Origin: Candidatus Woesearchaeota archaeon
GTDB lineage: Archaea; Nanobdellota; Nanobdellia; Woesearchaeales; GW2011-AR9
DNA length: 64,000 bases
NCBI GenBank assembly: GCA_018302605.1
Contig: JAGVZN010000021.1
Location: 14,157-78,156, forward strand
Reading direction: 5' to 3'
Shown: one piece after another, positions 1 through 64,000 of the stretch
Numbering within the stretch: the stretch's first letter is position 1
Layout of the letters: every line of letters begins with the position of its first letter
Notes under the pieces: model-generated
What the model saw: the letters and a program-made list of their open reading frames with translations, nothing else
What the model was told of the DNA's origin: nothing
Database searches by the model: none
Made by a program: the position numbers and the translations under genes

Positions 1-587
1 TCTTATGAATTTCCGCAATCTTAACGGCGGCGAGCATGCCCGTATCATGGATCGGCACGGCCAGGGAAACGAGACGGTTCAGGTCATATTTGGCGTCGTA
101 GCAATTCTGCCACAGATCGGTCAGCAAAATACTCTGCGTGGTCATGTTCTTATCGATATCCGCAGCAATCTGGGTGATGATCGTGGAAAATTTCTGATGC
201 AGTTCATCTTTGGACATCTTCTGCGAGGTAGTATCGTCGACGACGATCAAGAGAGAAATCTTTTTTTCGTCTTCCTCGGCGTTTTTGGCAGGTTCTTTCG
301 CCGGTTCCGGTTTACGATGTTCCTGCTTCTCTCCTTCTTTGGAGAGCTGGTTTTCTCCCCCTTTAGAGGACTGTTTCTCCGGCGGGAGCAGGGCGATGCC
401 CACGATATAATCACCGAACTTCTCGAGGACTTTATCTTTGAATGTGTCTAATTTTTCTTTCAGCGCTTTGAGCTTCTTCTCCATTTCTGGCGGAATCTTG
501 GGAGGAGCCAAGGTGGGGGGGAGGGGAATTTCTTTCTCCGCAGAAACTACTTTGATTTTTTGGGGTGCCGATGCTTTTTTTGCCATG
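1..587 (-). CDS. hypothetical Lys/Glu-rich protein; 3' end lies beyond window start
   Basis: ATG at 587-585 with GGAGG 8 nt upstream; open to the window edge; N-terminus MAKKASAPQKIKVV; the overlapping plus-strand ORF 5-451 is low-complexity (FFRRFRF) antisense. Confidence 0.5.
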
Positions 588-739
588 AAGATGAACCTCC
601 TATTGTGTGACTCGAATATCTAGATGGAAACAGGTATTCTTTTATAAATATAAGTGTTTCTCTCAGAAGTGGGGCATTTTGGTCAATGGTCCGAAATTCA
701 GCGAAAGGTTTAAATATAACTACCACGAAGTGATGTCTC

Positions 740-1429
740 ATGGTCAGAACTGCAACTGAAGGAAGAACTCCAGAAGGACTAGTTGTACCTGCTGGTTTAG
801 AAAGAACTTTAAGAGAATTAAATAGGGATAACCAGGAATTTCTTCAAGTCAAAGACACGCTTCACCTAGAATCTTTAACCGGAGCAGTTACTGAAAAATA
901 TTTAGCGTCTGTAAGAGTTGAACGGGATGGCGTTGCCTATTACGAGCCAAAAGGCAAGGAAACATACCAAGATCTTGCCGATCTGTTAATGTCAGAACTT
1001 GATTATCACCTTCATCGTCGGGTATACCAAAATATGACTGCAGAATTATATGAACAGTTGAAAACAGTTAAGGATCCAGCGACCGGAGAAAGCTATACTC
1101 ATACTGTTACCAAAACTCAGTTCGGAGTGGATACGAACGCGCTAAAACATGCTTTTGATGAAAATGGAGCAACACTTGCTACCGTATCGGGAATAACGGC
1201 CAATCTCGGCAATAAGTGGTTCCAGAGAGAATTAGGTGGAGCGATTCGCCACAAATATGATGACGACCCGGCGAGGTATAAAGCGGGTATTGAAAACTTC
1301 AGAACATCTAAACTCGGTATCGGCGGAGAATACACTCCTGAAAGACTTACTCCTCTGGGCGTCGATGAACTGCTTGGCGCCTATGTCGGCCTCGTTAGTC
1401 AAGCGCTGGAAAAGACCAAAAGTAGATAG
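740..1429 (+). CDS. hypothetical protein, paralog A1 of tandem pair
   Basis: 229 aa; shares HLHRR and KDP(A/E)G motifs with the downstream 1502-2206 product. Confidence 0.55.
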   Translation: MVRTATEGRTPEGLVVPAGLERTLRELNRDNQEFLQVKDTLHLESLTGAVTEKYLASVRVERDGVAYYEPKGKETYQDLADLLMSELDYHLHRRVYQNMTAELYEQLKTVKDPATGESYTHTVTKTQFGVDTNALKHAFDENGATLATVSGITANLGNKWFQRELGGAIRHKYDDDPARYKAGIENFRTSKLGIGGEYTPERLTPLGVDELLGAYVGLVSQALEKTKSR

Positions 1430-1501
1430 GTCATTTCCTCTTTTTTTTCTATTCTTCCCATTTCAGAAAACTATTTATAGTTCTGCTATTACCTCTGCTT
1501 T

Positions 1502-2206
1502 ATGGCAAAAAAGGATGATCCCAAAAAGAAAGAGGGAAAAGAAAGCAAGAAAGGAATAGATTTTGAACAGGTTTCTCGGAAATTGGCTAGTGTCGGAGAA
1601 GATCAGCAGATCGACCAAATCGCTTCTGCCCTTACTGATACCTATTTAACTCACGCAAAATATGACAAGGACGGCGTTACTCATTATAAAGAAGAATTCA
1701 CTCGAGAAGAAGCCGAAGCGATGGGTGATAAATTATATGATGCTCTCGGCTTTCATCTTCATCGACGCTATTTAAAAATTGATGAAAAAGGATACGAATC
1801 TCTCAAGAATATAAAAGATCCGGAGGGTAAACCCTACATTGATATCTTCACCCAATACCATTTTGAACTTGATAGAAAACAGCTAAAAAAGAGTCTCGGT
1901 AGAAAGAAAACCGGGAATCGGATTAGTATCGCTAGTCTCCAGGAACTCCTTCAAGAACCAGTCCAGAAACATGCGGGCAAGGCCATCGAAGGAATTATTT
2001 CTAAAGAACATCTTACAGAACCCGAGAATAGGGAGATGGTTAAAGGGGCGATCGAAGGAATAATCACGGAATACAAAGAGAACCCCGAGGACTATGAATT
2101 AGATCGTATGGATCACCTGAGACTGGTCAACACCTATATCGGTCTTGCTCAAAAACATTATCGAAAAGGCGCCCACCCGGAAAAAAAGAAAGAGAAAAGT
2201 CGTTAG
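1502..2206 (+). CDS. hypothetical protein, paralog A2 of tandem pair
   Basis: 234 aa; Lys-rich N-terminus; alignable to the 740-1429 product (GFHLHRRY vs DYHLHRRV; KDPEGKPY vs KDPATGESY). Confidence 0.55.
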   Translation: MAKKDDPKKKEGKESKKGIDFEQVSRKLASVGEDQQIDQIASALTDTYLTHAKYDKDGVTHYKEEFTREEAEAMGDKLYDALGFHLHRRYLKIDEKGYESLKNIKDPEGKPYIDIFTQYHFELDRKQLKKSLGRKKTGNRISIASLQELLQEPVQKHAGKAIEGIISKEHLTEPENREMVKGAIEGIITEYKENPEDYELDRMDHLRLVNTYIGLAQKHYRKGAHPEKKKEKSR

Positions 2207-2805
2207 ATTTCTTCGGCAGGCTCACGCAACAGCTCTTTCTCCATCTCTCTCCTTACATCTTCTTCCCGCACCACTTTTCCCGCCTGATACTTATACGAGT
2301 GGAGCAGTTTCTTGATCGCCGTATAGACGTGCGCCGTATCGCTGACCACTTCTCTGGGGAGACCGGCTTCCAAAGGGAAAGTATAGAGATATTTGTTGAT
2401 AAAACTCTTCCAGAAATAAACCCAAGGCTTCATTGTCCAGCGATGTTCGTAATCGGTCATCACCCAGGCGTCAAAGATAATGAGGACATCGCCATCCTGG
2501 AACTTCCGCTTGCTGCCGTCAACGGTCTCCAGCGCTTCCGTGACGTTATCTAACGTGATCTTGATCTTGATCATCAAGACCGCAAAATTAGTCTTTTCTT
2601 TATACGGACGCAGTTCGATGTAGGTCCTTCTGCCCTGCTCCGTGACCAGCTCTTCTGTCTTTTTCTCATTTTTTTCATAATTCCTCTCAGCCAAGGCTTT
2701 GTTAATGGTAGAGAATAACTCAGCAGCACGAAAGATGCCTTTGTACTGAAGTTCCCGATTATTGATAATCAGGTTTTTCTCGAAAGCAGTAGTGTGGACG
2801 GTCAT
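2203..2805 (-). CDS. hypothetical protein, paralog B2
   Basis: 200 aa; start overlaps the stop of the upstream gene (ATGA at 2802-2805); alignable to the 2802-3314 product over its whole length. Confidence 0.55.
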   Translation of the reverse strand: MTVHTTAFEKNLIINNRELQYKGIFRAAELFSTINKALAERNYEKNEKKTEELVTEQGRRTYIELRPYKEKTNFAVLMIKIKITLDNVTEALETVDGSKRKFQDGDVLIIFDAWVMTDYEHRWTMKPWVYFWKSFINKYLYTFPLEAGLPREVVSDTAHVYTAIKKLLHSYKYQAGKVVREEDVRREMEKELLREPAEEI

Positions 2806-3314
2806 GCTTCATAGGTGTACTTGAACACATTCAAGTAATTTTTGATTTTTTGATGGATATCTTCAACATCGCTTTCAATCCAGCGCTCCATCTTGGCGAA
2901 ATGGTGGCGAAAGAAATATTTTTCAGCGAGAACACCGAGGAACCAATAAAATGGCCGTGATTTCCATTTTCCTTTCCGATCGCTGATCACATAACCGTCA
3001 ATGGTCATGTGGATAACACCATGATTCAGATGCAGGTTCTCTTTTCCCGCCGCGACATCCACGTCTTTGACATCGGTCATGATCACTTTGATCGCCATCT
3101 TTAGTTTGTTAAAGTCAGAAGCGCTTTTCCAAGGTTCGAGGACCCAAAGGATCTGTTTCCCAGAGGGCATGACCTGCTCCTGATTGAGTTTTTCATACCA
3201 GTCCCAGCTTTTCTCATAGAACCAACCGGCAATCAAATTGTATAACTCGGCGGCATTGAACAGTCCCTCATAATTCAGCCGCAGATGATCTATCACCAGT
3301 GTTCGTTCGACCAT
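2802..3314 (-). CDS. hypothetical protein, paralog B1
   Basis: 170 aa; FNAAELYNLI / FRAAELFSTI and GKWKSRPFYWF / HRWTMKPWVYFW correspondences with the 2203-2805 product. Confidence 0.55.
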   Translation of the reverse strand: MVERTLVIDHLRLNYEGLFNAAELYNLIAGWFYEKSWDWYEKLNQEQVMPSGKQILWVLEPWKSASDFNKLKMAIKVIMTDVKDVDVAAGKENLHLNHGVIHMTIDGYVISDRKGKWKSRPFYWFLGVLAEKYFFRHHFAKMERWIESDVEDIHQKIKNYLNVFKYTYEA

Positions 3315-3350
3315 AAGTCTGATAAGAAGAACGAGGCTTATAAATTATTC

Positions 3351-3402
3351 GGCAGACAGGGCGGACAGTAACCGAGCAACGCGAGATGGTTTCATATTAG
3401 CC
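3351..3402. repeat. solo terminal arm of repeat family 1
   Basis: cagtaaccgagcaacgcgagatggtttcatattagcc matches the reverse complement of 5661-5700 (ggctaatatgaaaccctctcgcgttgcttggttactgcc). Confidence 0.7.
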
Positions 3403-3464
3403 CTCCACCACCAAAAACTTTAATAACCAGCAAGGCCATTCGCGAACAGAGAGGGGAAACATTC

Positions 3465-4097
3465 ATGGTGAAAACATTTTTTCGGAGATTTTTCAGAAGA
3501 GTCAATCCGTTCAGCAAACGCAGCAACATGAAAGTCGGGCTGTACGGACCACCCAACGGGGGCAAGTCCACTTTGGCCAACCGCATCTGCCTGGACTGGC
3601 TGGGAGAAGAGATGTCCAGCGTTTCCCATATCTCTCACGAAACCCGGGAGATCAAGATCAAAGAACAAGTCACGATCAAAAACAAGAAAGGCAAGGAATT
3701 GATGTTCTCGCTGGTTGATACACCGGGGATTGCCACCCGGATCGATTATGAAGAATTTCTGCGCAAGGGAATTAAGAAGACCGAGGCGAAGAAACGGGCA
3801 AAGGAAGCGACAAAAGGAGTCATTGATGCCATTAAATGGCTGGATAACATGGACTTCGTTGTTGTCGTCCTGGACGCGACCAAAGATCCTTACTCCCAGG
3901 TCAATATCACGATCATTGGAAATCTGCAGGCACGGAACATCCCAGTCCTGATTGCGGCCAATAAGATCGATTTGAACAAAGCCAACATGGATGCGATCAA
4001 AGCGGCCTTTCCCCAATACGGGATCGTCGGCATTTCCGCCAAGTACGGCAAGAATATCGAAGATTTCTACGAAAATCTCTTTAAACTGGTGAAATGA
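3465..4097 (+). CDS. small GTP-binding protein (archaeal predicted GTPase)
   Basis: P-loop GPPNGGKST, switch DTPGI, NKID G4 motif; alternative start at 3528 (MKVGLYG). Confidence 0.7.
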   Translation: MVKTFFRRFFRRVNPFSKRSNMKVGLYGPPNGGKSTLANRICLDWLGEEMSSVSHISHETREIKIKEQVTIKNKKGKELMFSLVDTPGIATRIDYEEFLRKGIKKTEAKKRAKEATKGVIDAIKWLDNMDFVVVVLDATKDPYSQVNITIIGNLQARNIPVLIAANKIDLNKANMDAIKAAFPQYGIVGISAKYGKNIEDFYENLFKLVK

Positions 4098-4136
4098 ACG
4101 AGAGATCTTGGAGAAGTCCGGCGTGCTGTGGTGTAG

Positions 4137-4177
4137 TAATTGTTTAGCAGATACAAGCTAGAAGGGCTAAACAATTA
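4137..4177. terminator. hairpin taattgtttagc-N17-gctaaacaatta after the GTPase gene
   Basis: 12-bp perfect inverted repeat immediately 3' of the stop at 4097; stem sequence resembles the family-2 TIR (tttgtttagc). Confidence 0.35.
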
Positions 4178-4236
4178 GGTAGAGCATAAAGATTTAAAAA
4201 TGATAAAAGTTTCCTTCCTTTGATAAAAGAGGTACT

Positions 4237-4644
4237 ATGGTCACATTTCAGTTTGTTCCTTATCAAGACATTGAAACACTCACTTCTGCCAAACGGATCA
4301 ACAAGTTAATGAACATCGTCAAGAGTGATCGGATCGTGATCATGGAAGGGCGCCTGCGCAAAGAGGAAGAAGCCGATCTGATCGAGATCACGATGGAAGA
4401 GATCGGCTCCCGCTTTCGGGGGATCGAGTTGAGCGTGATTTATCCCGATAAGACAAAATTAGATGCGTTGCAAAAATTACGGGGCATGTTCGCCAGCTTT
4501 CTGCTCGGCAATCGGCAGGGATTGACGATCATCGGGCCGGCATCGATCGTCAAGCGGATTGAGAAAGATCCCGATAAGATCGAGCTGTTTACCAAAGATA
4601 CAGTTAATTTACCCCGCAACCGCAGTAAGCGAAAGAATAAATAG
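4237..4644 (+). CDS. conserved archaeal protein (DUF2073-like), GTPase operon partner
   Basis: 135 aa, co-directional in the GTPase / Zn-ribbon triad; family assignment is from memory of the conserved archaeal neighbourhood, not a search. Confidence 0.45.
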   Translation: MVTFQFVPYQDIETLTSAKRINKLMNIVKSDRIVIMEGRLRKEEEADLIEITMEEIGSRFRGIELSVIYPDKTKLDALQKLRGMFASFLLGNRQGLTIIGPASIVKRIEKDPDKIELFTKDTVNLPRNRSKRKNK

Positions 4645-4659
4645 GAGTACTTCTTCTCA

Positions 4660-5049
4660 GTGGACATGCCACACCAATGCGTCCGCTGCAGCACGCTGTT
4701 CCCTGACGGAGCACAGGAGATTCTCAAAGGCTGCCAATGCGGCGCGCGGCTGTTCTTTTACATCAAGAAGAAACAGATTGAAGAAGGCAAGGAACTGATC
4801 AGCAATCTTTCCGTTGAAGAGAAAAAACAGATTGAAACAGACATCGCCGAGATCATGTCTATCAAGGAAGAAGATCCTGATCGGCCGGTTGTGCTGGACA
4901 TCGAAGCAATCCGCGTCTTGCAGCCGGGAAAATATGAATTGGATCTGGTGCACCTATTTAAGAAAGACCCTTTGATTATCAAGTTGGAAGAGGGGAAGTA
5001 CATGATCGATCTGGGGCAGTTGTTTAAAGAGAAGTTTGAAGACAAATAA
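4660..5049 (+). CDS. Zn-ribbon protein (DUF2072-like)
   Basis: N-terminal HQCVRC-x13-CQCG four-Cys ribbon followed by an acidic coiled region. Confidence 0.5.
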   Translation: MDMPHQCVRCSTLFPDGAQEILKGCQCGARLFFYIKKKQIEEGKELISNLSVEEKKQIETDIAEIMSIKEEDPDRPVVLDIEAIRVLQPGKYELDLVHLFKKDPLIIKLEEGKYMIDLGQLFKEKFEDK

Positions 5050-5102
5050 TTGAATTATTCAAACTTCTCTAAACAAATACCAGAAAAAGAAAAATCCATT
5101 AT

Positions 5103-5615
5103 TCACATCTTGCTCTTCTGCGCCTTATCCGAAATAATCGCACTATTACCTGAAGGATCCTCAAGAATTATTTTTATTTTCTCCCGGCCAACCAAAGCCC
5201 GGTTTAATTTCTTAATCAGATTGCGCGCTTTTTCTTTGGCGCCGTCATCGTCTTCGGCATTCAGAGAAGATTGAATTACCGCTTTGACTCGTTCCAAAAC
5301 TCCTTCCACATTGGTGACATAGCCATCGGACGCCGGACCGGATTCCACCGTGATGATGTGGGGAATCTTTAATGTAGCTTCGCCGGATTTGACTACTTTG
5401 ATACTGAGATCTTCCTCAGATTCCACTTCCAGCGTGTACTTGCAGGGATCTTTGCGTTCTGCCGGCTCTACATCAGATTTGCGGGTGCCACAGGCAGCGC
5501 AATCCATGGATAGAACAAAGACCCGCCCAAAGTAAGGGATGTCCAACTCCTCTTCTTGGAGAGTGCATTTTTTTTCACTGCAGAAAGGACATTCCTGATT
5601 TTTTAATTCTGACAT
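5103..5615 (-). CDS. ZPR1-type zinc finger protein
   Basis: CPFCSEKKC-x22-CAACG zinc finger plus ZPR1-like body; start taken at MSELKNQ (5615), 27 nt downstream of the TATA-like gtttaaaaaca; the tracked ORF extends to 5723 over the repeat. Confidence 0.65.
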   Translation of the reverse strand: MSELKNQECPFCSEKKCTLQEEELDIPYFGRVFVLSMDCAACGTRKSDVEPAERKDPCKYTLEVESEEDLSIKVVKSGEATLKIPHIITVESGPASDGYVTNVEGVLERVKAVIQSSLNAEDDDGAKEKARNLIKKLNRALVGREKIKIILEDPSGNSAIISDKAQKSKM

Positions 5616-5637
5616 TGGACGGTTAAGTCGAGGTGTG

Positions 5638-5646
5638 TTTAAAAAC
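5638..5646 (-). promoter_or_regulatory. TATA-like box for the ZPR1 gene
   Basis: tttttaaac on the minus strand about 25 nt upstream of ATG 5615; suggests a leaderless transcript. Confidence 0.4.
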
Positions 5647-5660
5647 ATTTCGTGGGAAAA

Positions 5661-5824
5661 GGCTAATATGAAACCCTCTCGCGTTGCTTGGTTACTGCCA
5701 GCTCCGCACTTGCTGTAGAACACAATCAGCGACGTTCCCCGTAGGGGGCAACCCCCTTGTCGCTTTGATATTTCTATCGAGAATGCTCCGCAAAGGGCAG
5801 TAACTACAGGGTTTCATATTAGCC
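5661..5824. mobile_element. MITE-like element, repeat family 1 (164 bp)
   Basis: 17-bp perfect TIR ggctaatatgaaaccct / agggtttcatattagcc; flanked by gtgggaaaa / gtggaaaat (putative TSD); GC-rich internal hairpins (ccccgtagggggcaaccccc). Confidence 0.6.
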
Positions 5825-5941
5825 GTGGAAAATATACTACCTGCTTCTTAACGTGTCGTGTCTTCTAGATGTTAAGAGAAGTTTGAATAATTCAATTATT
5901 GATCTCCAAACTTCTCTTAAAGAACAGAAATATTCATAAAC

Positions 5942-6520
5942 TTGCGGCCCCATAATCGGCTGATGGCTATTAAGAGAGATGAAGTTTTACTGGAAGGGGA
6001 GCTCTTCCGTGGAATATTTCAGGGCTCTCTCAAAAATCAAAAAAGTTTTGAAAGCAGAGAAAGCATAACTCCTGGGGGAAACACCTACCATTATCCAGTT
6101 TATCATACCTTCGAATGGTGGGATGTTACAGGAATGATTGTAGAAAGAAAAACTGCGGAGCCATACCAAGTAGTGTTCTCTACTTGTAGATATGATAAAC
6201 AATACCTACAAAGTCGTGATCGGGATCTTCCAGATTTTGTTCCGGATTTTGTGGTAGAAAGTTTATACGCTGGAATCGTGGTTGTCAATGATGCTAATGT
6301 CAGGAGTCTGTTTGGTGGTCAGTTTAGCGAGAGGGTAGATGTTGAGTTAATAGATTATTCTGCCACGTATGACCTTCTCTTAGGAAGAACTGTGGAGAAG
6401 TTAAGGGACCGAGAGCGAGGTGTTTACAAATTAGCCCCGCCAGAACTCGTTCTTTCCGAACTCGTAAAATTAGGATATGCTCCCGGACCGGAAGGTCAAA
6501 TGGGGTTTAAATTTAGTTAG
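5942..6520 (+). CDS. hypothetical protein
   Basis: 192-aa ORF with no recognisable motif. Confidence 0.4.
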   Translation: MRPHNRLMAIKRDEVLLEGELFRGIFQGSLKNQKSFESRESITPGGNTYHYPVYHTFEWWDVTGMIVERKTAEPYQVVFSTCRYDKQYLQSRDRDLPDFVPDFVVESLYAGIVVVNDANVRSLFGGQFSERVDVELIDYSATYDLLLGRTVEKLRDRERGVYKLAPPELVLSELVKLGYAPGPEGQMGFKFS

Positions 6521-6603
6521 AGTGAACTCAGGAGCGAGCGGCGTAGGCGGCGTTTCCTCTACTTGCGTGGGTTCAGTGTGTAAGTTCAAACTCTGTCGAA
6601 AGG

Positions 6604-6611
6604 TTAATAAA
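6604..6611 (+). promoter_or_regulatory. TATA box upstream of tRNA-Gly
   Basis: ttaataaa 26 nt upstream of tRNA position 1. Confidence 0.45.
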
Positions 6612-6636
6612 CAACTCTCCAAAACAATTGTCTGAT

Positions 6637-6839
6637 GCACCGGTGGTATAATGGCTAGTATCTCAGCCTTCCATATTGACCCGCAATGGTTGATAAAGGC
6701 GGACCGCCTTTATGATGAAAGCTGATGATCCGGGTTCGAACAGATGTCACGCCATCTGAAAGGCGAAGCGACTTCGTTTGTGCTCAGCCGCGATCACTCA
6801 AAAGATTGCTGTGCATCTCAGAAAGTCCCGGCCGGTGCA
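6637..6839 (+). tRNA. tRNA-Gly(TCC) with two introns (canonical 37/38, 46 nt; T-loop 59/60, 85 nt)
   Basis: Acceptor GCACCGG / CCGGTGC + A73; D-arm GTAT-AATGGCTA-GTAT; anticodon stem TCAGC / GCTGA with loop CTTCCA(A); T-arm CCGGG-TTCGAA[intron]T-CCCGG. Confidence 0.7.
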
Positions 6840-6859
6840 CTCATTTATATTTATAAAAA

Positions 6860-7222
6860 ATGGCTGAAGATCATTCCGTAGAGGAAATAGGATTAGACTA
6901 CTCGCCGCCGAGAGCTGACGTTATCGAGATGCGGGAATTGCAGAGAAAAAGCCAGCAGGGGCACGATAAGGGAGCGCAGTATGGTTGGCAGGAGATACTT
7001 GACCGTCTGGTAAAAGGAGCAAGATCGGAACTGGAAAGATTATTAGAAACACACCCGGAAGTAAATCATGTTGGTGTGCGTTTTCTTGAACAAACTGCCT
7101 ATCTTGCCAAAACAGAACAGGATCTTTATGCGGTGGTAGAAGCGATCAATCCATCTACGGATTATGCTCTGTTGGATTATGTTCTGGACCGAAAGACGAC
7201 AGTAATGTTCTTTGTTCACTAA
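6860..7222 (+). CDS. hypothetical protein
   Basis: 120-aa ORF directly downstream of tRNA-Gly. Confidence 0.4.
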   Translation: MAEDHSVEEIGLDYSPPRADVIEMRELQRKSQQGHDKGAQYGWQEILDRLVKGARSELERLLETHPEVNHVGVRFLEQTAYLAKTEQDLYAVVEAINPSTDYALLDYVLDRKTTVMFFVH

Positions 7223-8150
7223 TCATCTCGTTCGACCCCGAGAAAGAGGCGATTTATCTTCTGAATTTTTTTTCAATATGATTAAATTTATAAATACCAA
7301 ACTTATACTTCCCTCTATGCCAATCACCAATACAGACAGACCAAAAGTGAATGTAAGCGTAAATGAAGTTCGCAGACAAGAAGTTCGTCCAGAAAATTCT
7401 TTTCGTTTTGCCGAACCCGTTCAGCCGGAACAGAAAAGAGAAAACAGGTCTGAGGAACCCGAACGTCGGGCAGAAGCAAGAGAACCGCGCGCACCGCGGG
7501 AGATTCAGGTCAGCATCAGGCCTTGGAAAGTATTGAAATTATTCCTGATCCTGCTGGTGTTTTCCAGTGTTTTCTTTGCCGGGCGCTGGAGCGCTGACGG
7601 AACGGACATATTTAGTTTCTCTTCACCAGGACCGACGGCAGCAGCTGTTTCCGAAAAAGCTGTGGAAAAAGAAACAGTCCCGGCAGCAACAGTGAAATCA
7701 GCCGTAGACGAAGCAGCGCTTCCCGCAGAAGAGGGTAAAGTTGAAGCACCGGCGAGTGATGTTCCCGAGAAAGTGATCACCAAATACAGCAAAGTGGCCT
7801 TGGCCGTGACCGCTGTCAAAAAAGAATGGTATGACGGCTGGGGGAAAATCGTACAACTATCAGTCACGATCAAGAATAATGAAGAAGGAACAATCAAACC
7901 AGCGTATTTGGTGATGAATGTCGAAGGCTATGATGATTTTGATAAGCGTGTGCCTCTCCCCGGGAAAGCACAAGAGATTAAAGCGGGAGTAAAATTAGAG
8001 GAAAATGTCAATATCCCTAACGGCTTTGCCTATAATCCGGCAACAAAAGGGATCGGTGACATGGGCACTGTCCATATCATCACGCGGCTCTATGACGAAC
8101 GTGATGTCCTGATTACCACTTTTGGGACGGATTATGATTTACGGGGATAG
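7212..8150 (+). CDS. hypothetical membrane-anchored protein
   Basis: Arg/Glu-rich N-terminal region, one TM helix (LKLFLILLVFSSVFFAG), then an extracellular domain; start may be at the internal MIKFINT. Confidence 0.45.
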   Translation: MFTNHLVRPRERGDLSSEFFFNMIKFINTKLILPSMPITNTDRPKVNVSVNEVRRQEVRPENSFRFAEPVQPEQKRENRSEEPERRAEAREPRAPREIQVSIRPWKVLKLFLILLVFSSVFFAGRWSADGTDIFSFSSPGPTAAAVSEKAVEKETVPAATVKSAVDEAALPAEEGKVEAPASDVPEKVITKYSKVALAVTAVKKEWYDGWGKIVQLSVTIKNNEEGTIKPAYLVMNVEGYDDFDKRVPLPGKAQEIKAGVKLEENVNIPNGFAYNPATKGIGDMGTVHIITRLYDERDVLITTFGTDYDLRG

Positions 8151-8195
8151 ATTGGTTGTTTGATTTGTTGTTTCATCTTTTGGGGGATTAAGTAT

Positions 8196-8462
8196 TTAAT
8201 GAAGTTTAGTTCTTACTTCTCCACCAAGCTTTGTAAGCTTATAGAACCGTCCTTTCGTTTCTTTTGGATTAATGCAGACGGCCAATCCTTTCTTCACAAA
8301 CTCACGTAAGACATCAGAAACGCTGTTACGAGTAATCTTAGGATTATACTTAAGTGCCTCTTGGTAAATTTGTGCTGGGATTTTACTTCCATCCATGACT
8401 TTGATGATTACACGACGTTGAGAGCCACGAACAACCCAAGAAAGTAGTTCTATCTGTTTCAT
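8196..8462 (-). CDS. small winged-helix DNA-binding protein
   Basis: 88 aa; helix-turn-helix-like SVSDVLREFVKKGL followed by a wing (GRFYKLTKLG). Confidence 0.5.
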   Translation of the reverse strand: MKQIELLSWVVRGSQRRVIIKVMDGSKIPAQIYQEALKYNPKITRNSVSDVLREFVKKGLAVCINPKETKGRFYKLTKLGGEVRTKLH

Positions 8463-8569
8463 ACACCCAGAAATAGTGTGAATATATATCGGTTTTTCAC
8501 TTAATATACACCAAAATATTTAAAAAGAAAGAGATTATAATTATAAATTGGCAAATAAAGGGGATTAAC

Positions 8570-8851
8570 ATGAAAACAACAACATTAACGCTCGGTCTTG
8601 ATGATGAAGAACGTCCAAGAGGATATCGGAAAGAAGTAAAGCGAGAAGCTTCAGAAAAACCAATAGAAAAAGAAGCTGTTACCTTTGGAAGGATTTGTGG
8701 TATTGCGTCCGTGTTATCCGCATCTTATTTCCCCGGAGGAAGTTTCATAGTCGGGCTAACAGGATTAATCTATAGCAAACATGAGACCACCGCAAACATA
8801 CTGAACGTAATCGGTCTGATACTCGCTGTAGTAATGTTCGTATTCGGTTAG
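8570..8851 (+). CDS. small membrane protein
   Basis: 93 aa with two predicted TM segments at the C-terminus. Confidence 0.4.
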   Translation: MKTTTLTLGLDDEERPRGYRKEVKREASEKPIEKEAVTFGRICGIASVLSASYFPGGSFIVGLTGLIYSKHETTANILNVIGLILAVVMFVFG

Positions 8852-8879
8852 AATTACAACAGATTATGGGATTGATAAT

Positions 8880-9272
8880 ATGAAAGAACAATTAAAAAAG
8901 TTTTCACTGGAACATCCTGGAATAACGGTTTTAGTTATTTTCATCGTAGCTATAATCCTGATCGCTCTTTTAATGAATACGACCAGAACTAAATCGGCCA
9001 AAGAACCAACGATCTATGAATGTTGGAATAGGCAACTCGTAAGAGACCTTTCAAAATGTCCCGAGGAGCCGTCTCTACCAGAAAGCAAGAAAAAAGAGAT
9101 TTGTAACGATTTGATTGCCTATTTCCAATATTGTAACGATGCGGGCAATAGTCAGAATTCCTGCTCGACCACTGCACACGAGAAGATTTTACGCATCTAT
9201 AAAATCACAAACGAACAAATTATAGAGGTCGTGGATTACTGTACTAAAAACATGGAAAAGCTAGATATTTAG
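8880..9272 (+). CDS. membrane-anchored Cys-containing protein
   Basis: N-terminal TM helix (ITVLVIFIVAIILIALL) then a Cys-rich ectodomain. Confidence 0.45.
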   Translation: MKEQLKKFSLEHPGITVLVIFIVAIILIALLMNTTRTKSAKEPTIYECWNRQLVRDLSKCPEEPSLPESKKKEICNDLIAYFQYCNDAGNSQNSCSTTAHEKILRIYKITNEQIIEVVDYCTKNMEKLDI

Positions 9273-9315
9273 AACAGGTAATTATTTAAATGAATAAATA
9301 AGCCGGAGAGATAAG

Positions 9316-10599
9316 ATGATAAAAGAGGTGTTTGTATTAGGGATATTATTTCTTTTTCTCGTTGCCTGTGCACCTCAGGAAGCATTGGCGGGAAAAGCAT
9401 ATACAGATCTTTCTTACGAACAGAAACAACAGTATTGGGCGTGTATTAACGAATGCAACAAAATAGGTTACACGAGAGGTTGTGCACTGGATTGTATGGC
9501 TAAAGCTGAAAAATATGCCCCTGATCAGAACTGGTGTCAGGATCCAGATGGGAAAGATTATTTCACAAAAAACAGCGTAGCCTCTAATCTTTACCCTGTT
9601 CCTAAGGAAGATTCTTGTGTAACTATCGGTGGAAAGACATATCTCTTAGAAGGGATATGCTCTTCTAACAAATATGGTTGGATTCAGAAAAATTGTGCTG
9701 AACTCGGCAATTACAAATGCGTGGAGGGGGCATGTGTTGTTGCGAACCATCCTCCTGTCTTAGATCAGATAGAAGATCAAACGATTACTCTCGGGGAAAC
9801 TATTTCATTCACACTTACCGCTTCTGATCCCGATGGTGATAAACTGGTGTTTTCTGGCAAAATCCCGAAAGATTCTTCTCTTAACAAAGAAACGGGAGAG
9901 TTCAGCTGGAAGCCTACGGCTGCGGGTGAATATACGTTAATTTTCCGTGTGAACGATGGGAAATTATATGATAAGAAATACGTTGGAATTGTGGCGGTTA
10001 AACCAGTTAACAAAGAATGTATGTATGATGATTTCTCAGGAATCAGTTTAGACCTGAGTAAGTGGATTGAAGAAAAAAGGGAGGACGATCCTAGTTTTCC
10101 GGATATTCATGAAATCTCTTCAGAAAAAGGAACGTACCATATAGTAACGGTCACGAAAGGAGATAAGAGTGTTCAATTAATTACTATAAAAACTTTTGAT
10201 GTTGGCGAAGTTCTTGAGTTCGATTTAATATATAATGGTGGCGAGGGCAACCATATTGCTGGTTTTTCCGGGATCGTAATCGATGGGAAGAAAATTGAAC
10301 CGATTCAAAGCTATCTAAAGAATAATTGTCCTACTCCGAATCCGGGCTGTGGACGAGTGGGAGAATTCAATGGTATTCCCGATGTAGGAAGTGCTAAAGG
10401 GAAATATCATCTGAAGTTAGAATTCCTCGGGGATGGAATTAAATCAATAATAATTAGACCGGACGGATCAGTAATAGAACATGAATATACTGGACTGAAA
10501 GCACCACACCAGCCCATTTTCTTAGCTATGACGGGGGCTAATGGGCTAATGGATTTTGAATTTGACAATTTTGATATCCCTGGATGTTTAGAGAATTGA
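9316..10599 (+). CDS. secreted Cys-rich protein with cadherin-like / putative Ig repeat
   Basis: Signal peptide MIKEVFVLGILFLFLVACA; many Cys; PPVLDQIEDQTITLGETISFTLTASDPDGDKL resembles dystroglycan-type cadherin-like repeats. Confidence 0.55.
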   Translation: MIKEVFVLGILFLFLVACAPQEALAGKAYTDLSYEQKQQYWACINECNKIGYTRGCALDCMAKAEKYAPDQNWCQDPDGKDYFTKNSVASNLYPVPKEDSCVTIGGKTYLLEGICSSNKYGWIQKNCAELGNYKCVEGACVVANHPPVLDQIEDQTITLGETISFTLTASDPDGDKLVFSGKIPKDSSLNKETGEFSWKPTAAGEYTLIFRVNDGKLYDKKYVGIVAVKPVNKECMYDDFSGISLDLSKWIEEKREDDPSFPDIHEISSEKGTYHIVTVTKGDKSVQLITIKTFDVGEVLEFDLIYNGGEGNHIAGFSGIVIDGKKIEPIQSYLKNNCPTPNPGCGRVGEFNGIPDVGSAKGKYHLKLEFLGDGIKSIIIRPDGSVIEHEYTGLKAPHQPIFLAMTGANGLMDFEFDNFDIPGCLEN

Positions 10600-10842
10600 A
10601 TGGGCTAATGAGTTTCTATCATTTTTAATCTCCTGTATTAATCTGATTATCTCTTGATACATCTTTAACTGTTGTTCTTTCCATTCTTTTGCTTCTATTT
10701 TCTCTAGTGCTTCTATTGAAGAATTTAAACGCTCTTCAATGTTTTCAAATCCCATCCATTCTTTAACCCAAGCTTTTCTATTTTCGGGTGAACCGTCATT
10801 CCATTGTCGTAAATCCATAATTTTCATTTTAGTCACTCTCAA
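10588..10842 (-). CDS. hypothetical protein
   Basis: 84-aa ORF at the distal end of the integrase gene string. Confidence 0.35.
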   Translation of the reverse strand: MRVTKMKIMDLRQWNDGSPENRKAWVKEWMGFENIEERLNSSIEALEKIEAKEWKEQQLKMYQEIIRLIQEIKNDRNSLAHSIL

Positions 10843-10897
10843 TAATTAATTTCTCAGGACTATAATCTTATTTACTTGTGGTTTCTTGTTCATAAGA

Positions 10898-11200
10898 TCA
10901 ATCCCGTTGAAAAAATTTGACATGTGGAAAGAGGATATATACTCCTCCATATAGTAAAGCCACAACTAAAGCAGTATCATCTTTGAGGATAACTGGTGTG
11001 AACCCTATGGCTGCAAAGCCAATAAAGCCAACAGCATAAAGAACTGCATATAAACCTAGGACCAATTCAGAAGCGTCCTTAAAATTATTTAGAACGCGAT
11101 CTCGCTCCATCTTCTTCGTTTTTGTATAATCATTTAAGGAATTAAAAAACCAAACAACGATTGCTAATAAGAGTAAGGCAAAAGAATGATTTAATGTCAT
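10898..11200 (-). CDS. small membrane protein
   Basis: 100 aa with 3 predicted TM helices; start ATG overlaps the stop of the upstream peptide gene (ATGA). Confidence 0.45.
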   Translation of the reverse strand: MTLNHSFALLLLAIVVWFFNSLNDYTKTKKMERDRVLNNFKDASELVLGLYAVLYAVGFIGFAAIGFTPVILKDDTALVVALLYGGVYILFPHVKFFQRD

Positions 11201-11337
11201 TTTTTCTTCACAATAGTTACTGTTACAAAACCAATAACTCCTCCAATTATTGCTCCAATAGTTCCGCTAGTACTTCCGCCAATAAGAGCCCCAAGTGCTA
11301 GCCCAGCTAATTCTTCGTTACCTTTTTCTTTTGCCAT
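11197..11337 (-). CDS. 46-aa glycine-zipper membrane peptide
   Basis: MAKEKGNEELAGLALGALIGGSTSGTIGAIIGGVIGFVTVTIVKKK; not in the ORF track (under 60 aa); translationally coupled to the 10898-11200 gene. Confidence 0.4.
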   Translation of the reverse strand: MAKEKGNEELAGLALGALIGGSTSGTIGAIIGGVIGFVTVTIVKKK

Positions 11338-11387
11338 TTTTTATCAATCTAAATATAGATTCAATCGTTTAAATGTGTTATGAAGAA

Positions 11388-12710
11388 TTATTCACGTCTA
11401 AACTCTTTAAACTTCTCCCCAAATACCTGCAACCCCGATGTCGATAACATCGCTTGACTATTACCAAACTGAACCATTGTCGGCTGTGGCAAGCCCTGTG
11501 CTAACTGTTGTAATGCCTGTTCCATCTGAGTAACCCTTGATAATAACTCCCTTTCTCTCTCTTGTGCTCTTTCGTCTATTCGAATTCCTGCTTCTAATGT
11601 AAGCGGAGACTTACATCTATCACAAAAGATGAGGATACTTTGATTTTGAAAATTACACCGTGGACAAATGCGAGGTTTTAATACATCCTCTTTTTCAGTA
11701 GTTTTCGGTTTAATTCCCTCTACTTCACAGTAAGCATCATCGATGTCCTTATCGCTGAGCTGGAGATAAACGCCCTCTAATGTTCTCGTTGTAATGCCAT
11801 GCCTTTTGGCATTCTTGACCAAATCAAAGCCCCTCCTTTGAAGATCCGTAATCGCAAAGTATCTTCCCATATGCCAGAAGAGATTTTTCTTGATTTCTGC
11901 ACGTTCCGCAATTCTTCGAATAAAAGCAGTATAGCCAATGGGTGACAGTTTCCTTGCAAACCAGCCGCCTTGTTCTTTACCAACAAATAAGGGTGCATCT
12001 CCATTCTTCCTGTCGGGATGATCTTTGTTAATCCACTCGCGTAAATACGGTACAGCTCGAACTAACCGAACAGAGCGTCGCTGAGATTTTGATACTTCAA
12101 TCCACACTTTACAGCCCATTTCGTCAAATTCAACATCGCTAAGCTTAACATTTGCAATCTCGTTAGCTCTACAACCCATTTCCACCCAGACCATAATCAA
12201 TGCTCGATCTCGATTACAGGAACAAATAGTAAGCATTCGCTCGATATCCTCAATAGTTGGCAAATCTGATGGCTTATGAGTTCCTTTAATCCTCTCCGGC
12301 TTTAATCGTTCATCTTCTACAACTGCCGGAAAGCCAGAACGCTCTTTAAATTGGTACAACCACTTGTAAAAAGATCGAATTATCACTTTTTTCACAGAGC
12401 GTGAAGAATCTGTTCTCACGTTACCAACAAATTCAATGATTTTCTGCTTATAAGCCTCAATCTCGGTATCGATGGGTTTAAACGGCATCTTGAGGGATAA
12501 GCCAAGTTCTCGGAGGCACAAGAGGGTATTGCGAATGGTCGAGGTTTTTATCCTACCACCGCGACTACTTGGCTTGTTTTCCAAGTACTCTTTAAAGAGG
12601 TTAAGTGCTTCCAACTGTTCCACAGAGAGTTTACCCCTCCATTTCGAGTTATGATGACCTTCGTCGAAGCCATTGGTCAAAATCTTCCTAATTTCTTCTT
12701 CTGAACCCAT
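11388..12710 (-). CDS. tyrosine recombinase / integrase with C-terminal zinc ribbon
   Basis: Catalytic region HMGRYFAITDLQRRG-x18-Y; arm-binding and core-binding regions; C-terminal CPRC-x13-CDRC ribbon and a coiled coil not present in archaeal XerA. Confidence 0.8.
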   Translation of the reverse strand: MGSEEEIRKILTNGFDEGHHNSKWRGKLSVEQLEALNLFKEYLENKPSSRGGRIKTSTIRNTLLCLRELGLSLKMPFKPIDTEIEAYKQKIIEFVGNVRTDSSRSVKKVIIRSFYKWLYQFKERSGFPAVVEDERLKPERIKGTHKPSDLPTIEDIERMLTICSCNRDRALIMVWVEMGCRANEIANVKLSDVEFDEMGCKVWIEVSKSQRRSVRLVRAVPYLREWINKDHPDRKNGDAPLFVGKEQGGWFARKLSPIGYTAFIRRIAERAEIKKNLFWHMGRYFAITDLQRRGFDLVKNAKRHGITTRTLEGVYLQLSDKDIDDAYCEVEGIKPKTTEKEDVLKPRICPRCNFQNQSILIFCDRCKSPLTLEAGIRIDERAQERERELLSRVTQMEQALQQLAQGLPQPTMVQFGNSQAMLSTSGLQVFGEKFKEFRRE

Positions 12711-12812
12711 ACATTTTGCCTTATTCCGAGCTATTTAAACCCAATTACAATTTAATATTATTTACCATCCAAAACGTTTATAAACTAAAAACGTAACCTT
12801 CTCCTCTGTACA

Positions 12813-15800
12813 ATGACGAGAATCAATCGTATCTCCATCCAAGGATTCAAGAGCTTCGCCCACAAGACAGAAATACCCCTGGGAGAAGAATATAATTGCA
12901 TCCTCGGCCCGAATGGTTCCGGCAAGAGCAATATTGGCGATGCCCTTTGTTTTGTTCTGGGAAGACTTTCGGCAAAATCGATGCGTGCGGAAAAAGCATC
13001 CCATCTGATCTTCAATGGGGGAAAGAACAAAAAGCCGGCCGATGCCGGAACCGTTCAGATTGTGTTCTCCAATACGGAGAAGACATTCCCCCTTGATGAA
13101 AAAGAAGTCGTTGTCGAAAGGACGATCACTAAGAAGAGCAATAGCATCTATAAAGTCAACGGCAAAACAAAGACGAGAACGGAACTTCTGGATCTGCTTT
13201 CCCTGGCCAGGATCAATCCCGACGGCTATAATATCGTCCTGCAAGGAGATATCACCCGTTTTGTCACTATGCCAACGCTGGAGCGGCGTAAGGTTGTTGA
13301 GGAAATCAGCGATGTTTCAATTTATGAAGAGAAGAAACACAAAGCAATCTTAGAATTGAACAAAGTAGAAGAGAAATTGAATAGCGCCGAGATTATCCTC
13401 AAAGAGCGGGGCACGTATCTCAAAGAACTGAAAAAAGACCGCGATCAGGCCCTAAAATTCAAAGAACTCAAGAACAAGATCGATTCTCACCGGGCGACAT
13501 ATCTTCATCATCAGATCACTGAAAAAGAAGCGGAGAAATCCAGACTGGATGGTACGATCGGAGTACATCAGGAAACAGTCACCAAAGCAGAAGAACGGAT
13601 CAAAGGGCTGAAGGCAAGCATCGAAGAACAGCGACAGCGTACGGTGTCGATCAACAAAGAGATTGAACAGAAAGGAGAGACGGAACAGGTTCGTGTGCAT
13701 AAAGAGATTGAAGATCTGAAAGTGACGGTGGCCAAGGACCGGACACGCATCTCGACGCTGAAAGATGAGATCAACAAGATCGCTCAGAGAAAAGATCAGT
13801 TCCAGCAGGAATTGAAAGATCTGCAGCAGAAAAACAGCAGCGTTCAGCAGCAGCAGAAAGAGATGCAGGCGCTGGCCCAAAAAAAGAAAAAAGAATTACA
13901 GGAAGTAGAACAGAAAATTGCCGATTTCAAAAAGAAAAACAAGATCGAAACATCACAGGAGATCGATCAGGATATCGAACAGAAAGATACGCTGATCGAG
14001 CAAAAACAGGAAGACGTCCAGCAGATCCGCCAACGGCAGCAGGAATTACTGCGGGAAAAAGACCGGCTGGAATATCAAGTGCAGACGATCGATGAACAGA
14101 TCCGGAAAGTGAACGAAGTCGAGGATCAGAATAAAGATCAGGTCAAGAAGCTGCAAGGATTAAAAACAGATTTCAAAGCCGCAACATTACGATTAAATCA
14201 ATGTTTGGATCAGGATGCGGGATTTGCTTCACAATTAGCCAATGCGCGCAGGAAACTGAATGAACTGCAGGAACAACAGGCCAAATTGAATGCCAAAACC
14301 CTGGCGGCACAGGCAGGATTAGCGAATAACAAAGCGTTACAGAGCATTGTCGCCAATAAAAATAAATTGGGCGGCATCTACGGTACTGTTGCCGAACTAG
14401 GGCAGGTTTCAAAGAAATATGCAGAAGCGCTGGAAGCCGCGGCAGGCAGCCGAATGCAAAATCTGATTGTCGATACTGACAAAACTGCCGCTGACTGCAT
14501 CAATTTTCTGAAAGCTCATAAATTAGGTTCAGCTTCATTTATCCCGCTCAACAAGATCCGCACCCTAGAAATGAAGACTGAAGACAAACAGCTGCTCAAA
14601 AGCAAAGGCGTCCATGATTTTGCGCTGAACTTGGTGTCATTTAAACCGCAATTCCAGAAAGCTTTTTCCTACGTCTTTGGCAATACGCTAGTCGTCGATG
14701 ACATCGATACGGCGCGCAGCGTCGGTATCGGCCGGGCAAGGATGACGACATTAGACGGCAATATCGCTGAAGCCAGCGGCGTGATGCACGGCGGCTTCAC
14801 AGCCCGTCGCAGCTCTTTGGGATTTAAAGAAAAAGATTCCCTGGCAGAATTAGAGAATGCAGAGAAAGATCTTGCCTCGACCGAAAGTGTCCTGGCAGCT
14901 ATTTTGACCAGACGTGAAGGGAACGAACAAGAGATCACTTCCCTGAGGACAAAGAAAGCAGAGATGGAAGCAGAGATCATCACGCTGGAAAAAACATTGC
15001 ATCTAAAGACGGGAGATCTGGATGCATCGGCTAACCTGAAGAAAGAGATCAAAGAGCGGCTGGAAACAGTCAATAAAGAGCTCGCTTCCATGCAAAAAGA
15101 GATCACGACAGTGAACAAAGACCTGGCGGCGTTGAAGACCGAGAAACAGCAGCTGCGTGACCAGGTCAGTGAATTGCGTAACCCGCGCCTTCTGGCGCAA
15201 TTAAGTGCCTTTGATGAAGCGCGCCAACAATACCGTGAGGAACTGCTCCGCTTGGACAGCGACTTGAAGAATACGGCATTGCACACGGAACAGCTGCTCG
15301 GGCCAGAACAGCTGAAGATTAAAGAGATTATCAAACAACACGATAAAGAAGAAACCACATTTCTGGAAGAGATCAAGACACTTACGGCGAAGGCAGAAAA
15401 ACTAGAGCAGGAATTAAAAGTAAAAGAAAAAGCAAGCAAGGAGTTCTATGCTAAATATCATCAGTTATTTGCCGAACGTGAGAAGATCAGTATGGAGATC
15501 AGTAAGATGGAACAGGGAATGGAGATGGTTCGAGAGAAAAGCCGCGCCAGTGAACGGGAAGTAAATCTGGTTTCGCTAAAAAACGCTGAGATCAAAGCCA
15601 AGCTGGCCGGACTACACGAAGAATTTTCACGCTATCGAGACGCACCCATCCTTACAAACATTCCCGTCCAAGACATCCAGAAAGAGATCAGCAAGTTTGA
15701 GGTGATGCTCGCCCAGATGTCTGCCGTGAACATGAAAGCATTGGAAGTCTATGAACAGATTGAGAAAGAATTCAGCGCGCTGATCCAGAAGAAAGAAGAA

Positions 15801-16304
15801 TTGAGCAAAGAGAAAATAGATGTCATGACGATGATGAATGAGATTGAGACCAAGAAAAAAGATCATTTCATGAAAACATTCCACAAAGTGAATGAGCATT
15901 TCCAAAACGTCTTTGGGAACCTGTTCACCAAAGGAAAAGCCTATCTGCAGCTGGAGAATCCCGACCAGCCGTTTGAGGATGGCATCAGCATCCAGGTCAA
16001 GATCAGCGGCAACCGCTTTATGGACCTCAAGTCCCTCTCCGGCGGAGAAAAGACGCTGACGGCGCTGGCTTTTATCTTTGCCCTGCAGGAATTCCAGCCG
16101 GCGACATTTTATATCCTGGACGAAATCGATGCCGCTTTAGACAAGCAGAATTCCGAGAAACTAGCCAAATTGATAAAATCCTATTCCGACCGCGCGCAGT
16201 ACGTCGTCATTTCGCATAACGATTCCCTCATCGCGGAAGCAGATACGCTCTTCGGTGTGAGCATGGTCGACGGCGTGAGCAAGATCACGAGCATTACGAT
16301 CTAA
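12813..16304 (+). CDS. smc: chromosome segregation protein SMC
   Basis: 1163 aa; Walker A GPNGSGKSN; long coiled coils; hinge; C-terminal LSGGEKTLTALAFIFAL and DEIDAALD. Confidence 0.95.
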   Translation: MTRINRISIQGFKSFAHKTEIPLGEEYNCILGPNGSGKSNIGDALCFVLGRLSAKSMRAEKASHLIFNGGKNKKPADAGTVQIVFSNTEKTFPLDEKEVVVERTITKKSNSIYKVNGKTKTRTELLDLLSLARINPDGYNIVLQGDITRFVTMPTLERRKVVEEISDVSIYEEKKHKAILELNKVEEKLNSAEIILKERGTYLKELKKDRDQALKFKELKNKIDSHRATYLHHQITEKEAEKSRLDGTIGVHQETVTKAEERIKGLKASIEEQRQRTVSINKEIEQKGETEQVRVHKEIEDLKVTVAKDRTRISTLKDEINKIAQRKDQFQQELKDLQQKNSSVQQQQKEMQALAQKKKKELQEVEQKIADFKKKNKIETSQEIDQDIEQKDTLIEQKQEDVQQIRQRQQELLREKDRLEYQVQTIDEQIRKVNEVEDQNKDQVKKLQGLKTDFKAATLRLNQCLDQDAGFASQLANARRKLNELQEQQAKLNAKTLAAQAGLANNKALQSIVANKNKLGGIYGTVAELGQVSKKYAEALEAAAGSRMQNLIVDTDKTAADCINFLKAHKLGSASFIPLNKIRTLEMKTEDKQLLKSKGVHDFALNLVSFKPQFQKAFSYVFGNTLVVDDIDTARSVGIGRARMTTLDGNIAEASGVMHGGFTARRSSLGFKEKDSLAELENAEKDLASTESVLAAILTRREGNEQEITSLRTKKAEMEAEIITLEKTLHLKTGDLDASANLKKEIKERLETVNKELASMQKEITTVNKDLAALKTEKQQLRDQVSELRNPRLLAQLSAFDEARQQYREELLRLDSDLKNTALHTEQLLGPEQLKIKEIIKQHDKEETTFLEEIKTLTAKAEKLEQELKVKEKASKEFYAKYHQLFAEREKISMEISKMEQGMEMVREKSRASEREVNLVSLKNAEIKAKLAGLHEEFSRYRDAPILTNIPVQDIQKEISKFEVMLAQMSAVNMKALEVYEQIEKEFSALIQKKEELSKEKIDVMTMMNEIETKKKDHFMKTFHKVNEHFQNVFGNLFTKGKAYLQLENPDQPFEDGISIQVKISGNRFMDLKSLSGGEKTLTALAFIFALQEFQPATFYILDEIDAALDKQNSEKLAKLIKSYSDRAQYVVISHNDSLIAEADTLFGVSMVDGVSKITSITI

Positions 16305-16331
16305 GCGGTGTGGATTCATCGGGTGTGAATA

Positions 16332-16748
16332 ATGGTTACAAAGAGAGGAAAAAAGCACGTTTCGAGAGAGAAGAAACTGACAAAGAAACCAGCAAAGAAA
16401 GCGGGAGCAAGCGGAAAGAAAAACTACGATCTATCACGTCTTGGCTCGCGCGACCTGCTTTCCGAGCCAGTTCGGCCGATCCAGATCCATGCCCTTCCGG
16501 GACGGATGAAAGTGAACAGTCTGGCGTTAGGCTATGCGTTGGGAGCAGTCCGGGTTGCTGTCCTGCTTGTAGTTTCTGTATTTGGATTTTTTGGATATGC
16601 AGAAGGGGCTGTCTCTCTTGTGGAATCACTCCATTTTACATTCTCGTTATCAGTATTCGGAATCTTGGCTGGGCTTGTCGAAACTATGCTCTGGGGATTC
16701 CTGATGGGCTTGCTGCTGGGCTGGACCTATAATCTTTTCTCCCGCTAA
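16332..16748 (+). CDS. membrane protein with Lys-rich N-terminus
   Basis: 138 aa; basic N-terminal tail then 3 TM helices. Confidence 0.45.
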   Translation: MVTKRGKKHVSREKKLTKKPAKKAGASGKKNYDLSRLGSRDLLSEPVRPIQIHALPGRMKVNSLALGYALGAVRVAVLLVVSVFGFFGYAEGAVSLVESLHFTFSLSVFGILAGLVETMLWGFLMGLLLGWTYNLFSR

Positions 16749-16749
16749 G

Positions 16750-17382
16750 ATGGTTCTGATCTTTGATTATGATGTTAGACAGGCGTTGAAAGATATTCAG
16801 ATTGTTGAACAGAAAGAGTTTGTCATCTCTGAACAACAACGCGAGAGCATGATCGAAGTATATGGCAAAGCCAAGTGGGCAGTCGTCGATATGTTGAATG
16901 AGCGATATTCTGCCCAGCAGGAAACACCTTTCGATCTCCACCACTGGCTTTCCGGAAATGAAGAAGATGAGGTGGCCTATTTTCTCAACGAAGCCGGCTC
17001 GAATGCCTTGAATTATGCAGAAGCGGGTGCGCCAGCAGCATTCCATCTCTGGCTGGGAAAGAAAGGATTTGTCATCGGCATCGAACAGCAAGGTGCGGGC
17101 TTTGATGCCAGACGTGTTCATCAGCTGCGGATTGCTCAGCATCAAGGCGGCGGATTTGATTTCTTCCGGAAATGCCAAGGGATCGTATTTTTTGACAAGA
17201 AAGAGAAAGCGAAAGTAATATATTTCCTGGGGAGAATCCAAAAGCATGATCGATCTTTTCAAGCTGATCGGAGCATTAGGGATTATGCTGATCTCCATTG
17301 GGATCGTCACCAAAAAGAGAAAGATACAGGATGTTTATTATATTCTGGTATTTGTTTAGCTTTTCTGGCTGGCCGTGAGTGA
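16750..17382 (+). CDS. GHKL-type ATPase domain protein (anti-sigma-factor / histidine-kinase-like ATPase)
   Basis: N-box NEAGSNALNYAEAG; G-boxes GFVIGIEQQGAGFD; last about 12 codons overlap a family-2 element. Confidence 0.5.
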   Translation: MVLIFDYDVRQALKDIQIVEQKEFVISEQQRESMIEVYGKAKWAVVDMLNERYSAQQETPFDLHHWLSGNEEDEVAYFLNEAGSNALNYAEAGAPAAFHLWLGKKGFVIGIEQQGAGFDARRVHQLRIAQHQGGGFDFFRKCQGIVFFDKKEKAKVIYFLGRIQKHDRSFQADRSIRDYADLHWDRHQKEKDTGCLLYSGICLAFLAGRE

Positions 17383-17511
17383 GAGCGGAAAATTGGTCGT
17401 GTTCTCCGCTTCAAGACAAGTCGTGGCTTGAACATTTTCCGCACAATAATCTTTAGCATAAAGCTCTTGTCTCACTCACATCTTGGCCCAGCCACCAGCT
17501 AAACAAATACC
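17347..17511. mobile_element. MITE-like element, repeat family 2, copy A (165 bp)
   Basis: TIR ggtatttgtttagc / gctaaacaaatacc; long internal imperfect hairpin (gtgagtgagagc / gctcttgtctcactcac). Confidence 0.6.
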
Positions 17512-17695
17512 ATTTCTGGAGGGGGGTCTGTTTAGAAATTTATAGTATTCGCATCGGTGATCTTATCTTCATCATCCTGCAGGTGATTTTTACGGCGGCG
17601 GCGGTCTACGATTTGGTTAAAGTTAAGATAAAAGCTGGTTCTTGACCAATTTCTTACCGAATATTTTATAACATTCAGCCCATAATTAACCGGCA

Positions 17696-18724
17696 ATGAA
17701 CTACATCATCAAACATCTCCCCGAAGATTTCATCGTCAAAGAGATCAGTCGCATCACTCCGCAGAAACAAGGCAGATACTGCTATGTCCTCCTGCGCAAA
17801 AGACAGCGGAATACGCTGGATGTGGTGCAGGAGATAGCCAGACAATTACACACTAAAGAAAAACAGATCGGCTTTGCTGGAAGCAAAGATCGGCAGGGAA
17901 TAACGGAACAGGTGATTTCCCTGGCTGGAACGGGAAAAGACAAGATCGCTGCGCTGAACCTGCGTAATGCCGAATGTGTCATCCTCGGCTATGGGAATAC
18001 GCCAATTACTTTGGGTGATCTGCAGGGAAATGCTTTTGAGATCGTCGTCCGTGATCTTCAAGAAGACATGGAGAAAGAGAATTTGGGCTTTTCCCCGTTT
18101 CTGGAAAACTATTTTGATGAACAGCGCTTTTCAACGCAGAATGTAGCGGTGGGGAAAGCCTTGATCCAAAAAGATTTTGCCGGAGCGGTACGATTGATCT
18201 CCAACACGGTCGGCCTTGCCCATCTCGACGACCATCCTGCTGATTTTGTCGGGGCATTGAAAAAAGTTCCTAGCCGCTTATTGCGGATGTACGTTCATGC
18301 GTTGCAAAGTGCGTTATGGAATCGGACGGCTGCTGCCTATTTGCAGCGGAAAGGCATACTGGAAAAGAGTATTGATTATTCGCAGGGAAAATTAGTGTTC
18401 GTGAAAGATACGCAAAGACTTTTGGGGATAAACATTCCGTTGGTTGGCTTTGGTGAACTGCCAACGGACGATGATGAAATCAAAGAGATTATCACCAGAT
18501 TATTGACTGAAGAAAAAATAGAGCAAAATAATTTTGTGATCAAACAAATTCCGGAATTGACTGTTGAAGGAGAGCTGCGTCAGTTGATCGTGCCAATAGG
18601 GAATATTGAAATCGGCAGCATCGAAGACGACGAAATATTTTTCGGGAAGAAAAAAATGAAAGTCTGCTTCACTTTGCCTAAGGGCAGTTACGCGACGATG
18701 GTTGTCAAGAAGTGGTTTGGGTAA
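17696..18724 (+). CDS. truD: tRNA pseudouridine synthase TruD/Pus7
   Basis: 342 aa; catalytic GSKDRQGIT (G-x-KD) motif typical of the TruD family. Confidence 0.65.
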   Translation: MNYIIKHLPEDFIVKEISRITPQKQGRYCYVLLRKRQRNTLDVVQEIARQLHTKEKQIGFAGSKDRQGITEQVISLAGTGKDKIAALNLRNAECVILGYGNTPITLGDLQGNAFEIVVRDLQEDMEKENLGFSPFLENYFDEQRFSTQNVAVGKALIQKDFAGAVRLISNTVGLAHLDDHPADFVGALKKVPSRLLRMYVHALQSALWNRTAAAYLQRKGILEKSIDYSQGKLVFVKDTQRLLGINIPLVGFGELPTDDDEIKEIITRLLTEEKIEQNNFVIKQIPELTVEGELRQLIVPIGNIEIGSIEDDEIFFGKKKMKVCFTLPKGSYATMVVKKWFG

Positions 18725-18736
18725 TGAAACCCCGAC

Positions 18737-18900
18737 CGGCTCTGGAGAAAAAGTCCTCCTGGTCATTGACCGCGGTGAAAACCAATTGTATTCAATGTTG
18801 CAGAACCAGCCATTTGATCTGATCGTTTTCGCACCTGTTCCCGGAGATCGCTTCCCCCGGTCAATCTTCAGGCCGGGCGGACGACTTTTTCTACTAGGCC
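18737..18900. mobile_element. MITE-like element, repeat family 3, copy 1 (164 bp)
   Basis: TIR ggctctggagaaaaagtc / gactttttctactaggcc; flanked by aaacccc on both sides; about 80% identical to the 21485-21647 copy. Confidence 0.6.
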
Positions 18901-18947
18901 AAACCCCACAGAATATTTATAAACTCTCTCTTCGTCAACAGAAAGAG

Positions 18948-19262
18948 ATGGAACAAAATAAAATTACCAGCCAAGAACGCTATATCGCCGCTTCTGCCTA
19001 TCTGTTTGATCTGGGCTATACGATAGCATGGTTAACCCAAGCAGAGTCTGATTTTACTCGATTCCATTTTGAACAAGAAAATAAAATCATCAAAAGAGTC
19101 CTCCTTCCGGGGCTCGCTGTTTTGTTTGGCGGAATTTTATGGGAAAGTATGGCTTCCAAGTACTTGATCTATGCCGGCGTGCTGATCGTTATTGTTTCCT
19201 TTTTCTGGATGATGGTTGGAGCATGGCATGCTTTAAAAGGCCGCAAGAAAAAAGTGATCTGA
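18948..19262 (+). CDS. small membrane protein
   Basis: Start taken at MEQNKITSQ (18948); the tracked ORF from 18702 translates the repeat element; 2 TM helices at the C-terminus. Confidence 0.4.
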   Translation: MEQNKITSQERYIAASAYLFDLGYTIAWLTQAESDFTRFHFEQENKIIKRVLLPGLAVLFGGILWESMASKYLIYAGVLIVIVSFFWMMVGAWHALKGRKKKVI

Positions 19263-19294
19263 GCGAGAAATAGGACGGTGTGAAACCCCAAAAA

Positions 19295-19450
19295 GTATTT
19301 GTTTAGCTGGCGGCAAGGCCAAGCGGTGTATCCGCAGAGACTTTGTTCCTAGCTAGATGCGGAAATCTTCTGGTTCATTGCGGGAGGCAGAAAATATCTT
19401 TGCTGATTTCCGCGCGGATACACGGTCAGCCGGAAAAGCTAAACAAATAC
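19295..19450. mobile_element. MITE-like element, repeat family 2, copy B (156 bp) with 9-bp target-site duplication
   Basis: TIR gtatttgtttagc / gctaaacaaatac; flanked by direct repeat ccccaaaaa (19286-19294) and ccccaaaaag (19451-19460); internal hairpin ggtgtatccgc / gcggatacacg. Confidence 0.7.
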
Positions 19451-19495
19451 CCCCAAAAAGTAAGCTTTTTATAGGATAGATCTTCTTTCTCTGCT

Positions 19496-20113
19496 GTGAT
19501 TGATGGGCTGACTGAAGAAGAGTATACTTTATTCCGCGGATTAAACACTCCGCAGAAGATTCAGGATTTTCTGGACACTATCCCCACCAATTTTGAGCCG
19601 GAAGGAGATACCTGCCTTTCGCCGCGGCTGGTACTCAGGCAGAACCGTGCGCATTGCATCGAGGGGGCGATTTTAGCGGCACTTATCCTGCGTTTCCACG
19701 GGCACAAGCCGCTGCTCGTCGATCTCGAGACGACAGAAGATGATTTTGATCACGTCATCGCCGTTTTCCAGCAACATGGGCATTGGGGTGCGATCTCCAA
19801 AACGAACCATGCCGTCCTGCGCTACCGTGAACCGGTCTATAAATCCATCCATGAATTAGTGATGTCTTTTTTCCATGAATATTTCCAGAATGAAAACGGC
19901 GTAAAAACGCTCCGCCGTTTTTCCAAACCGATCAATTTAAAAATATTTGATCAAAGAGGATGGATGACTGCGGAAACAGAAATATGGTATATCGCTGAAC
20001 ATCTGGCCGGCGCACCGCATAGTTCCCTCCTTTCCCGGAAACAAATAAAAACATTGCGGCCGGCGACCGATGTGGAACGGAGATTGGGCAGTATTGTTGA
20101 ATGGGAAAAGTGA
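19496..20113 (+). CDS. transglutaminase-like Cys/His domain protein
   Basis: RAHCIEGAILAALILRFHG ... DHVIAV resembles the transglutaminase-like G-x-C ... H-x-E/V core. Confidence 0.45.
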   Translation: MIDGLTEEEYTLFRGLNTPQKIQDFLDTIPTNFEPEGDTCLSPRLVLRQNRAHCIEGAILAALILRFHGHKPLLVDLETTEDDFDHVIAVFQQHGHWGAISKTNHAVLRYREPVYKSIHELVMSFFHEYFQNENGVKTLRRFSKPINLKIFDQRGWMTAETEIWYIAEHLAGAPHSSLLSRKQIKTLRPATDVERRLGSIVEWEK

Positions 20114-20580
20114 GAGTATGGAAAGGTGAGAGTATGGAAATGCTGGTCGTCAAACAGACGGAGTATGGTGCTGGGAAAGGGGTGTATGCTCGGGGTGTTG
20201 TCCGTGAAAGAGCGGAAGTTTTTATCTTCAGTGAGCAGGTCGTTTCTTGGGCCAAAGCAACGCATCGGACCATTCAGACCGGGAAAAATTGCTGGCTGGA
20301 ACCGGCAAAAGAGAGTTACGGCCATTATCTAAATCATTCCTGTTCCCCGACCTGCGGTTTCCAGCTGCCAAATAAGATCGTTGCGCTGCGGGAGATCAAA
20401 GACGGAGAAGAGATCACCATCGATTATTCGACGATTGTCCATACACCGAAGTGGGAGATGGATTGCTGCTGCCCGAGTTCTCAATGTAGGAAATTAGTTC
20501 GGAGTTTTCCAAAGATGCCGGCAGAATTTCAGAAGAAGTATCAAGAATTTAATTCTTGGGCATACTCCAGAAAGAAATGA
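20101..20580 (+). CDS. SET-domain protein lysine methyltransferase
   Basis: YLNHSCSPTC, GEEITIDYS and C-terminal Cys cluster (post-SET CCCPSSQC). Confidence 0.75.
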   Translation: MGKVRVWKGESMEMLVVKQTEYGAGKGVYARGVVRERAEVFIFSEQVVSWAKATHRTIQTGKNCWLEPAKESYGHYLNHSCSPTCGFQLPNKIVALREIKDGEEITIDYSTIVHTPKWEMDCCCPSSQCRKLVRSFPKMPAEFQKKYQEFNSWAYSRKK

Positions 20581-20581
20581 A

Positions 20582-20691
20582 TGAGCCTGCCCGGATTCGA
20601 ACCGGGGTCCTATGGTCACTTCTGCCGAAGCAGCCGAAGCCATATGTCCTATTTGCCTTATTTGCTCCTATCCAGGCTAGACTACAGGCCC
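20582..20691 (-). tRNA. tRNA-Arg(TCG) with two introns (D-arm about 19 nt; canonical 17 nt UUCG hairpin)
   Basis: Minus strand GGGCCTG-TA-GTCT-AGCCTGGATA[intron]GGAC-A-TATGG-CTTCGG[CTGCTTCGGCAGAAGTG]A-CCATA-GGAC-CCCGG-TTCGAAT-CCGGG-CAGGCTC-A; A20 and G37 fit Arg / CGN decoding. Confidence 0.6.
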
Positions 20692-20717
20692 GATTATTAT
20701 CCTCAAAATCCACATAG

Positions 20718-20726
20718 TTTTTAAAG
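20718..20726 (-). promoter_or_regulatory. TATA box upstream of tRNA-Arg
   Basis: ctttaaaaa on the minus strand about 26 nt upstream of tRNA position 1. Confidence 0.4.
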
Positions 20727-20818
20727 TTAATGTATTTTCTATAATGAAAGAACAAAGTGATTAATAGTAATTAGTTTGTTCCTCCGAATATAATAGCGGT
20801 CTAAATTGATTACTTACA

Positions 20819-20833
20819 TCCGCTATTATAGAT
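20819..20833 (+). promoter_or_regulatory. BRE/TATA-like promoter ccgctattatagatg for the NYN gene
   Basis: About 25 nt upstream of ATG 20854; the same ccgctattata word recurs at 28709 and inverted at 20786. Confidence 0.35.
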
Positions 20834-20844
20834 GATACCAAAAG

Positions 20845-21372
20845 GTGATGTTAATGAATGAAAAAATTCTGATAAACCAATCAGTCGCCATTCTCTGTGA
20901 TGGCAACAATATTGAAAGAAGCATCCATGAACAAAGCGGCACGTCCACGGCGATGGTCAATTTTAACACGATCATCCCCAAACTGCTCAATGGAAGAGGA
21001 TTGAATCGGTTGATTTACTTTCGGGAAGGACAGAATATCTCCTCCAAGCTGGCAGAGAGGCTGCATGAGCAGTATTATGGTTCGGTTGTTCCCTGCCATA
21101 AATCGGCGGATATCCCCCTCTCAATCAAAGCCACCCAGCTTGCTTCTAAAGTGGACACGATCATCATCATGTCCGGCGATTCTGACTATGTCGAGCTGGT
21201 GACGCACCTGAAGTCGGAAGGTGTGCGGGTAGAGATTGCTGCGATTAGAGAGACGACGGCGAAAATCCTGATCGAGGAAGCAGATTTTTTCCATCCGATT
21301 ACGAAAGAGGATTGGTTTGTCTATACGCCGCCGAGACATACGGGTGGGAGAAGAAGAGAAGTGAAAGAATGA
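20845..21372 (+). CDS. NYN (LabA-like) domain protein
   Basis: AILCDGNNI and IIIMSGDSDYVELV motifs of the NYN/LabA nuclease-like fold. Confidence 0.7.
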   Translation: MMLMNEKILINQSVAILCDGNNIERSIHEQSGTSTAMVNFNTIIPKLLNGRGLNRLIYFREGQNISSKLAERLHEQYYGSVVPCHKSADIPLSIKATQLASKVDTIIIMSGDSDYVELVTHLKSEGVRVEIAAIRETTAKILIEEADFFHPITKEDWFVYTPPRHTGGRRREVKE

Positions 21373-21484
21373 AGTGGCCGGCTGTGCCATCCCGTTTTTC
21401 GGTGTAAGATGTGATTCTCTCGAATCGTTGTTTTCGAGCCGCATCTTGACTATGCCAGCCCTGAACTAAATATGTGTGTCAAAC

Positions 21485-21647
21485 GGCTCTGGAGAAAAAG
21501 TCTCCCTGGCCATTGACCATGGCGAAAATCGGCCGTGTTCATGGCTACAAAATCGGCGATTAAAGTGGCTGGTTTTCGTACCTGTTCCCGTATATCGCTT
21601 CTCACGGTCAATCTTGAGGCCTGGCGGACGACTTTTTCTACTAAGCC
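21485..21647. mobile_element. MITE-like element, repeat family 3, copy 2
   Basis: ggctctggagaaaaagtc ... gactttttctactaagcc; flanked by tcaaac on both sides; the tracked ORF 21476-21667 is its translation. Confidence 0.6.
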
Positions 21648-21719
21648 TTTCAAACAGAAACATTTAAAAATAACAACCATTTCTCATTACCCACAAGAAG
21701 AGGAGTAAATCTTTCTCGG

Positions 21720-22361
21720 GTGTGTTTCATGGAAGAACAATTAAAGACAGGGACAACAACGGTGGGCATTGCCTGCAAAGATGGTGTGGTGTTAGCCGCG
21801 GATACTCGTGCAACAGCGGGAACGATGATTGTGGATAAGCAGGCAGAAAAGGTGCATATCCTTTCTGATGATTTCGCCTGTACGATTGCGGGCAGCGTCT
21901 CCGAAGCTCAATTACTGATCAAGTTGGTCAAAGCGGAACTAAAACTGAAAGAAGTCCGCACCAACAAAAGCGCTTCCGTCAAAGAAGCGGCAAATCTCCT
22001 CGGGGGGCTACTTTATAGCAGCCTGCGGCGGATGAGTATGTTTCCCTGCATTGCGCATTTCCTCCTTGGTGGAAAAGACGCATCGGGGGTTTATCTTTAT
22101 GATCTCTTTCCGGACGGCAGCGTCACGAAAATAAAAGATTTTGTTTCCTCCGGTTCCGGTTCAGTCTTCGCCTATGGCGTCTTGGAGACGCAGTATAAAG
22201 AAGGCTTATCTGTCGAGGAAGGGATAAAGCTTGCCGTGAGATGTGTGAACACGGCGTTGCAGCGTGACAGCGCTTCCGGTAACGGTGTCACTGTCGTCGT
22301 GGTGACGGAACTGGGAATTAAAAAAGTACTCCAGAAAGAAGCATCGATTACTTTGTATTAA
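21720..22361 (+). CDS. psmB: proteasome subunit beta
   Basis: Propeptide then TTTVGIACKDGVVLAADTRATAG; Ntn-hydrolase fold. Confidence 0.9.
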   Translation: MCFMEEQLKTGTTTVGIACKDGVVLAADTRATAGTMIVDKQAEKVHILSDDFACTIAGSVSEAQLLIKLVKAELKLKEVRTNKSASVKEAANLLGGLLYSSLRRMSMFPCIAHFLLGGKDASGVYLYDLFPDGSVTKIKDFVSSGSGSVFAYGVLETQYKEGLSVEEGIKLAVRCVNTALQRDSASGNGVTVVVVTELGIKKVLQKEASITLY

Positions 22362-22546
22362 TCGTCCTCGCTCTGGAGGGGTCAGTTTTTGTGGTTTTGG
22401 GTTTAGTGCTTTGTATAAATCTTCCCAAAAAGTTATCAAAATAGGTCCTAAAAGATTAAAATAATCAGTAAAGAAAATCCTATTTTGATAACATCAAAAT
22501 TAAAGATTTAAAAATAAAAATTTAAAATAAAATTAAAGGTTAGATC

Positions 22547-24436
22547 ATGACAGATATCTTAAAAGAAGTTGTAAAAATGTTGCCAGAAGGGAAAATTTCT
22601 GATGCCGGATTTGAAGGGGCGAACATCGTTTTGTATACGAAAGACAAAGATTATTTTTTTGATAACGGCGGGACAATTATCAATGCCGTAAAAGTCGTCA
22701 AAAAAAGGATCGAGCTCCGTCCGGATCCTTCTCTTTGTCTTGATCAGGAAGAAGCGGAAAAAGCCATCCGCAAGATCCTCCCGGATGATGCGGGGGTTCA
22801 AGAATGCATCTTTGATGCGCACCGTTCCCAGGTCATTATCCACGCCGACAAGCCAGGGATGGTCATCGGAAAGCAAGGCGAGGTTCTGCGAGAGATCGCC
22901 CATCAGACTTTTTGGGTTCCTTTCATCAAACGCATGCCGCCGATTCGTTCAAAGCTGATCGAAAGCATCCGCGCCGTCCTCTATGAGAATTCTGATTACC
23001 GGAAAAAGTTCTTAAACAAGACTGGCCACCGTATCTATGATGGCTGGTTGCGCGAAAAGAAACACGAATGGGTCCGTCTGTCTTGTCTCGGTGCGTCTCG
23101 TCAGGTTGGTCGCACCTGTTTCCTCTTGCAGACGCCAGAATCGCGGATCATCATTGATTGCGGCATAGATCCGGGAGAAGACGGTTCAGAAGCCTATCCT
23201 TTTCTGGATGCCCCCGAATTTAATATCAGCGAGATCGACGCTGTTGTTGTCACCCATTCTCACCTTGATCACTCCGCCCTGATCCCTTATCTCTTCAAGT
23301 TTGGCTATCGCGGACCGGTCTATTGTACTCTCCCTACGCGTGATGTCATGGCTCTTCTGCAATTAGATATGGTCAAGATCCAGCGTGCGGAGGGAAAAGA
23401 ACCTCTGTTTGGCACGGAGGAAATCCGCCAGATGGTTCTTCACACGATCGGTTTGGATTATGGAGAAGTGACGGATATCACCCCTGATGTGCGTCTGACA
23501 CTATACAATGCCGGCCACATCTTAGGAAGTTCCATCGTCCATTTTAATGTTGGCAATGGCCTGCATAATTTTGCATATACTGGCGATCTAAAATATGGCC
23601 GTACAAATGTCTTGGAGCCAGGGAATACACAGTTTCCTCGTATCGAGACGCTGATGATCGAATCAACGTACGGGGGGAAAGATAATGTCATGGCTGAGGA
23701 GGAAGCGGATAACTATATGGTCAAAGTCGTGGAAGAGACATTCAAAGCGGGCGGAAAAATCCTGATGCCAGTTCTGGGTTCCGGCCGTGCTCAGGAAGTG
23801 ATGGTCATCGTCGAACGGCTGATGCGGGAGAAGAGAATTCCCGATGCGCCCATCTACATTGACGGTATGCTTTGGGATATTACGGCCATCCATACTGCCT
23901 ACCCCGAATTTCTCAACCGAAATCTGCGCCAGCAAATGGTTCAGAATGAGAATAATCCTTTCCTCTCTCCCCTATTCAAGAAGATCGGTTCCAGAAAAGA
24001 ACGAGAGCAGGTCATCCTGGAAGAAGGGCCGTGTCTCATCCTTGCCACTTCGGGAATGTTAACTGGCGGCCCCTCTGTTGAATACCTCAAAGGGCTTTGC
24101 GAAGGAAGCAAGCACGCAATTATCTTCAGCTGTTATCAACCGCCGGGCAGTCTGGGTCATCGCATCCGGTCTGGTGAGAAAGAGATCATGCTGAAAGATG
24201 GCGGGAAATCCACGTTATATAAGATCAACATGAATGTACATAAGGTGGAGATCACGAACCATTCTGACCGCCGCCAGCTGATGAATTACATCCGGCGCTG
24301 CAACCCACAGCCGAAGAAAGTAATTGTTGTGCATGGCGAGAGCTCCCGCTGCCTTGATCTGGCTTCATCCATCCATAAAACATATAAGATCGAGACCGTA
24401 GCGCCGAAGAATCTGGAAGTGATCAGGATACGTTAA
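22547..24436 (+). CDS. aCPSF1 / FttA-type beta-CASP ribonuclease with N-terminal KH domains
   Basis: 629 aa; metallo-beta-lactamase HSHLDHS motif, beta-CASP and RMMBL regions, two KH modules at the N-terminus. Confidence 0.9.
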   Translation: MTDILKEVVKMLPEGKISDAGFEGANIVLYTKDKDYFFDNGGTIINAVKVVKKRIELRPDPSLCLDQEEAEKAIRKILPDDAGVQECIFDAHRSQVIIHADKPGMVIGKQGEVLREIAHQTFWVPFIKRMPPIRSKLIESIRAVLYENSDYRKKFLNKTGHRIYDGWLREKKHEWVRLSCLGASRQVGRTCFLLQTPESRIIIDCGIDPGEDGSEAYPFLDAPEFNISEIDAVVVTHSHLDHSALIPYLFKFGYRGPVYCTLPTRDVMALLQLDMVKIQRAEGKEPLFGTEEIRQMVLHTIGLDYGEVTDITPDVRLTLYNAGHILGSSIVHFNVGNGLHNFAYTGDLKYGRTNVLEPGNTQFPRIETLMIESTYGGKDNVMAEEEADNYMVKVVEETFKAGGKILMPVLGSGRAQEVMVIVERLMREKRIPDAPIYIDGMLWDITAIHTAYPEFLNRNLRQQMVQNENNPFLSPLFKKIGSRKEREQVILEEGPCLILATSGMLTGGPSVEYLKGLCEGSKHAIIFSCYQPPGSLGHRIRSGEKEIMLKDGGKSTLYKINMNVHKVEITNHSDRRQLMNYIRRCNPQPKKVIVVHGESSRCLDLASSIHKTYKIETVAPKNLEVIRIR

Positions 24437-24858
24437 TGTTCTGGGAAAAGATCTAATTGAGCGAAATAATTTCCCGCATAGCTTTTAATCGTGTCAACCA
24501 CTTGGTAATAATTGCCCGGCCAATCTGGCGCTGGAAATTCAATAGTTGGTGCTTTCTCAAATGTCAGTTCTCTATATAGGGAATCTGCATAAGCTTGGGT
24601 TTTAAATGTGACACGAGGATCTAATGCGAAAATGCCGTGAATGATGACCAAGCTTGTTTTCGGGTAAAGAGTCTCTATCGGAACTTCCCGGTCACCTGTT
24701 CCGACGTGTTTTTGGATAATGAGATCATAATTAATTCTGCACGGAAATTGTCGGGCAAGAAATGTAAACATTCTCTCTATTCTTCTTTGACTGAGTGGTT
24801 CCAGAAACTGCAGCGTTAGTCTTTTTTCTAAATTCTCTAAAGAATCGTCCATTTTCAT
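24433..24858 (-). CDS. hypothetical protein
   Basis: 141-aa ORF convergent with the aCPSF1 gene. Confidence 0.4.
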   Translation of the reverse strand: MKMDDSLENLEKRLTLQFLEPLSQRRIERMFTFLARQFPCRINYDLIIQKHVGTGDREVPIETLYPKTSLVIIHGIFALDPRVTFKTQAYADSLYRELTFEKAPTIEFPAPDWPGNYYQVVDTIKSYAGNYFAQLDLFPEH

Positions 24859-24980
24859 CTCTCAAACACCACAGGATATAAACCTTTATAAAATCGATAT
24901 TCTCTCATCTCTTCATGCTAGCAAAACAGATTGACCTGGAAGACGCCAAACACGATAAATTATTCTATCTTAGGTGAGCG

Positions 24981-25325
24981 ATGGGATCCGGAAAGACCTG
25001 GGGTTATCTCGTTGGGGTGTTTTCTGCCGCAATAGTTGGTTATTATGCCGGCCAATGGGTTCATACTCCCCAATGGGCATGGACTGCAGATGAGAATGGT
25101 GATGGACTCGAGGATATCGTCTTCGAATCCAGAGATGGAAAAACGTCGGTTCTGTATAAAGTTTCTCCCCCCGATGCAGGATACCAAAAATTTCTCTCCG
25201 GAGAAAAAGCAAGCGCGTATTTTAACGAGCGATTATCGGAGGAGAACAGAAAAGATGCACCCTCTCTTAGAGATTTATCTAGCGGGAGATGGAATCTCGA
25301 AACAAAGTGGAGGGAAAGCAATTAA
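24981..25325 (+). CDS. hypothetical membrane-anchored protein
   Basis: N-terminal TM helix (WGYLVGVFSAAIVGYYAG); competes with the overlapping ORF 25036-25497. Confidence 0.35.
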   Translation: MGSGKTWGYLVGVFSAAIVGYYAGQWVHTPQWAWTADENGDGLEDIVFESRDGKTSVLYKVSPPDAGYQKFLSGEKASAYFNERLSEENRKDAPSLRDLSSGRWNLETKWRESN

Positions 25326-25603
25326 TCTCTTCCTTCTGAACTCCAATCTCGCAATCTTTTGGCGTATCTTTCGTAGTCTATTGCCAGAGAAGGGCTATCT
25401 CTTATCTCTTCTTTGGACATACTCCCTCCGTATACAAAGAATCTTTTTTCATCTCTCTCTAACCCGTTTTCTTGACGTCTCCAGCGGACTGTTCTAAAGA
25501 AAATAGTCCCCGCATCATTCTCATAATACTCCCTATCTTTATGCATCTGTGACTTTTGATCAAAACCAAGATACGTCTGGGAAATCTTACGTAATTCTTC
25601 CAT
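25322..25603 (-). CDS. hypothetical protein
   Basis: 93-aa charged ORF. Confidence 0.35.
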   Translation of the reverse strand: MEELRKISQTYLGFDQKSQMHKDREYYENDAGTIFFRTVRWRRQENGLERDEKRFFVYGGSMSKEEIRDSPSLAIDYERYAKRLRDWSSEGRD

Positions 25604-25946
25604 TGGAGTTAGATTTTAGCAATCTTTTAAAAGTGTTTTGGAAAGAAAAACCACGCGTATGTATTTTGTTGTTGGCCAAGTGAGAGATAGCATTCGTCAG
25701 ACGAGGCTGGTGGGTTTTCCTGCGGAAGAATATTATAACGTTTTTTAGGCCCCCTCATTTTCTCATTAAGTAATTCCGAAATTTCATTTAACGTATGGAA
25801 TTCCTGTTAAATCCTGCCGACTACGAAGTGGGAGGTACGAGGAGCGTAGCGACGAAGAGTTTTTTGTTGTCGTACATAGAAACACTGATACAGTTTTAGC
25901 ATGTAGTTAAAGAATAGACGGAGGTGGGTCTTGAGTAGGTTATTTG

Positions 25947-26633
25947 TTAAAAGGTCGCCGTTTTCCATAGAATGTCAAAGAAACTCCTATAAGAATCTGC
26001 TACTTGTTTGCTTCTCATTAGAAAAGCTATGGGATCAGATGACCAGTTGATAATAGCAACTTTATCATGAGATAATTTTAATTCTTCTTCTCTTTTTTGC
26101 TTTCTAACAGTCTCATTAAAGATTATTTTTAGTGGGATTTTTGATTCTATTCTTCTGTCATGAAAATGGATAAAGTAAGCGTGAAATAACTCTTTAAATT
26201 TTCCAGTTGCTCCAAAAACAAACCAAGGCTTTCCCTCTTTTAAAATATCTTCAAAGATAGATTTGAGCCCTTTCTTACTTTTGTAGAGAGTTCCCTCCTG
26301 TTCTTCTTTTGAGAGCTTTCTTTTTAATTGAAGTTCTGGAAGAAATTGTTTTAGTTTTTCTTCTTTATCTATTAGATCTTGTTTCTTAGATTCAAGATAT
26401 TCTAGCAATCTGTCCGGATCTTGAGCCTCAAAATACTTTCTGTTAGCTTTAATAACGTAAGAAACAAGACCTTTGCCTATTAGCAAATCAATAATATCAT
26501 AAACTGCTGCCCGATGCATTCCTACTTTTTTGATTAAAGGGCCAGCAGCAGTGCTTCCTAATTCCAACAGGGCTAAGTAAACTTTTATTTCGTTTTTGGT
26601 AAGTCCTAATTCTTCCAATAAGGCAGTGTCCAT
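25947..26633 (-). CDS. TrmB-family transcriptional regulator
   Basis: N-terminal LGLTKNEIKVYLALLELGSTAAGPLIKKVGMHRAAVYDIIDLLIGKGLV winged HTH typical of TrmB. Confidence 0.7.
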   Translation of the reverse strand: MDTALLEELGLTKNEIKVYLALLELGSTAAGPLIKKVGMHRAAVYDIIDLLIGKGLVSYVIKANRKYFEAQDPDRLLEYLESKKQDLIDKEEKLKQFLPELQLKRKLSKEEQEGTLYKSKKGLKSIFEDILKEGKPWFVFGATGKFKELFHAYFIHFHDRRIESKIPLKIIFNETVRKQKREEELKLSHDKVAIINWSSDPIAFLMRSKQVADSYRSFFDILWKTATF

Positions 26634-26733
26634 TCCCTATTAAAAACACCCGTTCTTTTTATAGTTTTCGTTTTTGTCATAAGTTTTACTTATTACATTA
26701 ATTTAAATACAACCAATCGGTTTCTATCCTCCA

Positions 26734-27210
26734 GTGATTAAAATGGAAAATCAAAAAAGACCAACCGGTTCAGTGTTAACTGCTTATATCTCTGATTGTG
26801 TAAGAAGTACTTATAATCAAATTAATAGGGGTTATGAAGCTGGAAGAACCATCGCGTTCAATACAAGAAGACTAAAAGAACGAGAAGGCTCAAATTCTTG
26901 TCTAAAATACTCTCATGCATTATTGAGAGAAGTGGAGAGAATTACATACGATACGAAAGCAGTAAATCTTGGTTTCCAGTTATACAGATTTCTAAATCAC
27001 TTTGATTGTAAGATAATTGATAGAAATGTAAACTCAGCAGAAGAATACATTAAAAATAATCCTGATCCTGAAATTAAAGTTGGAAGCAAAGGTGGAATAG
27101 AATGTATAATCACATTAGCACAAGATGCAGCAGATGAAGTTAATAGAAACTCTGAAATTGGTGGAAGACCTAAAGTTCAAATGAAATCTTTTCCAGATTG
27201 GAGGTACTGA
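26734..27210 (+). CDS. hypothetical protein (AT-rich islet gene 1)
   Basis: 158 aa; no recognisable motif. Confidence 0.45.
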   Translation: MIKMENQKRPTGSVLTAYISDCVRSTYNQINRGYEAGRTIAFNTRRLKEREGSNSCLKYSHALLREVERITYDTKAVNLGFQLYRFLNHFDCKIIDRNVNSAEEYIKNNPDPEIKVGSKGGIECIITLAQDAADEVNRNSEIGGRPKVQMKSFPDWRY

Positions 27211-27755
27211 TTAAGATGAAAATTATTAGCCCCGGAATGAGAGAAGGACTTGTGTACCAAAGAACAACAGTTTGGACGGCATCTCATACACTTGCTATGA
27301 GAAAGGAAGCTTACCGCTTACTAAAAGATATTGAGCATTGCCCAATAAACGAGTGGGTAGAATCGCATGATTGGAGTTGGGTTACTGATCCAGAACAAAA
27401 AGCTAGGGCTATTCAATCTGAAATAAACTGGAGGGAACATATGCCAGAAGAACTTGAAAGTTATCGTTGTCATTATAGTTGGATAGTCGCCTACCAAGAT
27501 CCTGATGAGGAACCGCATGAGTGGCGATATGGGAAAATTTATCCATATATCAAAGAAGAAAATTTAGAAGTCGCAATAGATAAAGCTGCTGCTGTTTTCT
27601 CCCAAGATGCAGTAATAAGATCTATAGAAAAAACGAGATTTGGGCAGGAAGCCAGTGATAGGCTTAGGGAGTACCCTGTTCCAGATGGTGTCTTGCAATA
27701 TATTAGAAATGAGTTTCCAAAAAGAAGGCAAAAATTGATTTTGGAGATTGATTAA
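27198..27755 (+). CDS. hypothetical protein (AT-rich islet gene 2)
   Basis: 185 aa; overlaps gene 1 by 13 nt; Trp/His-rich. Confidence 0.45.
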   Translation: MEVLIKMKIISPGMREGLVYQRTTVWTASHTLAMRKEAYRLLKDIEHCPINEWVESHDWSWVTDPEQKARAIQSEINWREHMPEELESYRCHYSWIVAYQDPDEEPHEWRYGKIYPYIKEENLEVAIDKAAAVFSQDAVIRSIEKTRFGQEASDRLREYPVPDGVLQYIRNEFPKRRQKLILEID

Positions 27756-27841
27756 TATGGGAAGACATGATACTAATACTGACGGATTTGGAATGGGAAG
27801 CCAAAAATTGGAAGAACTTACGGATAATTTAATGGAAATTC

Positions 27842-28528
27842 TTGGTAGAGCGAGATATTCGCAAAAATATCGCCCCTTTCAAGAATCAAGAAGATAGGCT
27901 GAGCACTACTTATGGTAGAGAGCTTCTCTCTTGGTTAAGGGGATTGTTTCAATGGACGCCCTTTGGCATAAGTTATATTCACGAGAATGAGACGGGCGTG
28001 AGTGTTCCTGTTGAATTCAAAGATGGTAAAATAAACAAGACAACATTATATGCTACAGCGGGAGTTTATGCTTTGGAACATGATCCACAACTTTCAATTA
28101 CTACAACAGAGATAGCTATTGTCGCCTCTTTTGAAGATTGTATAAAAGTATATTCTAGAGTGGCCACATCAGGAGGAAAAGGAGAAATAGATATTGAGTG
28201 GTATGAAGAGGTTGCAACCGGACCTGAAGGGGTCGCAAAAGGAGATTATACCTCTTTTGAGAAAAAACGCGGAAGAATAGACAGAAATTGGGATGATATT
28301 GGACTAAGGATTCAGCAAAGATGTGGGAACTTTCTAGGCAAAGCATATAGCGGCCGACCTATTTTCTATGAATATATAGTTGGTGATGATTTCGGTACAG
28401 GTAGAATCGTGAAAGAGCTGAGTGGTACTGGATTTCCAAGCTATATCGGGGGGGATCAAATCCAGGAATTTTATGCCCAATTAGACCTGAGGACTGAGTT
28501 GATTGACGTTAAAGGCGACCACCATTAG
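27842..28528 (+). CDS. hypothetical protein (AT-rich islet gene 3), non-ATG start
   Basis: 228 aa; opens on TTG at 27842 with no in-frame ATG near the 5' end; a 47-aa ATG ORF (27757-27900) overlaps in another frame. Confidence 0.4.
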   Translation: MVERDIRKNIAPFKNQEDRLSTTYGRELLSWLRGLFQWTPFGISYIHENETGVSVPVEFKDGKINKTTLYATAGVYALEHDPQLSITTTEIAIVASFEDCIKVYSRVATSGGKGEIDIEWYEEVATGPEGVAKGDYTSFEKKRGRIDRNWDDIGLRIQQRCGNFLGKAYSGRPIFYEYIVGDDFGTGRIVKELSGTGFPSYIGGDQIQEFYAQLDLRTELIDVKGDHH

Positions 28529-28761
28529 TTTTTAGTGATAGAAAAAAAGCCCCACCCCGTCGATAATTAATTCTTTACATTTTAGTTTTACTTGTTATTG
28601 TAGAAGAGTAGGTGTCAGTGTTTAAAATTGTTAGTATTTCCGTTAAGGAATGATACATAATAGATGACAAAAATTTCACTGAACTGATATTACTTACTAC
28701 CGCTATTATAAATAGGTACGAAACCCATCTATTTCCAGTATGGTTTAAAAAAGCTAAACTT

Positions 28762-28772
28762 TTATAAAAAGG
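28762..28772 (+). promoter_or_regulatory. TATA box ttttataaaaa upstream of the tRNA-Ser region
   Basis: Sits about 25 nt upstream of the duplicated 5' tRNA fragment at 28797, not of the intact tRNA. Confidence 0.35.
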
Positions 28773-28855
28773 ATAACAAATAACTCGTCTAATGCCCAGC
28801 GTCGCATACGCAGAAAGTAGATTTTCTGGTTGCGCCGCAGGCTCTGCTTCGCTAC

Positions 28856-28968
28856 GCCAGCGTCGCATAATCCGGTATTGCGCAGGTCTTGAATCCGCAT
28901 TCTGATTTCAGAACGCAGCACATCAACCTGTCCCTCTGGGATTCCCGGTTCGAATCCGGGCGCTGGCG
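28856..28968 (+). tRNA. tRNA-Ser(TGA), class II, with 31-nt canonical intron
   Basis: GCCAGCG ... CGCTGGC + G73; 3-bp D-stem; anticodon stem CAGGT / ACCTG with loop CTTGAA[intron]A; 13-nt variable arm TCCCTCTGGGATT; T-arm CCCGG-TTCGAAT-CCGGG. Confidence 0.7.
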
Positions 28969-29004
28969 CTTTCTATTTTGCTTTTTAGCGCAAAAATGAA
29001 TGCA

Positions 29005-29385
29005 CTACTTTTTTCTCATCCGCTCACGAACCTGCTGATGTAATCCACGCGTCTTGGAAAGCGCCCTCCCCGCCTGTGTTTTAAATGCCTGATGATAAAA
29101 TTTATAGGAGAAATATTTTTTCACCGCTTCGGAATACTCATGCCCCACCCACCACACGCCGACGATGAGGGGAATCCAGCTGAGGAGATAGATAATCACC
29201 GATGTCCAGCGGAGATGAGAATCGTGATAATAGAAAATAAATGTGGCTTTTGTGATCGTACCCAGAATCAGGCTGATGACAATAAAAAAGATGCCCACAT
29301 AAAACTTGAATGAAAAATGAAATCCGGACATATGCCTATTAATTCTTCCAGTATAATAAATCTTTCTGCGGCAAGGCACAAGCAA
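29005..29385 (-). CDS. membrane protein
   Basis: 126 aa, 3 TM helices; start possibly at the internal MSGFHF. Confidence 0.4.
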   Translation of the reverse strand: MLVPCRRKIYYTGRINRHMSGFHFSFKFYVGIFFIVISLILGTITKATFIFYYHDSHLRWTSVIIYLLSWIPLIVGVWWVGHEYSEAVKKYFSYKFYHQAFKTQAGRALSKTRGLHQQVRERMRKK

Positions 29386-29417
29386 TCTTTAAATACCTTG
29401 CAAATATCTCTTCCGTC

Positions 29418-31583
29418 ATGGTGGAATTTGGCACTGGCTATTATATGCCGATGGACCGCAGCTATGAAGAGCACGGACATAGTCATCATCATGGCCCGGT
29501 TGCCGCTGCTCAGAAAGCAACGGGCGATGTCGGCTTGAGCATGGGTGATTTCGGCTTCAGTTTTGGCCTGGGACCGGTTCCCAATGTCCAGGCGATTGCG
29601 GCTAAAGTCCGGCCTGGTTCAAAGACAGTTGAACTGGTGTTTACCGGCGCAGGAAAAGGATCCGGGCAATCACAGACGCCAGAATATTACGGCAAGAAAC
29701 AGCGGCAGGCGCTGCGTGAGATCACCAAAGCAAATCGGGTAGATTTCACAACACACAGTACAGTAGGCATCGCCGGCCTTGCGGGGATGGATCAGGGAGG
29801 GAACTTCTCCAAAGCATCCAAGAATTTTTCTTTGCAGGAAGTGAAGCGCGCAATTGAGTTCGCTGCAGACGTAGGAAGAGGTGGTCCGATCGTTGTTCAC
29901 ACTGGTGAATTTACCCGTCCCATCGTCGACGCAGAGTGGAATCAGCAGGAAGGCGATCCCTATCAACAGCAGTTCCAAATGTTTGAAGGTGAGGGAGAAC
30001 GTTCGGCGTTCCGTGTCGTTGACAAACGGACTGGTAGTCTGCTGGTTGAGGCCCGGAAAAATTTAAACGTTGCCCGTCCAGTCTGGCTGCAGTACGATGA
30101 GCGTTCAGAGGTGTGGCGGCAGCGGAAAGGCGAAGAGTACCGTGACAAGAAAGGAAACCCGGTCAAAAAAGGGGCATATATCGATTACGAAGGAAACTCC
30201 GTTGACATGGCCAATCGCGTACCGCTCTTTGATGTCGAGAAAGGAGAATTTGTTACGGAGTTATACGACTGGGACAAGATGAAAGAGGAAGCAAAACTAA
30301 TGACTCAAAGGGCCAAAGAGGAATTTGGACGTTGGAGCTCTTTATCAGAATCCGAAAAACAGAAATCACTTTGGCGGGAGAAGATTAAAGTAGCGTTAGC
30401 CGGTACAATAGGTGGAGGAAGTATCGAGGTCAAGCCGGAAGAGGCGTACGTCATCGCTACACTGGAGACGAACGCGGCGCATGCACGAGGATGGGCCTTG
30501 CAGTATGCAGAAGGCTTTCAGGAAGAAGTAAAAACATTAAATAAATTGTCTGAGGCATTAAAATTCTATAAAGAGATTGAGGAACAGGCCGCACGGGTCT
30601 CACCGGAAGAGAAACAGAAGTTGCTCCGCAACGTCGCTACGCGCTATGGTTTGGGAGAATTAATCCCTCCCGAAGAGATGTATCCTTCAGAGATGGTGGA
30701 GAAGCAGATGAAAGCGCTGAAACTTCAGATCGAGAAATCCCAGCAGGCATCTTCGTCGCAGCTTGCTCAGGCAGAAGAAGCCATCGAACGGATCAGGCAT
30801 GTACAGAGTGCAGAAACGTATGCCCTGCTTGAAGCTTGCGATGCCTATGCCGATCTGGGGATTGCCGCGATGCGCCAATCGGACCGCCTGAAGAAAGAAG
30901 GCAGACTGAATAAACCACTGGCCGTAGCGATGGAAAATCTCTTTCCAGAACAGTACGGCTCACATCCTGATGAATTAAAACTACTCGTCTTGCAGAGTCG
31001 GGAAGCGATGGTCAAGAAGCTTGTGGACAATTATAAGATTTCCAACGAAGAAGCGCAGAAGCAGGCGGAACAGCACATCACTGCCACTCTGGACACCGGC
31101 CATCTGAACATCTGGCGAAAATATTGGAAAGGAGATTCAAACAAGTCAATCAAAGAAAATGATGATAATTTTGATGCGTGGATATTATCAAAAGTGCAGG
31201 ATTTGGCTAAAGCTAAAGTCATCGGCCACGTGCATATTGATGATAATTATGGCTACCACGATGACCATCTCGCCCCAGGAGAGGGAAATACTCCCATCAG
31301 AGAGATGGTCAAAGTCCTCAGAGAGAGCGGCTACCGAGGAGAATTAATTGTTGAACCCGGTGCCGATTTTGCCAATGATGTTTCTGGATTCCATTCGGTA
31401 ATGAAAACCTGGCGGCATTTTGACCTGCCCGTCTATGGGGGGGGCAGCGGCGTCTCTGGGAGAAGGACGTGGAATGATGTCGGCTATGGATCTTTTGGAC
31501 AGAACCAGCCGCCGTATTTTGTCTTTGGCGCGTACTCACCATCTGAAGACTGGACGTTGTGGAGCGGCGTGCCGTTGGAATAG
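29418..31583 (+). CDS. xylose-isomerase-like TIM-barrel protein with large internal helical insertion
   Basis: 721 aa; His-rich N-terminus (HGHSHHHG); TLDTGHLNIW and GHVHIDDN ... HLAPGEG ... ELIVEP motifs of the sugar-phosphate isomerase / endonuclease IV TIM-barrel family, split by an E/K-rich region of about 400 aa. Confidence 0.5.
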   Translation: MVEFGTGYYMPMDRSYEEHGHSHHHGPVAAAQKATGDVGLSMGDFGFSFGLGPVPNVQAIAAKVRPGSKTVELVFTGAGKGSGQSQTPEYYGKKQRQALREITKANRVDFTTHSTVGIAGLAGMDQGGNFSKASKNFSLQEVKRAIEFAADVGRGGPIVVHTGEFTRPIVDAEWNQQEGDPYQQQFQMFEGEGERSAFRVVDKRTGSLLVEARKNLNVARPVWLQYDERSEVWRQRKGEEYRDKKGNPVKKGAYIDYEGNSVDMANRVPLFDVEKGEFVTELYDWDKMKEEAKLMTQRAKEEFGRWSSLSESEKQKSLWREKIKVALAGTIGGGSIEVKPEEAYVIATLETNAAHARGWALQYAEGFQEEVKTLNKLSEALKFYKEIEEQAARVSPEEKQKLLRNVATRYGLGELIPPEEMYPSEMVEKQMKALKLQIEKSQQASSSQLAQAEEAIERIRHVQSAETYALLEACDAYADLGIAAMRQSDRLKKEGRLNKPLAVAMENLFPEQYGSHPDELKLLVLQSREAMVKKLVDNYKISNEEAQKQAEQHITATLDTGHLNIWRKYWKGDSNKSIKENDDNFDAWILSKVQDLAKAKVIGHVHIDDNYGYHDDHLAPGEGNTPIREMVKVLRESGYRGELIVEPGADFANDVSGFHSVMKTWRHFDLPVYGGGSGVSGRRTWNDVGYGSFGQNQPPYFVFGAYSPSEDWTLWSGVPLE

Positions 31584-31976
31584 ATTTATAAATAACCGCC
31601 TCACTGGTCGATGATGGATCTCGATTCTTTAGTTTCGGCGTTCAAGATGGGACGAAGACATTTCACTCATGGCGCTATTATTGATGATTATGATTCTTGT
31701 ATAGAAGAAGTACTACAGTTGCCTGATACATTTCCCGTGAGCATCGCTTATTTTGCCGGCGCCGCTACGCACCAACCGCTAGATATCGCCTTTGGTTTGT
31801 ATGCTTTGGGAAAAGATGCTCTCCAAAAATACTCTCGTTGAATGGTATTGGAAGAGAAAGCGTTAATAGGGTTATAGTTAATTCTCACTGCACACAAATT
31901 TTATATAATTTCTTTCTTTTATTAATTATCATCCCCAGAGGTTTTACGGACGATCAAACGCAAGACCAAACACGAT

Positions 31977-32252
31977 GTGTATGTTGACACGTTGTGTAAC
32001 CAATTGTACCAGCAGTACGATTTTCTTCTGCGTCACGTACCGCTGTACTCTTCCCGGAGAAGGCTTATTGGTGAGATTGATATTCTGGCTATTGCCGGCG
32101 GACATTGTGATATCTACGAAGTGAAATGTAGCTACCGCCTGTCCAAAGCGCGGAGGCAATTAAAAAAGATCAAGAAAATTCTCTCCCGTGATTCTTTGGT
32201 GAGAGACAGTTTCTTTTATTGCGGCGGGGCACGAAAATTAGTCAAAATTTAA
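31977..32252 (+). CDS. small PD-(D/E)xK nuclease-like protein
   Basis: GEIDILAI ... DIYEVK fits the D ... E-x-K motif; opens on GTG; only 91 aa. Confidence 0.35.
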   Translation: MYVDTLCNQLYQQYDFLLRHVPLYSSRRRLIGEIDILAIAGGHCDIYEVKCSYRLSKARRQLKKIKKILSRDSLVRDSFFYCGGARKLVKI

Positions 32253-32267
32253 AGAAAATCCTGAAGA

Positions 32268-32295
32268 GCGACTATCCCCAACCCTAAAGGGTGGG
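32268..32295. terminator. palindromic hairpin atccccaaccctaaagggtggggat
   Basis: Perfect GC-clamped inverted repeat 16 nt after the stop of 31977-32252. Confidence 0.35.
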
Positions 32296-32436
32296 GATTT
32301 ACGCAAGAAAACTGAAAGCTATCAGTTTTCTGCGCAGAAATGAGATATTCTTCGCATTTCTTGCGCCGCTCTTCCGAGACGGATTTTCTAAACAAGAAAA
32401 GAAACAGCGATTTCTTTTCAATCGCAGCATTCATCC

Positions 32437-32462
32437 CCTACTATAAATAGTGGGGATTTCTG
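32437..32462. terminator. palindromic hairpin atcccctactataaatagtggggat
   Basis: Near-perfect 26-bp palindrome 3' of the minus-strand frameshifted gene; same atcccc / ggggat clamp as the 32268 hairpin. Confidence 0.35.
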
Positions 32463-32474
32463 CTCATTTCATTT

Positions 32475-32826
32475 AATGGGATTTGAAGAACGACAGGGGA
32501 ATCCAGAATCCAAATTCTACGTATTCTTGGTTTAAAAGGGTCATTAGCTTTCCCCATCGGTCAAAAGCAGGCAGGTATTTAATATGTTCAGCACCGACTG
32601 CTTGAACAACACGTTCGTGGAGGTTAGAATCAAGTGAGCCTACTGCTTCGTAAACTATATGCTGTGGATCTTTCCCAGAACTCGCTTAAATCGACAGTTA
32701 TCGACTAATCCGTAGGTGTTCCTAAAATAATCAATGACTGGATGTTCTCCGTGGAAGGGAGAAAATTGACCACCTTTGTCCAAGCGTTCAGTTAAATCTA
32801 TTCCATTAACTTCCCTTGAAACCATC
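32475..32826 (-). pseudogene. frameshifted small gene (HEPN-like R-x5-H motif?)
   Basis: ORF MVSREVNG ... RFKRVLGKIHSI stops at TAG about 32659; the downstream reading frame continues VYEAVGSLDSN ... GFWIPLSFFKSH to 32475; a single-nucleotide frameshift near 32660-32690 would fuse them into about 115 aa. Confidence 0.3.
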
Positions 32827-33204
32827 TTATACTAAGACTCCATTAACCGCTGCTTCCTGGCCGGGGCGTGATGTCACGCGTGCTCTTCCTTTATCGGTTT
32901 CAACAATTGAGCCTTTCGTGATGATATTACGCCGGACAAGATGATGGTTGGCTGGATTCTCCACCACATTAAGAATTTTTGCGGCGATTGCTTTTCCTTT
33001 TTTGTCGGTCAGATTGATTTGTGCTGTTTCCAGCAAGGATAGTTTTCGGCTGCCGCCAATCGTCCTCTTAGAACGCACTTTACGTACCTCGGCTAGTTTC
33101 GTGTTTGCAGGATAACCTGCTAACTCGTACTTGCGTTTCGTACGTTGATAGTGGTAGCGGCCGCCGCTGGATTTGCGTTGTGATCGTTGTTGTGATCGTG
33201 CCAT
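32827..33204 (-). CDS. rps8e: 30S ribosomal protein S8e
   Basis: MARSQQRSQRKSSGGRYHYQRTKRKYELAG basic N-terminus and overall eS8 pattern. Confidence 0.8.
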   Translation of the reverse strand: MARSQQRSQRKSSGGRYHYQRTKRKYELAGYPANTKLAEVRKVRSKRTIGGSRKLSLLETAQINLTDKKGKAIAAKILNVVENPANHHLVRRNIITKGSIVETDKGRARVTSRPGQEAAVNGVLV

Positions 33205-33212
33205 TGTGGAAC

Positions 33213-35174
33213 TTAAATTGAGGACCTCTTTTTAAACGTTTTGGTTTTAAAGATGGTATCGCGAACATCCTCGTGCCCGGACCAATCCAAAGCGTACATG
33301 AGCACTTCTTCCAGCTTGGTGACGGGGATGATCTTAATCTGGCGCAGCCTCTCCTCACTGAGGACAATATCTTGAAGATTTGATTTTGGAACGATGACGA
33401 TCTTGATGCCCGTATCGATGGCTGCTTCGACTTTAGACGACACGCCGCCGACGGGGAGCACTTCTCCGCGTACGGAAAGCGATCCGGTCATGGCAATGTC
33501 TTGCCGGACAGGGATTTCCTTAAACGCTGAAATGATGGCCGTGGCAACGGCGATGGAAGCAGAATCTCCTTCTACGCCCTCATATGTCTGGAGAAATTGG
33601 ACAAAGACATCATATTTCTCTTTGAGGTCTTCTCCAAAATATTTGAGGACAATCGCTGATACGTTTTTAATCGCCTCTTTGGCAATTTCTCCCAATTTTC
33701 CGGTGGCGATAAACTCTGATTTCTTGCCGCCGATGGTGACTTCTGCTTCGATCGGCAGGAGGATGCCCGAATAGGAAGAGCCGCCGCCGATAACCGCCAG
33801 GCCATTTACTCTTCCTACTTGTTTGCCGGAGGTCATGATCACTTCGTATTCTTTCTTTCGTTCAATGTATTTGTCGGCAATTTGCTGTTCCAGTGGGCGG
33901 GCGAGTTTTAAAGCTTCTTTAACGTGATCCCCCGTGACAAATGGTGCCTGCTTTTCTTTCGCCAGATCTCCTGCCGCGCGGACAAGACCGCCCAATCCGC
34001 GAAGATGGAGGGTGAGACGATTTTTTCGGTCAGCCCGTCTTCGCGCTTCTTCAATAATCGTTCCGATGCCGGAAAGATCAAAATGAGGAATTTTTCCTTC
34101 CTCGCGCTTTACTTCTTGAGCTATAAAGCGGGCGATTTTCAGGCGGTTTTCTTTCGTGTCCGGCATCGTTTCATTCATATATACTTCATAGCCGTACCCC
34201 CTTATCCGCGAGCGCAGAGCGGGATGCATGTTCTTGATCGTTTCCAGATTGCCCGCGGCGACGAGGACAAAATCGCAGGGCACAGGCTCAGTACGCACCA
34301 TTGCTCCTGCTGAACGTTCTGATTGGCCGGTAATCGGAAACTTTCGTTCCTGAAGAGCTGAAAGAAGTTCCTGCTGCGTGCGTGGGTGGAGCGTGGCAAT
34401 CTCATCGACGAAAAGCACACCGAGATGTGCTTTATGGATCAGTCCGGCGACGACGCGCTGATTTGCCGGTGTCCCCAGTCCGCCGGATTGAAATGGATCG
34501 TGAAGTACATCACCCAGCAGTGCGCCGGCATGCCCGCCAGTAGCATCAAAGAAAGGCGCTTGTTTTTTTCCAAAATTATCGACGATGACTTTTGGGGCAA
34601 TCACTTGCTGGAGCTTGAATGTTCTTGGCCCCATGTTGATCGTGATCGCGAATGCTGCCAGAAAGAGCATGCCCCCCAGAAAGAGAGCAGTGAACATGAG
34701 ATCCGACTGGTAATAATGGCGTGCCCACCAAGGAGCGATGAGCGTAAAGATGGCAACAAGGAAGAGCAGGAATTGGCCATTACGGGTCACCTGCTTGTTG
34801 TCCAGCAGACTACTTTGTGCTTCTTCTCTTCCTTTTCCCGCCGGAACAACTTTGATCAACGGATTATTCTCATCGTTGGGATTAGGCAGGGCGAGGGTAT
34901 CTTTGAGATCTGATTTGGGCAAAAGCCCAGCCAACGCCAGGCCCAGCATGGATTTTCCAGTTCCCGGATCTCCAATCAGGAGGACATGCCGGCGCTGGAG
35001 GGCCGCTTTCTTGATGATGTGCACAGCTTCCTCTTGACCGATGACTTGGTCGACAATCTGTTTTGGAACAGCGATGTTCTGGGTGGTTTTCATGGGCTGT
35101 TGAGGCATATTTTTAAGAATCTTTGTTACGGGTGAAAAGACCGGGCTTACTTTAAAAATGTTTGGATGAGACAT
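33213..35174 (-). CDS. lonB: archaeal membrane-bound Lon protease (LonB)
   Basis: Walker A GDPGTGKS; two TM helices inserted in the AAA+ module; C-terminal Lon protease domain with [17 protein letters not shown]; start taken at MSHPN (35174); the tracked ORF runs to 35246. Confidence 0.9.
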
Positions 35175-35184
35175 TTGCATTCTA

Positions 35185-35481
35185 TTATTCTTGATAGAGC
35201 TTAGTGGAGCGATATACTGGCTTGCTCTCAGAATGCTCCAGCTCATAATTAGACACTATCCACAATCGGGAAACTTCTCCCTGAGCAACGTACTGATTTA
35301 GCCATTCCTCAACTCGTTCTTTCATCCGGTGATCATGGAGGTTAATGGTGCAGCCATGTCTTTGATTTGCTTGTTCTACAATCTTTAGGATTGTAAAATG
35401 GGGGTTCCGTAAGACTCTGGTCTCAGATGTCAAATCGTCCAAAGTCTTCTTCATTATTCGGCTAAGATTTGGATTTCCCAT
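35185..35481 (-). CDS. hypothetical protein
   Basis: 98-aa ORF immediately upstream of the Lon gene. Confidence 0.35.
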
Positions 35482-35528
35482 AAAACTCTTTTTTGGGTTA
35501 TAATTTATAAATATTTTGCGTGTTTTTC

Positions 35529-36260
35529 TTACTTTTTCTCTTTCTTACCCGGCAGCCCGATAAAAATCTCAGCAAATGGCTTTTCCTGTTCCATCTCAAT
35601 CTTCTGCTGGTTTTCCAGATGAAGAAGCGGGAGGAACGTATAGACCTTTTCGTGCCGTCCGGCGCGTGGCGGAAGAAGTTTAGAAAAAGTGATTTTTTCT
35701 TTTTCGTTTTTTTGAGAATAATAAACTACTTTATGATAAATGTCGTGGATAATTTCTAAGATATCTACTTTATTTTCGGGAAGATTGAATTGAACGGGAC
35801 GGATCCGTTCAAGCATTTTCTTCTTTGTTGCCATCGCCTGCTGCAAGGCATTGACCAAATCTTGGATGGACACTTTACGATTCCGCGGTTGGGGATTGCG
35901 GGGGATAAGGGCAAACTGTTGTTTTTCTTTCTTTCCACGTCCGCTGTCTTCGCTAAAATCCGGTTCTTCTTCTGGGAGCGGCTCATCTGGATTAAGCAGA
36001 GCATCCAGCCGGGAGATGTCTTTGTCGAGGAGATGGCTGGTTTTTATCTTCAGCAGAATTGCCGCCGCAAGCAGAACCTTCCCGGAAATTTTAAGGTCAT
36101 GCTCTTGCATCGCCTTGATCGCCGCCAGATATTTTTTGGTCAGCAGGGAAATATCCACATCCCAAGGATCCATCTGCTCGGTTTTGACTAATTCAAAAAT
36201 GATCGTCTTCCAGCTGACTTCTTCCTCTTTCAGGAGAAGGTCGAGGATTTCCTGTTGCAT
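35529..36260 (-). CDS. scpA: segregation and condensation protein A (kleisin ScpA)
   Basis: 243 aa; N-terminal ELVKTEQMDPWDVDISLLTKKYL and C-terminal winged helix typical of ScpA. Confidence 0.8.
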   Translation of the reverse strand: MQQEILDLLLKEEEVSWKTIIFELVKTEQMDPWDVDISLLTKKYLAAIKAMQEHDLKISGKVLLAAAILLKIKTSHLLDKDISRLDALLNPDEPLPEEEPDFSEDSGRGKKEKQQFALIPRNPQPRNRKVSIQDLVNALQQAMATKKKMLERIRPVQFNLPENKVDILEIIHDIYHKVVYYSQKNEKEKITFSKLLPPRAGRHEKVYTFLPLLHLENQQKIEMEQEKPFAEIFIGLPGKKEKK

Positions 36261-36318
36261 TGCAGAGGAATATTCTTTCTCACTTTAAAAAAGTAGTGGT
36301 TTGGTTGGTTTCTGGGAT

Positions 36319-36651
36319 TCAGAGTATAATCTCTCTGTTGAGAAATGCCTGTACTAACGAATCAACTGAATCTAATGGGTGGACAGGGATATTTCTTTCA
36401 TCTGCAAATTTCTTTCGAGGGTCATATTCAATTGATTCATACGCTTCTCCCTCTGGAACGCGGGAGGTTCCGTCACTCACGATCAACTGGGGATAGACAT
36501 TTAATTTGCACCAGAATCTGATATCATCTTCTTTGGTGTATAATTTTACTTCCGCGTGAGGGGCTGCTTCCCGCAACTGTCGTTGAGCCGGCACGCCATC
36601 TAAGTAGGAAGCGGTAATAATCCAGATCAAAGGTTTTGGCTGATAGGTCAT
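36319..36651 (-). CDS. hypothetical protein
   Basis: Start taken at MTYQPKPL; the tracked ORF to 36768 runs into the duplicated tRNA segment. Confidence 0.4.
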   Translation of the reverse strand: MTYQPKPLIWIITASYLDGVPAQRQLREAAPHAEVKLYTKEDDIRFWCKLNVYPQLIVSDGTSRVPEGEAYESIEYDPRKKFADERNIPVHPLDSVDSLVQAFLNREIIL

Positions 36652-36770
36652 AGTTGGTCTGTCATTCGGGACCCGTTTCTCGTTCTCAGCAACTTGGAAT
36701 TTCTGAAATTGAATGGGCCCACCCGGATCTTGAATCACTTGCTCGAACCGGATATCCTCATTTCGCACTG
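36650..36770. repeat. tandem duplicate of the tRNA-Val 3' region plus about 75 nt of 3' flank
   Basis: Minus-strand ccggttcgag[caagtgattcaaga]tccgggtgggccca-ttcaatttcagaaattcc ... cgggtcccgaatga repeats 36771-36850 directly downstream of the intact tRNA; this copy has a 14-nt insertion in the T-loop. Confidence 0.7.
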
Positions 36771-36823
36771 CTCATTCGGGACCCGTTTCTCGTCCCTAGC
36801 TACTCGGAATTTCTGACAATGAA

Positions 36824-36978
36824 TGGGCCCACCCGGACTCGAACCGGGGATCAACTCGGTTTTTAATACGATTCTGTTGATGTTCAACAAAGCCGTGCAT
36901 GTAAACGAGTTGTCATATGCAGCGCAAGCTGCGACCAAAAAAGATCGCTTTTTTGCGTAGCCGCTAGACCATGGGCCC
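36824..36978 (-). tRNA. tRNA-Val(TAC) with two introns (D-arm about 42 nt; canonical about 40 nt)
   Basis: GGGCCCA-TG-GTCT-AGCGGCTA[intron]TGAC-A-ACTCG-TTTACA[intron]C-CGAGT-TGATC-CCCGG-TTCGAGT-CCGGG-TGGGCCC-A; TATA tttataaaag about 26 nt upstream. Confidence 0.65.
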
Positions 36979-37000
36979 GATAACCCTGAAATGAGAGCAT

Positions 37001-37010
37001 CTTTTATAAA
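37001..37010 (-). promoter_or_regulatory. TATA box upstream of tRNA-Val
   Basis: tttataaaag on the minus strand. Confidence 0.4.
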
Positions 37011-37015
37011 TCTTA

Positions 37016-37384
37016 TTATGTCTCTTTCCCGATCAACGCTTCCAATTCGGAACGGGCCAGAACCGGCCGAAAAGCACCTCTAAATTCTAAGAGCAATGGT
37101 CGAGTTTCGGGGATGTTAGGATTAAACAATTCGATATTTAATTTGGGATGATACACACTTTTTTGAGTTAGAAGAGCATAAAAGTTCTCCCCCGTTTTAT
37201 CTTGTTCAAGCCTTTCTTTTGTTTCTCTGTCTACGGCAAACCAGATTCCTTCGCCATTGCCGGAATGATATTTTTGCCAGGTGCGGGGAAGATTGCCTTT
37301 GATGAGAAAATATGTTGGTCCGTTATCAATGGCTTCTTCATAGATTTGAGTCCATTCATCAATAGAGTATGAGCGATTTTCCAT
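37016..37384 (-). CDS. hypothetical protein
   Basis: 122-aa ORF. Confidence 0.45.
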   Translation of the reverse strand: MENRSYSIDEWTQIYEEAIDNGPTYFLIKGNLPRTWQKYHSGNGEGIWFAVDRETKERLEQDKTGENFYALLTQKSVYHPKLNIELFNPNIPETRPLLLEFRGAFRPVLARSELEALIGKET

Positions 37385-37420
37385 TATACCTGAAGTTTTC
37401 GTCTCTACTTTAAAAATGTT

Positions 37421-37596
37421 ATTGGTGCTTCTGGCTCTGTAGAAAATCTCAAAAAAGTCAGCCTGGCCGTTGCCTTCGTGCTTCTCTAGATGCTTAGACT
37501 GTAGTTAAGAAGCACCAATAACTTCAGTTTATTGTAGTTCTCAGGCAACCTCTTGGCCAGGCGGCTGACTTTTTCTACAGAGCTGGTGCTTCTCCA
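37421..37596. mobile_element. MITE-like element, repeat family 3, copy 3
   Basis: ctggctctgtagaaaa ... agtcagcctggcc paired with ggccaggcggctgactttttctacagagc; outer arms ttggtgcttc / gaagcaccaa. Confidence 0.55.
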
Positions 37597-37659
37597 GAGT
37601 TGCGCCAACGCAAGCTATATAAAATAATCCCCCTTACTTCTCTCAAAAGAGGTTGTCTG

Positions 37660-39138
37660 ATGAAGTTCCGCGTCAAAGATATGGATATTGCTTCCGGGGG
37701 TATCCTGATTGCTATTCTCAATCAAAAAGACGCGGCGAAACTTGATCTCCATTCTGGTGATCGTATTCTCCTGCGCAACGATGGCAGCGAAGCGACGTGT
37801 ATTCTCGATATCTCTGAAAGCGATAAAGCAGTTCCTGAGGGAAAGATCGGCTTATTTGAAGAAGTATTAGATCGCCTGCGGCTGAAAAATAATAGCATAG
37901 TTACTCTGCGTTTTACCGGGAAACCAGAATCTGTTGTGCACATCCGCGATAAATTGTATGGGAAGCGGCTCACCTATCAGGAATTATACCATATTATGGA
38001 TGACATCACCCACGATCGCCTGACCGATATTGAAAAAACCTATTTTGTTTCCGCTGGTCTCGTCAACGGCTGGAATACGGAGGAAGTCGTCGATATGACG
38101 CGGGCAATGGTGGAGACGGGTAAACGCGTAAAATTTAAAGGCCCAACTTTAGACAAACACAGTATTGGTGGTGTTCCGGGGAACAGGACGACGATGGTTA
38201 TCATTCCGATCGTCGCCGCCGCCGGCTTCACCATCGCGAAAACGAGTTCACGGGCAATCACTTCCCCCGCAGGAACAGCCGACACGATGGAATGTCTGGC
38301 TAATGTAGAATTACCGGAAAAAAAGATCAAGCAGGTAGTCCATAAAACAAAAGCCTGCATGGTCCACGGCGGTTCAATGAATTTGGCGCCAGCAGATGAC
38401 AAGATTATCGAAGTCGAACATCCGCTGTCCATCGATCCCGAAGGGCAGCTTCTCGCTTCAGTGATGGCCAAGAAATATTCGGTGACAGCACGGCACGTAC
38501 TTATCGATGTGCCGATGGGCAAAAGTACAAAAGCGAATACATGGAAGAAAGCAAAACGGCTGCGCAAGATGTTCCGGCTTGTGGGCAAGAAGTTGGGGAT
38601 GGATGTTCGGGTGATCATTACTGATGGATCTCATCCCATCGGCAATGGCATCGGTCCGTTGTTGGAAGCAGAAGATGTGATGGCCGTCCTGCGCAATGAT
38701 CCGCTTGCTCCGGATGATCTGCGGCGGAAAGCCCTGATGATGGCTGGGATACTGTTAGAAATGACGGGGAAATATAAAAAAGGGAAAGGGCTGGTAAAAG
38801 CGCGGGAGATATTGGAAAGTGGAAAAGCGCTCCAGAAGATGGAAGAGATCATCCGGATTCAAGGTCGAAAAAGAAGACCAAAGTTAGGCGTATTCTGCCA
38901 CCATGTCTGCAGTGGAAAGATGGGACGGGTGGGGCAGATCGATAATGATGTGATCGCGAAGATTGCGCGGATTGCCGGTGCGCCGGCGGACAAAGGAGCA
39001 GGCCTGTTCCTGCGCAAAAAGATTCATGAAGTTGTTAAAAAAGGGGAGTCCATCTACACGGTCTATGCCGAGAATAAATTTAAGCTGGATCTGGCGATGG
39101 AGTTAATTCGTAAGAACACGGGGTATGTCGTGAAATGA
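37660..39138 (+). CDS. AMP phosphorylase (thymidine-phosphorylase family)
   Basis: Start at 37660 gives about 492 aa with an N-terminal extension; DKHSIGGVPGNRTTMV signature; tracked ORF begins at 37600. Confidence 0.8.
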   Translation: MKFRVKDMDIASGGILIAILNQKDAAKLDLHSGDRILLRNDGSEATCILDISESDKAVPEGKIGLFEEVLDRLRLKNNSIVTLRFTGKPESVVHIRDKLYGKRLTYQELYHIMDDITHDRLTDIEKTYFVSAGLVNGWNTEEVVDMTRAMVETGKRVKFKGPTLDKHSIGGVPGNRTTMVIIPIVAAAGFTIAKTSSRAITSPAGTADTMECLANVELPEKKIKQVVHKTKACMVHGGSMNLAPADDKIIEVEHPLSIDPEGQLLASVMAKKYSVTARHVLIDVPMGKSTKANTWKKAKRLRKMFRLVGKKLGMDVRVIITDGSHPIGNGIGPLLEAEDVMAVLRNDPLAPDDLRRKALMMAGILLEMTGKYKKGKGLVKAREILESGKALQKMEEIIRIQGRKRRPKLGVFCHHVCSGKMGRVGQIDNDVIAKIARIAGAPADKGAGLFLRKKIHEVVKKGESIYTVYAENKFKLDLAMELIRKNTGYVVK

Positions 39139-39680
39139 TGGTCAAGCGCATTTTCAAAGGACTGGGAACGGAAAAAGCAAAAATAGAAATTGATCTACGT
39201 TCCGCCTTGCGACGGAGGGAACGTCTTGGCTCTCCAGACATTTTAACTATCCTCAAGAGCGAGATCCAACGCGCAGAAAAGAATCTGCAAAGAGTTGATG
39301 AGTTCTATCGAAAGAACCTCCGCTTCAGGGATCGTCTCTCTGATCGGATTGCCGAAGTGGGGGGAAGCTGGGTATTTATCCTCTCATTTTTAGTGTTTCT
39401 CTTTGCCTGGATGATCTTGAATAGCCTGATCCTGGTGGAAAAAGCCTATGATCATTACCCTTATATCTTATTGAATCTGATCTTGTCAACACTGGCGGCG
39501 ATCCAGGCGCCGATTATCTTGATGAGCCAGAATCGGGCATCGAAGCGTGACCAGGCGCGGATGGAGATCGATCTCGAAAAAGATTTAAGGGATCTCCACG
39601 TCGATGAGGCATCGCATCGGATCTTATTAGAATTGCGGCGGGATCTGGAGTTGGTCAAGAAGAAGATTGGCGTGAAATGA
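39135..39680 (+). CDS. DUF1003-type membrane protein
   Basis: GGSWVFILSFLVFLFAWMILN plus second TM and conserved NRASKRD region. Confidence 0.55.
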   Translation: MMVKRIFKGLGTEKAKIEIDLRSALRRRERLGSPDILTILKSEIQRAEKNLQRVDEFYRKNLRFRDRLSDRIAEVGGSWVFILSFLVFLFAWMILNSLILVEKAYDHYPYILLNLILSTLAAIQAPIILMSQNRASKRDQARMEIDLEKDLRDLHVDEASHRILLELRRDLELVKKKIGVK

Positions 39681-39847
39681 TTTTTTTTGGACGACTATAA
39701 TAGTGCTATCACTCACTCACAAAATGTGGCAGTAACCAATTTGTGCACAGTGAAGTATGGTCTCTTCACTGAGTGTTTCGGATTGTGCTTGGCAACAGCA
39801 AAGTATATAAATCTCAACGGATTCTTTTATTCATAAAAGGGATGTAG

Positions 39848-42800
39848 ATGACACCAAAGACAAAACAAAATATTTCTAAGAATAGATTGTTCATTCTTGC
39901 CGCTAGTGTCTTGATTCTGGTGGTTCTTATCGGTATTCTTTATCCGCTGGTGAAAGAGAAAGGGGTGGTGGGTAAGGCGGTGGCGGTGCCAAAGACCGTT
40001 TCAATATCCGGTTGTAATGGACCTGGGGACGCAGGAAAAGTTATTTTTAACAAAAATGAGGGGACATCATTGTGCTTGGGATCTTATGATCAAGGTGTTT
40101 TTTGTCGGGCAGAAAATCTCGGTTTCATCCAAAATATCAATGGCCAGTTTGATGTGCGCTGTTCAATGCCTGGTGGTACGCTAGCTTGGCTGGAATGTAA
40201 CACGGATGGGGTTAAAAGCGGCAGCGGTGCAATCGTAGATGTTCAGGATGGAGCAGTCTATGGAACAGCCTCCCAAAGTAAAACGCTCTGCGCGCAAAAT
40301 GGCGGATATGAAAGCTGGTTTGTCTGTCCGCTGGGTTCAAAAGTGGGGAAAAGCGGCGGCGTTGATGATCAAGCAATGGTGCAGACGCCGAAAGGGGATT
40401 ATTGGTGTGATGATTTTAAACAAAAATGGAAGTTATGCGATGCCTCATTAAAAAATCAGGGTTTTAATGAGAAAGACGGAAAGACCGTGTTGTACTATTG
40501 CCAGGAGAAAGACGGGGAATTGAGATGGGATAAGTGCTCTTATACCACTCTTGGAAAAATTACCAATAACAAAATCAGATACTGTAACGGCGTCGAGTGG
40601 AAGAAATGTGATGCTTCCAGCGTTGGCGTAAATCCCACCTCAACGCTTTATTGTGCTGGTTCAGGTAATTGGCAAGAATGTCAAAAAGAAAATTCTTTCA
40701 GTTCCGACTATAAAGCATTATGTAAAAATAAAAACTGGGAAGTGCTTCCCGTTGTCGAAGTGCCGCCGGAAGGATACAGCTGGGAAAAAGCACCCACTCC
40801 GCAGTCGGCGGTGGGAGCCGGTAAGACCATCAGTAATCAATATTTTAATAATGTCAATGGAAAGATTGTTGTTGAAGAACCCACAAAATATTATTGTCCA
40901 ACAATTTCATTCTGTCCGGGAAAACCCTACAAGCTTGGCACCGACAGCACATTTCTTTGTTATAACGATGCCACTATTCTTTCAAAAACCGATTTATGCA
41001 CTCTTCAACAGAATGGGCAGGGGCTATGGCTGTCCTGCGCTCAAAATCTGCCTCAGCAGTATAAATTATACCACGAAAAATATCTCTGTGTGACCAAGAC
41101 CCTCCAAAACCAACCAACTTCGTTCTGGGAGAAATGCGATCAAGACAAAGTCTCCGGTGATAATAATGGATACTATTGCGACGGTACAAAATGGACAGAA
41201 TGCACCTCCGCTCTGGAAGGGATGGCCAGCGCGAATGATAATTATCTCTGCATCAATAAAAAATGGACCGGCGTTTTTGTTCTTAACAGCATGAGTATTT
41301 TTGAAACCAAAGTGATAAAAGGCGGGAAAGCGAAAAATATCAAAAAAGATCCTGCGGGTTCAGATCCTTTAGCCGATGTAACAACCCTCTGCGACACTGG
41401 CACGGAAAATGTCCAAGTCAAAGCGACGCTGTGTTTAGGCGCACCACAGACGCAGACATTAACTGTCTCTTCCATTGCTTTCTTGCAGGGGTCTAATCAG
41501 CCGCTGACCGTCAAAAATGATTTGCTCTACACCTATGACGAAGCCGAGCCGAAAACGGTGAGTGTGCATGCGATCATTCATCCCAAAGGCGCTTCCGTAA
41601 CACTTGCCGAGTCAGTTCTGGCCAATAATTTTGCCCATGGCCGCCGTCTGGCCGTGGAAGTAGATGGACAATATTACTTGCTTGTCCAATCTCTTGCCGG
41701 AAAGCTGGACTTAACTGCGCTGCAGTTGATCTCCCTGCCTTCGGAAGAGGCTGTTCCGGTAACCGCGCTGGCTTCAGATAAATACCAATTTGAAATCCAG
41801 GCGAAGAAAGTATTGACCTTAACCTATGACGGAACGAACGTGGTTATTGCCGTCGGAAAACCGACCGAAGCGTTGGCCGGACAGGTTACCCAGCATACTC
41901 TGGCCGGCGAGTACGAAGTGTCGTTCTCCAAAGCAGAGCCGATATTACTGCAGGATTTTGGCGGTGTGAAATTAGTGCCCTGCCTCTCCGATAAGCCGGC
42001 CGATCCATTGACATTACAAGTATGCCTGACCGACGAATCACAACAGCCTTTCGTGACCTTACAGCGAGATGTGCTGACCGAAGCAGAATTGTTAGGTATT
42101 CCGGTAGCACTGCTTTACCAGTGGAATCTGGAAACAAACAGCAAGCAGGCTTCCATCTTTTATTTGAAACAATTAGATGGCTCGACTGCCGTCCAGCCGA
42201 CAGAATTGCTGTCTGAAGATTTTGTAGACAATCTGGTCAGTGATGGAAAGAGGATTGCCCTTTCCTTTGCCGGGAGCCTTTACTTGATGAGTCATGACGG
42301 AAATCTCTTATCCTTGCCGTGGATCAACTTGACTGCGTATACCGAAGGAAGCATCACCCTGTATAGTTCCGGTTCGCAAAGCGAAAAGACAGTAGACTTT
42401 TTAGTCGATGGTGGAATGATCTCGTTGGCGCGGGAATTTACTGCTCCGCCGCCGCCATTTACGCTTTCTGTGCAGACAAAACAAGAATTGCTGGCAAATC
42501 CATTGGATTTGACGAAAGAACTATCCGCCTCGTTCTCTTCGCAAGTGCCGGTGATGATCGTCAATCCCGTGAATTATGGCGTGCTTGGTCAGGATACAAT
42601 CAGCGCGAATCCGGATGTTCTGGGTTTCAAGCCGTTGTTTAAAGTGAAAGGCGACGTGTCCGGTCAGGCGCAATTGCCCTTGCCGTTCCAGAAGCCATTG
42701 ATCAACGGCAGGACGCTTCTGTATTATTATGGTGCTGAGCTCAAAGATGGGGGATTAGTCAAATCTGCCCGTGTGTTTCTGTTCCATAATCTGACGGACA

Positions 42801-43981
42801 AGGCTGTCGACAGCCAAGCATTTGATGATCAATTCCTGGATATCTTCCTGGGAAAAGGAAACGAGATCGCTTTGGGATTAGGCAATGGGTATTATCTGTT
42901 GAGTTACGCTGGCGCGACGCCGCAGCAAAAACCATCATTCTTTGAGTTTGAGCAGTTGAAGTTGACTTCATTAGACGGGACCCAGAAATTCACACCGCTG
43001 ATCGACGGATTACAAGCTTCTTTTACCGTTGCGCAAGGAACAATCAGCGTCGCCGTCGATCAAGCCGTCACGAAGATGACGTTTACCAAGAAAGGCGCAG
43101 CAGAGATTGCCCTGGAAGCGGTGACCGAATTATTTGATCCGGCTGTGGATTATAAGTATACCCTGGTCCCTGGAAAGATCGTGAATATCGCAGGGGATAC
43201 CTATGAGATCTGTGATAAAGGGACATTCATCAAAGTATTTGATCGCGTACAACTATGTAAGAATGGAAAATTCTACAAGACTGTAAAAAAGACAGATTTT
43301 CTGACAGAAGATGGTGTTTTGATTTATTTCAAATATGATTCTGAACTTAAGCAGAAATTGGTTATTCTGGAGAAATATGTTGATCTTTCACTTTCAAAAG
43401 CAGGCGCTGTTGTCACAAATGATAACTTCCTTGCGCTCTCTCCCGAAAAAATTGGCCTTGGCCTGAAATGGAATAACCAGTGGTACGAACTTGGTTCTAC
43501 TGAGTTTATTTCTCTCTCTAGTGAGGGGTATTGCACCGATGTTGTCAGCGCCTTTACAGTAGATATTGAATCTTTGAGTAGTACCGGTTATATTATCTGC
43601 ACTCAAAATGAAATTAAAAAAGACAAGACCGTTACTTCAACAACAAATCTATTGAAGGTAGAAAAAGAAATAATCGAGATGACGGGCGATGTTACCTACA
43701 CGCTCACGCCAACAACCTACAAATTAGCTTCATCTATCCCCGTGGAAGTGAAAACTACGGAGACGTTCCTTGAACCGGCAGGCGATACATCATTTGCTTA
43801 TGAAGTAAAAGTATCATCGGGGACTGTCTTGGCAGATGTTGTGCTTTCGGTAGACAAAAATGTCTTTTTCAAAGCGTCTCTGCCGGAAGGTGTTAGCAGA
43901 ACAGTTTTACTCCCCAACGGGAAAACGATTAAAGTTACAGTCGTCAATCTTCAGGAAAATATCGTCACGGTGTCAACATGA
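39848..43981 (+). CDS. giant Cys-rich surface protein (1377 aa)
   Basis: N-terminal TM anchor; first about 450 aa hold more than 40 Cys in repeated C-x-W/Y-x-C patterns; long beta-rich remainder. Confidence 0.6.
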   Translation: MTPKTKQNISKNRLFILAASVLILVVLIGILYPLVKEKGVVGKAVAVPKTVSISGCNGPGDAGKVIFNKNEGTSLCLGSYDQGVFCRAENLGFIQNINGQFDVRCSMPGGTLAWLECNTDGVKSGSGAIVDVQDGAVYGTASQSKTLCAQNGGYESWFVCPLGSKVGKSGGVDDQAMVQTPKGDYWCDDFKQKWKLCDASLKNQGFNEKDGKTVLYYCQEKDGELRWDKCSYTTLGKITNNKIRYCNGVEWKKCDASSVGVNPTSTLYCAGSGNWQECQKENSFSSDYKALCKNKNWEVLPVVEVPPEGYSWEKAPTPQSAVGAGKTISNQYFNNVNGKIVVEEPTKYYCPTISFCPGKPYKLGTDSTFLCYNDATILSKTDLCTLQQNGQGLWLSCAQNLPQQYKLYHEKYLCVTKTLQNQPTSFWEKCDQDKVSGDNNGYYCDGTKWTECTSALEGMASANDNYLCINKKWTGVFVLNSMSIFETKVIKGGKAKNIKKDPAGSDPLADVTTLCDTGTENVQVKATLCLGAPQTQTLTVSSIAFLQGSNQPLTVKNDLLYTYDEAEPKTVSVHAIIHPKGASVTLAESVLANNFAHGRRLAVEVDGQYYLLVQSLAGKLDLTALQLISLPSEEAVPVTALASDKYQFEIQAKKVLTLTYDGTNVVIAVGKPTEALAGQVTQHTLAGEYEVSFSKAEPILLQDFGGVKLVPCLSDKPADPLTLQVCLTDESQQPFVTLQRDVLTEAELLGIPVALLYQWNLETNSKQASIFYLKQLDGSTAVQPTELLSEDFVDNLVSDGKRIALSFAGSLYLMSHDGNLLSLPWINLTAYTEGSITLYSSGSQSEKTVDFLVDGGMISLAREFTAPPPPFTLSVQTKQELLANPLDLTKELSASFSSQVPVMIVNPVNYGVLGQDTISANPDVLGFKPLFKVKGDVSGQAQLPLPFQKPLINGRTLLYYYGAELKDGGLVKSARVFLFHNLTDKAVDSQAFDDQFLDIFLGKGNEIALGLGNGYYLLSYAGATPQQKPSFFEFEQLKLTSLDGTQKFTPLIDGLQASFTVAQGTISVAVDQAVTKMTFTKKGAAEIALEAVTELFDPAVDYKYTLVPGKIVNIAGDTYEICDKGTFIKVFDRVQLCKNGKFYKTVKKTDFLTEDGVLIYFKYDSELKQKLVILEKYVDLSLSKAGAVVTNDNFLALSPEKIGLGLKWNNQWYELGSTEFISLSSEGYCTDVVSAFTVDIESLSSTGYIICTQNEIKKDKTVTSTTNLLKVEKEIIEMTGDVTYTLTPTTYKLASSIPVEVKTTETFLEPAGDTSFAYEVKVSSGTVLADVVLSVDKNVFFKASLPEGVSRTVLLPNGKTIKVTVVNLQENIVTVST

Positions 43982-45378
43982 AACAGATAAACCGGCCAGC
44001 AGCAACAACGAGAAAACAGAATCATTCATCCGCTAAGAATTCTTCTTTTAAGAAGAGAAACTCTCCGCCGTCGAAAGGTCTTTCCGTCAGGCTAGCAACG
44101 GTGATTGGTATTTTGATCCTGATCGTTTTGGGCGGACTGTGGTATCAGTTTGCGTCCGTGGGGAAAGCGGTGGAAGCGCCCGTGCCGACTGCCATCAATC
44201 TTGATCTTCAGGCTTCAGAAGAGATCAATATTGAAAATGTTCCGACAATCAAAGTCAAGGCAACTCGTTCTGATGCTGAAGCGAGCGCAGAATATTCTTT
44301 GGATTTTACAGCCAATGAAGATGGGGGCATCAGTTATGTCCTAAAAGATTCAACCGGCGCCATTTTGGCGCAAGAGCTGTTGAATGACCTGTCTGGCGGG
44401 AATGAGATTTATCTCCCGGGTGATGAGCACGCTGATCTGTTGATCAGTTACGCCGCGCCTTATCTGAAAATAGCGAATCTTAATTTCGTCTCTCCGGAAG
44501 CAGTTGAGATCACCGTCTTGGATGCTGCGCAAAAAGTAGTCTCTTCGCCGTTCTTAGCCCTGACCGAGGGAAAAGCGCATTTTATCTTTAATGCAACGAG
44601 CAGCGCCGCACCGACATTGACGGCACTGTGGGCTGACGGCACGCCATTGGGAGAGAGTGTATTTGTGGTTACGCCACCAGAGGAAGGTGCTACATCAACC
44701 GAAGCAACACTAGATTGGAGTCAAGAACAGGATGGAGCTTATCCTTTTGTTGTTACGGGAGGAGTCGGCGATCAGCAGACAATCAAGAGATATGTTCTCA
44801 GCGTTGGCGGCATCTTATATACTCTCAGTGTGAATGATCTTCCTGCCGTCTCGGTCAAACAAGTCGATACGAATACGATTGATGTCACCTATGTTTTTGC
44901 CGAAACGACAGATCTCCAGCCATTTTCCCTGCCCTGCGGCAAACTAGAGCTTGTCGATGGAACGATTTCAGATGATCTCAAAGCGAAGATTGAGGTCATT
45001 TCCTCTTATTTCGGAGGAGTTAAGCAGTGGAAGAAGGATGTTCCCTCTAATTTCAAAGAACTGCAATCAAATAAAGGTTACTTTCTCCAACGCAAGACTG
45101 CGCAGGGAGAATTAAGTTTCACGGTGCAATGTACCTCGAGTAAGGGCATACTTCCTCCCGATTCCACCCCGTTATTTTCTCTTCCTTTGCTGAATAAAGG
45201 CTGGAATCTCATTGGGATCAGCGGTTATGAACCAGTCGCTGTCAAAAAATTAGAAGCCTCCATTCCGCCCTACACAAGTATCTCTGCTCTCTATTCTTTG
45301 ACCCTACAAGGGGCCGATACGATCACTCCCGTTAGCGAATTGGAACCAGGCAGAGCCTATTGGGTGATGGTACAATGA
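43978..45378 (+). CDS. surface/secreted protein
   Basis: N-terminal TM (VIGILILIVLGGLWY); overlaps the stop of the upstream gene (ATGA). Confidence 0.5.
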   Translation: MKQINRPAATTRKQNHSSAKNSSFKKRNSPPSKGLSVRLATVIGILILIVLGGLWYQFASVGKAVEAPVPTAINLDLQASEEINIENVPTIKVKATRSDAEASAEYSLDFTANEDGGISYVLKDSTGAILAQELLNDLSGGNEIYLPGDEHADLLISYAAPYLKIANLNFVSPEAVEITVLDAAQKVVSSPFLALTEGKAHFIFNATSSAAPTLTALWADGTPLGESVFVVTPPEEGATSTEATLDWSQEQDGAYPFVVTGGVGDQQTIKRYVLSVGGILYTLSVNDLPAVSVKQVDTNTIDVTYVFAETTDLQPFSLPCGKLELVDGTISDDLKAKIEVISSYFGGVKQWKKDVPSNFKELQSNKGYFLQRKTAQGELSFTVQCTSSKGILPPDSTPLFSLPLLNKGWNLIGISGYEPVAVKKLEASIPPYTSISALYSLTLQGADTITPVSELEPGRAYWVMVQ

Positions 45379-46307
45379 AGAGATTGGCATTATCTTTAAT
45401 TGTTATTTGTATACTCATCATCTCTGCTTTTTCTCTTCTTGCCCAAGAAGCGCCACCTTCGTTGGAAAATCACCAGTTTTATGGGGAAGTACATTGGGAT
45501 AAAACGGCAAAAGATCCGGTAACAGTGATTGCCAAAGTTGGAAGCAATTCTTTTTCATCTTTGATCAAAAAAGAAGCGTGCGGCGAAAAGACGTGCACGG
45601 GCTCTTATGGGAAAGATTCAGATAATATCCTGCGTGTTCAGGCGAGCAGCGGGGCAGCAATCCAATTTTATCTGGATACGATAAAACTGCCCGTGACTGC
45701 GGCTTACACAGCGGGAAAAGTGACTATTTTAGACTTGAATGTCGCCACGTTCCCAGTTGAGAAATCGGGTTGTATCCCCGATTGGAATTGCGCTTCCTGG
45801 TCAAGCTGTACTGCCGGCAAAGAGACAAGGAGCTGTACTGACCAAAATATCTGTAATCTGGACAAGCTGACCAAGAAAGAAACACGAAGTTGCGGCGCGG
45901 CAGTTGCCGGGGCAGAAGACAGTTTAGAATGTTCCTATCATTGGGATTGCGCTCAATGGGGTGTCTGTATCGGCAGCCAACAGCTGCGGACATGCACACG
46001 GATTGATGATTGTGATGCTCAATTTGCTGCCGGAACCGTCTCATCTGTTGTTGAATATGCTCAACCGACTGAATCTCAATCCTGTATTGCTGGATTAGCG
46101 GGAAGTCTGCCGTTGAAGACGGCGGGAGCACCAGCTGGTCTGCCGAAATCAACCATGCCGCCGGCAAAAGAAGATATTTCGGAACAAGCTGGCTCGGAAC
46201 AAGCCGGCCTTTCGCTGTGGGTTTATGTGGGGATTGTGGTGATACTTTTGGGAATTATTGGCTTGTGGCTGGTGTTGAGAAGAAGAACAGCACCGCCGGC
46301 ATATTAA
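45360..46307 (+). CDS. Cys-rich surface protein with C-terminal TM anchor
   Basis: Signal peptide; repeated CxxWxxCxxGxxxRxC modules; C-terminal VGIVVILLGIIGLWLVLRRR. Confidence 0.5.
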   Translation: MGDGTMKRLALSLIVICILIISAFSLLAQEAPPSLENHQFYGEVHWDKTAKDPVTVIAKVGSNSFSSLIKKEACGEKTCTGSYGKDSDNILRVQASSGAAIQFYLDTIKLPVTAAYTAGKVTILDLNVATFPVEKSGCIPDWNCASWSSCTAGKETRSCTDQNICNLDKLTKKETRSCGAAVAGAEDSLECSYHWDCAQWGVCIGSQQLRTCTRIDDCDAQFAAGTVSSVVEYAQPTESQSCIAGLAGSLPLKTAGAPAGLPKSTMPPAKEDISEQAGSEQAGLSLWVYVGIVVILLGIIGLWLVLRRRTAPPAY

Positions 46308-46468
46308 TCGGTTTTGAATTTCTTTCTTTTGGTGAGTAATAGCAAATCTCTTTAATGATGGGACTTTGGGAGATTTGCTATCACTCAGAAAAGGGATTGT
46401 GCCAAAAGAACAGAAATGTTTATATAATTCTTACTTATCTTACTTGTAAGAACAAACTGGTGACCAAA

Positions 46469-46717
46469 ATGCCGCTATTAGAAATAAGAACTGCAACTGT
46501 AACTGAGAAAGGTCAAATTGCTATCCCGAAAAATATCAGAAAACTTGAAGGATTCAAAGAGGGGATGAAAATTGCAATCCTTGCGTTTGACAATAAAGTA
46601 GAACTACGACCATTAAAACAATTTGATGAAAAGATGTTTCCAGCTCTAGCCAGTGAAAAATCTTTAGCAAAAGATTGGCTGACCAGAGAAGAGGATGAAG
46701 CATGGAAACATTTGTAA
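46469..46717 (+). CDS. AbrB/MazE-type antitoxin
   Basis: TEKGQIAIPKNIRKLEGFKEGMKIAI swapped-hairpin motif; start taken at MPLLEIR; stop overlaps the toxin start. Confidence 0.6.
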   Translation: MPLLEIRTATVTEKGQIAIPKNIRKLEGFKEGMKIAILAFDNKVELRPLKQFDEKMFPALASEKSLAKDWLTREEDEAWKHL

Positions 46718-47037
46718 AAGGGGATGTGGTAGTTCTTCTTTTCCCTTTCTCTGACTTAAGTTCATCTCGGAAACGACCAGCTGTTGTAATTGCCAATCTC
46801 AGTGGTGATGATCTCATCCTTGCACAAATAACAAGTGCTGTCTCTCGTAGAGACGAATATGCCGTATCTCTCGAAACAAAGGATTTCCAAATAGGGAAGT
46901 TAGATGTGTCCAGTCTTATACGACCAAATAAACTTTTTACTGCTGATATTTCAATAATCTCCTCAAAAAGAGGGTCATTAAAAGAAAGCAAAATCAAAGA
47001 AGTTCAGGACTATTTGATCAATATTTTCAAAAAATAA
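46702..47037 (+). CDS. MazF/PemK-type toxin endoribonuclease
   Basis: GDVVVLLFPFSD ... KRPAVVIAN matches the PemK/MazF core. Confidence 0.65.
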   Translation: METFVKGDVVVLLFPFSDLSSSRKRPAVVIANLSGDDLILAQITSAVSRRDEYAVSLETKDFQIGKLDVSSLIRPNKLFTADISIISSKRGSLKESKIKEVQDYLINIFKK

Positions 47038-47056
47038 TCAATAAACATAAGTCCAT

Positions 47057-47488
47057 TCAAATCAACCCCGTGCTGCCAAACCCGCCCCGGCTCTCGCTAT
47101 TCATGGTCTCTACTTCTTCAAAATTAACGGTATGATGATTCATGATCAGCATCTGGGCAATTCTTGTGCCTCGTTCAATGGTTACCTCTTTATCAGTATA
47201 ATTTAATGCCGCGAAATGGTACTCGTCGTTATCTCCACAAAAATCACTATCTCCAATTCCGATGCCATTAACAGAGGTAATCCCTAATTTGTGAGTCGAA
47301 CTTCTATTTGCCAACAAGATGCAAGTCCCCGGCGGAATGCCGAGACAGATGTTTAAGGGGATATACGCGACTTCTCTCGGCTTGATTGTCATTGTTTCAC
47401 GTGCATACACATCAAACGCAGCGGCGCCTGTTGTCTTGTATTCCGGTAACGGAAGTGATTTGTCGATGCGTTTGATCCGGATGTGCAT
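47057..47488 (-). CDS. dut: dUTP diphosphatase
   Basis: C-terminal RGGFGSTG motif V and beta-barrel body; start taken at MHIRIKR. Confidence 0.7.
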   Translation of the reverse strand: MHIRIKRIDKSLPLPEYKTTGAAAFDVYARETMTIKPREVAYIPLNICLGIPPGTCILLANRSSTHKLGITSVNGIGIGDSDFCGDNDEYHFAALNYTDKEVTIERGTRIAQMLIMNHHTVNFEEVETMNSESRGGFGSTGLI

Positions 47489-47516
47489 GAGATTGTGAAG
47501 AAAATATTTCTGATAT

Positions 47517-48185
47517 TTAAGTACTGCGGTTGTCTGGCACAATCCCCTCTCCTCTTTTGACCAAAAAAGTGACCAGGCTACTCCTTCGCTGAAATTCTTC
47601 TCTAGCCGTTGCTTCCCTACTTTTAAAATAAAAGAAACTGCCTTTTGCAGCTGCTCTCATTAACAGATGACAAGGTAAAACATTAAGCGCTTTTTGCGAT
47701 GGTCCTCTCAATGAATCTTCCCCGAATGGCAACTCCTCCATCTGGGCCGCTAAATCAGTAATCCTATATTCAAGATCCCCAATACAGCGCTGGATCAATG
47801 ATTTCCTGCTTTCTCCTAATTGCATCCTTGCCAGCGGCACCAGGTATCGGCCTTCCCCGCGCACGGATACCGTTGCGCTAATCGCATCGTAGCGAGAATC
47901 TAAAAAATTAGAGATATCCATGGGAGGGGTTCCGAGATAATTATCGCGAAATTGTTTTCCGTCTCCATAAAAAAATGCTTGTTCAGGGTCAAAAGTAAAA
48001 AGGCTTTGATCTTGATTTAAGCAGCCTGGGATGGTAATTCCATTAATATTGCTGGTCACCCTTCCACGCTGTTTTTCCCGAGCATAGAATCTGACGATCG
48101 TGTCTTGTAGATCATCCGTATCCCTAGGGATGGACACTAAAGTATAGACGATGCTGATGGTACTTCTAAATTGATGGCTAAACAT
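47517..48185 (-). CDS. hypothetical protein downstream of the ClpX-like ATPase
   Basis: 222 aa with no recognisable motif; 30 nt downstream of 48215-49771 on the same strand. Confidence 0.45.
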   Translation of the reverse strand: MFSHQFRSTISIVYTLVSIPRDTDDLQDTIVRFYAREKQRGRVTSNINGITIPGCLNQDQSLFTFDPEQAFFYGDGKQFRDNYLGTPPMDISNFLDSRYDAISATVSVRGEGRYLVPLARMQLGESRKSLIQRCIGDLEYRITDLAAQMEELPFGEDSLRGPSQKALNVLPCHLLMRAAAKGSFFYFKSREATAREEFQRRSSLVTFLVKRGEGIVPDNRST

Positions 48186-48214
48186 GGGGAATTGTGTGTG
48201 GATTATTTTTAATT

Positions 48215-49771
48215 CTACAAATTCTTTGCAAATTTTTGTGCATCGGTAACGGCTTGGTAATTAATTAATATCTCTCTTCCTTGCATTTCAGAAAATCTTG
48301 GTCGAAGGTAATGAATAATATCATTTTCAATGATTTCCGGGAGGGTGTAGGTCGGCCGTGCTAATCCCCGATCAACAAGAACTTTCTCTGCTTCGGGATC
48401 GAATGATATCGTAATGCCGTATTGAGAAGAGAATTCTCCGGCATAGGCCGCAAGATCACTCTTCATATCTGTGATAACAGCAGGAATAGCTGAAGGTGGA
48501 ATATTTTTTCTCATTCCGTAGGCTACTGCGGAAGAATGATATCTTGGTTCAACCTCAAGTTGATCTAATTCTGCTTTATAACTCTCGAGAGTCATTCTCG
48601 GTCTTGTGGGCGGAGATGTCTGCGTCTTTTCTTTGGGCGAAACCTGATTGGAGAACATCCTGCGCGGAGTTGATGAAGAAAGAAGTGTGCGGAGAGCGTT
48701 TTCAGGATCTTTTACAGTTTCTGTTGTAATTCTAACTTGACCAATATTGGTAGATGGAAGATGAAAGCGATAGTCTAATAACAGACCATCAACGATGGTG
48801 TGCAATCCCCTCCCACCAAGACCTAGGTGTGAGGATTTTTCTGCAATAGCGTGTAAAGCAGCATCATCAAAAGTTAATTCAATGCCATAGCCCGCAAATT
48901 CAAGCCTTTTTGTTTCCAGAACCGGAGATCTTGGTAATCTTAAGATCTCGTAGAGGGCTTTTTCATCTAAAGGGGCAAGTTCAGCGATGTTGGGTATGCG
49001 GCCGATAAATTGGCGATCAAACCCATATTGTAATAAATCAGAATCAATGGGTGAAGTGATTTGTTCATCACGTTTTTCATCTAGAGAGAATCCAATACCT
49101 GCTTTCCCGATTCTTTTATTGACGATAACATCTAAGCCATCAAAGGCGCCGCCCATTCCAAAGAGCATGTTTTCTGTGCGAATAGTTTGGTAGGGGGCTG
49201 CTTCTGAACCATACACTTTTATTTCTACTGAACCTTGGCGTGGGACGTGTGAATGAACGATGATCTCAGCCCCCTCAATAATTTTGAGAAGTGAAAATTG
49301 AACCGCTGAACCTGAAAAATCTTTCCCGATAATTCCTCTGCTGCGGGCAATTTTATCAATTTCATCAATGAAGATTATTCCACTCTCAGCTAACTCTCTA
49401 TCCCCGCCGGCTCTTTCAAAAAGCCTTCGCGGCAAATCATCAGCATCATCGCCCACTATCCCCTTTGCGGTCAATGCTGTAGCGTCTGCTGTTACAAAGG
49501 GGGCACCGATGTAATTTGCTGCCGTCTCTATCAACAAGGTCTTTCCTGTGCCTGTCGGGCCGATGAGAAGAAAGTTCGGTTTAAAGAGACGAGATGGCAG
49601 AGAAGCACTGCCTGGCGTTGTTTTCGTGATATACCTCAGCGTTGTGTAATGGCCGCAGAGTGCAGTAGCAACTACTTTTTTTGCATGTTCCTGTCCCACT
49701 ACTCTCCGATCAAGTACCTCTTTCAATTCAGCGGGACGGAGGGAAAACTGTTGTAAGTTGAAATGATCCAT
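48215..49771 (-). CDS. ClpX-like AAA+ ATPase lacking N-terminal zinc-binding domain
   Basis: VVGQEHAKKVV; Walker A GPTGTGKT; Walker B IIFIDEIDKI; ClpX-type GFG-like pore region and sensor; unique C-terminal extension of about 150 aa; no C4 zinc domain. Confidence 0.7.
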   Translation of the reverse strand: MDHFNLQQFSLRPAELKEVLDRRVVGQEHAKKVVATALCGHYTTLRYITKTTPGSASLPSRLFKPNFLLIGPTGTGKTLLIETAANYIGAPFVTADATALTAKGIVGDDADDLPRRLFERAGGDRELAESGIIFIDEIDKIARSRGIIGKDFSGSAVQFSLLKIIEGAEIIVHSHVPRQGSVEIKVYGSEAAPYQTIRTENMLFGMGGAFDGLDVIVNKRIGKAGIGFSLDEKRDEQITSPIDSDLLQYGFDRQFIGRIPNIAELAPLDEKALYEILRLPRSPVLETKRLEFAGYGIELTFDDAALHAIAEKSSHLGLGGRGLHTIVDGLLLDYRFHLPSTNIGQVRITTETVKDPENALRTLLSSSTPRRMFSNQVSPKEKTQTSPPTRPRMTLESYKAELDQLEVEPRYHSSAVAYGMRKNIPPSAIPAVITDMKSDLAAYAGEFSSQYGITISFDPEAEKVLVDRGLARPTYTLPEIIENDIIHYLRPRFSEMQGREILINYQAVTDAQKFAKNL

Positions 49772-49817
49772 AAATCTCTCTTTAGAGGCGTTATTTAAAA
49801 ACTTTCACTTCCAAAAA

Positions 49818-50603
49818 TCACAACTTCCTCGCAAACGTCAAAAAACCCGTATGTCCGAGCATCTCAAACTCCGGACGCATGATCCTATCTTCGATTTTCC
49901 ATTTCCGCTCCAATAATTCCATTGTTTCTAGAACATGAATCTTTGTTTTCTTGGTCGCTTCAATGAATTCTTTGACTTGGAGAAGACTGGGAAGATAGAC
50001 AACGAGCCAGCCGCCGGTCTTTAATGCTTTTTCAGCGTGTTCTAAAGCCAACCATGGTTCCGGCAGGTCAAATGTGACCAGATCAATATCTGTTTCTGTG
50101 ATTCCTTTGTAGACGTTCTCCTGCTTAAGAGTGATATTCGTGAATCCCACCATTTTGATATTTTTTTGCACGACATCATAATGCTCTGGATTTATCTCAT
50201 AGACAAAGATCTCTTTACAGACATTGGCGAGGGAGAGGCAAAGCGAGCCGCTGCCACCTCCGGCATCGACGATACGTGACTCTTTATTCACCCCGGTCTT
50301 TGCCAGGATCAGGCCGATATCTTTCTGGATCATGATCTGCGGACCGCGCTGGAAATGTGGATACAGATCGGAGAATGAAGGCTGTAAAGCTGTGAAAAGT
50401 TCTCCTTTATCACTTTTGATGGTCTCTTTGCTGCCTCGGAGGTCTGTTTTAGAAACAGTGCCGAAAGGAGTATGAAAATTATCGTCGAGGTCTTTGACGA
50501 GAAAGATTTTTTTGCTTTTACGATGCAGCAAGACTTTTTCGATATTTCTCATTAAGACCCCAAATAGCAGGAATATTTTTAAAATGTTCTCTCCAAATAG
50601 CAA
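49818..50603 (-). CDS. trmI: tRNA (m1A) methyltransferase TrmI/Gcd14
   Basis: SAM-binding VDAGGGSGSL and C-terminal GHTGFLTFARK motif. Confidence 0.65.
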   Translation of the reverse strand: MLFGENILKIFLLFGVLMRNIEKVLLHRKSKKIFLVKDLDDNFHTPFGTVSKTDLRGSKETIKSDKGELFTALQPSFSDLYPHFQRGPQIMIQKDIGLILAKTGVNKESRIVDAGGGSGSLCLSLANVCKEIFVYEINPEHYDVVQKNIKMVGFTNITLKQENVYKGITETDIDLVTFDLPEPWLALEHAEKALKTGGWLVVYLPSLLQVKEFIEATKKTKIHVLETMELLERKWKIEDRIMRPEFEMLGHTGFLTFARKL

Positions 50604-50606
50604 ATC

Positions 50607-51161
50607 ATGACCTTTGAGAACGAAAAGAAGACCTATTTGGGGAAGATGGACAAGAGTAAAAAAGGTGAGATTGATCCCAAAATAAAATCGCTTCTCGCTG
50701 CGTTTAATGTTCTCCCAGAGTATTATACAACCTCTTCTTGTTCCGGCCGGGTCTATCTTTGGCGCGGTTCGGGGAAGAAAAATGAGCTAGAATGGCTCAA
50801 GATGAGCCATGATCTGATCGATCTTGATTTTCTGAAGATAAACACCTACAACGGTTTAGTCTGGCTGCGTCTGGAAGGGATGATCCTGCATATTGCCTGC
50901 CGTAATCTCGATGCCGCAAATCTGCTGTTGGAAAAAGTACGGCAGCTGTATAAGAAGAGCGGCATCTTGAGCGCGAGCAATAAGATCATCGTTGAAATCC
51001 GCGGCAGTGAGTTTATGGAAATGCCATTATATAATGGAGAGAAATTGCTGTTTGTGGGAGAGGGGGATTGGTTGGTGGGATTGATCAATCAGAAGCTGGA
51101 AAAGATGTGGAATGGTATTGAAAAGCTGACCAGAGAAATTGCTGAAGCAAACAGGAACTAA
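50607..51161 (+). CDS. taw3: tRNA wybutosine-synthesizing protein 3 (Taw3/TYW3)
   Basis: TSSCSGRV motif characteristic of the TYW3 family. Confidence 0.65.
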   Translation: MTFENEKKTYLGKMDKSKKGEIDPKIKSLLAAFNVLPEYYTTSSCSGRVYLWRGSGKKNELEWLKMSHDLIDLDFLKINTYNGLVWLRLEGMILHIACRNLDAANLLLEKVRQLYKKSGILSASNKIIVEIRGSEFMEMPLYNGEKLLFVGEGDWLVGLINQKLEKMWNGIEKLTREIAEANRN

Positions 51162-51302
51162 CCTGTGTATTGTTGTGAATCTATTACTGATCCACTGTTA
51201 ATCTCTTTCTCCTCTTGGTTCATATAGCGAAGGACACAAATAATTATACAAAATAGTTGTGTCCTTCGAATATAGTAAGTGACACAGGTATAAATATTTA
51301 GG

Positions 51303-51602
51303 TCACTTACTATAGATGACATCGTCTATTGACGCGATAGTTCCAAAAAGATAATCCCCGGCTTTGAACGGGTCTTGGCATTCTTTGATCTTCTGATCAT
51401 TTCTGAGAAAGTCAGCAGTTATCGTCAATCGTTCCGCGGTGATAATCGCCAGGCCATATCTTTGTTCAAAAGCATCAGCGATCTCTCCTCTAATGATGAG
51501 GGTTGATCTTAGCGGGCCGATAAAAGGATAAGCCTCGTAGTGCGTATGCTTCTCGACAATATTTTTTCCCGAAATATTAACAGTGTATTGTGTGGTAGTC
51601 AT
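51303..51602 (-). CDS. hypothetical protein
   Basis: 99-aa ORF. Confidence 0.4.
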   Translation of the reverse strand: MTTTQYTVNISGKNIVEKHTHYEAYPFIGPLRSTLIIRGEIADAFEQRYGLAIITAERLTITADFLRNDQKIKECQDPFKAGDYLFGTIASIDDVIYSK

Positions 51603-51612
51603 CTTTCACTTC

Positions 51613-51993
51613 TTAATCGGCAATTTCTTCAAAGCCAATGATCCGATATCCTGTAGGAAGTTCAAATTGGCTGTTCACCACTTCTTCTCTTCGATAGTCT
51701 CGTGGTCCAGAGACAGTTGTCTCTCGGCCTTCCCGTATTCTGCGGTGGACGGCCAACATTGGCTCTATTCCATCTTCAAATCGTATCCTTGCCGAATGAT
51801 ATGGAACTTCTACGATTGATCTTCGATCCCCTGGTGGTCTCTCTTCTGGTCTGTTTCCAACATTTCCAACCAACCGACTCACAACCAGAAACCGGTCTGG
51901 TGGTGTGGGTAAACCAGTTTTGGAGAAAAATCTGATTTCGTCCACTCTATACCTGTCGTCCCATTCCTGAGTGATCCGCGAGGTCAATTCCAT
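51613..51993 (-). CDS. hypothetical protein
   Basis: 126-aa ORF in tandem with 51303-51602. Confidence 0.4.
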   Translation of the reverse strand: MELTSRITQEWDDRYRVDEIRFFSKTGLPTPPDRFLVVSRLVGNVGNRPEERPPGDRRSIVEVPYHSARIRFEDGIEPMLAVHRRIREGRETTVSGPRDYRREEVVNSQFELPTGYRIIGFEEIAD

Positions 51994-52053
51994 TTTCTGT
52001 GCAGGTAAAAAAAGTTGTTAAAAAAAGAAAAAAAAAGAAGAAAACAACCGCTT

Positions 52054-54744
52054 TTATCTCTTCCTCCAGATCAAAGCCATGGCCAAGACCAGAGCGACAA
52101 AGATCAGTACGACCATCCCGCCGAGAAGCAGGGTGTAATTGCTGCTGTCACGCAGGGAACTATTGACCTGCGGCTGGTTTGCCGTCAGCTTGGCGTTCAA
52201 CTGCTCTTGAAGCTGTTTAGCCAGCGCATCTTGTCCTGTCTCTCCACTGCCGCCGAGAACGGCTGCTCCCGTTACGCCGCAGTTCTGGATGTTCAAGGTC
52301 ACGGTCGATGTCGTCTGTAGTGTGCCGTCACGGAGAACTTCAATGGTCAAAGGATAGCTTCCCGGTGCAGTTTTCTGAAGATCGATCGTAAACGTCGTCT
52401 TGTATTCGCTGTCGGAATCGCTGAACTTATCCAGCTTGATGTTTTTCTTGGATAGATCTAACTTCAGCGCGCTGTTCTTGACACGGATTTCGACATTGTC
52501 TTCATCGTTGCTGCCGAGGTTCTTGATGGTCACATCAAGCGTCTCATACGGCTGGCTGCAGAAAGCATTTCCGCTGAGGAGGGCAGCCTGCTTGACGATG
52601 ATGTCGTGGCTTTTCACGTCTACATCAACGACCAGCGTGGTAGTTGTCTCATGGACGGTATTGTCATCGGCTTTTCCGTGGACGGTGACCAAAAGGGTGT
52701 ATTGTTTCTTGTCCACGTTTTCATCGCGGAGATCAAAGGTCACTTCGACTTTGTCATCATCTCCGCCGCTGCTTAACTTGAACGTATCTGATTCTTCTTC
52801 CAGGTCATCACCGTCAACATTGAGGATCTGGACATTGACATAAACATCGTCCATAGTTTCGCTGTAATCGTTTTTGACGGTCACTTCCACTGTGTTTTCA
52901 TCGACCAAAGAGAGTTTTCCGCTCGTTTTATCATTGATCTTGATTGTATCAATGGTCAGGAAACTCTTAGAATTGATGTACACGGGAATTGATTTTGCGC
53001 CTTTATCGCTGGAAACTTTGATCGTTCCAACCAGCTTCTTGCCGGAGTTGCTATTCTTGCTGGAATCCAGCTGCAGGGTGACTGTCTTACTCTCTTCTGG
53101 CGCAAGCTCTGCCGGAGCGTTCAACAACTTGGCATTTGTCGTGCTGGCAAAACCGCTGAGTTCAAAGACGATGCTCTTCACGCTTTCTGTCGTTCCCAGG
53201 TTCTGAACCTGAAATGTCGTGCTCAGCGTGGTTGCTGTCTTGTTGTCATCAAGGACGATCTCACTCGGGACGGCTAATTCTGCCGTTTTCTGCTGCATGG
53301 CAACATAGGTGGAGAAGCCGGCGACAGAAAAAGTGAATCCGCTTGCCGGTTGTGGATTTGCTGTCGTACAGGTCGTTTCCGGGCAAAGTACAGCCTGATT
53401 AACGATGGCTGCGTCGGCAAAGCCGTCATATTTGTACAATTTCACGGGCGCTTTTCCATCGACGTCTTTAAGAAAGACAGTTGCCGGCTTGTTGAGGCCT
53501 GGTGCGTTGACGCTATCTACAGCGACAAAATTGCTGCCTATTTTGACAACATCATTAAGGTAAAGGACATTGCTCAGATCAACTGTCTGGCTGAATGTTA
53601 ACGTTCCTCCAGCAGTGCTTAACACAAGATCTTTGACACTAGCGGGGTTGCTAAGCTGATCGATCTGGCTCTGTGTCCAGCCAAATGCCGCAAGATCCAG
53701 CGGCTTATCAGCAACAGTCACTTTCCAGGTTTTTGCTTCCTGGCCGAGAGCTGCTTTGACCGTAAATTCTCCCGCGGTGGTGAACTTGTAGTTGAAGTTC
53801 TTTCCCGTACCTTTTTGCGTTCCACCAACTGTCCAGACTACGGAGCTGGCATAATTTCCCTCATTGGCGGCGACGCCGAAAGAGACAGTCTTCCCGTCGA
53901 GGACTTTCAGATCTGTTTCGCTCGGCGTGGCTGTGCTGCTGAGGCACGATTGTTTTGTAACCATTACTGTTTCAGTATTGGCCGTACTGCCGGGAATATT
54001 ATTGATGTAGTTAAATCCCGTTTCTACACTCAGCGTGTGTTGTCCTTCTGTGGCGATAGCAACTTGGAGGAGGAGTTTTTTGCTTTCTCCTGGTTCAAGG
54101 GCAAGATCCACGCCAGCTTTCGCAGAATTATATAACTCTGAAGATCCATCGATGACTTTCATCACAACATCATCTTCAGCTACTTTCCCGGTATTGGTCA
54201 CGGTTGCCGTTAATGTTACGGATGAAGAACAGGTTAAAGTCGTCTTTTCCGCGGGCAGAGACTCCAGTTTTACCACGATTTCTGCTTTTTCTTTCTTGAC
54301 GAGGAAGCTGAACTCAGTTCCCGTACGCTGAGGCAGGTCATCAAGAGTCTGTCCTTCTGTCGCCAGAAGCAACGTATAGTTCCCTTCCGGAAGATCAGCA
54401 GGCAGGGTAGTCGTGATTTTCTGGACCGGGCTTTCTTGTCCGGCATCAAGGTGGAACTCAGTTTTTCCATCTATCGAAAATTCATAGCCGTCGCCATCAC
54501 TGTTCTCGTCGATGATGGAATTCTTAATCTGAATCACTTTTTCATCTAGCGTATTCTTTACTTTGAATGAGACTTCCAATGTATCTAATGGTTTCAGGGT
54601 GACGTTCTCTGTCGTAGAGATATCTTTCCCGTTAAGCGAAACGCTGGTCTGGGTGAGTCCGTCGCCGTCAGCAAGAGCAATCGCTGCCGTTGCCAGGATA
54701 AGCAGGACCACGAGCACAGCGCTCAGTATGGTTTGTTTTTTCAT
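52054..54744 (-). CDS. large surface (S-layer-like) protein with C-terminal TM anchor
   Basis: Signal peptide; Thr/Val-rich beta repeats; C-terminal LLLGGMVVLIFVALVLAMALIWRKR. Confidence 0.6.
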   Translation of the reverse strand: MKKQTILSAVLVVLLILATAAIALADGDGLTQTSVSLNGKDISTTENVTLKPLDTLEVSFKVKNTLDEKVIQIKNSIIDENSDGDGYEFSIDGKTEFHLDAGQESPVQKITTTLPADLPEGNYTLLLATEGQTLDDLPQRTGTEFSFLVKKEKAEIVVKLESLPAEKTTLTCSSSVTLTATVTNTGKVAEDDVVMKVIDGSSELYNSAKAGVDLALEPGESKKLLLQVAIATEGQHTLSVETGFNYINNIPGSTANTETVMVTKQSCLSSTATPSETDLKVLDGKTVSFGVAANEGNYASSVVWTVGGTQKGTGKNFNYKFTTAGEFTVKAALGQEAKTWKVTVADKPLDLAAFGWTQSQIDQLSNPASVKDLVLSTAGGTLTFSQTVDLSNVLYLNDVVKIGSNFVAVDSVNAPGLNKPATVFLKDVDGKAPVKLYKYDGFADAAIVNQAVLCPETTCTTANPQPASGFTFSVAGFSTYVAMQQKTAELAVPSEIVLDDNKTATTLSTTFQVQNLGTTESVKSIVFELSGFASTTNAKLLNAPAELAPEESKTVTLQLDSSKNSNSGKKLVGTIKVSSDKGAKSIPVYINSKSFLTIDTIKINDKTSGKLSLVDENTVEVTVKNDYSETMDDVYVNVQILNVDGDDLEEESDTFKLSSGGDDDKVEVTFDLRDENVDKKQYTLLVTVHGKADDNTVHETTTTLVVDVDVKSHDIIVKQAALLSGNAFCSQPYETLDVTIKNLGSNDEDNVEIRVKNSALKLDLSKKNIKLDKFSDSDSEYKTTFTIDLQKTAPGSYPLTIEVLRDGTLQTTSTVTLNIQNCGVTGAAVLGGSGETGQDALAKQLQEQLNAKLTANQPQVNSSLRDSSNYTLLLGGMVVLIFVALVLAMALIWRKR

Positions 54745-56378
54745 GGTTCTTCCCTCGTCTGTTTGTTTTTATTGATTGATTTTTTTTCTGATGATACTAC
54801 TTTTTCTGAATTTACTCTTTCTTGATTTTTTTGTCTCTTCTCGTTATGGGGTCCTTCACTTTCTTTCTCTTTTTCTTTTGTGCGTTGTTCTCCCTGTTGA
54901 AAAAGAAGGACAAGCATCCAGGTGATAAAAGCAAGAATGATGACTACGCCGGTGATCAGCAAGGCGGCAGCGATGTCATCGTTGGTATAAGGATCTTCGA
55001 TGGTCTTGATAACAGGCGATGTTTTTACAGACGGAGCTTTATCTCCTGCCGCCGGCTCTTTACCAGCCAGCAAACCCTGCCCTTTTTCGGCATTTTCAGT
55101 CGCAGAACCGGTAGTCTTGTCAAGCGTTTTTGCCAGCTCATTCTCCTCTGCTTTATTTTCTGTGGAGGCCGGTTCGGTGATCGTGCATTTCTCTAACTTG
55201 AACGGGATAATCTGCCGGTCACTGTCTTGATTTTTTCGGATCAGTAACGTGACATCTAGAGGATATGCACCAGCCGGCAGATCTTTGGGGATGAGGAATG
55301 ACGTTGTAAAATCATAGCTATTATCACTTTTGCTGCTGCGGGGAAGAGAAATGTCCGGGATGTTTTCTTTCACCCCTAATTTTTGATTAAAGATGATCAA
55401 GCCAACATTTTCCTGATCATTGGTCCCAAAGTTCTTGATGGTGAGATGTATACTTGCGCTCTGTTCACAGGCTGCCGTTGCCGGTGTTATCTCTGCCGTC
55501 GTTATCCGGACATCATCTCTAATTCTTTCTACGGAAAGAGTAAGCTCTTTCTTCACTTCATGGACAAAATTTTTTCCGTCTTCGGCGCTCAGCGTGATCT
55601 CAAAGACAAATTCATCAGGGTCAACGTCATCGTCAATCATGAAAGTGATGACTTTGCTGTCTTTCTTCTGAGCGCCAAGGTCATCAAAAGTATAGACTTC
55701 ATCAAACTCCTGGTCAACAAAGAGATCCAGATCATCGGGTTCGATCTCCAATTCGAGATCGGATAATTCTGCATCATCCTGATCGTAATCACGATCAAAG
55801 AGATTTTCCAGTTCAAAAGTCATCTTTACTTCCGTACCCGGCTTTACATTATTATCCAGCGTTAATTCTGCGTTTTTTTCGGTATCAAATAATTGGCTTC
55901 GGCTTTTCCCCGTTTTATCCGTATATTCTACTTTGATCTCAGAAAGAAGAAGCATTGATTTGGTATTTTGAGTGAGCGTTTTACTGGCTAACACTTGTTT
56001 TGTCAGCGCATCTTTGATGGTCAGCGTGCCGATGGACGACTGGCCGGAACCTTTCTTATGCGGCACTTTAATCGTAAATGGGACCGTTTTTGTTTCTCCA
56101 GCGGCGAGGGTGGCCGTCACTTCTCCTGCTTGATAATCGGTGGGCAGATTGCTGAATTCAAGGCTGATCTGCGCGTTTTCAGTTCCATCATTGGCGAGAT
56201 TTACCTTGCCATTGACGTCAATCTGCTTCTGTGATTCTTCCGTAAACTGGTTATAATCTGCTTCGATGATGATCTTTTCATCAGTGATCTGGACGGCGGC
56301 GGCGGCGCTGATCGCTGTGATCAGTATTAACAATAAAACGATGGTTAGATGCTTGAATCTGGGTTTGAATGAAGCCAT
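54741..56378 (-). CDS. surface protein with C-terminal TM anchor and Lys-rich tail
   Basis: Signal peptide; acidic repeats; TM (LLITGVVIILAFITWMLVLLF) then basic tail; stop overlaps the downstream start. Confidence 0.55.
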   Translation of the reverse strand: MASFKPRFKHLTIVLLLILITAISAAAAVQITDEKIIIEADYNQFTEESQKQIDVNGKVNLANDGTENAQISLEFSNLPTDYQAGEVTATLAAGETKTVPFTIKVPHKKGSGQSSIGTLTIKDALTKQVLASKTLTQNTKSMLLLSEIKVEYTDKTGKSRSQLFDTEKNAELTLDNNVKPGTEVKMTFELENLFDRDYDQDDAELSDLELEIEPDDLDLFVDQEFDEVYTFDDLGAQKKDSKVITFMIDDDVDPDEFVFEITLSAEDGKNFVHEVKKELTLSVERIRDDVRITTAEITPATAACEQSASIHLTIKNFGTNDQENVGLIIFNQKLGVKENIPDISLPRSSKSDNSYDFTTSFLIPKDLPAGAYPLDVTLLIRKNQDSDRQIIPFKLEKCTITEPASTENKAEENELAKTLDKTTGSATENAEKGQGLLAGKEPAAGDKAPSVKTSPVIKTIEDPYTNDDIAAALLITGVVIILAFITWMLVLLFQQGEQRTKEKEKESEGPHNEKRQKNQERVNSEKVVSSEKKSINKNKQTREEP

Positions 56379-56421
56379 GGCGTTGTACCTATTCTAAAGT
56401 AGTATTCTGGGAGGGTATATT

Positions 56422-57564
56422 TTGGAGTTTCTATTTAAATGTTGTGGTGTTTTGGGGAGGGGACTGCGGACCGACCAAATACTTCTGAATAGTGATAACA
56501 ACCACAAAATTTATAAACAAAGTGACTCTTCAAAAAAATACAACAATATATTACGAGGTATAGCAATGGATCTTACGCAGACAAATTTAGAACTCGAACA
56601 GAAAATCAGAGAATTAGCGGATTTACCTAAAACCTGGTCTGCTGAAGACTTGTCTGATCTTGAGCAGGCTCGCAAAATTGCAGGTGAGCTTGATACCGTT
56701 TTGCATAATGCAATAAGTCACTTGGTCCCGGATGTTAATGCCGTGCAGATTGAATTAGTTCCTAAAGACAAAGACGACCTCCTCAATATGGTCAGGCGAG
56801 AGATTTACTTCGGTATGGATAGACATGTTTGGGTTGATTATGTAACATCACGATTCCCTTTAGCCCCTCCCGACCCTTTTGTTTTTAATGCACATCTCCC
56901 CTTCTCTTTTACGACGGGTACACATGGTAGTGGAGAACGTGATGCGGTTGGTGCATCGTGCACAAGTGTTTCATTTTCAGTTTTGACGCTTCTGCCTCAT
57001 TTCCACCCTGTATTAAAATTAAACTTAGAATCTTCCAACTACGGAGCCATTCGTACGCCATCTTTGCTGATCGGCGAAGAAGTGAAATCAGTGAGATTAG
57101 TTTCCGTTGATGATCTGGCCTTTAGTCCGATTTATGACGGGTGGAGTGATGATCTACGTAGGACATCTGCGTTGTCCCATTATTTGAATTTTAAAGGTTT
57201 TTCCCGGACATCGATTAATCCCGAGTTGATTCCTGATTGCTCGTGGAAAGAATCCGTAGTAGATATGATGCGTAAAATATCTTACCTCTCAACAGCCTCT
57301 TTTGATGATTTTTACCATAACCGAGTATGGTCCGGGTTTGTTGCCCTGGATGAGCCGCAAGGCATAACTTTGTATGAAGTTGATCATCTTGCCATGCCTG
57401 CAGAATTGGAAGGGACTGATCAAGGAATACAAAAATCTTTAGTATGTGCCGCGTATGCTGTTTTTTTACAGAGACAAGAAAATTCAGGCGAAAAAATAAC
57501 TGCTTATCGAGGAAAAGAATCCATTAGGGCTCTTAGCTCGGTTACGAAGGAAAGGAGATTTTGA
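56422..57564 (+). CDS. hypothetical protein (cassette gene 1)
   Basis: 380-aa ORF; start likely at the internal MDLTQT. Confidence 0.4.
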   Translation: MEFLFKCCGVLGRGLRTDQILLNSDNNHKIYKQSDSSKKYNNILRGIAMDLTQTNLELEQKIRELADLPKTWSAEDLSDLEQARKIAGELDTVLHNAISHLVPDVNAVQIELVPKDKDDLLNMVRREIYFGMDRHVWVDYVTSRFPLAPPDPFVFNAHLPFSFTTGTHGSGERDAVGASCTSVSFSVLTLLPHFHPVLKLNLESSNYGAIRTPSLLIGEEVKSVRLVSVDDLAFSPIYDGWSDDLRRTSALSHYLNFKGFSRTSINPELIPDCSWKESVVDMMRKISYLSTASFDDFYHNRVWSGFVALDEPQGITLYEVDHLAMPAELEGTDQGIQKSLVCAAYAVFLQRQENSGEKITAYRGKESIRALSSVTKERRF

Positions 57565-57571
57565 AAAATGA

Positions 57572-58618
57572 ATGGGGGGCTTTAAACTCATGCTAAAACA
57601 TTATGCTCAGGATATGGTTTCAAATACAGATCCCGTTCAATCATCAACAAGTGATGTTCGATTATCCGGAAAAGATGTTCAATTACCATCAAATGGTTTG
57701 TCCCTTCCAGAAGTGATTGAGATATTAGATAGTCCTTTTTGGAAATGCTATTCAATTTTTGACAAAATTGCTGAAGGCACAGATGATCCCAGAATTCCTC
57801 CCCTAATTTCAGATGAAATTTTAGCCAAACTATCATTAAATCGAAAAGACCTCAGAACATTAGCTCTCGCGGAAAACGCCAACTGGCAAAGAAATAGGGG
57901 TCCTCGAACAAGTGACAGTCCTAAAGAGATTTTGAGAATATTCCACCTCTTAAAACAATATCCGGGAGCCGATTTTAGACCGGGTGATTTTGAATCAATA
58001 GGGAGCATTGATAATATCGAATCGAGGCTTAAATTTTATTCTTCTCTCTCTCAAGGAAGAATAGAGGAATTGTATTCTATTGAAGGAATACCGCTTACTT
58101 CTGACACCATTGATCTTCGCTTATCTCAAAGTCATGGAGGAATAGCCCTTGATTTACGAGATAATTCCGAGCGAAGATTCGTCGGATTCACTCCTTACTT
58201 GTCCATTGTGAGAGGACTACTGGATGAAAATACTACTATTATTGATGAGATTCAAGGGGCAAGAGGAAAAAAAGAGGAACAAGATGCATTCAAAGAAAGA
58301 TATGGCATTGGGCCTGAAAAATTAAATTTTTTGCTATATCTCCAACTCGGTTGCGTTTTAGGCAATCAAAGAATAAGTATTGCAACACAGCAACGAGGTT
58401 TTCAGGGAAATTACCATAGCCCTTTGTATAATCTACCAACATTTACTTTAAGAATAAGACCTGATGAAGATGGTAGATGCTATACTAGTACTCAAGATGT
58501 TGTTCAACCAAAAATCGACGCCTTTAGAAAGAGGATTCCGATTGTTGATCGACTATTTGAAGTGGTAGGGGGGTATGTTAAAGACTGCGGAGTGAACACC
58601 CTCAAAATGGGCGTATAA
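57572..58618 (+). CDS. hypothetical protein (cassette gene 2)
   Basis: 348-aa ORF 8 nt after gene 1. Confidence 0.4.
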   Translation: MGGFKLMLKHYAQDMVSNTDPVQSSTSDVRLSGKDVQLPSNGLSLPEVIEILDSPFWKCYSIFDKIAEGTDDPRIPPLISDEILAKLSLNRKDLRTLALAENANWQRNRGPRTSDSPKEILRIFHLLKQYPGADFRPGDFESIGSIDNIESRLKFYSSLSQGRIEELYSIEGIPLTSDTIDLRLSQSHGGIALDLRDNSERRFVGFTPYLSIVRGLLDENTTIIDEIQGARGKKEEQDAFKERYGIGPEKLNFLLYLQLGCVLGNQRISIATQQRGFQGNYHSPLYNLPTFTLRIRPDEDGRCYTSTQDVVQPKIDAFRKRIPIVDRLFEVVGGYVKDCGVNTLKMGV

Positions 58619-58672
58619 TTCCGTTTTTATTTCCCCGCAAAATTTAGCGGAATATTCTCTCTTTTTCTATTC

Positions 58673-59185
58673 TCACTTACTTCCCATATAGAAGAACTTC
58701 TCGATAGAGACATCCTGTTCATTATAATTCCCCGAACGGGGATGCTGCATGGTCACATTTGCCTTGCCGGGCTCGGCCATAGGACGGCCGGCTTGCGGCG
58801 CCTCAACGAGGATCTCTTTAGCCGTAGGGATACTCTGATAGCGCAGTTTTGTTTTCAGCGCCTCTAATTCTTTTTCCATGCCGCCCATCTTTTCCTGGAA
58901 ATCTTTGATCGTGGATACCAGAAACTTGGTATTTTTTTCTAAAATATCTTTAATCTGGTCTTGAGAAAGATCCACTGTTGATTCTTGTTCTTTTTTGGGA
59001 GCGGCTTCAGCTCTGACTTCTTTCAGCGTTTCTCGAAGTGAAGTATAACTTTCCGTATCGGTATTACGATAAATCTGTTCGGCTTGGACGACGGCATTTT
59101 CCCTGTCCGTGGCCAGCCCTTTTTTCATCAATTCTACTGCAAGACTATTTATTTTCTGAATTCGCTCAACATCCATACTATCCAC
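58673..59185 (-). CDS. hypothetical coiled-coil protein
   Basis: 170-aa charged helical ORF. Confidence 0.4.
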   Translation of the reverse strand: MDSMDVERIQKINSLAVELMKKGLATDRENAVVQAEQIYRNTDTESYTSLRETLKEVRAEAAPKKEQESTVDLSQDQIKDILEKNTKFLVSTIKDFQEKMGGMEKELEALKTKLRYQSIPTAKEILVEAPQAGRPMAEPGKANVTMQHPRSGNYNEQDVSIEKFFYMGSK

Positions 59186-59288
59186 CTCTTGAATCTGGGC
59201 TTCCGGTAAATGATCGCTCTTATAACCTTTTCGCTAGTGGTGGATATAGATGGGAGAAAGGGGTACGAAAGGGGAATTTCACAGATTT

Positions 59289-59837
59289 TTATTTGTGATC
59301 TCTTATCAGAACAATACCCGTTAATAGGGCATTAGTATCATCCCTATTATACACTTCTCTGGCATCAGCCAATACTTGTTTGCGTAGTTCTGTATTAATA
59401 TGGTGCAAACATTCTGGAGAGATGCGTTGTCTACCCCATTCCAGTCTAAAAGGTCCATCCCTCGCGAGATAATGGGTTTTGGCAGATAAAAATCCGTATA
59501 ACACACCAGCGGCAGTTTGTGTTTTTATTTCTACATCTCTTACAATCCTATAGACCAAAGGAAGCATTTCTGGATCTCTGGTAGTTGTAAGATACGTAAA
59601 TCCATGATCTCCTGGAAGATAATCTTTTGCAAAAGTAATTGCTGCTTGATAAAAATAATCCCATTTTAATCCCCCCTTCTTTTGTGGTCTCAATTTATCT
59701 AATAATTGTCTTCTTACTTCTTCTGCGCGTTGTTCTTTGGGAAAATCTCTTAGCGAAGTAGGCAATCTGCCTCCTTCTTCAAGAAAACGTTCAAATTCTT
59801 CTGCGACAGTTTTTGTTAATAAATTAGCTGAATCCAT
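59289..59837 (-). CDS. hypothetical protein
   Basis: 182-aa ORF. Confidence 0.4.
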
Positions 59838-59906
59838 AACTGGTCAAAAGAAGATGGTCTATTTAAATCTTTCTTGATTTAATCACTTTTAAGTACTCAA
59901 TTATTA

Positions 59907-60044
59907 TCAACACACCAACGGAATCTTAAACGGAAGTACACCAGAAGAGCCCAACCCTACGACAACGACGATCACAATCAGGCCGATAAACAAGCCGACG
60001 ATGAAATACTTGAATTCAATGATGCCCAGCTGTCCACGTTTCAT
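59907..60044 (-). CDS. 45-aa single-TM peptide (paralog 2)
   Basis: MKRGQLGIIEFKYFIVGLFIGLIVIVVVVGLGSSGVLPFKIPLVC; ATG overlaps the TGA of paralog 1 (ccATGAaa). Confidence 0.4.
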   Translation of the reverse strand: MKRGQLGIIEFKYFIVGLFIGLIVIVVVVGLGSSGVLPFKIPLVC

Positions 60045-60202
60045 GGGGCCACCACCGCCGGACAGGCATAAGGAATCGTGAAAGGGATCACTCCCGTTCG
60101 GCCAAGGTAGATCAAGAGAAGACCGATGACGATCCCGATGATTAACCCTACTAAGAAGTACTTGAATTCAATAAATCCCAACTGACCTCTTTTTGCTAAC
60201 AT
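60041..60202 (-). CDS. 53-aa single-TM peptide (paralog 1)
   Basis: MLAKRGQLGFIEFKYFLVGLIIGIVIGLLLIYLGRTGVIPFTIPYACP; tracked ORF extended upstream to 60280. Confidence 0.4.
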   Translation of the reverse strand: MLAKRGQLGFIEFKYFLVGLIIGIVIGLLLIYLGRTGVIPFTIPYACPAVVAP

Positions 60203-60347
60203 CTGGGAAATGTTAAATATTGTAGCTATATAAAGGTTTCTGAGGCGGTGAGGGAATAGCGGAAGGCCGTTTTGGGGCAAAAAACTTATTTTCCAAAAGA
60301 TTTATAAATGATTGCGGAAATTACTATTTAAACTTAACTCTTTGGTG

Positions 60348-61292
60348 ATGGATTCTTTGGCACAGACAATGATGAGAAAAACATTGAAAGAATGTCCGGA
60401 ATGCACAAGTAAGAATATTTTTCGTGACGTGGAAAAAGGAGAAACTATCTGCCGCGACTGCGGCTTAGTCATCGAAGACCGTATGGTCGATTTCTCCCAA
60501 GAATGGCGTGATTTTGAAGAGGATGGCGGCGCCAGCAAACGCCGAACAGGTGCGCCGACATCCCAGACCCAGTTTGATCAAGGTTTAGGAACGGAAGTAG
60601 GAACAACCTCTGATTTTTATAAATTAAGTTCAGATAAAGAGCGCGACCGCTTTTTTCGCTTGCGCAAATGGAATATCCGCATCAGCACGGCAATTGAACG
60701 CAATCTTAAAGTTGCGCTTGCCGAATTGAAACGGGTCAGTTCTTTTTTGCGCCTGCCGCGTTCTGTCGAAGAAGAAGCGGCAACGATCTATCGGCAGGCT
60801 GTGCAAAAAGGATTAGTCAGAGGCAGATCGATGGAATCAGTTATCGCTGGCGCTTTGTACGCAGCGTGCCGCCGGCACGAAATCCCCCGGACATTGGATG
60901 AAATGGGTGAAGCATCGGGCATTGAGAAGAAAGAAATTGGCCGAACCTATCGCTTTGTAACCCGAGAGTTGGGGATCAACATCAAGCCAAGCAATCCCGC
61001 CGATTATATTCCGCGTTTCGCCTCGGCATTGAAATTAAGCCCGGAATCACAATCCAAAGCCGTTGAGATTTTGGAAATGGCGCGTGATATTGAATTGACT
61101 TCTGGTCGTGGCCCAACGGGCATCGCAGCCGCCGCGCTCTATGTCTCTTCGTTAATTCACGGTGAGAAACGCACACAGCGGGAAGTGGCTGATGTTGCCG
61201 GCGTGACGGAAGTGACGATCCGCAACCGTTATAAAGAATTGATCAAGAAACTGAAGTTAGGCAAGAATGTTGAGAAGAGCAAGAGAAGATAA
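60348..61292 (+). CDS. tfb: transcription initiation factor IIB (TFB)
   Basis: N-terminal zinc ribbon CPEC-x15-CRDC; B-reader; two cyclin folds; start taken at MDSLAQT downstream of the TATA-like tttataaat/actatttaaa; tracked ORF starts at 60312. Confidence 0.85.
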   Translation: MDSLAQTMMRKTLKECPECTSKNIFRDVEKGETICRDCGLVIEDRMVDFSQEWRDFEEDGGASKRRTGAPTSQTQFDQGLGTEVGTTSDFYKLSSDKERDRFFRLRKWNIRISTAIERNLKVALAELKRVSSFLRLPRSVEEEAATIYRQAVQKGLVRGRSMESVIAGALYAACRRHEIPRTLDEMGEASGIEKKEIGRTYRFVTRELGINIKPSNPADYIPRFASALKLSPESQSKAVEILEMARDIELTSGRGPTGIAAAALYVSSLIHGEKRTQREVADVAGVTEVTIRNRYKELIKKLKLGKNVEKSKRR

Positions 61293-61330
61293 AGGTTGAT
61301 CCTGTTTTTTATGTCTCTCTTAAATCGGTC

Positions 61331-62344
61331 TCAGAAAAATAACCATTTTGCGAGAAGCGCATACGGAGTCAAGAATCCTGATCCGATGGCAATTGAACCC
61401 AACAATCTCTCTTTCGTTTTGTATCTTCGATAAAAATGATGGAATTCTAATGGATCGCTGTTTAACAATTCCGCATCACCCCAGGCAAGGTCAACGATCT
61501 GCTGATCCTTTGTCCCTTTCTCCAGAAAATGGATGATTTCCAGGACGTGTCCTGCACCAACGGTGATTGTCTTTCGGGGAGCACGATTGTCCCATGCTTT
61601 CAAAAATTCAGCCATGTAGGCTGAGCGTCGCTGGTATGGTGAGTAAGATGTAGGCCGTACTCTTTCGGCAAGTTCCAGATGCAGGTGAATTGGAAGTTCT
61701 GCGAATGGTATTATGGCGAATGGTTCAGATAGTGTTATTGCTTCCAAAGCGGTCAACATTGTTTCCTTCTTTTCTTTTTTTTCTTTTTCTACTCTCCGTT
61801 TTTCTCTTATTTGCGGAATGAATAATGGCAGTAAAGGCAAGACTATTCCATCCGTAAATCCATCCCAAAAAGAACTGTTTACCAAACGCAAATCTCTCTG
61901 TTTTTTCACATAATGATCGGGGATCTCTATTCCCTGCAGATGAGCAAAATGTTTCATGACGTTCTGTTCCCATAACCCAGCCAAAGCCGGAGCAGTATTT
62001 TTTACAATGTGCAGATAAGGTTGAGATGGTTCCTGCTCATGCACTATTCCAAAAACGGTATAGGTTATTCCATCTTTCTCCGTTTCCAGATGGGGAAGCT
62101 GATTTGGGAGAGGCAAATGACTATAATCTTTCCTTAAAAAAATGTAAAGCCTATATTTGAGCCACTCCTCTTTTAAATGTTCCAGCAAAATATCCTCATC
62201 TTTCACGAGATGGCCTGCCTGACCGGCGAGAGTGACAAAATCATCTATTGATACTGCCTGTAATGCCAATTTTGGTAGAGGTTTCATCAGAACATCATTA
62301 CTAGGGGTGATAAGATGGTACCGGCACCCGCAAACGCGGCACAA
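61331..62344 (-). CDS. TraB/GumN-family protein (paralog 2)
   Basis: YTVFGIVHEQEP and RRSAYMAEFL ... ITVGAGHVLEI motifs; paralog of 62287-63195. Confidence 0.45.
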   Translation of the reverse strand: MCRVCGCRYHLITPSNDVLMKPLPKLALQAVSIDDFVTLAGQAGHLVKDEDILLEHLKEEWLKYRLYIFLRKDYSHLPLPNQLPHLETEKDGITYTVFGIVHEQEPSQPYLHIVKNTAPALAGLWEQNVMKHFAHLQGIEIPDHYVKKQRDLRLVNSSFWDGFTDGIVLPLLPLFIPQIREKRRVEKEKKEKKETMLTALEAITLSEPFAIIPFAELPIHLHLELAERVRPTSYSPYQRRSAYMAEFLKAWDNRAPRKTITVGAGHVLEIIHFLEKGTKDQQIVDLAWGDAELLNSDPLEFHHFYRRYKTKERLLGSIAIGSGFLTPYALLAKWLFF

Positions 62345-63195
62345 AAATCACTCAAATATTCTTGATAAGAAATCTGATCACGAGCAAAATGGAATGCGTG
62401 TGGGTCTCTTTTGAAAAATTCATGATGCTCCTGCGCCAGCTCGACGATCCGCTGGTCTTTACAGCCATTCTTTAGGAAATATTCTATTTCGGGAACATGC
62501 CCCTGGCCAACGATAATGTTGGGGGTACTAGACGACCGCCGTAGAAACTCGGCCATATACGCGGAACGCTGTTCTCTCGAATTATACTTGGGAGATGCCT
62601 GGCGATCTTTCAATTGCAGGGCAATTTGGGGTGGGAATGTAAAGTGGAATTCGGGAGGACAAAAAAGAGTCACAAATTCCTGCATTTTTAATCTCTTTTG
62701 TTTTGAATAACATCGAGAAGCTTTATTTATCAATTCGGTTGGCGTAAAGATGATTGTCTGAATGCCATGCCAATATCCTTCGGCTAAAGTCTCTGTCAGC
62801 CAATATTTTGGCGCGGCGTGATCAATGATTTCCGTCGCCGAAGAAATATCAAAATACCTTGCCACATTTTGCTCGGCGAGAAATAATCCTCCTTGTTGGG
62901 CAATGGTACGATGAACAAGGGATACATAATCCGGTGTAGGGGGGTTATAATGGGCTATCCCGTATACTTGATAGATCATTCCCCCAAGATCTATTTCCCG
63001 GCAGGGTAATGTTTCAGGAAGCATCCTCCCTGAATAATCTTTTGAAATCTGTCTTTTCCTTTCGGCTAACCATTCTTTTTTGACTTGACGGAGGAACGCT
63101 TCTTCAGTAGTAATCTCGATTCCTGCAGTTTCTGCTTCACAGAGTAATTCTTCTAATGTTCCGGTCCGTAACGCCAATTCAACAATCTTTTCCAT
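62287..63195 (-). CDS. TraB/GumN-family protein (paralog 1)
   Basis: YQVYGIAHYNPP and REQRSAYMAEFL ... IIVGQGHVPEI motifs. Confidence 0.45.
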   Translation of the reverse strand: MEKIVELALRTGTLEELLCEAETAGIEITTEEAFLRQVKKEWLAERKRQISKDYSGRMLPETLPCREIDLGGMIYQVYGIAHYNPPTPDYVSLVHRTIAQQGGLFLAEQNVARYFDISSATEIIDHAAPKYWLTETLAEGYWHGIQTIIFTPTELINKASRCYSKQKRLKMQEFVTLFCPPEFHFTFPPQIALQLKDRQASPKYNSREQRSAYMAEFLRRSSSTPNIIVGQGHVPEIEYFLKNGCKDQRIVELAQEHHEFFKRDPHAFHFARDQISYQEYLSDFCAAFAGAGTILSPLVMMF

Positions 63196-63259
63196 TGATC
63201 ATGTTTTTCACCAATTCTATAAAAACATTCTTATATCAAAAGCGAATTCTCTTTGGTAA

Positions 63260-64000
63260 TGCAGCTTACTCCAGAACTCAAAGCCCAAATGGCCGAGCAA
63301 AAGAAACAGTGCGTTTATTGCAAGATCGTCGCTCGGGAAATCCCCGGAAAAATCGTCTTTGAAGACCGCGTTACCATCGGAATCCTGGACATCTATCCGG
63401 CAAAGAAAGGGCATCTTGTCTTCACCCTTAAAGAACATTATCCAATCGTGCCGTTGATCCCGGCTGAAGAATTTGCTCATTTCTTCGGCCTCGCCCCTCA
63501 GTTGAGCAAAGCGCTTCAGTCAGCGATGGTCGCGACCGGCGTAAATCTCTTCATCGCTAACGGCGGCGCGGCAGGGCAGTCCTATCCGCACTTTCTGGGA
63601 CATTTCTTTCCCCGTGATCAAAGAGATGGATTCTTCAACTTCCTGTTCAAGCCGGGGAAAAGCCTGGAAGCAGAGAAAGTAAACGCGGTGCAGCGGCAGT
63701 TATTAGGATTGATGCAGAATTATTTTGCCAAAAATCCGCGATCATGGCACACTGGTTTGGAAGAAATCCCTTCTTTTCTCCAGCAGATTGAAAAAGAAGC
63801 ACCCGTCCTCTATCAGGACGAGAAAGTTCTCTGTGTCCTCCCGCAGAAAAGTGCTGTTCCCGGGCATATCGCCGTGTACAGCAAAAAAGAGGAAAGAGAG
63901 ATCACCAAATTGTCGTCAGAAGACAGCGCGCATCTGTTCTTTGTCGCTTCCTTTGCCGCTTCGGCTTTATTCGACGGTCTGGGCGCACAAGGAACAAATA
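63260..64000 (+). CDS. HIT-family protein with duplicated HIT-like domain; runs off window end
   Basis: MQLTPELKAQ ... CVYCKIVAREIPGKIVFEDRVTIGILDIYPAKKGHLVF ... SYPHFLGHFFPR, then a second VLCVLPQKSAVPGHIAVY module; no stop before 64000. Confidence 0.55.

Follow-up and report, generated by a model that had tools for sequence, protein, structure and literature searches.

A probable horizontally exchanged module of a TrmB-like regulator and interchangeable orphan genes between aCPSF1 and tRNA-Ser(UGA) in a groundwater Woesearchaeota genome

The TrmB/TrmBL1 regulators of Thermococcales (PF01978) carry an N-terminal winged helix and a coiled-coil helix, and a palindrome overlapping the TATA boxes of a divergent promoter region is the classical geometry of TrmB repression. 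Integron arrays combine a fixed promoter platform with promoterless, individually exchangeable ORFs that are bounded at the ORF ends, while tRNA-adjacent islets and integrative elements are horizontally transferred stretches of AT-rich accessory DNA, the content of which varies among close relatives. In the case of the BrxR/CapW regulators, one conserved winged-helix family lies directly upstream of diverse defence systems (PMC9122601). The locus described here resembles each of these in part: it has a regulator with the N-terminal architecture of TrmB, a palindromic site in a divergent promoter region with TATA boxes, a single winged-helix family heading many unrelated and exchangeable gene sets, an integron-like fixed head before ORF-bounded cargo, and a position beside a tRNA gene.

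The locus is an AT-rich stretch on a contig of a groundwater Candidatus Woesearchaeota MAG, to whose proteins (J4210 locus tags) those of the window are identical; in this stretch a TrmB gene on the minus strand is followed by three diverging, co-directional orphan genes (g1, g2 and g3) and then by tRNA-Ser(UGA). The GC contents of TrmB, g1, g2 and g3 are 0.33, 0.33, 0.39 and 0.40, respectively, compared to a mean of 0.443 for the window (the whole 64 kb stretch of DNA analysed) and 0.49-0.50 for the flanking core genes. An earlier, sequence-only reading had described an AT-rich islet with a divergent TrmB regulator, three orphan genes and a tRNA-Ser with a duplicated 5' fragment, all of which are indeed present. 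We consider that the islet is probably a copy of a 'TrmB module' that groundwater Woesearchaeota exchange horizontally, and it occupies a variable hotspot delimited by aCPSF1 and tRNA-Ser(UGA). The unit (25947-28698) comprises a conserved regulator, a 109-nt control region, a cargo operon, and an end element with a tail. A 16-nt inverted repeat (25844-25859 and 28842-28857) was also noticed around the islet and is no more than chance predicts. The hotspot and the module contain the following features:

24437-25946, no strand: remainder of the variable hotspot, from aCPSF1 to the module, with three small orphan ORFs
24433-24858, minus strand: small orphan ORF, missing in the relative L019
24981-25325, plus strand: small orphan ORF, missing in L019
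25322-25603, minus strand: small orphan ORF, missing in L019
25947-26633, minus strand: TrmB-like regulator gene (PF01978) encoding an N-terminal winged helix and a coiled coil; the C-terminal domain is uncharacterised
26634-26742, no strand: conserved divergent control region of 109 nt, in which two TATA-like boxes enclose a palindrome
26655-26664, minus strand: TATA-like box, putatively for TrmB, within the control region
26675-26682 and 26690-26697, no strand: palindrome TGTCATAA-N7-TTATTACA, conserved in 10 loci
26702-26709: TATA-like box, putatively for the cargo, within the control region
26735-26745 (g1), 27208-27218 (g2) and 27749-27759 (g3), plus strand: junction motif TGATTAAAATG, 11 nt, with stop codons, a Shine-Dalgarno-like GTGAT and a start
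26743-27210, plus strand: g1, orphan cargo gene of 155 aa, start ATG at 26743
27216-27755, plus strand: g2, orphan cargo gene of 179 aa, start ATG at 27216
27757-28497, plus strand: g3 pseudogene, ancestral frame of ~243 aa, ATG at 27757, 1 nt past the g2 stop
28511-28551, plus strand: cargo-end element AAAGGCGACCACCATTAGTT...GAAAAAAAGCC, a AAGGCGACCNCCATTAGTT element containing a T-run (28531-28535)
28529-28698, no strand: conserved non-coding 3' tail of the module

The regulator is a TrmB-family winged helix-turn-helix protein, as evidenced by its match to Pfam TrmB PF01978 (1.4e-13, 50.9 bits against a cut-off of 25.6) over residues 6-73 and by the match of PDB TrmB 3qph to residues 6-137 (1.5e-4). 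No Pfam match was found in residues 75-246. Unlike TrmB/TrmBL1, the regulator shows no match to the sugar-binding C-terminal domain, and it was not assigned to the orthologues of these sugar sensors: on NCBIfam equivalog models, which have cut-offs of 500-650, it reaches 22-40 bits (TrmBL1, 40.3 against 650; TrmB, 28.6 against 600), with matches spanning only the N-terminal 100-140 residues. The module also differs from the Thermococcales systems in that it is horizontally exchanged and that its cargo consists of orphan genes instead of genes for sugar transport or glycolysis. Compared to BrxR/CapW, the regulator represents another domain family, has no WYL domain and is found in an archaeal DPANN context. 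On Azospirillum and Cupriavidus replicons, full-length homologues of it are encoded divergently from operons, and most of its archaeal paralogues have a divergent neighbour ~100 nt away, suggesting that the TrmB-like protein acts as a local regulator. A literature search on TrmB in DPANN returned nothing relevant. Across 10 loci the TrmB proteins are 74-97% identical. The dN/dS of TrmB is 0.04-0.13, and homology between loci begins exactly at the TrmB stop codon. The window copy is 228 aa long, while every other assembly of this population encodes a form of 246 aa, from which the window copy differs by the in-frame loss of 54 nt (18 aa) at 26066/26067. This deletion was seen in this MAG only and could represent a minor variant or an artefact of assembly.

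The control region shows 76-99% nucleotide identity in 10 loci, in which the first gene is g1, g2, g3, c125 or c426, and in comparison with L033 the conservation extends to the start codon. The palindrome, which we take to be unlike the Thermococcales TGM motif, is a candidate operator, and the two TATA-like boxes are candidate promoter elements. With this layout, a TrmB-like dimer would bind the palindrome and repress the cargo promoter, and probably its own promoter too, until a ligand or signal acting on the C-terminal domain ends the repression. A search of IMG/VR with an 18-mer of the control region gave seven chance matches, with no TrmB nearby.

Downstream of the control region, the cargo appears to be a translationally coupled operon, each gene of which lies behind the same stop/ribosome-site/start motif. 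The pattern TGATT[AG]ANATG occurs three times on the two strands of the 64 kb, in each case at the start of g1, g2 or g3 (0.37 occurrences expected). A close variant lies before the majority of 26 cargo genes inspected at other loci, and before no core gene of the three looked at. The longest-ORF listing (26734-27210, 27198-27755, 27842-28528 and 27748-27897) had led to the view that g1 and g2 overlap by 13 nt. This overlap is spurious because the longest ORFs were taken; with the true ATGs at 26743 and 27216, to which homologues, publicly available gene calls and the motif conserved upstream all point, the two genes are separated by 5 nt.

Both g1 and g2 are intact and, judging from their substitution patterns, under purifying selection. 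The g1 protein is identical in at least 9 contigs, has four homologue clusters among 5.8e9 proteins and shows a dN/dS of 0.35 compared with L016. In g2 (dN/dS 0.15-0.26), ~17 N-terminal and 60 C-terminal residues (...PVPEGVLQYFRKExRKRRQKLIxEID) are conserved while the middle is replaceable. An exhaustive HMMER search with the g2 family (1.84e9 representatives) returned six matches; the five beyond the g2 cluster all have the C-terminal module, which in three cases is accompanied by the 17 N-terminal residues. A metagenome scan with g2 added one locus. AlphaFold2 modelling of g2 from a 10-sequence alignment gave a pLDDT of 41.8, too low for the model to be used. A PDB profile match of g2 to HindIII (E=0.0037) was judged spurious, as it aligns past the catalytic region and g2 lacks the PD-(D/E)XK residues, and PDB profile searches with g1 and g3 yielded nothing credible.

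The cargo-end element closes the array in six loci and abuts the last stop codon in five loci; its T-run suggests a terminator. Searching 389 kb for the element with up to 3 mismatches gave five matches, all at cargo ends (0.2 expected), and the end elements of two paralogous modules in L016 are identical at 35 of 37 nt. The GGCGACC core of the element is also found, inverted, in the last TrmB codons (25953-25959). The 3' tail of the module shows 83.5% identity to L030, where it follows g3, and 76% to L017, where it follows g2. No Rfam family was matched by the tail, and an RNA structure analysis of both its strands revealed no convincing covariation.

The same regulator and promoter precede at least 12 unrelated orphan families in differing combinations, as illustrated by the following loci:

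Window: g1, g2, g3 (pseudogene)
L016: g1, c138, c290, g2, c313
L018: g2, c109, c289
L017: c125, c126, g2, c72
L030: g3 alone
L053: g2, g3
L032: c426

Profile comparison of the cargo families with hhalign detected homology between g2 and c138 only. The cargo is interchangeable, each gene being an independent cassette behind a constant head of regulator and promoter; unrelated lineage-specific orphan genes are swapped, and several breakpoints fall at the first start and the last stop codon. The comparison loci are mostly short metagenomic contigs or MAG bins, and therefore some gene contexts could be mis-binned.

The islet had earlier been proposed to be a horizontally acquired, compositionally distinct cassette beside a tRNA, and this proposal was borne out in comparison with the MAG GCA_016181265.1. 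The synonymous difference between the two genomes is 0.135 (13%) for TrmB, whereas it is saturated at 0.67-0.82 (67-82%) for core genes (proteasome, aCPSF1 and a 108-aa gene); paralogous TrmBs saturate at 0.72-0.76. Because TrmB has diverged so little at synonymous sites while the flanking core genes are saturated, the comparison supports the islet being a horizontally exchanged unit. GCA_016181265.1 retains the aCPSF1...tRNA-Ser frame with different genes inside, and its TrmB copy is found on another contig with unrelated cargo, where its neighbours are genes for a tyrosine recombinase and for an ORF6N protein.

How the exchange proceeds is a matter for a more tentative proposal. The module could be a DPANN platform that works without an integrase, in which the TrmB/promoter head and a 37-nt tail bracket exchangeable orphan ORFs, the 11-nt motif provides microhomology or a recombination site, and the whole unit moves between genomes, supplying new genes to reduced genomes; we regard this as rather doubtful. 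Alternatively, functional constraint on the UTRs together with ordinary deletion and insertion could account for the sharpness of the boundaries at start and stop codons, with no dedicated cassette mechanism. Unlike integron arrays, the window platform has no IntI-type integrase beside it and no attC-like site per cassette, but one end element per array and an 11-nt junction motif.

The three genes had been suggested to form a unit, for example a defence or addiction module of an undescribed type. A novel three-gene defence or toxin-antitoxin-like system under TrmB would fit an AT-rich, horizontally exchanged and fast-evolving cassette, the cargo dN/dS being 3-5 times that of the regulator. 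In L016, several such modules are found among PIN, NUDIX and nucleotidyltransferase genes, and a conserved regulator before varied cargo is reminiscent of defence islands headed by BrxR/CapW (PMC9122601). However, g1, g2 and g3 occur separately or otherwise combined behind the same regulator, with g3 alone behind TrmB in L030, g2 without g1 in L018, L033 and L053, and other genes between g1 and g2 in L016; in the window, g3 is dead while g1 and g2 persist. The earlier statement that g1-g3 lack recognisable motifs holds, since Pfam, NCBIfam, PHROG and PADLOC gave no significant match, and across ~15 cargo families no Pfam, PHROG or PADLOC match was obtained apart from one marginal DruB score. 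With PADLOC-DB v2, from which at least one matching protein would be expected for a defence system, no matches were found for g1, g2, g3 and nine of ten other cargo proteins, the tenth giving the marginal DruB match (E=0.0075, 13 bits); in this respect the cargo differs from that of BrxR/CapW. The only PADLOC match of the regulator itself is a weak one to a CARF-fusion model (E=0.0011), through its helix-turn-helix region. No toxin or antitoxin families were matched, the neighbours of the islet in the window are housekeeping genes, and in bacteria, homologues of the regulator govern operons for metabolism or transport. A three-gene defence or addiction system is thus an unlikely interpretation; we would guess that the cargo has accessory, conflict- or niche-related functions and is easily gained and lost.

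On its right side the hotspot ends at a tRNA gene:

28761-28770, plus strand: TATA-like box before the tRNA copy, with the 13-nt copy of the tRNA 5' end ~25 nt on
28856-28968, plus strand: tRNA-Ser(UGA) with an intron of ~33 nt, forming the conserved limit of the hotspot on its right side

Rfam RF00005 identifies this gene as an intron-containing archaeal tRNA-Ser (43.6 bits, full model coverage), with a 33-nt insert in the anticodon loop and a long variable arm, and it is 92% identical to L019 7801-7899. ARAGORN does not detect it. The 13-nt repeat CCAGCGTCGCATA is present at 28796-28808 and 28857-28869, the tRNA proper beginning 47 nt past the first copy, and no third copy exists in the 64 kb; L019 has a TATA box ~30 nt upstream of its tRNA and no 13-nt duplicate. 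The adjoining tRNA with its duplicated 5' fragment, the AT-richness, the pseudogenisation and the internal deletion would all be compatible with a decayed virus or plasmid remnant at tRNA-Ser, with TrmB as its repressor and the 13-nt fragment as an attachment-site scar. In L032, moreover, significant inverted repeats of 13 and 14 nt flank the module (z=6.7), whereas flanking repeats lacked significance in the window, L016 and L018. The L032 module is also adjacent to a tyrosine recombinase (PF00589, 2.6e-40) and an ORF6N protein. In the window, by contrast, there is no recombinase in the islet and no integrase, replication or structural gene in or near it. The two 13-nt copies bracket 47 nt only and not the islet, so that the integrase and flanking attachment-site repeats of an element integrated at a tRNA are both missing, and other copies of the module are not beside tRNAs; on these points the module differs from tRNA-adjacent integrative elements. 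Scanning IMG/VR for g2, g3 and TrmB gave nothing, the cargo-end element had zero matches there, and no relatives of g1, g2 or g3 were found in IMG/VR, GenBank phages or PLSDB (tblastn against the latter two being negative for the cargo genes tested); PLSDB relatives of TrmB are chromid copies only, ~25% identical. A virus or plasmid remnant therefore appears quite improbable.

The third cargo gene is, from its alignment with homologues, a broken pseudogene and not a recoded gene. It is now found in two pieces, a 46-aa ORF (27757-27897) and a Met-less 228-aa ORF (27842-28528), so that the 86-nt gap previously seen before gene 3 is the 5' part of g3 itself. The split results from a 7-nt tandem duplication and a 2-nt homopolymer expansion:

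27879-27892, plus strand: g3 frameshift 1, 7-nt tandem duplication TCAAGAA|TCAAGAA
28448-28454, plus strand: g3 frameshift 2, G5-to-G7 expansion

The g3 DNA was aligned with the intact L030, L031 and L053. Deleting one 7-nt copy gives KYRPFQEDRLSTTYGRELL, in agreement with L053 KYRPIQEDRLNTAHGRELL, and in place of the G7 run, the intact L030 (GGGGG) and L031 (GGAGG) have five bases; through this second frameshift, the conserved C-terminus ...GGSNPGILCxIRP gives way to another sequence. Over its full length, the repaired protein can be aligned with P0002-P0005. Four intact homologues are single ORFs, and the dN/dS of g3 is 0.17-0.29. P0005 carries a separate 19-residue internal deletion. AlphaFold2 modelling of the repaired g3 from a 5-sequence alignment gave a pLDDT of 31.6, likewise too low for use. 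That g3 is expressed via programmed +1 ribosomal frameshifting, as had been suspected, or that its split is a sequencing error, is hardly credible: the 46-aa and 228-aa ORFs do share a 56-nt overlap, with their frames correctly related, and CCC TTT C is present in the shift region, but the frame is uninterrupted in P0002-P0004 and the L053 copy, the shift falls on a lineage-specific duplication that homologues lack instead of a slippery site conserved among them, the second, independent frameshift ruins the conserved C-terminus, and both lesions recur in the independent assemblies covering g3, from several samples, which therefore excludes a read error. With two frameshifts in g3 and an 18-aa internal deletion in the regulator of this MAG, the module is decaying here.

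For this window, both the suspected recoding event and the suspected three-gene system are removed. DPANN archaea have small genomes rich in unannotated lineage-specific genes, of which the gain, regulation and loss are little understood. The locus provides a concrete case, in which one regulator and promoter, with junction and end motifs, are reused before at least 12 orphan families, and the module passes between genomes that have reached synonymous saturation in their core genes. If this proves general, the motifs would be usable for the systematic mining of cassette genes, and the regulator offers an experimental handle, through operator binding and the derepression signal, on unannotated genes.

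The window matches an 89,880-bp contig of a 'Candidatus Woesearchaeota archaeon' metagenome-assembled genome (MAG), with which it shares identical proteins (MBS3169693-702, J4210 locus tags), and groundwater metagenomes contain the locus in no fewer than ten contigs. All ORFs listed in the sequence-only reading are present, and the divergent regulator it named was verified as a TrmB-family protein (PF01978, 1.4e-13). The islet is AT-rich as described, with GC contents of 0.33 (TrmB), 0.33 (g1), 0.39 (g2) and 0.40 (g3), compared to a window average of 0.443 and 0.49–0.50 in the flanking aCPSF1 and 721-aa genes. ARAGORN returned no tRNA; Rfam placed one at the islet border, a tRNA-Ser by its UGA anticodon, long variable arm and ~33-nt intron. 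A further AT-rich stretch (8001-12000, GC 0.36–0.40), probably the 'first islet' of the same reading, contains no TrmB-like gene of this regulator's family.

Features of the islet and its border
25947-26633, minus strand, TrmB-family regulator gene
26675-26697, palindrome in the control region
26743, plus strand, ATG start of g1
27216, plus strand, ATG start of g2
27757, plus strand, ATG start of g3 (pseudogene)
28575-28868, minus strand, 97-aa ORF
28796-28808, 13-nt CCAGCGTCGCATA, duplicated 5' fragment of the tRNA
28856-28968, tRNA-Ser(UGA), whose 5' end is the second copy of CCAGCGTCGCATA

The starts of the three cargo genes rest on public gene calls, homologue alignments and a conserved upstream motif, so that the 13-nt overlap (g1/g2) and the 86-nt gap (g2/g3) reported earlier are by-products of choosing the longest ORFs. 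One public assembly annotates the 97-aa ORF as a gene; it lies across the conserved 3' tail and the leader of the tRNA. It probably does not encode a protein, because substitutions between loci in the only 27 codons that are conserved are mostly non-synonymous.

For the third gene, a frameshift or programmed recoding had been proposed; the gene is a pseudogene rather than a case of recoding. Its homologues P0002-P0005 are single ORFs of 225–247 aa, in which the 46-aa ORF corresponds to the N-terminus and the 228-aa ORF, which lacks a Met, to the remainder. Two lesions emerged when the DNA was aligned to intact copies (loci L030, L031 and L053). The first is a 7-nt tandem duplication, TCAAGAA/TCAAGAA (27879-27892), and removal of one copy restores KYRPFQEDRLSTTYGRELL (L053 counterpart, KYRPIQEDRLNTAHGRELL); the second, a G7 run (28448-28454) in place of the five-base GGGGG or GGAGG of intact copies, replaces the conserved C-terminus GGSNPGILCxIRP. 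Both occur in the independent assemblies of this population covering g3 (99.7–100% identity), indicating that they are real and fixed rather than read errors, and programmed frameshifting as the means of g3 expression is effectively excluded.

The absence of recognisable motifs was borne out, and g1, g2 and g3 are true orphans: they gave no significant match in Pfam, NCBIfam, PHROGs or PADLOC, and profile searches against PDB gave nothing credible. A weak match of g2 to HindIII (E=0.0037) was rejected, as it lies outside the catalytic core. Among 5.8e9 protein clusters, 4, 11 and 5 relatives were found for g1, g2 and g3, respectively. With a g2 profile, exhaustive HMMER search across 1.84e9 representatives returned six proteins; apart from the g2 cluster itself, these are five matches that all carry the g2 C-terminal module, the g2 N-terminal residues being kept in three. 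The short relatives P0051-P0053 keep the first ~17 (MxIxSPGxKEGxLYQ) and last ~60 residues of g2, with the middle replaced or deleted, so that g2 behaves as a mosaic with conserved ends. P0048 (268 aa), encoded on a 1,033-bp JGI contig, begins like g1 (residues 1-126, 88% identity) and then runs into a PF04187-annotated domain; either the cargo gene is recombinant or the contig is chimeric. AlphaFold2 confidence was too low for fold comparison (pLDDT 31.6 for g3 and 41.8 for g2). Judged from dN/dS values of 0.35 (g1), 0.15–0.26 (g2) and 0.17–0.29 (repaired g3), with 0.04–0.13 for TrmB, the three are nevertheless real genes.

Orthologues of the regulator (74–97% identity) were found at ten loci, and the genes divergent from them differ among loci.

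Cargo genes behind the TrmB regulator (cNNN, other cargo families)
Window: g1, g2, g3 (pseudogene)
L016: g1, c138, c290, g2, c313
L018: g2, c109, c289
L017: c125, c126, g2, c72
L030: g3 alone
L053: g2, g3
L033: g2...
L032: c426
L034: c397
L035: c257, c391
L036: c297, c110

The tabulated proteins have no significant Pfam or PADLOC match, and profile-profile comparison of the families revealed no relationship except that of g2 with c138. The suggestion that g1-g3 form a defence or addiction trio is not supported, given these differing combinations and the lack of a defence-model match; the regulator and flanks are the unit. Each gene occurs independently and g3 is dead beside intact g1 and g2, which argues that the cargo proteins act separately, although individual cassettes may have a conflict-related role. 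L016 (1-13710; GCA_053531095.1, JAIYRO010000080.1) is an island rich in TrmB modules, with four TrmB-like paralogues (mutual identity 27–38%) in 13.7 kb, each with its own divergent orphan cargo, interspersed with two PIN-domain, one NUDIX, one nucleotidyltransferase and one Exo_endo_phos gene.

Around the changing cargo, several signals are constant. The 109-nt control region between TrmB and cargo is 76–99% identical between loci and, compared with L033, conservation reaches the start codon although the first gene differs. It holds a TGTCATAA-N7-TTATTACA palindrome between two TATA-like boxes, 5 nt from that of the cargo and 10 nt from that of TrmB. A junction motif, TGATT[AG]ANATG, has just three occurrences in the 64-kb window (0.37 expected), at the starts of g1, g2 and g3; at other loci, most of 26 cargo genes inspected are preceded by a close variant of it, and none of the core genes examined is. 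A cargo-end element, AAGGCGACCNCCATTAGTT..., abuts the stop codon of the last cargo gene, with five matches in 389 kb, all at cargo ends (0.2 expected), and is 35/37 identical between two paralogous L016 modules whose regulators share only 35% identity. It is followed by a conserved tail of ~170 nt in the window, L017 and L030. Between-locus homology begins exactly at the TrmB stop codon and the tail ends at 28698, which delimits the window unit as 25947-28698. The GGCGACC core of the cargo-end element (28514-28520) is inverted in the last TrmB codons (WKTAT; 25953-25959), likewise in L016 module 2 and L032; in the window, similarity beyond the core is not significant.

Horizontal acquisition, as proposed earlier, is supported. 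Between the window and GCA_016181265.1, flanking orthologues are saturated at synonymous sites (pS 0.67 for proteasome, 0.82 for aCPSF1 and 0.80 for the 108-aa gene) and pS of TrmB is 0.135, which is not a composition artefact since paralogous TrmBs saturate at 0.72–0.76. This relative keeps the aCPSF1...tRNA-Ser...108-aa frame, in which a MazE/PhoU-like, a 144-aa and a NUDIX gene separate aCPSF1 from the tRNA; the TrmB of this genome (97% identity, with 95% in the control region) lies on another contig, at L032, with the unrelated cargo c426. Compared with L017, pS is 0.72–0.84 for core genes, 0.49 for TrmB and 0.47 for g2. It follows that the stretch before tRNA-Ser is a variable hotspot, and that the module was exchanged between lineages after their divergence, with recent cargo replacement.

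A decayed integrated element is suggested by the tRNA adjacency, the duplicated tRNA fragment and a recombinase at L032. However, the 13-nt repeats bracket only 47 nt, no integrase is present in the window islet and no relatives of the cargo occur among viruses or plasmids (IMG/VR, GenBank phages, PLSDB). At L032 (4519-8830), the c426 module has a tyrosine recombinase and an ORF6N-domain gene as neighbours and significant inverted repeats, AACGGCGACCCCC and GTACTCCTGATTTA (z=6.7 vs shuffles), on its flanks; it may be a unit capable of inversion or mobilisation. The window islet lies within a 16-nt inverted repeat (88% complementary; 25844-25859/28842-28857), its right arm abutting the tRNA 5' end, and a similar 15-mer adjoins TrmB in L032; alignment statistics place neither beyond chance. 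The orthologous tRNA-Ser of GCA_016181265.1 (L019, 7801-7960) matches that of the window as far as the T-arm, followed by ~45 extra bases and then a second TTCAAGCCCG-like stretch, as a second intron or disruption of the 3' end might explain.

Most archaeal TrmB paralogues have a divergent neighbour ~100 nt away. Full-length proteobacterial homologues of the 246-aa regulator (24–26% identity, 98% coverage; Azospirillum L061 and Cupriavidus L062 replicons) are divergent to transport or metabolic operons, of ABC-transporter/flavin-reductase and acyl-CoA type. The family would thus act locally. The palindrome/TATA geometry fits a regulator that would bind the palindrome and repress by promoter occlusion, with autoregulation; signals probably enter through its uncharacterised C-terminal domain, and the cargo genes are probably translationally coupled. 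In the window MAG, TrmB carries a 54-nt in-frame deletion (26066/26067) that removes 18 residues, IKYLPKPYLSPSTTYIYG, and changes Q to H where the ends join. All other assemblies of the population retain these residues, and the 228-aa form is known from this NCBI record only. The deletion may represent a minor allele or be an artefact of assembly. The two g3 frameshifts and, if real, this deletion mark the module as decaying in this genome.

Overall, the observations of the sequence-only reading were confirmed and its horizontal cassette stands, while recoding and the trio do not. A dedicated cassette mechanism has circumstantial evidence behind it. The islet follows a familiar theme, an accessory cassette led by a regulator and placed in a hotspot beside a tRNA; what is unusual is that conserved signals at head, junctions and tail surround orphan genes that are freely swapped.
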